Assembly: GCA_016840425.1 (NCBI GenBank)
Contig: JAEOSI010000013.1
Location: 1 to 21,228 of the forward strand
Direction: 5' to 3'
From: Candidatus Wukongarchaeum yapensis
Lineage (GTDB): Archaea; Asgardarchaeota; Wukongarchaeia; Wukongarchaeales; Wukongarchaeaceae
Length of the DNA stretch: 21,228 bases
This document shows positions 1 to 21,228 of this stretch, one piece after another (position 1 is the stretch's first letter; each line of letters starts with the position of its first letter). The position numbers were made by a program, and so were the translations under genes. The notes under the pieces were generated by a model. It was given only the letters and a program-made list of their open reading frames with translations. It was not told the origin of the DNA and did not search any database.

Positions 1-1
1 T

Positions 2-217
2 CAGCTTAACAGTATAATGTCATATCTTCTTGAAACAGGAGCGAAGGATGATCAGTTTATATCTTTGACCAAGGTCAGCGAGTTAACGGTTGAGGATAGG
101 CCGGTAAATGATTTTGAGGAACTTTTAACGCTCTTATACCTTGGGGATTTGGAAAGGTTTAACGAACGGGCAGAAAAACTTGAACAGGCGATAAAGGCAG
201 TAGAACTGACAAAGTGA
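2..217 (+). CDS. C-terminal fragment of a protein of unknown function (gene starts before the window)
   Basis: Frame is open from base 2 (QLNSIMSYLL...) to TGA 215-217. Helical, soluble-looking sequence; no family recognised. Confidence 0.6.
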   Translation, partial: QLNSIMSYLLETGAKDDQFISLTKVSELTVEDRPVNDFEELLTLLYLGDLERFNERAEKLEQAIKAVELTK

Positions 218-274
218 GGGAGGACTGGCCTAGTAAGACGATTTTACCGCTAAAGGTCAGAAGCTCCCCTTTTT
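218..274 (+). terminator. Long stem-loop followed by T5 between convergent genes
   Basis: GGGAG(218-222)/CTCCC(264-268), CTGGCC(225-230)/GGTCAG(255-260, one G-U) and GTAAGA(233-238)/TTTTAC(242-247) can pair; TTTTT follows at 270-274. Confidence 0.5.
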
Positions 275-320
275 AAATAATTTTAAAGTTTACCGATTTT
301 TTGTTTCATAGAGGAGGGAT

Positions 321-2027
321 CTACGGTTTTCTCGAGCGTACCCAAGCCTCTTCCATGGGTCTTGATAGCCATGGGATATGGCTTTCAATAGAGCTTACGA
401 TTGCTATTGTTTCTCTACCGGGGTTTATGGGGGCAAAAAGCACTTCTTCTCCGTCTCGGACAAAGCCTATTATTTCTCCTGCTCTTTGATCGAGTCTTGC
501 ATCTATTGTTCCTTTTGTCATTATTTGTTCAGGTATAAGTCCCCCGGTGGCTATTTGTATCCTGACTCTTGGGGGTGCTTGAAGTATGGCTTCTTCATCT
601 TCTGGGGATATAGCGGTTATGACTATTCTTAAGCTGGATTTTGTTCTTTTTGGGATTTCTCGGATATATTTTTTAATGTTTTCAAGACCGGTTATGGAGT
701 AGATGCCTCTAACTTCTTGGAATACGACGCCGATTTTTTCTGTTTCTGAAGCAACTTCGTTCATTTTTTCTGTAGCTTCTTTCATGTTTTTTGTTACGGT
801 TTCAGTGAAGGAGTTCATTGTTCCTACAATTTTTCCTTCAAGGCTTAGTTCACGGTCTTTTACGTTATCTGTTATAGTTTTTATGCTGGTGTCTAGGCCT
901 GATTTTACATTTTCTATGGTAGATTTATTGCTTTCTAGAGTGTCAGAGATTTTGTTTTTTGTAAGGGTTTTTACTTCTGCTATGGAGGTTCTTAAGTTTT
1001 GACGTGTTATTGATACTTCTTCGTTTATTTGGGTTTTAAGGGCTTGAGAATCGCTTTCATACTTATGTTTTGCACCCTCAAGGGAACTGATTATTTTACT
1101 TTTTAGGTTTTCGTTTAGATCGCTTATAGAACTTGAAACAGTTTCTTTCCCGGTGTTTAGGTTCTGGAGAAGCGAAGAGGATGTCGTATCAATGGATTGT
1201 TCGAATTCTTTCTTAACTACATCAAATTCTGAAGCTACGGTAGTTTTTACTTCAGAAACGACATTTGCCACCTTTTCTTTTACCTCAGCGGTGTTTTGTT
1301 CTAGGGTACTTTGGCTTGTTGAGATAGTTTCCTGTAGTTTTTGTAAACTGTTTATGGCTTCAGATAAAGCTGTAGCTAAGTTTTCTGTTGTACTTTTCAT
1401 CAAAGCGAAGGAAGATTCAAGGATTTGAGCTTCTTCTGTGTTAACATGGTCTAAACTCGTGATTACTTTAGAATCAACGCTCTCAAAAATTGAGGCTATT
1501 CGGGTTTTAAGAGGATCTATTTTTTCCGTTATAATTTTCATACTTCCATCCATTTGAGCGGAGAATTTTTCGATGCTACTTCTTGTCGTTTCTTCTACTA
1601 TTTTATCTGTTTGAGAAACAATTTCAGAAGCTTTTGACCCAAACTCTTTCAAATTAGCGTCTATAGGAGTGCTGATTTTTTCATTTAGTTGAGTTATTGA
1701 ACTTTCAGCGTTTTCTAAACTTTTATCCAAAGATGCAATCAGCTCTTCATTGAAGGCATTTAAAAGATCGCCTGCCTGGTTTATCACTAAATCCAATTTT
1801 TGAATCGCTTCGCTTTCAGCATCAGACATAAGAGGGGAAACCTCTTCTGGAAAACTTTTAATTACGCTAAGGGATTCAGATTTTAAACCGTTTAATCCTT
1901 CTAGAATTTCATTAGATGTAGCTGCAAGTTTTTCTGAAACATCGCTGCTTTTTCCAAGGATTGATTGCTGGATTGCAGTTAAATCTTTTTTTTGGGCCTG
2001 TACCATAGTAAGGGTTTCTTTTTCCAC
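321..2027 (-). CDS. Long 11-residue-repeat amphipathic helical protein with C-terminal TrmB-effector/PLD-like domain
   Basis: 568 aa; GTG start with AGGAGGT 8 nt upstream. Hydrophobic residues recur every 11 positions. The C-terminal ~130 aa (GIYSITGLENIKKYIREI...FVRDGEEVLFAP...EEAWVRS) resemble the TrmB sugar-binding/PLD-like fold and lack HxKxxxxD. Confidence 0.8.
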   Translation of the reverse strand: MEKETLTMVQAQKKDLTAIQQSILGKSSDVSEKLAATSNEILEGLNGLKSESLSVIKSFPEEVSPLMSDAESEAIQKLDLVINQAGDLLNAFNEELIASLDKSLENAESSITQLNEKISTPIDANLKEFGSKASEIVSQTDKIVEETTRSSIEKFSAQMDGSMKIITEKIDPLKTRIASIFESVDSKVITSLDHVNTEEAQILESSFALMKSTTENLATALSEAINSLQKLQETISTSQSTLEQNTAEVKEKVANVVSEVKTTVASEFDVVKKEFEQSIDTTSSSLLQNLNTGKETVSSSISDLNENLKSKIISSLEGAKHKYESDSQALKTQINEEVSITRQNLRTSIAEVKTLTKNKISDTLESNKSTIENVKSGLDTSIKTITDNVKDRELSLEGKIVGTMNSFTETVTKNMKEATEKMNEVASETEKIGVVFQEVRGIYSITGLENIKKYIREIPKRTKSSLRIVITAISPEDEEAILQAPPRVRIQIATGGLIPEQIMTKGTIDARLDQRAGEIIGFVRDGEEVLFAPINPGRETIAIVSSIESHIPWLSRPMEEAWVRSRKP

Positions 2028-2035
2028 TAAAAATA

Positions 2036-2042
2036 ACCTCCT
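2036..2042 (-). promoter_or_regulatory. Shine-Dalgarno AGGAGGT for the 568-aa gene
   Basis: Plus strand ACCTCCT, 8 nt from the GTG at 2027. Confidence 0.75.
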
Positions 2043-2081
2043 AAAAAACTTTCAATACACTTAAAATAAAATACGTTTTAA

Positions 2082-2099
2082 TTTTAAATATTCTTTTTG
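2082..2099 (-). promoter_or_regulatory. BRE-TATA promoter of the 568-aa gene
   Basis: Minus strand CAAAAAGAA-TATTTAAAA about 55 nt upstream of the start. Confidence 0.5.
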
Positions 2100-2177
2100 T
2101 CCACTCTACGGGGGCTGATTTAGCGTCTATTAGACCTTTGAGTAAAAGAAGACTTTAATTCTTGTATTATTAGTTAT

Positions 2178-2597
2178 TTAGCGGATTATTTCAGCGTCTT
2201 TGAGGATTTTATCGTGATCGAAAGCCAGATTCAAGTTTTTCAGATCAGATATTTTAAAAGCTTTAACTAACTCAGCATCAGTTTTTGCTTCAAGATTCTT
2301 AGTAAGGGCTCTGCATTTGAAAACGATCGTCACAACATGACCTCGAGGATCACGACTGGGATCGGAATAAACACCGACTAAACTAATAATTTCTACTTTT
2401 AATCCGGTTTCTTCGAAAATTTCCCTTTTCACTGCTTCCTCCACAGTTTCCCCGTACTCGACAAAACCACCAGGTAAAGCCCAAAAACCTTTAAAAGGGG
2501 GGTATTTACGCCTTACTAAAACTACTTCATCGTCCTCAATAAAAACGATACCATCAACAGTACAACGAGGAAAACTTCTTTCACTCTCAAAAGACAT
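2178..2597 (-). CDS. Nudix hydrolase (ADP-ribose pyrophosphatase-like)
   Basis: Complete Nudix box GGFVEYGETVEEAVKREIFEETG, plus GVYSDPSRDPRGH and LAFDH motifs. Start placed at MSFESE (2597); the ORF track extends to 2645. Confidence 0.93.
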   Translation of the reverse strand: MSFESERSFPRCTVDGIVFIEDDEVVLVRRKYPPFKGFWALPGGFVEYGETVEEAVKREIFEETGLKVEIISLVGVYSDPSRDPRGHVVTIVFKCRALTKNLEAKTDAELVKAFKISDLKNLNLAFDHDKILKDAEIIR

Positions 2598-2669
2598 AAA
2601 AAACCCCAAAGATAATAGATGAATAGAAAAAAATATGACAAACATGGCTATTTAAGCGGTTTTTATCTG

Positions 2670-3203
2670 TTATGTTTTTGCCGATTTTCCTTCGACTTTC
2701 AAAGTGTTGCCTTTTACCTTGAAAACATAATCACTGGCGTTTTGCAAAGCTATCGAGAAACCAGGCTCAAAACCGATTGAACATGTTTCTAACCCGTTTT
2801 CTTTAGCTTTACGAAGAATTGGTGTGCATCGGGCATGTCTACTTGCAATCACTATTGTTTTTACGTTCTTACTGTGCATTCCTTTCATAGCCTCTAGTGC
2901 CATATGAACATGAATATCGGTAGGGACAACTACAGGTTCAAACCCTGTGTTTACAATGGCCTGTAAAAGTTTTTCAGGCGCTTTTTTATCCAAAAAAACT
3001 TTAGCGTATCGAGACTTGCCAAGCTGAGACGATATTTCTAATATATCCTCTAAACGCATGTGCTCACCGTCTACTCTCCGTAGGATATTGGGACCATCTA
3101 CCAGAATGATCACGGTTCCGCTACGGGATCTACGTAAAAAACTCGGGATGCGAAGTCTAGTACGTTTATCTTCCCTCTTTTCTTTTTCTGATTTCTTTGG
3201 CAT
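2670..3203 (-). CDS. NYN-domain (LabA/DUF88, TIGR00288-like) protein, apparently catalytically degenerate
   Basis: ILVDGPN, GFEPVVV, KAKENG and GFEPGFSIALQNASDY motifs. Start placed at MPKK (3203; alternative 3209). Confidence 0.85.
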   Translation of the reverse strand: MPKKSEKEKREDKRTRLRIPSFLRRSRSGTVIILVDGPNILRRVDGEHMRLEDILEISSQLGKSRYAKVFLDKKAPEKLLQAIVNTGFEPVVVPTDIHVHMALEAMKGMHSKNVKTIVIASRHARCTPILRKAKENGLETCSIGFEPGFSIALQNASDYVFKVKGNTLKVEGKSAKT

Positions 3204-3307
3204 AAACATCAACCCAATGATGAAATAGATACGATCAAGTAGAAAATTAACCAATTTTCTATTAGTTATACTTTTGTTTTTAAATAGTTTTTTACTATTT
3301 CGATTTC

Positions 3308-5344
3308 TTAGATGGTTGATGTGTATCTGCCATCTTTGTTCTGGTTGAGGAGTTTAAGGTCTAGTAATTCTTTTATGTATCTTTGGACGAGGGGCAGGGG
3401 TACTCCCATGGCTCGTTTAATGTCTTCTTTACTTAGCCCTCGGTCGCCTACATCCTGGCAGGCGAAAAGTATTTTGAATTTTGGTTCTTCTTTTATCATG
3501 CTTTTTACAGCGTTTAAGGCTTGTTTTTGAGTCTCTAATTTCACGTTAAGTTCCGTAGAGCGGCCTTCCATTTCTTGTTTTTCTTTTGAAATTACTTTTA
3601 GTTTTTCATCTTTCTCTTCAATATTATGTTTAAGTTTCCCTACCTCAACCCCCATCTCTTGCAACTCATCTTCACGAAGTTTTAACTGTTCTCTAAGTAG
3701 TTCAATTTCACCTGATGAGGATTTAAGATTTCCTATCTCTGATTCTAAGCTTATGCGTTCTTTCTTAATTTGGGTAATCTCTGTTTCCCGTTCTCTTAGA
3801 AGCTTTTGGAGATTTTTAGCTTCGTTTTCAAGCTCTTGAACCATGGATTCTAAGCTCTCTTTATCTTCTATCGCCTTGCTGACTTCTTCTGCCTGTTTTT
3901 CAGTCGCTTTTAATTTTGTCTCAAGGTCTTTAACTTTTTCTTCTATCGTTTTCCGTTCTTCTTTAACCTTTGTTATTTCCCCATCTTTTTCAGATAAAAG
4001 TTGTTGGAAACTTTTAACTTCCTTGCCAAGATTTTCTACTTTTTCATTTAATTCGCTTTCTCTAACTTTAATTTTAGCTAATTCTGAGTCTTTTTCCTCT
4101 ACTAATTTGTTAATTTTTTCGATTTCAGGCTGCACATTGTTTAGGCTGGATTGAAGCTCTTCTTTCTCAGATTTAAGGCTTAGATTCTCCTCATCCAACG
4201 CCTTCAACCTGCTATCCATTCCTTCTTTCTCTTCTTTGAGCTTGTTGATCAAAGATTCTTTCTCTTCTATGTTGGGTTGTAAAGTGCTTAATTGTGATTT
4301 TAAGTTTTCTTTTTCGGAATCAGATGTTGTGACAGTTTCTTTTAATTCGTTAACTTTGTTTTCTAACTCTTCTTTTGCGCTTTGCAGTTTTTCAAAACGA
4401 TTTTCAAGCCTTTTCTTTTCTGCTTCTAATTCTTTAATTGTTGAAACTTTTTTACCTAGTTCTAAGTCTAAGTTGATGGTTTTGCTTTCATAATCCGTTA
4501 TTTGTCTGTCCTTTTCTAAGATTTTTTGCTCCTTTGCTTCTAACTCGGCTTGGAGGGACTGTATTACTTTCTTTTGATCCCCAGCCATCACTTTCCCTTC
4601 AAAACTCTTTAATTGAGACTCTAAACCACTAATTTGAACGTTCTTCTCCTCAATTTCAGCTTTTAAATGTTCAATTTCCTCATCTTTTTGAGCAATACAT
4701 GCTTGTTGTTCCTCAATTTCTAGTCGATTTTCGCTCATCATACCTCCAAGAGATTCAAGTTGACTGCTTATATTCTGCAAATCGTTTTGAAGTTTTTCAA
4801 TTTCCCTTCTCTGTGAGTCAACCGTTTCTTGTTTCTCGTTAGCCCCCTCGATGAGTTCTTCTAACCTTGATTGCATACTAGAATTCTTTTCTTCAAGGGT
4901 CTTTATAGTTTCATCTTTCTCATGAAGAGTTTTCTCAAAATCTTCAGGAACTGTAGGCTCTGCGGATTCTAAAGCTTCTATCTTCGCTCTCAATTTTTGA
5001 ATCTCATCGACATAATCTGCAACCTCAGCAGATCCTAAAAGTTTCAAAGAATTTTCAATACTTCGCCTTATCCTCCCAGAAGCAGTCACCCCCATGTTTT
5101 GAGTGAAACTACTAAGCTCCTCTAATAAAAGACTTTTAACAGCATCAAAAGCGGTGTTTACATCAATTGTAGAGTATGAAGACTTAGCGCTAGAAATTAA
5201 AGACCTACGTACCTCCTCAATTTTAACCGCTAAATTTTGTTCTTCAGTATCTCTTATCTCATTTATATTGTTTAGAAAATCAAGGATGGCTTTTTTCACA
5301 GTACTTGTAACAACGCCGTCATCTGCCAACTTAAAACGCCTCAT
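3308..5344 (-). CDS. Long coiled-coil protein with C-terminal winged-helix domain; no ATPase head
   Basis: 678 aa; E/K/L-rich heptads over about residues 110-618. The C-terminal EPKFKILFACQ...GLSKEDIKRAMGVPLPLVQRYIKELLDLKLL..KDGRY has a wHTH pattern. No Walker A/B. Alternative TTG start at 5329 lies behind GAGGCG. Confidence 0.85.
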   Translation of the reverse strand: MRRFKLADDGVVTSTVKKAILDFLNNINEIRDTEEQNLAVKIEEVRRSLISSAKSSYSTIDVNTAFDAVKSLLLEELSSFTQNMGVTASGRIRRSIENSLKLLGSAEVADYVDEIQKLRAKIEALESAEPTVPEDFEKTLHEKDETIKTLEEKNSSMQSRLEELIEGANEKQETVDSQRREIEKLQNDLQNISSQLESLGGMMSENRLEIEEQQACIAQKDEEIEHLKAEIEEKNVQISGLESQLKSFEGKVMAGDQKKVIQSLQAELEAKEQKILEKDRQITDYESKTINLDLELGKKVSTIKELEAEKKRLENRFEKLQSAKEELENKVNELKETVTTSDSEKENLKSQLSTLQPNIEEKESLINKLKEEKEGMDSRLKALDEENLSLKSEKEELQSSLNNVQPEIEKINKLVEEKDSELAKIKVRESELNEKVENLGKEVKSFQQLLSEKDGEITKVKEERKTIEEKVKDLETKLKATEKQAEEVSKAIEDKESLESMVQELENEAKNLQKLLRERETEITQIKKERISLESEIGNLKSSSGEIELLREQLKLREDELQEMGVEVGKLKHNIEEKDEKLKVISKEKQEMEGRSTELNVKLETQKQALNAVKSMIKEEPKFKILFACQDVGDRGLSKEDIKRAMGVPLPLVQRYIKELLDLKLLNQNKDGRYTSTI

Positions 5345-5446
5345 AATAACTTGTTCTAATGAATCTTCTAAATAATAAAATAAGTGAACCGCACAATTCT
5401 ATTATCCTAATAAATTTATATCCTCAAAGATCTATAAGTTTGATGC

Positions 5447-6151
5447 CTAAGAAGGAAGGAATATTTCAAAAAAGAATAGTTCATCAAGATGCTTATCTAA
5501 ATTATTAATGAAAGAGTTGAAAGAAAAAGCAGGAACAACAGCCACACTAACCTCCTCATTGATCAAGCTATGAAACCAAGAGACAATTAAGGGTACAAGA
5601 CATAATTTTTGATTCGAGGATATGGGTATTTTATCCTCGTGATTTTTTATCGAAGAAATGAATGCTTCTCCGCGAATAAACTGTTTTTCAGCAGCTTTTC
5701 TCAAGGCGGATATTTTTCCTCCCCCTAGATTATAATGTTTACAATCAATTAAGAGAACCAAATTAAAGCGTACGCCTACAACATCGATCTCATACCTACG
5801 CTTATTAAAAGTAAAACGATACCTCATCTGTGTGAGAAAATCGTTTTCTTCAAGGATATTAGCTGTAAAAAATTCAAACTCCTGCCAGGACAAATATTTA
5901 ACCGTCTCTTCAAGACTTGCACCAAGTTTTACTAAAGCAATAGCTAATCCAACCCTATCACTAATGGAAAGCATCCCCTCCTTCAAATCAATTTTAACAC
6001 CCATACTTTGAAGAATCTCGACAAACTCTTCAAGGCTTAATAAATTGGGTATTACCCTGTCAAAAATTTCCTTTATCTCCTTTTCTGGAAGATGACTTAG
6101 AGGTCGATATTTAGTAGATTCTTTATCAAAAGAAATTTTTAGAAGCTCCAT
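5447..6151 (-). CDS. PD-(D/E)xK restriction-endonuclease-like (Mrr-cat-like) protein
   Basis: LSWQEFE...EIDVVG...LIDCKH catalytic pattern. Start placed at MELLK (6151, AGGAAGGGT upstream); the ORF track extends to 6223. Confidence 0.8.
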   Translation of the reverse strand: MELLKISFDKESTKYRPLSHLPEKEIKEIFDRVIPNLLSLEEFVEILQSMGVKIDLKEGMLSISDRVGLAIALVKLGASLEETVKYLSWQEFEFFTANILEENDFLTQMRYRFTFNKRRYEIDVVGVRFNLVLLIDCKHYNLGGGKISALRKAAEKQFIRGEAFISSIKNHEDKIPISSNQKLCLVPLIVSWFHSLINEEVSVAVVPAFSFNSFINNLDKHLDELFFFEIFLPS

Positions 6152-6279
6152 ACCCTTCCTTCTAACATCTAAACGAATTTTATCATCTGATGGCAACAAT
6201 AATCTCGCCCAAAAAAGACACAAATGAACGATAAAATAAAAACTTCTAGTAGAATTTAACGTTTTTCTTTCTTATGCTT

Positions 6280-7011
6280 TTAAAGGAAATAGTCGGGGTC
6301 ACCGATAACTTTTACAACCTCTTCTTTTTTGAAAGCTTCTTTTGAGTCTCCTTGATATATTATGGAGCCGTTGTTTAGCACGATGCATTCTTGAGCCCAT
6401 TTTTTCGCGAAAAAGATATGGTGGGTAGCCATAAGCACGGTGACTCCTTTTCTATTTAATTCTGATATCTTTTCGAGGAAAGTTTTAGCCGTGGGAATAT
6501 CAAGGTCTGAAGTAGGTTCATCCAAGAGAAGTATTTCGGGCTCCATGGCAAGGAGACCTGCGATAGCTACCCTCTTCTTTTGCCCTTCACTTAAATGAAA
6601 AGGAGAGTTTTTACCGTAATTTTCCATCAATACCTCTTTTAAGGCTGCCTCTACTGCCTCTCTTACCTCTTCTTCGTTTAAGCCGAGGTTTCTTGGACCG
6701 AAGGCAACATCTTCCCAAACAGTTGTGGCAAAAATTTGATCGTCAGGGTTTTGGAAAAGATAACCAACCTTTTGCCTGATTTTTTTTAAGTTTTCTTTTT
6801 TAGTTACATCTATTCCAAGCACGCTAACTTTTCCACTTAAAGGTTTTATTAGGCCTACTGCCAGTTTGAAAAGAGTTGTTTTCCCAGCCCCGTTTGGACC
6901 CATTATAGCCAATTTTTCCCCTTGTTCCACTGAAAATGCCACTTTTTTAAGCACGTATTCATCCTTATGGTAAGCAAAATCTACGCCATCATAAGTTATC
7001 ACGTTTCTCAT
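6280..7011 (-). CDS. cbiO: ECF transporter ATPase
   Basis: GPNGAGKTT, FQNPDDQIF, LSEGQKKR and LLLDEPT; start overlaps the cbiQ stop (ATGA). Confidence 0.92.
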   Translation of the reverse strand: MRNVITYDGVDFAYHKDEYVLKKVAFSVEQGEKLAIMGPNGAGKTTLFKLAVGLIKPLSGKVSVLGIDVTKKENLKKIRQKVGYLFQNPDDQIFATTVWEDVAFGPRNLGLNEEEVREAVEAALKEVLMENYGKNSPFHLSEGQKKRVAIAGLLAMEPEILLLDEPTSDLDIPTAKTFLEKISELNRKGVTVLMATHHIFFAKKWAQECIVLNNGSIIYQGDSKEAFKKEEVVKVIGDPDYFL

Positions 7012-7802
7012 AGATGCCCCTCAAAAAAGCTCAAAATAAAAGAAAAGTTTTCCCAAAAGACGATTAAAAAACTGGAAATAATTATTAGGAAGATCAATAT
7101 AAAATCTACCTTTTTTGTTTTTACTCTTGTTGTGGGTATATCGTTTGTGAAGCCGCGGAGAACCATTGACTCATAAACTCTTTGACTTCTCCTAGCCGAT
7201 CTTACAAAAATCATCCCGATAAGGGAAACTGCAGCTTTAAACTTATCCCTGTACCTTGCAAAACTTAATCCCCTTAGTTTTTGAGAATCCCTTACCTTAT
7301 TAGTCTCTGAGATTATTAGGGGGATATATCTCAAAGTTATCATGATGGTTGAAGTTAAAACTTTAGGCATACGGATTGCCTTTAATCCATCGATAAAATC
7401 TTGGAGAGTCATTGAAGAAAAAACTAGAAGGACAAAGATTACAGCACTCATACCCCTTGAAAGGAAAAGGATTCCATACTTTAACCCTTCTTCGTAAATG
7501 TGCAAAGTTAAAAAGTAAAGGTTTATCTCGTAAATTATTTCGCCACCTCTCGTTAATAAATTTAAAAGGGCGATAGGTAAAAGAAAGGGAAGTGCTACCA
7601 AAGAGTGTTTAAAAGCATGGCTTACTTCTCCCCCGAAAATTAACCCTATAAAGACGCCTAAAAAAAATAAAGAAAAAAGGATGTCGAGTTTTTCAACCGC
7701 TATAATAAAAATAAGGAGGCAAAGCATGGAAACAAGCTTGCCTTGAGGACTGAAATTGTTCTTGATCTCATCCGTATTTCCGACTTCTAGCTTGAATGGC
7801 AT
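7008..7802 (-). CDS. cbiQ: ECF transporter transmembrane T component
   Basis: Multi-TM protein with LRYIPLI, SQKLRG and VYESMVLRGF motifs. Start placed at MPFKL (7802), since the longer ORF overlaps the PDGLE gene. Confidence 0.9.
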   Translation of the reverse strand: MPFKLEVGNTDEIKNNFSPQGKLVSMLCLLIFIIAVEKLDILFSLFFLGVFIGLIFGGEVSHAFKHSLVALPFLLPIALLNLLTRGGEIIYEINLYFLTLHIYEEGLKYGILFLSRGMSAVIFVLLVFSSMTLQDFIDGLKAIRMPKVLTSTIMITLRYIPLIISETNKVRDSQKLRGLSFARYRDKFKAAVSLIGMIFVRSARRSQRVYESMVLRGFTNDIPTTRVKTKKVDFILIFLIIISSFLIVFWENFSFILSFFEGHL

Positions 7803-7840
7803 GGTAAAATAATGGCCTTTCACTGAGAAGCACCGACGCC

Positions 7841-8125
7841 TTAAGCTTTTTTCTTTGGAGTTACATAGAAGATGTAGGCTACAACAAAACAGAGTATCAT
7901 TCCGAGTAGGACGCCTGCAAAGTCTGATAGGAAGGAACCTCCAAAGTGAAAGGGCGCGTTCCAAACCTCTTCTGGTTCTGGCACTCCTTCTTCTTCCAGC
8001 GTCTTCTCTAATCCGTCAGGGTCTCCTGAAGCAAAGGGTATGTATATAGCAGTCATTATTAAAACCGCTACAAAGGCTAACATAGCCCATTTTGGTATTT
8101 CAATTTTACCTATTTTCAATACCAA
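7841..8125 (-). CDS. PDGLE-domain (NikN-type) accessory subunit
   Basis: ASGDPDGLE motif between two TM helices; TTG start 2 nt after the cbiM stop. Confidence 0.88.
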   Translation of the reverse strand: MVLKIGKIEIPKWAMLAFVAVLIMTAIYIPFASGDPDGLEKTLEEEGVPEPEEVWNAPFHFGGSFLSDFAGVLLGMILCFVVAYIFYVTPKKKA

Positions 8126-8127
8126 GG

Positions 8128-8793
8128 TTAGGATACCCCCAAAATAGGTTTCTCAGGGCCTATTTTTGGTAGTTCAAGAAGATCTGGGGCAGTCGATTTA
8201 ACGTATATTAGGACTGCTGCAGAAATTACTGCTTCCCCAATTCCTATAATGGCGTGCCAGCCTACCATAGCTATTACTGCAGTTTTCAAGGGAACAACAC
8301 CGCCTGCTGCCAGTTCTAAAGCACAGATAAAAGACGCAATAACTATAGAAACCCATCCTGCTATCCCTATAGCAATAGCTTCTGCATTTTCACGCCTGCT
8401 CAGAACTTGCTTTAGCCATACATAGAGATAGTAACCGATGAAGCCTGCGACTATCCCCATATTTAAGGTGTTTACACCTAAGGTGGTAATGCCGCCGTCA
8501 CCGTAGGTTGATTGGATTATTAGCACAATCGTGATCGCTACTATCGCCCCGTAAGGACCTACAAAGGCCGCAGCAAGAGCTGCCCCTACTAGGTGCCCGC
8601 TTGTGCCACCTGGGATAGGATAGTTTACATATTGTGCTGCGAAAAGACCTGCTGCCAGAATTCCCAGGAGAGGTATCTGCTTTTCGCTGAGTTCTTCGCT
8701 TACTTTTTTAAAGCTTATTGCCCAAAAGACGATTGCTATTAAATAGTATATTCCTGCCTGCCAGTAGGGTATTAGACCGTCTGGTATGTGCAA
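8128..8793 (-). CDS. cbiM: Ni/Co ECF substrate-binding S component (CbiM/NikM)
   Basis: N-terminal MHIPDG and GTSGHLVG motifs; TTG start with GGGTGAT (8799-8805) 5 nt upstream. Confidence 0.93.
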   Translation of the reverse strand: MHIPDGLIPYWQAGIYYLIAIVFWAISFKKVSEELSEKQIPLLGILAAGLFAAQYVNYPIPGGTSGHLVGAALAAAFVGPYGAIVAITIVLIIQSTYGDGGITTLGVNTLNMGIVAGFIGYYLYVWLKQVLSRRENAEAIAIGIAGWVSIVIASFICALELAAGGVVPLKTAVIAMVGWHAIIGIGEAVISAAVLIYVKSTAPDLLELPKIGPEKPILGVS

Positions 8794-8840
8794 AACGTAT
8801 CACCCGTGTTTGTTCATACTAACTACGCTATCAGTATTAC

Positions 8841-8848
8841 TATTTAAG
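8841..8848 (-). promoter_or_regulatory. Candidate TATA box of the cbiM operon
   Basis: Minus strand CTTAAATA about 48 nt upstream of the TTG. Confidence 0.4.
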
Positions 8849-8980
8849 TCTAGTTATTCAAAAAATCATAATGAAATATTACTTATTAAGAAAAAACAAC
8901 AACAAAACAGCACATACCACCAAAAAAGAAAAACCATTTGAAACTGAAAAATTTTTAACTTTAATGGTTAATGAGGGGTA

Positions 8981-9490
8981 GTGGTTGTTGTTCTAATGCT
9001 GTCTCTAAATAGTTTTAAAAAGTATGAGGAGCTTGCGGAAAAATTAGGGGCTGTGAATGCGAAAATAATAAATGCTTCAGAGGTAGAGGTGGACAATCGT
9101 TCAAGATTAAAGTGTAGATTTGGGTGTTCAAGCTATTTTGTTAACTGGACCTGTCCGCCCCGCCATGGAATTCAACCTTGGACTTTTAAAAAAAGTTTAC
9201 TGTCCCAATATTCTTTCGCGTTATTAGTTCATGCCCATTACCCGGAGACGTCGCAGAGAATCTCCCTCGAAATAGAGAGAATAGTTTTTTTGGATGGATA
9301 CAGTTTAGTATTTAGCCTAAGTGATTGCGCTTTATGCAAAGAGTGTACATGTCCTGAAAAGCCTTGTCGACACCCTGAAAAAGCGAGACTTGCAGCTCAA
9401 AGCGTGGGTATAGATGTTTTTGCAACGGCGAAAAAACAAGGCTTCCCCATATATACGCTTAAAAACAAAGAGGAAGAACAGAACTGGTAA
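8981..9490 (+). CDS. DUF2284-like Cys-rich metal-binding protein, probably C-terminally truncated
   Basis: CRFGC..Y...WTCPP, CALCKECTCPEKPCRHP and GIDVFATA motifs. Start is GTG 8981 or ATG 8996. The frame continues SIILLD after the TAA. Confidence 0.85.
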   Translation: MVVVLMLSLNSFKKYEELAEKLGAVNAKIINASEVEVDNRSRLKCRFGCSSYFVNWTCPPRHGIQPWTFKKSLLSQYSFALLVHAHYPETSQRISLEIERIVFLDGYSLVFSLSDCALCKECTCPEKPCRHPEKARLAAQSVGIDVFATAKKQGFPIYTLKNKEEEQNW

Positions 9491-9624
9491 TCTATTATTC
9501 TTTTAGATTAGATGAAAGTTATGAAATAGGAAAAGAGGAGTTTTCAAACATTATTAAAATATAAAAGGGTTTGGAGTTGTTGGCTATGGAAATAAAAAAA
9601 TTAATTGATTGGATATTACAAATA

Positions 9625-9879
9625 ATGAAATTTTTAATATTGCTATCAGCACTTATAGCATCGGCAGTTGCTGCGGTGGTTACTGTTATCCCCGATTCAT
9701 CTGCGAGTCGGGAGTGTAGGTTAGGATATAAGGCGCATTGTTCCTTTACACCAATAAGCACTATCATCCTTATTGTCTTAGCTATTGTATTTGCCCTCCT
9801 TTTTATCAAAATATATTGGAAAAAAAATTACACCCTCTTCCTAAGGAGCACATCAGAACAGGTGAGAAGTGTTTTATGA
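9625..9879 (+). CDS. Small two-TM membrane protein with CRLGYKAHCSFTP loop
   Basis: Two hydrophobic segments flank a C-x6-H-C loop. Starts at 9571, 9586 and 9625 are all in frame. Confidence 0.7.
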   Translation: MKFLILLSALIASAVAAVVTVIPDSSASRECRLGYKAHCSFTPISTIILIVLAIVFALLFIKIYWKKNYTLFLRSTSEQVRSVL

Positions 9880-9904
9880 TTTATGAGATTTCATGGAGGG
9901 TTTT

Positions 9905-11728
9905 ATGGCTTATGAAAATGTTTTAGGGGATTTTGAGAGTTTGCGCGTTTGGATGTTGAGTTTTGAGTGTTCTGGTGTTGTTAAAGTTGGGGGTTTAGGC
10001 GAGGTTCCTATTAATCAAGCGCGGGAGCTTGTGAAAAAGGGTTTTGATGTTTCTCTAGTTATGCCGAGTCATGGTGCTGTTAAAAATAGTGATTTGGTAG
10101 AGAATTTGGGGTTGAGGAGGATTGAGGGGTCTTTTGTGGAAAAGTTTCCTGCTTGGATCCTAAAAAAAGGGAGAAGAGAGGAGATGGTTGAGATTGGTGC
10201 TTTTGAGGGAGTTATGGATGGTGTGAAAGTTGTTCTTTTAAGTGGTTTGGATTATTTTGCTGGGGGTTATTTGGAGGATCCTCTTGTTTATGGGCCTGAT
10301 GTTCTCCTTGGGAAGTTGGCTTTGTATGCGAAGGGGTTGCGTTGGTTTGCTTCTAAGAGTTTTCAGGGAGGGGTGAATCCTGACGTTATTCATGCTCATG
10401 ATCATCATACTTTTCCTGCTGCTTTGTGTGCTCGTCAGGAATTGGAGGCTTCGGGCGAAAATGTAGCGTTGGTTTCCCATTTTCATTTGCTGACTTTTCC
10501 CCGAGTAGATTGGGATTTTCTTGCTTCTGGTTGTGGTGTTGAAGATAAGGTTATGAGTTTTCAGCTTGACACTATTGTTAAGGTTTCGCCAAAAGAGCTT
10601 TTGCGTCGGGCTGATAGTAATTTGGAAAGTTTTGGTGGGCTGATTTCAGATGTTTTTGTAACAGTTAGTAGAGGTTATTTGGAGAGTGATATTTTACCCA
10701 TAGTAGGTCGGTCCTATGATTTGAAGTCTGATTATGTTTGGAACGGATGTGATTGGGAGGTTTCAAAACTTAGGGAGGATGTTTTTAGGAGACATGGTGA
10801 GAAAATTAGGGAGTTTTTAGGGATTAAGGCAATTAAAGCGGAAAGGTGTGATCTTAGAAAGTATCTCTTAACTAAAGCTTTGGGAGAAATGCCTGAAAAC
10901 GAGCCTATATTAAAGGGTGAGGAGGTAATAAAGGTGGTTTACGGCTTGAAGGGTGAGCCCTACACGGGTAAGGGAAGAGTGACTGCTTTTAAGGAAGACG
11001 GTCCCCTTGTTCTTATGACAGGGAGGATGAGTGCTCAAAAAGGAATAGAGACTGTTTTCGATTCGATCCCGAAAGTTTTGGATATTATCCCTAATGCAAA
11101 GTTCTTATTCCTTCTTTTACCCACAGAATATGAGTTAGATTTGGTAACGAAGTTTGGGGAAAAGTGCAAGGAATTCAAAGAGAATTCACGGTTGGTTTGC
11201 GGTGTTGCGCCTTCTTTATATTTTCTTGCTCACTTGTCAGCAGACTGTATGGCTGCTCCGAGCAGGTGGGAACCCTTTGGAATTTTTGCTTTGGAGGGAA
11301 TGCTTTGCGGTGCTACTATAGCAGCAGCAGAAATAGGCGGATTAAAAGAAACAGTTATAGATATCAGAAAGGACCCAGAGAACGGTACAGGAATGAAGGT
11401 TCCTGTGGACGATAGCAATGCTTTAGCTGAAGCGTTCATTACACTTCTCACCCTTTTACAAATAAACGAAAACATGGAAAAAACTGGTCAAAAACCCCCC
11501 CAATCTACGATTTCTACAATGACCCTGTCTTTTGAGAAAATGCTTGATTTGATCCCTGAAACAAAAATTAGGGAACTTGTAAATAAGGAACCCGCATACG
11601 GTAAAAAGGTTCGTGAAAACTGTTTTAACCGCGTAGAAAGCAACTTTAGATGGCATCAAGTTATAGATCGGCTAATAAATGTGTACAAAAAAGCAAAAGA
11701 AACAGAAACAAAACGGGAAATAATTTAA
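9905..11728 (+). CDS. glgA: Glycogen/starch synthase (GT-B fold)
   Basis: KVGGLG, HAHDHHT, VWNG, GRMSAQKG and PSRWEPFG motifs; ATG 9905 follows GGAGGG. Confidence 0.9.
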   Translation: MAYENVLGDFESLRVWMLSFECSGVVKVGGLGEVPINQARELVKKGFDVSLVMPSHGAVKNSDLVENLGLRRIEGSFVEKFPAWILKKGRREEMVEIGAFEGVMDGVKVVLLSGLDYFAGGYLEDPLVYGPDVLLGKLALYAKGLRWFASKSFQGGVNPDVIHAHDHHTFPAALCARQELEASGENVALVSHFHLLTFPRVDWDFLASGCGVEDKVMSFQLDTIVKVSPKELLRRADSNLESFGGLISDVFVTVSRGYLESDILPIVGRSYDLKSDYVWNGCDWEVSKLREDVFRRHGEKIREFLGIKAIKAERCDLRKYLLTKALGEMPENEPILKGEEVIKVVYGLKGEPYTGKGRVTAFKEDGPLVLMTGRMSAQKGIETVFDSIPKVLDIIPNAKFLFLLLPTEYELDLVTKFGEKCKEFKENSRLVCGVAPSLYFLAHLSADCMAAPSRWEPFGIFALEGMLCGATIAAAEIGGLKETVIDIRKDPENGTGMKVPVDDSNALAEAFITLLTLLQINENMEKTGQKPPQSTISTMTLSFEKMLDLIPETKIRELVNKEPAYGKKVRENCFNRVESNFRWHQVIDRLINVYKKAKETETKREII

Positions 11729-11732
11729 TATA

Positions 11733-11804
11733 TAAACACCTTTAAAGTAAAAAGCAGGGTATGGTCGAAATTAGAGAGGTTTTAAACGCCTTTAACTGTA
11801 AAAA
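11733..11804. repeat. Imperfect 21-22 bp direct repeat in the glgA-ABC intergenic region
   Basis: TAAACACCTTTAA-AGTAAAAA (11733-11753) versus TAAACGCCTTTAACTGTAAAAA (11783-11804). Confidence 0.55.
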
Positions 11805-11910
11805 ATTACCATTTGGAAAAATGATTTATTTTTGGTTTTAAGATGAGTATGCGGAGTTTTTATTTCGGTTTGTGTGTTTAAAAGTTATTTATTTTTGATG
11901 CGGATGAACT

Positions 11911-12924
11911 ATGAAAGCGGCAATTTTAACTCAGGGGCTAACTAAGAGGTTCCCTCAAAAAGTAAAAGGTAAAAAAGAGGCAACTAGAGGCAAAAAAAAT
12001 ATGAAAACGGTAGTGGATCGCATAACTATTGAGGTCCCCAACGGGCAATTTTTAGGTCTTTTAGGACCGAATGGGGCTGGAAAAACAACTTTAACTAAGA
12101 TGTTGGTGACGCTTTTGCTCCCTGATGAAGGAACAGCTTTAGTTAATGGGTATGATATCTTGAAAGAACCGGCAAAAGTTAGAGGGAACATTGGGCATCT
12201 TCATGGGGAAACTGGGGGGAGAAGTCTTTACTGGCGCTTATCAGGCCGGGATAATTTAAAACTTTTTGCAACCCTTCAAGAGGTGCCAAAGGAAATAGCT
12301 AAAAAAAGGATAGAGGCAATGATAAGCTATTTTGAATTGGAGAAAATTATAGATAGGGAGGTTAGGAAGTATAGTACGGGGGAGAAGGTTCGAACGATGT
12401 TGGCAAGAACTTTAATTCATAATCCTCCGATACTTATTTTAGATGAACCTACGATAGGGCTTGATGCTGCTACAGCGGTTGAAACAAGGAAATTTTTCAC
12501 CATTTTAAATCGAGAGCTTGGAAAAACTATTGTTTTCACAAGCCATGTGATGAGTGAAGTCGAAGAGCTTTGTGAAAGGATTGCTATCATGGATAAGGGA
12601 ATCATCCTTGCTGATACAGATCCCCATAGTTTGAGCGCCTTAGTGAAGGAACAACAAAAAATCTTGATCCATATTCTTAACATGGTTGATAAAAAAGCGT
12701 TGATCAAGTATTTGGAGGATATTGAGGGAGTAAAAGAAGTAGTGCTAGCTGTTGAAAGATCGCCTATTACCGAGGTTTCTGTAGTAGTGGAAGATGAGCT
12801 TAAAGCTCTACCTATTTTAGCCTCAAAACTTGGTGAAGCAGGATACAAGGTTACAAGCATCGAGGTCGAGGAACCAACACTTGAAGAAGCTTTCATAAAG
12901 TTGACTACGAAAAAGAGAGAATAA
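11911..12924 (+). CDS. ABC-2 (DrrA/NatA-like) exporter ATPase
   Basis: GPNGAGKTT, YSTGEK, ILILDEPT, TSHVMSEVEELC and C-terminal EPTLEEAFIKL. Confidence 0.93.
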   Translation: MKAAILTQGLTKRFPQKVKGKKEATRGKKNMKTVVDRITIEVPNGQFLGLLGPNGAGKTTLTKMLVTLLLPDEGTALVNGYDILKEPAKVRGNIGHLHGETGGRSLYWRLSGRDNLKLFATLQEVPKEIAKKRIEAMISYFELEKIIDREVRKYSTGEKVRTMLARTLIHNPPILILDEPTIGLDAATAVETRKFFTILNRELGKTIVFTSHVMSEVEELCERIAIMDKGIILADTDPHSLSALVKEQQKILIHILNMVDKKALIKYLEDIEGVKEVVLAVERSPITEVSVVVEDELKALPILASKLGEAGYKVTSIEVEEPTLEEAFIKLTTKKRE

Positions 12925-12953
12925 GGAAAAAAAAGGAAGAAGAGGGAAGATTA

Positions 12954-13829
12954 TTGCGAACAGATGAACTTTTAGCTCTTTTTAGGGAAAAAGAGAGAAC
13001 CGCACTTCATGGTAATATTAATCAAATAACAAGCGTTCTTAATGCTCGTTTAAAGATATTTCTAAGCTATAAAATATGGATGCTTGTAGAGCTATTAAAC
13101 AGCGTGGTGAGCATAGCGGTATACTATTTTTTCGGTGTAATGGTTGAATCAGAGAAGTTAGAGGCGGCAGGTTATGGAACATCATACTTATCTTTTGCCT
13201 TGATAGGGATCGCGTCTCAAACGTTTTTATGGACCTGTGTTGCCCGAATAGCTTTTGTTCTTAGGGTTGAGTTGCAGGAGGGTACTTTTGAAGCGTTGAA
13301 TGCCACTAGATTAAAAATACATAATTTCTTATTCGGGCAGAGTTTGTCAGGGTTCATACTTTCTATGTGGTTTTTCACAAGTGCAATGCTTTCAGGAATC
13401 TTTGTGCTTTCCGCCTCCTTAACCCTTACACCAGAAACAATAATTACATCCATCATAATTATTATTTTAATGATTTTAGCCCATATAGGGATAGGTTTTA
13501 TAGCTGCTGGTGGTGTCCTAATTTTAAAGAGAGGAGACCCTATTGTCGCGGTTTTCGCCGTCCTGACACAGTTCCTTTCAGGGGTGCTTTTTCCCTTAGA
13601 AGTTCTTCCTCCTGAATTAGAAGCTGTTGCAAAAGCTTTACCTTTCACATATGCTCTAAGATCTTTGAGGTTTGCCCTCCTAACTGAAAGACCTATTTCA
13701 GACCCAACAATCATTCATGACATTATTTTCTGCGGTATTTTTGCAATAGCACTTATTCCACTAGGGATATGGTTCTTTGGAAAAGCTCATAATTACGCAA
13801 AAACTAGGGGCACAACAGGGCACTACTAG
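12954..13829 (+). CDS. ABC-2 permease 1
   Basis: About 6 TM helices; ELQEGTFE, FLSGVLFPLEVLP and LPFTYAL motifs; TTG start. Confidence 0.9.
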   Translation: MRTDELLALFREKERTALHGNINQITSVLNARLKIFLSYKIWMLVELLNSVVSIAVYYFFGVMVESEKLEAAGYGTSYLSFALIGIASQTFLWTCVARIAFVLRVELQEGTFEALNATRLKIHNFLFGQSLSGFILSMWFFTSAMLSGIFVLSASLTLTPETIITSIIIIILMILAHIGIGFIAAGGVLILKRGDPIVAVFAVLTQFLSGVLFPLEVLPPELEAVAKALPFTYALRSLRFALLTERPISDPTIIHDIIFCGIFAIALIPLGIWFFGKAHNYAKTRGTTGHY

Positions 13830-13886
13830 CAAAAAAATGTAAAAAGAAAAAGGAAAGTTCTACTCAACTTTAAGAGGTGCATATTG

Positions 13887-14801
13887 GTGCATCATAGGCA
13901 TCATGAGAAACTTGAAAAGGTTCTTGAAACCTTTAAAGAAGACGGAGAAAAGCGAAGGTATAACGATGTTTCTTTCAGAGAGAAGACGCTTATTCTTCTT
14001 GAGAAAGGTTTTAAGACTTTTTGGAGTTATAAAGGTTGGATTGCTTTAGACATAATCGGAACAGTAGTCATTGTCGCCCTTTATTATTATGTCTCTTTTA
14101 TAGTGTCAGCTTCCGAGGTTGAAAAAGCAGGTTATGGGGCAGATTTTTTCACTTTTGCCCTTATAGGAATAGCTTTTCAACAGTACACTTACTCTTCCAT
14201 TCAGGTTTTTTCCCACGAAATCCGCTACGAGCAAGAGAATGGAACGTTGGAAGCTGTTTTAAGCACTAGGACCGAATTTCCCACATTTTTGATAGGAGTA
14301 GCGCTTTTAAGTTTCATTTATGCTACCTACTTCTTGATATGCTCTTTTTTAGTAGCTTTCATCTTTTTTGACCCTTTTATCACCACCAACATATTTTCTC
14401 TCTTAAGCGTTCTTGTCCTCATTTTTCTCTCGATATTGGCTCACATTTGTATTGGTATAACAAGCGTAGGCATCATTATGAAAATCAAAGAAGGGGACCC
14501 CTTGATCTGGTTGTTCGGATGGTTAACCTTGTTATTGAGTGGTATATATTATCCGCTAGGTCTCTTACCACTTTACCTAATTCCTATAGCTTTATTATTG
14601 CCTTTAACCTATGCATTAGACGGTATTAGGCTTTGCTTAATCGATCTACCTTCAGGATCTGAAACCCTCCTTTCCCCACAAGTGTTTAATGATGTTTTAG
14701 CCCTCCTTATATTCATAACCATAATGTTACCTCTTTCCCTCAAAGTATTTCGATGGGGATTCGACGAGGCAAGAAAAGAGGGAACACTCCACGCATACTA
14801 A
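13887..14801 (+). CDS. ABC-2 permease 2 (paralog of permease 1)
   Basis: EQENGTLE, LLSGIYYPLGLLP and LPLTYAL motifs. GAGGTG at 13874-13879 favours GTG 13887 (TTG 13884 also possible). Confidence 0.9.
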   Translation: MHHRHHEKLEKVLETFKEDGEKRRYNDVSFREKTLILLEKGFKTFWSYKGWIALDIIGTVVIVALYYYVSFIVSASEVEKAGYGADFFTFALIGIAFQQYTYSSIQVFSHEIRYEQENGTLEAVLSTRTEFPTFLIGVALLSFIYATYFLICSFLVAFIFFDPFITTNIFSLLSVLVLIFLSILAHICIGITSVGIIMKIKEGDPLIWLFGWLTLLLSGIYYPLGLLPLYLIPIALLLPLTYALDGIRLCLIDLPSGSETLLSPQVFNDVLALLIFITIMLPLSLKVFRWGFDEARKEGTLHAY

Positions 14802-14922
14802 AAACCAAAGAAAAAGGAAGAAAAACACCTAAAGTATAAATTGAAATATCTTCTGTGCTTTTTATCCGTTTTAATAATTTTATTGGGTTATTAATAGTTT
14901 TTATTTTTGATATGTTGGAGGC

Positions 14923-15333
14923 TTGGTTAAAATAGATGAGATGGGTAAGATTACCGGTGTTTTTAGCGGTTTTATATTGGTAATTTCACCGTTTTTGCCG
15001 TGGGTTGAATGGTCAATATTTGAGACGGGAGGTTTTGATAAGCCTTTTAGAACCGGGGGAATTTTAGTTTTTTTCGGTGCTTTGGTTGTGATACTAGCGA
15101 TAATTGGTACTCCTTTATTCACTGGTCGTAGATATAGATCACGCACTAGTATGAGTGTTTCTGGAACGTTTTTTGGTGGTATTATAGTATTAATAGGAGC
15201 GTTATCAGAATATACCGAAGATATCTCCGATTGGATAGATCTGCCAGGTGTTGATATAGGTTTAGGCTGGTATCTTGCTGTAGCCGGTGGATTTTTAGCG
15301 ATTATTTCAGCTTTTATACAAACTAGAGAATAG
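14923..15333 (+). CDS. Small multi-pass membrane protein of unknown function
   Basis: About 4 hydrophobic segments with SPFLPW and GLGWYLAV motifs; start is 14923 (TTG) or 14941 (ATG). Confidence 0.7.
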   Translation: MVKIDEMGKITGVFSGFILVISPFLPWVEWSIFETGGFDKPFRTGGILVFFGALVVILAIIGTPLFTGRRYRSRTSMSVSGTFFGGIIVLIGALSEYTEDISDWIDLPGVDIGLGWYLAVAGGFLAIISAFIQTRE

Positions 15334-15416
15334 TTCAAGATCTTAAATTGGGAAGGAAGTATGCGAAAATTAGCAAGTCAGAAAAAAGATTGTTATTGTT
15401 TTATTAAGGCATAGTT

Positions 15417-16289
15417 TTAGGTTTGTTTTTCCCATGCTTTGTCATATTCTTTGCTTAAGAATTCGTCTGAAATTTTCGTATATTTTTCTGTTGTGCTGAG
15501 TCTTTGGTGGCCTAGTTGGCGTTGTATGAGTCTTATGTCCATGCCTCTTTGGAGGGAGTGTGTTGCAAAGGTGTGGCGGAGCTTGTGACAGGAAATTTTC
15601 GGGTTTAAACCTGCGAATAGAATGTATTTTTTCACGATTCTTTGCACTTCTCTCTTTGAGAGTTTTCTGTCGCGATTGCTTAAAAATAGGAATTTTGAGT
15701 CTGTGTTTTTCCTTGTTTTTAAATAGTTTTTTATGGAAGTGAGAGCTCTGGAGCTTATACACACGATCCTCGTCTTGCCCCCTTTACCCTTGATTCTTAT
15801 CGTTTTGTTTTCATAGTTTATGTCTGTAAGTTTTATATCGCAAAGTTCTTGGACCCTTATCCCCGTGTGTAGAAATGTGACAATTATTGTATAATCCCTA
15901 GCGTTTCTTTTCTGGGCTTCTTTAATAAACTTTTCAGTTTCCTTCGGGGTAAGGACTAACGGGAGGGTTTTATCAAGTTTTGGGGTACTGATTTTTTCCG
16001 TGGGATCTTTTTTAAGGTATCCCTCACTCACTAAAAAATAAAAAAAAGTTCTTAAAGAGGATATTTTTCTTGCCAAGGCAGGCTTACTATAGTTTCTGTC
16101 TTTTTTAAGATGGTTAAGAAAACGGCGAATATATTCTGTCGTGATCGCTTTTAAAGGCTTAGGCCCAATAAAACGGAAAAACAGGTTCAAATCGTACTCA
16201 TAAGCTTTTATTGTTTGAGGGCTTAAACCCTTCTCCACCTCTTTAGCTGTAAGGTACTCTTCAATTTTCTCATAAACTTTAGGATTCAT
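15417..16289 (-). CDS. Xer-family tyrosine recombinase (XerA/XerC/D-like)
   Basis: N-terminal SAM-like domain (GLSPQTIKAY) and complete catalytic set: TGIRVQEL, GKGGKTR, HKLRH, LGH, TTEKY. GGTGAGGTGG (16292-16301) precedes ATG 16289. Confidence 0.93.
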   Translation of the reverse strand: MNPKVYEKIEEYLTAKEVEKGLSPQTIKAYEYDLNLFFRFIGPKPLKAITTEYIRRFLNHLKKDRNYSKPALARKISSLRTFFYFLVSEGYLKKDPTEKISTPKLDKTLPLVLTPKETEKFIKEAQKRNARDYTIIVTFLHTGIRVQELCDIKLTDINYENKTIRIKGKGGKTRIVCISSRALTSIKNYLKTRKNTDSKFLFLSNRDRKLSKREVQRIVKKYILFAGLNPKISCHKLRHTFATHSLQRGMDIRLIQRQLGHQRLSTTEKYTKISDEFLSKEYDKAWEKQT

Positions 16290-16350
16290 TACCACCTCAC
16301 CTTTTGACCCCAAAAAAGCTTACTTTTCACAATCCCAAAATCTTTGTTTG

Positions 16351-16378
16351 CAACATAATAATGTGAGGTAATATGTTC
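16351..16378. promoter_or_regulatory. 28-bp imperfect inverted repeat (11+6+11) in the xer promoter
   Basis: CAACATAATAA-TGTGAG-GTAATATGTTC; arms match 8/11. A candidate minus-strand TATA (TTATAAAG) lies just upstream. Confidence 0.4.
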
Positions 16379-16685
16379 TTACTCTTTATAAGAATTTTGT
16401 ACTTTCAAAAATAGATTAAATCTTTTAAATGTTTTCTTTAAATTTAAAGAATAGATTTCATTGAGAGTTTTTGAATAAGAGGAACTAACAACAGAAAAAT
16501 GTTGGTTAATTTACCTAAATAGGTGGCTATGCGGGTATTTTTGGTGGAGTGATTTTTTAATTAAGAGACTGGAAAAAAAGTTTTTTGATGAAAAAAACAT
16601 AGTAAAAGTTAAATTTGGCGGAAAGCTTTAAAGGAAGGATTTTAGGGGCTTATGAAGTTCTAGATAAAGTTCTTTGAGGGATTTT

Positions 16686-17513
16686 ATGGAAAAGGATATC
16701 ATAAAAATTTGGCCAGAGGAAGTTCGAAGAGAGCTGCCTACAGGAATTGAAAATTTTGACAATTATTTTAAAATTTTAAGCGGAACTTTTACTATTTTTT
16801 ATGTTTGCAATCAAACCTATAATGATATCCAAGGTGTTTTAGGCAGTTGGATAAACAATCTTTTCGATGATGAAATTGCTACCGTGGTCTCTACTTACAG
16901 TGACGTGATGACTGTTATAAGGGGTTTTATGGAAAAACAACCACACTTAGTTGAAAAATCTGCTGTTTTAACAAGGGATGGGAGAACTTCTTGGATAGAT
17001 ATGTATACTTTGAGGGGATTTAATGAAGTTGAAGCTGAAAAGGTTATGGTTAACTATTATAAAGCGTTGAAATCTTTAAACTACGATGAGAACCTTCTTT
17101 TTATGGTTAAAATGCCTGAGCGATGTCAATCTGTCAAACAATTATATGATTTTTTAAACGAAATAATGGAGAGAAATAAGGGATATCGAGGGATGAGAAT
17201 AATGGTTTTTTACGGGGATGACCTTGTGGATACTTGGGGTCCAAAGAATGTTTTGAATGTTTTGAAGACTCAAGTAAACAGGTTTGTGCACAAGTTACAA
17301 CATGCTTATGTTTACATCTTTTCCTATAAGGGACATTTACCTAAATTTCATACGTTTATTGAGAGAATGGCGGACAATATACTTCTTTGGGGCTTTGACG
17401 GAGAGAGGGAAGAGAAGTTTTTACAGATCTTAAAAACGCCTATTTTGAACAGTTTTTATGGAAAAGTTCCTTATGTCCTCAATCAAAAGGGATTGCCAGA
17501 ATTTACAGTATAA
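16686..17513 (+). CDS. KaiC/RecA-fold protein with degenerate Walker A (probable pseudo-ATPase)
   Basis: LPTGIENFD N-terminus and FIERMADNILLW...FLQILK...VPYVLNQKGL C-terminus mirror KaiC domains; no GxxxxGK[ST]. ATG 16686 follows GAGGGA. Confidence 0.7.
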   Translation: MEKDIIKIWPEEVRRELPTGIENFDNYFKILSGTFTIFYVCNQTYNDIQGVLGSWINNLFDDEIATVVSTYSDVMTVIRGFMEKQPHLVEKSAVLTRDGRTSWIDMYTLRGFNEVEAEKVMVNYYKALKSLNYDENLLFMVKMPERCQSVKQLYDFLNEIMERNKGYRGMRIMVFYGDDLVDTWGPKNVLNVLKTQVNRFVHKLQHAYVYIFSYKGHLPKFHTFIERMADNILLWGFDGEREEKFLQILKTPILNSFYGKVPYVLNQKGLPEFTV

Positions 17514-17693
17514 ATAGGTGTATAAATGTTAAAATCGTCAAAGAATAATTAAGAATGGTAATTAAGTGATTGCTAATATGCTTAAGTAAAAAAAGCATCT
17601 TATTTAGTAAGACAGAGAGAATAGATTTTAAAATTGAAAACAAGATAAAAGATGGGTTCATGCAAGTTGATGAATTTTTTGGAGTAGCTGATT

Positions 17694-18461
17694 TTGAAGG
17701 AGACATACGAGCTTCCTGTTGACCATGAGGGTGTAAATATCGTCAAAATATGTTTTTGGGGCGCAAGTCTTTCGGGGAAAACTACTGCCCTTTCTATATA
17801 TAAAACGCTTAAAACGTTGGAAAATCCTGAATCGGTTTATCAGTGGCTTAAGCTTGAGGATCCTTCTGGGAGAACCTTGTTTTTTGACCAAGCTGTTTTT
17901 TCACTAGGCAGGAGTGAAAAGACAGGGCTTCCCTACTTAAAGTATCATGTTTATACGGTGCCGGGTCAAATTCGCCATAAAGGACAGCGAAAGGTTGTTC
18001 TTGAGGGGAGTCATGGTTTAATAATTCTTCTTGATTCTTCGCTTTCTCAGTGGAATTTTAATCTTCAAGCTCTTGAAGAACTTAATGAATTGGTGGGACC
18101 TGAATTAGCCAATGGTACTCTTCCTTTTAAGCTTGTTTTGAATAAGATGGATCTTCCTCCTTCGGAGCGTATAAGCGCCATTGATGTAGGCGAGTTATTG
18201 GTGGAGGCTGGCTTAAGTGAAAAGTTAAGGGATGCCTATGCAAACATTATCGAGACTTCTTGCCTGAAAGCAACAAACGATTTAAAACGGATACTCATAC
18301 AGATAAAAAAGGAGGGATTAAGGGATAAATATAAAGATCCTAAGACCGGCCGCTGGATTCGAAGCGTTCTCCCTGTAAGCGTTCAAAGAATAATGCAACC
18401 GGTAGAAGAATTATTAAGAGAAGTTATAGTGATAGTTTTACGCAAAAATCGGGATAGGTAG
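17694..18461 (+). CDS. MglA-like small GTPase
   Basis: G1 GASLSGKTT, switch I RTLFFD, G3-equivalent YTVPGQ, G4 NKMD and G5 ETSC; TTG start after GGAGTAG. Confidence 0.88.
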   Translation: MKETYELPVDHEGVNIVKICFWGASLSGKTTALSIYKTLKTLENPESVYQWLKLEDPSGRTLFFDQAVFSLGRSEKTGLPYLKYHVYTVPGQIRHKGQRKVVLEGSHGLIILLDSSLSQWNFNLQALEELNELVGPELANGTLPFKLVLNKMDLPPSERISAIDVGELLVEAGLSEKLRDAYANIIETSCLKATNDLKRILIQIKKEGLRDKYKDPKTGRWIRSVLPVSVQRIMQPVEELLREVIVIVLRKNRDR

Positions 18462-18757
18462 AACACTATCAAGACTCATATAAAACACTCTTAATAGACA
18501 TAGATCAGAATTCATCTTCTCCCCCTTACTAGAGGTCTTTTTGCGACATAAAAATAAAATAAAACGAAACTAAAATTATTAATAACATTATGAGAGTATA
18601 TATAGATACATGATAATAAGTATTGAATAGGAAAAAAGATATTTCATCTTATAACAGCGTAATTTTGAAGATTTTTGACATCACATTTTACTTTTTATTT
18701 TAATTATTTTCTTCATGGAAATTTTGTTTCCTTGGTTTTTGGAGACGTGGCGCCTTT

Positions 18758-19810
18758 ATGAGTATTCATCTTTCGATTTGGGGTGTTAGAGGTAGTGAAA
18801 GGGAAAAATTGATTCATTTAGGCAATCTTTTTAAGACTATTATCTTTAACTTGGCAGAACTGCTTGTTGAAAAAGTTCCAGCAGAGGCTGAAAATCTTAT
18901 TTCGAACAGCTTGAAGAAGGTAGCAAAGTCTGCTTTCGTGCCAGTTCCTGGTGAAATCGTGGACTATCAAGTGAGGGAGTTTTTCCAGACTTTAGGTTGG
19001 CGTAAATGCGTTGTAGAGTTTGATAAAGAGGAGAAGAAATGGCAGATTTATTTAGGGGCTTTTAAGGATATTCCTTCCATAAACATGAAGACTGAAGGGG
19101 TTAAAAACGTGATTAAAGGTTTTGTTTTAGGCGTTTTCAGCCACTTCATAGAAGGAGAAATTGGGGCCAAGGAAATACAGAAAAAAGGGGCAATGATAGA
19201 TGTAAGCCTTGAAATTTTTAAGGAAAAAACGCCAGAGATATTAGAAACGATAGTAAAGGAAAAGGAAGTGGAAGAAGAAACATTGGAAGAAATGGCAAAG
19301 AAGTCGATATTTGAACTGCCAACTAAAGAAGATTTAATATCTATAAGAGAGATTTTGAGACCGATTCTTTCCCTCAGAGAATGCAGCAGGGAGAATTTAA
19401 ACCTTTTTTTGACCGCTTGTCGTATTGTTATAGCTGGTCCAAGATCAGGCGAACAAGCAAAAATAAAAAATCAAGATTTAGAGTTTCATGAGATAGCGAA
19501 AACTGCCATAGAGACCGATATGCCAGAGGATGTGGGCTATAATATAGGGCAAGAATTTATAAAAATGCTTGTTGAAAAGGAAGAAAAAGATCCTCACTCT
19601 TTAATAAGAGAGACTTTAAACTTAGACACTCCAGAACTTACACTAACCGTTAAATCGAAAGTCTTTCCAGAAGATAGAGAAGATATTTGTGACAGATTTA
19701 TGACAAAAATTTGGGAAGGAATACTGGAAGCAATAACTGGAGAAAAATACGTATACAAAAAAAGATCTTGCGGTGAAAGACTTTGCCTTCTCGAATTTAA
19801 AAAAGAATAA
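18758..19810 (+). CDS. Tandem V4R/Bet3(TRAPP)-like fold protein
   Basis: N-domain has FFQTLGW...KGFVLGVF. C-domain has VGYNIGQEF...C311...EGILEAITG...C338xxxxC343LLEF. Confidence 0.65.
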   Translation: MSIHLSIWGVRGSEREKLIHLGNLFKTIIFNLAELLVEKVPAEAENLISNSLKKVAKSAFVPVPGEIVDYQVREFFQTLGWRKCVVEFDKEEKKWQIYLGAFKDIPSINMKTEGVKNVIKGFVLGVFSHFIEGEIGAKEIQKKGAMIDVSLEIFKEKTPEILETIVKEKEVEEETLEEMAKKSIFELPTKEDLISIREILRPILSLRECSRENLNLFLTACRIVIAGPRSGEQAKIKNQDLEFHEIAKTAIETDMPEDVGYNIGQEFIKMLVEKEEKDPHSLIRETLNLDTPELTLTVKSKVFPEDREDICDRFMTKIWEGILEAITGEKYVYKKRSCGERLCLLEFKKE

Positions 19811-19893
19811 TAAGGGAAAAAGACTACTTTATTTTAAGGCAAAAAAAGAAAACATGGAAGATAAAAATAATCTTCCCTGATATTTTCTATTTA

Positions 19894-20418
19894 TTAATCG
19901 TGTTCCTGATCATCCGTGATTATTACGAAGGATAGTATTAGTAAGGGGTCTATTTCGTCTGTTTCTATTGTTAAACCATAACTGTCTGTTAGGCTTATCC
20001 AGGCTTTACCGACTTCTGCGATCCTTTTTTTATCAGGGCTTATGATTTTATAGTTGTGGCGTACGATATTGCCTTTTACTGTTGCTAGTTTGTTTCCTTC
20101 ATTGTCATGAAGCCAGTATTTGGATCCGAAAATTTTTAGCAGCTTTCTTTTTATTTTACCTCTTTCCTGACCAGTGACATCATAGATCGTATATGTTCGT
20201 CTCAGTGCACTAAACATTTTACCGGTGATTCTCCCAACCTCTTCGCCATCAAGGTTTTCGAACCAAAATTTTGGCCCCATGCTTATTCTTTCTTTTTTAC
20301 AGTATCCTAAAAGATTACCGGCTGTATCTTTTATTTCATAAACTCTGCGGGTTACAGAAAGGATTTTCTGCCTAATCTCATATTCTTTTAAACCAAAAAG
20401 TGGTGGCTTTTCAACCAT
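19894..20418 (-). CDS. LURP-one-related / scramblase-like (Tubby-C beta-barrel) protein
   Basis: Repeated Y/F-x-I-x-D-xx-G-xx-[LV]-G-x-[IV] hairpins, with DSYGLTI and DPLLILSFVI at the C-terminus. GAGGAGGTG lies 9 nt before ATG 20418. Confidence 0.88.
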   Translation of the reverse strand: MVEKPPLFGLKEYEIRQKILSVTRRVYEIKDTAGNLLGYCKKERISMGPKFWFENLDGEEVGRITGKMFSALRRTYTIYDVTGQERGKIKRKLLKIFGSKYWLHDNEGNKLATVKGNIVRHNYKIISPDKKRIAEVGKAWISLTDSYGLTIETDEIDPLLILSFVIITDDQEHD

Positions 20419-20467
20419 TTTAAGGAACACCTCCTCTTCTCAATCTATTATATGATTTTACTCACTA

Positions 20468-21112
20468 TTATAGATTTTTGTCCTTGTAAGGGCATTCATC
20501 GACTATGGGGCAATTATAACACTTGGGCTTTCTTGCGGTACACAAACTCCTGCCATGAGTAATGAGGAGGAGGTGTGCCTGCAACCTTTGTTCTTCGGCT
20601 ATTTCTGCCTCAAGCTTCGATTGAATTTCGGAATATTTTGCCCTTTTCCCTCCATAGCTTAACCTTTTAGCTACCCTAAAAATATGCGTATCAATCGCAA
20701 TTTTAGGCTTATTAAAATAAAAGGACAATAAAACGTCTGCGGTTTTTTCCCCAACACCCTCAAAATTTAAAAGAAGCGTTCTTGCCTCCTCGACCGGAAG
20801 GTCTCCTAAAAACTCTAAATCCCCACCAAAATCCTCAACTATCGTTTGCGCTATCTTCTTCAACCTCTTAGACTTCTGTTTATAAAGACCTCCAACCTCC
20901 AGACAAGCCTCAAGTTCTGAAATCTTCGCCTTACTAATGACCTTCGCAGAGATATTAAATTTTTCAGAAAGACGAGCAAAAGCACGATCAGTATTAACAT
21001 CAGAAGTATTCTGACTAATCACCGTTCTTAAAAGGACCTCAAAAGCACTCCTACCCTTCCAAGGATCCACCTTACCATAATAACTCGAAAGCTTATGCAA
21101 AATTCTCTCCAT
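20468..21112 (-). CDS. nth: Endonuclease III (HhH-GPD, 4Fe-4S)
   Basis: VISQNTSD, GVGEKTADV, IDTHIFRV and C-x6-C-x2-C-x5-C motifs. Start placed at MERILH (21112); the ORF track extends to 21208. Confidence 0.93.
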   Translation of the reverse strand: MERILHKLSSYYGKVDPWKGRSAFEVLLRTVISQNTSDVNTDRAFARLSEKFNISAKVISKAKISELEACLEVGGLYKQKSKRLKKIAQTIVEDFGGDLEFLGDLPVEEARTLLLNFEGVGEKTADVLLSFYFNKPKIAIDTHIFRVAKRLSYGGKRAKYSEIQSKLEAEIAEEQRLQAHLLLITHGRSLCTARKPKCYNCPIVDECPYKDKNL

Positions 21113-21130
21113 ACGCGAAACAGACAAAAC

Positions 21131-21154
21131 AACCAACCAGCCAACTAACCAACC
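21131..21154. repeat. Degenerate (AACC)x6 tetranucleotide tandem repeat
   Basis: AACC AACC AGCC AACT AACC AACC, just upstream of the likely nth start. Confidence 0.7.
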
Positions 21155-21228
21155 AAAAACTATTGTAAAGGACAAATAAAAACTTAAGAATCTATTACTT
21201 AACCGCAATCATTAAAACTCTTACTCAT

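Follow-up and report, generated by a model that had tools for sequence, protein, structure and literature searches.

Three co-directional genes on the plus strand of Candidatus Wukongarchaeum yapensis, an uncultured Asgard archaeon of marine-sediment habitats (genome G000, family f1, genus g1, contig C133) encode a KaiC-like protein that lacks a P-loop (ORF1), a long MglA-type GTPase (ORF2) and a protein with two predicted Bet3/V4R-fold domains (ORF3). They are located in a window of 21,228 nucleotides, which is the whole stretch of DNA that was analyzed. The locus would consist of three separately promoted genes, of which only those for the GTPase and the V4R protein plausibly belong together. 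This two-gene association is plausible but weak, and its chance is put somewhat below even. A three-part "proto-TRAPP" switch of the kind proposed in the earlier note is not supported, since nothing beyond the GTPase–V4R pairing is met again outside this lineage, and that only loosely.

Gene structure and transcription

ORF1 (16686–17513, plus strand) encodes 275 amino acids from an ATG, and a TTG at position 16674 is also open. It is followed by an A+T-rich spacer of 180 bp (17514–17693), in which a GGAG lies 11 nt upstream of the TTG with which ORF2 begins. ORF2 (17694–18461, plus strand) encodes 255 amino acids, and its TTG coincides with the start of a homolog, P0002, that is 90% identical. 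The second spacer (18462–18757) is likewise A+T-rich, has a length of 296 bp and carries a GGAG 10 nt before the ATG start of ORF3 (18758–19810, plus strand; 350 amino acids). This layout of three co-directional genes, spaced by 180 and 296 bp, agrees with the earlier note. Since homologs of ORF1, ORF2 and ORF3 are found in other assemblies, the three are genuine genes rather than reading frames open by chance. Neither Pfam nor NCBIfam assigned any of the proteins to a family significantly, and all three fold calls were confirmed by tests more sensitive than these. At 2.16 Mb, the genome is small and streamlined compared with the 3–4 Mb of its relatives.

The 180-bp spacer is 88% identical to its counterpart in genome G399 and is no less conserved than coding DNA. 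The 296-bp spacer contains a T5 run (18538–18542) and an A/T block at about 18693–18711, and its last 110 nt are nearly invariant between G000 and G399. Its length, the T-run and the conserved A/T block suggest that ORF2 and ORF3 are transcribed separately, and ORF3 likely has a promoter of its own. No Rfam families or tRNAs were found in or near the two spacers. A scan for sigma-70 promoters and terminators, a model which is not relevant to archaea, stayed at shuffle level. The region's only RNA library, X20, yielded short contigs at 18112–18506 and 18795–19049, which derive from a 95–99% identical relative and may represent DNA carry-over; none of these short contigs bridges either spacer.

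Folds and families of the three proteins

The designation of ORF2 as an MglA-like GTPase holds. In a phmmer search it matched the MglA chains 6h17, 5ymx, 6hjh and 3t12 of the PDB with E-values of 1.8e-17 to 2e-15, the next family being Arl6 (E 0.03). The P-loop GASLSGKT spans residues 23–30, with G23, G28, K29 and T30 invariant in alignment A4. Equally invariant are Arg60-Thr61 of switch I, located in the motif RTLFFD, which aligns to "drtlffd" of MglA. In M. xanthus MglA, the intrinsic switch-I arginine is R53. The G3 motif TVPGQ (residues 88–92) is identical to that of MglA in the HMMER alignment, with a threonine for the usual aspartate and the catalytic glutamine kept, and the NKxD-type motif NKMD is found at residues 150–153; these motifs, too, do not vary within A4. 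All catalytic motifs being intact, ORF2 is predicted from its sequence to be a working MglA-type GTP switch.

Compared with MglA of Myxococcus xanthus and Thermus thermophilus (6h17, 5ymx, 3t12), ORF2 shares the P-loop, the arginine of RTLFFD, TVPGQ and NKxD, but is about 55 residues longer, has a longer beta2–beta3 hairpin, carries about 35 clade-specific residues inserted after G5 and ahead of the last helix, and lacks an adjoining Roadblock/MglB gene. A cognate Roadblock (MglB) gene beside MglA is usual, though not obligatory. The absence of MglB at this place, as noted before, was borne out: PF03259 finds nine Roadblock genes in G000 and none on contig C133, and neither a Roadblock gene nor a cysteine microprotein is present at the ORF2–ORF3 locus. 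Two of the nine, which answer the earlier suggestion to look for mglB-like genes elsewhere, flank the canonical MglA on contig C125. This canonical MglA lies outside the clade of ORF2.

In the tree, ORF2 falls into a "long" clade, whose proteins have about 250 amino acids and which is monophyletic with respect to canonical MglA-like proteins (100/100), occurs in 86 of 400 sampled Asgard genomes and is restricted to Heimdall-group families. The GTPase of f1 is placed in a 100/99 subclade together with those of f2, f11, f12, f13, f30 and f31, while f9 and f10 fall outside of it. Among the closest relatives of ORF2 (f2, f11, f12 and the contigs named Hodarchaeales), the GTPase gene is consistently accompanied by genes for a gelsolin-repeat protein and a Ras-family GTPase. 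An operon with gelsolin-domain and Ras-like GTPase genes is the setting of the long GTPase in most lineages, which points towards the cytoskeleton; in the families with unlinked GTPase and V4R genes, too, it comes after these two genes. A gene of 320–340 codons upstream of distant GTPase orthologs was considered as ORF3-like and rejected, as it encodes a gelsolin-repeat protein.

ORF3 was modeled with AF2 from a 32-sequence alignment (pLDDT 78.7). The model predicts two domains of the Bet3/V4R superfamily (residues ~14–155 and 190–349), separated by an acidic disordered linker, and agrees with the earlier call of a tandem V4R/Bet3 protein. The best structural matches of the N-terminal domain (VIA-align) are the TRAPP subunits TPC6/Trs33/Bet3 with Z scores of 12.4–10.9, led by TPC6 (TRAPPC6; 3kxc_C, Z 12.4, rmsd 3.0, 127 aligned) and Bet3-TPC6B (Z 12.2); further matches are the V4R protein MJ1460 (2oso, Z 10.5) and Thor-TRAPPC3 (7yh3, Z 9.6). 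The C-terminal domain matches H-NOX (Z 8.1). Foldseek gave E-values of 1.7e-4 to 3e-3 to BcsD and TRAPPC3, and the profile of the ORF3 family matches PDB entry 2osd (MJ1460) at E 0.013.

Both domains share the fold of the V4R/Bet3/H-NOX/BcsD superfamily, represented by MJ1460 (2osd/2oso), Thor-TRAPPC3 (7yh2/7yh3) and the phenol sensors PoxR/MopR, the N-terminal domain reaching Z 12.4–9.5 to TPC6, Bet3, MJ1460, MopR/PoxR and Thor-TRAPPC3. Since the Z scores to TRAPP subunits, V4R, BcsD and MopR/PoxR lie within about two units, the fold does not single out TRAPP. Unlike these representatives, ORF3 combines two domains in one chain, is not accompanied by longin partners in Pfam-level searches and is sub-threshold in Pfam: it gives no match above the gathering thresholds for V4R (PF02830) and TRAPP (PF04051), and weak Pfam V4R matches were found in only 4 of the 32 family members (best E 0.029). 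The Bet3/V4R fold typically binds small hydrophobic ligands.

A cysteine cluster that forms a Zn site is conserved in the C-terminal part of V4R/Bet3-type domains. The consensus of the ORF3 family contains four cysteines in the C-terminal domain (C...CDF...G.W.G...C.xEF), whereas the first domain is cysteine-free. ORF3 itself keeps C311 and C343, has an additional C338 and carries a deletion over the first two family cysteines. The family, found in f1, f7–f11 and f13, is single-copy in Asgard, and ORF3 is a fast-evolving member. In the V4R tree the placement of f1 is unresolved, with a branch of 4.6 substitutions per site, and f9 and f10 are sister groups (93/86). The tight partners of the V4R gene in f9 and f10 are a pantoate-kinase-like (PoK) and a PPS gene with gaps of 3–31 bp. 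In f8 it is followed by genes for a 154–156-residue protein and a geranylgeranyl reductase. No homolog of this 154-residue partner was found in G000, and a downstream LOR-like gene, tried as its counterpart, was rejected, because the comparison gave no match.

The assignment of ORF1 as a "pseudo-KaiC" was upheld by profile comparison. A 23-sequence alignment of its family (A7) was compared with 7 KaiC-like proteins of G000 using hhalign, which gave a probability of 92.3% (E 5.5e-7) over 221 aligned columns (A7 columns 13–270 vs. 6–238 of 246), the controls reaching only 0.3–0.4%. In addition, a KaiC-like HMM matches the ORF1 paralog on contig C121 at E 2.1e-9. Pfam PF06745 itself gave no match at E≤10, six-frame Pfam KaiC and V4R searches of G000 at E≤10 left the window untouched, and profiles of the family against PDB sequences yielded chance-level matches or none. 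At the Walker A position ORF1 reads YVCNQTYND, with no Gly-Lys-Thr/Ser; V40, N42, Q43, T44 and D47 are invariant in all 23 sequences (V-x-N-Q-T-[YF]-x-D). As the Walker A motif GxxGxGK[ST] is missing, ORF1 is regarded as an inactivated KaiC-like protein and not as an ATPase. Helices and strands are predicted to alternate in a way that would fit a RecA-type fold, the AF2 model itself (14 sequences, pLDDT 38) being poor and unusable for a fold search.

Inactivated KaiC-like domains ("iKaiC") are a recognized part of archaeal signaling proteins, according to PMC5847659, which cites Makarova et al. (2017). Like these iKaiC domains, ORF1 has a KaiC/RecA-type core including the C-terminal "ADxhhxL...K" block and has lost the ATPase motifs. 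Unlike them, it is a stand-alone protein of 275 amino acids, carries an invariant NQT motif where the P-loop would be and is found in two Asgard families only.

Conservation of the trio and of the GTPase–V4R pair

The trio is kept in genome G399 and in the metagenome contig L135 (89% identity), at 85–90% identity overall. As a unit it is conserved at the genus level only. A lack of synteny had been named beforehand as a finding that would speak against the module, and for the trio this is largely what was found. The ORF1 family is missing from every other family that has the long GTPase. It occurs only in f1 and f14, and f14 lacks both the long GTPase and the V4R family. G000 encodes four such paralogs; the three besides ORF1 sit elsewhere in the genome, next to glycosylation genes. 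Most likely, ORF1 is a lineage-specific paralog that came to lie beside the GTPase gene only recently and that the switch does not strictly need.

Of the proposed neighborhood, the proximity of GTPase and V4R genes is what recurs, loosely, in f9 and f10, and ORF1 is not part of it. The two genes are adjacent, co-directional and 296–300 bp apart in both g1 genomes and in L135, and they are 1.1–4.1 kb apart with changing orientation in f9 (G042, G043) and f10 (G045, G046, G047, G055). As f1 lies inside and f9 and f10 lie outside the 100/99 GTPase subclade, the proximity is found on two distant branches. The sister relationship of f9 and f10 in the V4R tree makes these one event, so that, with f1 unplaced, at most two independent observations are available. 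A Roadblock–MglA–Roadblock operon directly adjoins the V4R gene in f9 as well.

The long GTPase is present wherever the V4R family occurs, and f2, f12, f30 and f31 have the GTPase only. The flanks of 17 further long-clade metagenome loci (at least 4 kb each) contain no V4R gene, and a metagenome scan with the GTPase alignment revealed no further lineage carrying the pair. A complex prediction for ORF2 and ORF3 with alignments returned a score of 0.00, which is no answer and carries no weight for or against. Asgard V4R/TRAPPC3-fold proteins have been reported with a proposed ligand-binding role, and a TRAPPC3–longin fusion was described for Heimdall (Tran et al., 2024, PMC10933270). Compared with Asgard small-GTPase operons that include Roadblock and V4R/Bet3-fold genes, the ORF2–ORF3 locus shares the GTPase gene beside a Bet3/V4R protein gene but differs by its long spacers, its weak conservation and the absence of Roadblock.

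It is also quite possible, at a likelihood short of one half, that no functional module exists. The three would then be unrelated genes juxtaposed by rearrangement in a small genome, the arrangement in f9 and f10 would be inherited V4R–PoK–PPS synteny, and the likeness in f1 a coincidence or a remnant of an ancestral gene order. Such an absence of a module is favored by the genus-level conservation of the trio, by the sister relationship of f9 and f10, by the long spacers with their own conserved upstream blocks and by the fact that each of the three families has other, tighter neighbors elsewhere. In addition, the pair is unlinked in at least four families with both genes (f7, f8, f11, f13), being 1.17 Mb apart in the complete genome G016, and Asgard GTPase genes generally lie outside operons with putative regulators such as Roadblock, longin and TRAPPC3-like proteins (Tran et al., 2024, PMC10933270).

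Coincidence is nevertheless not expected to be frequent: by rough estimate, a proximity of ≤5 kb in a 3.5-Mb genome has a chance of about 0.3% per lineage, and of about 2–3% in an unrelated lineage over about 8 family-level lineages. Against the absence of a module also stands that no gene besides those for the GTPase and the V4R protein is common to the neighborhoods of f1 and f9/f10; the PoK–PPS genes which separate or flank the pair in f9 and f10 are on another contig in G000. Furthermore, 3 of 11 V4R-type genes of G000 have a small-GTPase or Roadblock gene no more than 1.5 kb away, compared with a background of 4.5% (P 0.011; P 0.07 without the gene of the window).

Possible function of the locus

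If the GTPase–V4R association is real, the V4R protein would act in the same pathway as the GTPase, as a ligand-binding partner. It could be either a sensor that biases the GTP switch or an effector responding to the GTP state of the GTPase, and would not be a TRAPP-type exchange factor. ORF1, having no P-loop, cannot work as an ATPase and would not be obligate in the switch. It is unlikely that the tandem Bet3/V4R protein directly controls the long MglA-type GTPase in Heimdall-group Asgard archaea, as a ligand-gated exchange factor or effector; the locus would in that case be a Roadblock-free two-gene switch and an archaeal forerunner of the Bet3–GTPase coupling in TRAPP.

The three-part switch, in which the Bet3/V4R protein serves as a TRAPP-like exchange factor, the dead KaiC-like protein scaffolds or regulates, and MglB is replaced, is very improbable. 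All three folds are as proposed, TRAPP subunits head the structural matches of the N-terminal domain of ORF3, the window has no Roadblock gene, and G399 and L135 retain all three genes. However, the distribution of the ORF1 family, which is present in f14 without both partners, and its three further paralogs in G000 argue against such a role. Furthermore, the GTPase-binding core of TRAPP is the longin pair Bet5/Trs23, which is flanked by the Bet3-fold subunits (PMC10933270), and Pfam-level searches for longin/Sybindin genes (PF04099, PF13774) gave no match in the window, while nothing in the whole of G000 passed the cut-off. With these missing from the window and ORF3 below the Pfam TRAPP and V4R thresholds, the suggested analogy to a TRAPP-like GEF is unsupported. 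ORF2 has also retained the intrinsic arginine and the glutamine typical of MglA, and the nine Roadblock genes could act on it in trans.

KaiC–V4R fusions are common in archaea, and this background to the earlier note was borne out in G000 by a KaiC-like + V4R fusion of 416 amino acids (C117:257-1507). That ORF1 and ORF3 are the real pair, a split form of such a fusion with the GTPase gene merely lying between, would fit this protein and the recognition of iKaiC domains in archaeal signaling proteins (PMC5847659), but is highly doubtful, because the Rosetta-stone logic holds at the superfamily level only, the two families co-occur in f1 only (ORF1 in f1 and f14; V4R in f1, f7–f11 and f13), and no V4R gene is found within the sequenced flanks of the ORF1 paralogs or of the f14 homologs.

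Should the GTPase and the V4R protein not interact, the locus would be an ordinary one. Three families left "hypothetical" by standard annotation are now defined, namely a long MglA-like clade, a tandem V4R family and a P-loop-less KaiC-like family with an invariant NQT. For matching the small GTPases of Asgard archaea with the proteins that regulate them, the repeated GTPase–V4R proximity offers a cheap and concrete pair for biochemistry.

Layout and flanks of the locus

The window is contig C133 of an Asgard MAG (G000) of 2.16 Mb, which is 92% complete; close homologs carry the names Candidatus Hodarchaeota or 'Asgard group'. Three co-directional genes, ORF1 (16686-17513, 275 aa), ORF2 (17694-18461, 255 aa) and ORF3 (18758-19810, 350 aa), are separated by A+T-rich spacers of 180 and 296 bp, which confirms the gene row described in the earlier note. 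The Pfam and NCBIfam scans gave no match for any of them; they are real genes, since each has homologs elsewhere.

Divergent to ORF1, across an A+T-rich spacer of 372 bp, lies a gene for a XerA/XerC-type tyrosine recombinase (15417-16313, minus strand; Phage_integrase, E 3e-42), which is conserved in the sister species G399. No further mobile-element signs were seen around it, and its G+C content matches the rest of the window. Convergent with ORF3 are an endonuclease III gene and a LURP-one/scramblase-like gene (19894-20430, minus strand), whose 178-aa product is 91% conserved in G399, with a Pfam match to LOR (LURP-one-related) at E 1.4e-10 and a weak one to Scramblase. The corresponding fold is tubby-like, of a kind known chiefly in eukaryotes.

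Between G000 and G399 both spacers match coding DNA in conservation (87-88%). The 110 nt upstream of ORF3 hardly vary; they include an A/T block (about 18693-18711) and GGAG ahead of the ATG. A T5 run (18538-18542) follows the GTPase stop. From these features, the three genes probably have separate promoters. In one RNA library, short contigs covered the 3' end of ORF2 and the 5' part of ORF3, and none bridged the gap between them.

Identity of the three products

In a phmmer search against PDB sequences, ORF2 matched four MglA entries (E 1.8e-17 to 2e-15), the next family following at E 0.03. The P-loop, the switch I motif RTLFFD with Arg60, TVPGQ with Gln92 and NKMD are invariant across its relatives in the alignment; at sequence level, every residue for MglA-type intrinsic hydrolysis is present. 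ORF2 belongs to a distinct clade of proteins of about 250 aa with an insertion of about 35 aa ahead of the last helix. This clade is monophyletic against canonical MglA-like proteins (100/100) and occurs in 86 of the 400 Asgard genomes sampled, all of them in families f1 (which includes G000), f2, f7-f13, f30 and f31. Given these MglA matches, and with none of the nine Roadblock genes of G000 located in the window, the earlier note was right in describing an MglA-like GTPase with no MglB nearby. Elsewhere in G000, two of the nine flank a short MglA-like gene of canonical type (contig C125).

For ORF3, word-indexed and exhaustive sequence searches found only relatives of at least 87% identity and one of 22%, from which a family profile was built. 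This profile identified the family as single-copy, with 345-410 aa, in 64 of the 400 genomes (f1, f7-f11, f13) and matched the V4R protein MJ1460 (E 0.013). ORF3 itself stays below the Pfam V4R and TRAPP thresholds, and its designation as a tandem V4R/Bet3 protein holds at fold level. The AF2 model (32-sequence alignment, pLDDT 78.7) has two domains, of which the N-terminal one (14-155) resembles TRAPPC6/Trs33/Bet3 (Z 12.4-10.9), MJ1460 (10.5) and Thor-TRAPPC3 (9.6), as well as BcsD and MopR/PoxR sensors, and the C-terminal one (190-349) H-NOX (Z 8.1). By this model both are Bet3/V4R domains of the ligand-binding type. In the V4R family tree, ORF3 has a branch length of 4.6 substitutions per site; of the four cysteines found in the C-terminal domain of most family members, it has lost two, and it has gained one.

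The ORF1 family is small (29 clusters in the word-indexed search) and is limited among the 400 genomes to f1 (3-4 paralogs per genome) and f14 (single copy in 18 of 19 genomes). An hhalign comparison of its 23-sequence alignment with seven KaiC-like proteins of G000 gave a probability of 92.3% (E 5.5e-7) over almost the full length, versus 0.3-0.4% for the GTPase and V4R alignments used as controls. A paralog on contig C121 is matched directly by the KaiC-like HMM in a whole-proteome search (E 2.1e-9), and language-model features likewise suggest DnaB_C/KaiC/RAD55 clusters (score 0.90). The Walker A site is an invariant V-x-N-Q-T-[YF]-x-D without Gly-Lys-Thr. Because the AF2 model failed (pLDDT 38), the fold was deduced from sequence, by which ORF1 is an inactivated KaiC-like protein without a P-loop, as its earlier label 'pseudo-KaiC' implied. 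Such proteins are a recognised category in archaea (PMC5847659).

Conservation of the neighbourhood

The whole trio recurs only in G399 and the metagenome contig L135 (85-90% protein identity). Only the nearness of GTPase and V4R genes extends further, to f9 (1.9 kb; G042, G043) and f10 (1.1-4.1 kb; G046, G055, G045, G047), with varying distance and orientation. As sister groups, these count once. In the GTPase tree they fall outside the subclade (100/99) that unites f1 with f2, f11, f12, f13, f30 and f31. Their neighbourhoods share no further gene with f1, and the pantoate-kinase-like and phosphopantothenate-synthetase (PoK-PPS) genes that accompany their V4R gene sit on a different contig in G000. 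Both families are present and unlinked in f7, f8, f11 and f13; in the closed genome G016, 1.17 Mb lie between the two genes. Another 17 metagenome loci have no V4R gene beside the long GTPase.

The V4R gene has tighter partners: in f9/f10 these are the PoK-PPS genes, at gaps of 3-31 bp, and in f8 a 154-aa protein with a geranylgeranyl reductase. In f10 it is the first gene of a tight cluster with GHMP-kinase (pantoate-kinase-like) and PPS_PS genes, with the same gaps (L019:6001-8832, L080:6063-8885, L083:478-3269, L113:1920-4745), which hints at a link of this ligand-binding-fold protein to coenzyme A synthesis. In f9 it also adjoins, divergently, a Roadblock - canonical MglA-like - Roadblock operon, with the long GTPase 1.9 kb off on the other side (L084:8052-10921, L085:5906-8776, L111:6147-9273).

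The long GTPase is the third and last gene of a tight operon (gaps of 8-24 bp) in f11, f12 and Hodarchaeales-named contigs (L146:4427-6717, L148:4294-6717, L117:4487-6782, L115:6069-8406, L119:4096-6757, L001:3954-6756, L003:4391-6750). Preceding it are genes for a protein with gelsolin repeats (316-390 aa; in L146, PF00626 scores 22.3 bits) and for a Ras-family GTPase of about 180 aa (PF00071, E 6e-48); in f2 these genes are also near, but inverted. This arrangement suggests a cytoskeleton-linked double-GTPase module, of which we know no description.

ORF1 fails the conservation test, because its paralogs and their orthologs form tandem pairs beside DegT/glycosyltransferase genes, f14 lacks both the long GTPase and the V4R family, and the flanks of the f14 homologs contain no GTPase, V4R or Roadblock gene. 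Tandem pairs between DegT-type aminotransferase and Glycos_transf_4 genes were observed at L016:4977-6825, L017:6001-7862 and, in G000, C83:3039-4888.

Possible roles of the gene pair

The V4R protein may be a ligand-binding partner of the GTPase, acting with it as a sensor or an effector; this reading is held tentatively, at somewhat below even chances. Three of the 11 V4R-type genes of G000 are near a GTPase or Roadblock gene against a background of 4.5% (P 0.011, or 0.07 with the window gene left out). G000 has a second such adjacency of V4R and GTPase genes at C127:1-2841, where a 408-aa protein with a V4R match and the best Pfam TRAPP (Bet3) score of the genome (24.6 bits, just below the cut-off) is encoded divergently from a pair of small GTPases of Ras/Arf-like type (1440-2054 and 2287-2841). 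At C116:1015-4884, a protein of 519 aa in which Pfam finds two V4R domains is encoded on the same strand as two Roadblock genes, at a distance of 1.2 kb.

A TRAPP-like exchange-factor role for ORF3 is not supported. In TRAPP a longin pair forms the GTPase-binding core, which Bet3-fold subunits flank (PMC10933270), whereas no longin/Sybindin gene is detectable here at the level of Pfam searches, and the structural matches of ORF3 do not tell TRAPP subunits apart from V4R domains of sensors.

That the genes are mere neighbours in a streamlined genome is just as likely as the sensor or effector reading, against which speak the unlinked families and the tighter partners of each gene. A pairing of ORF1 with ORF3 is improbable, even with a KaiC-V4R fusion in G000 in its favour (C117:257-1507; 416 aa, with an ATPase domain matched by the KaiC-like HMM at E 5.6e-76 and a V4R domain at the C terminus), and the full switch of KaiC-like protein, GTPase and V4R protein is equally improbable in view of the failure of ORF1.

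All three proteins belong to known superfamilies, within which each is new or has been poorly described. An association of small GTPases with the Bet3/V4R fold in Asgard archaea was anticipated in the literature; the long MglA-like GTPase beside a tandem V4R protein, without a Roadblock gene, is new in this form, though weakly supported.
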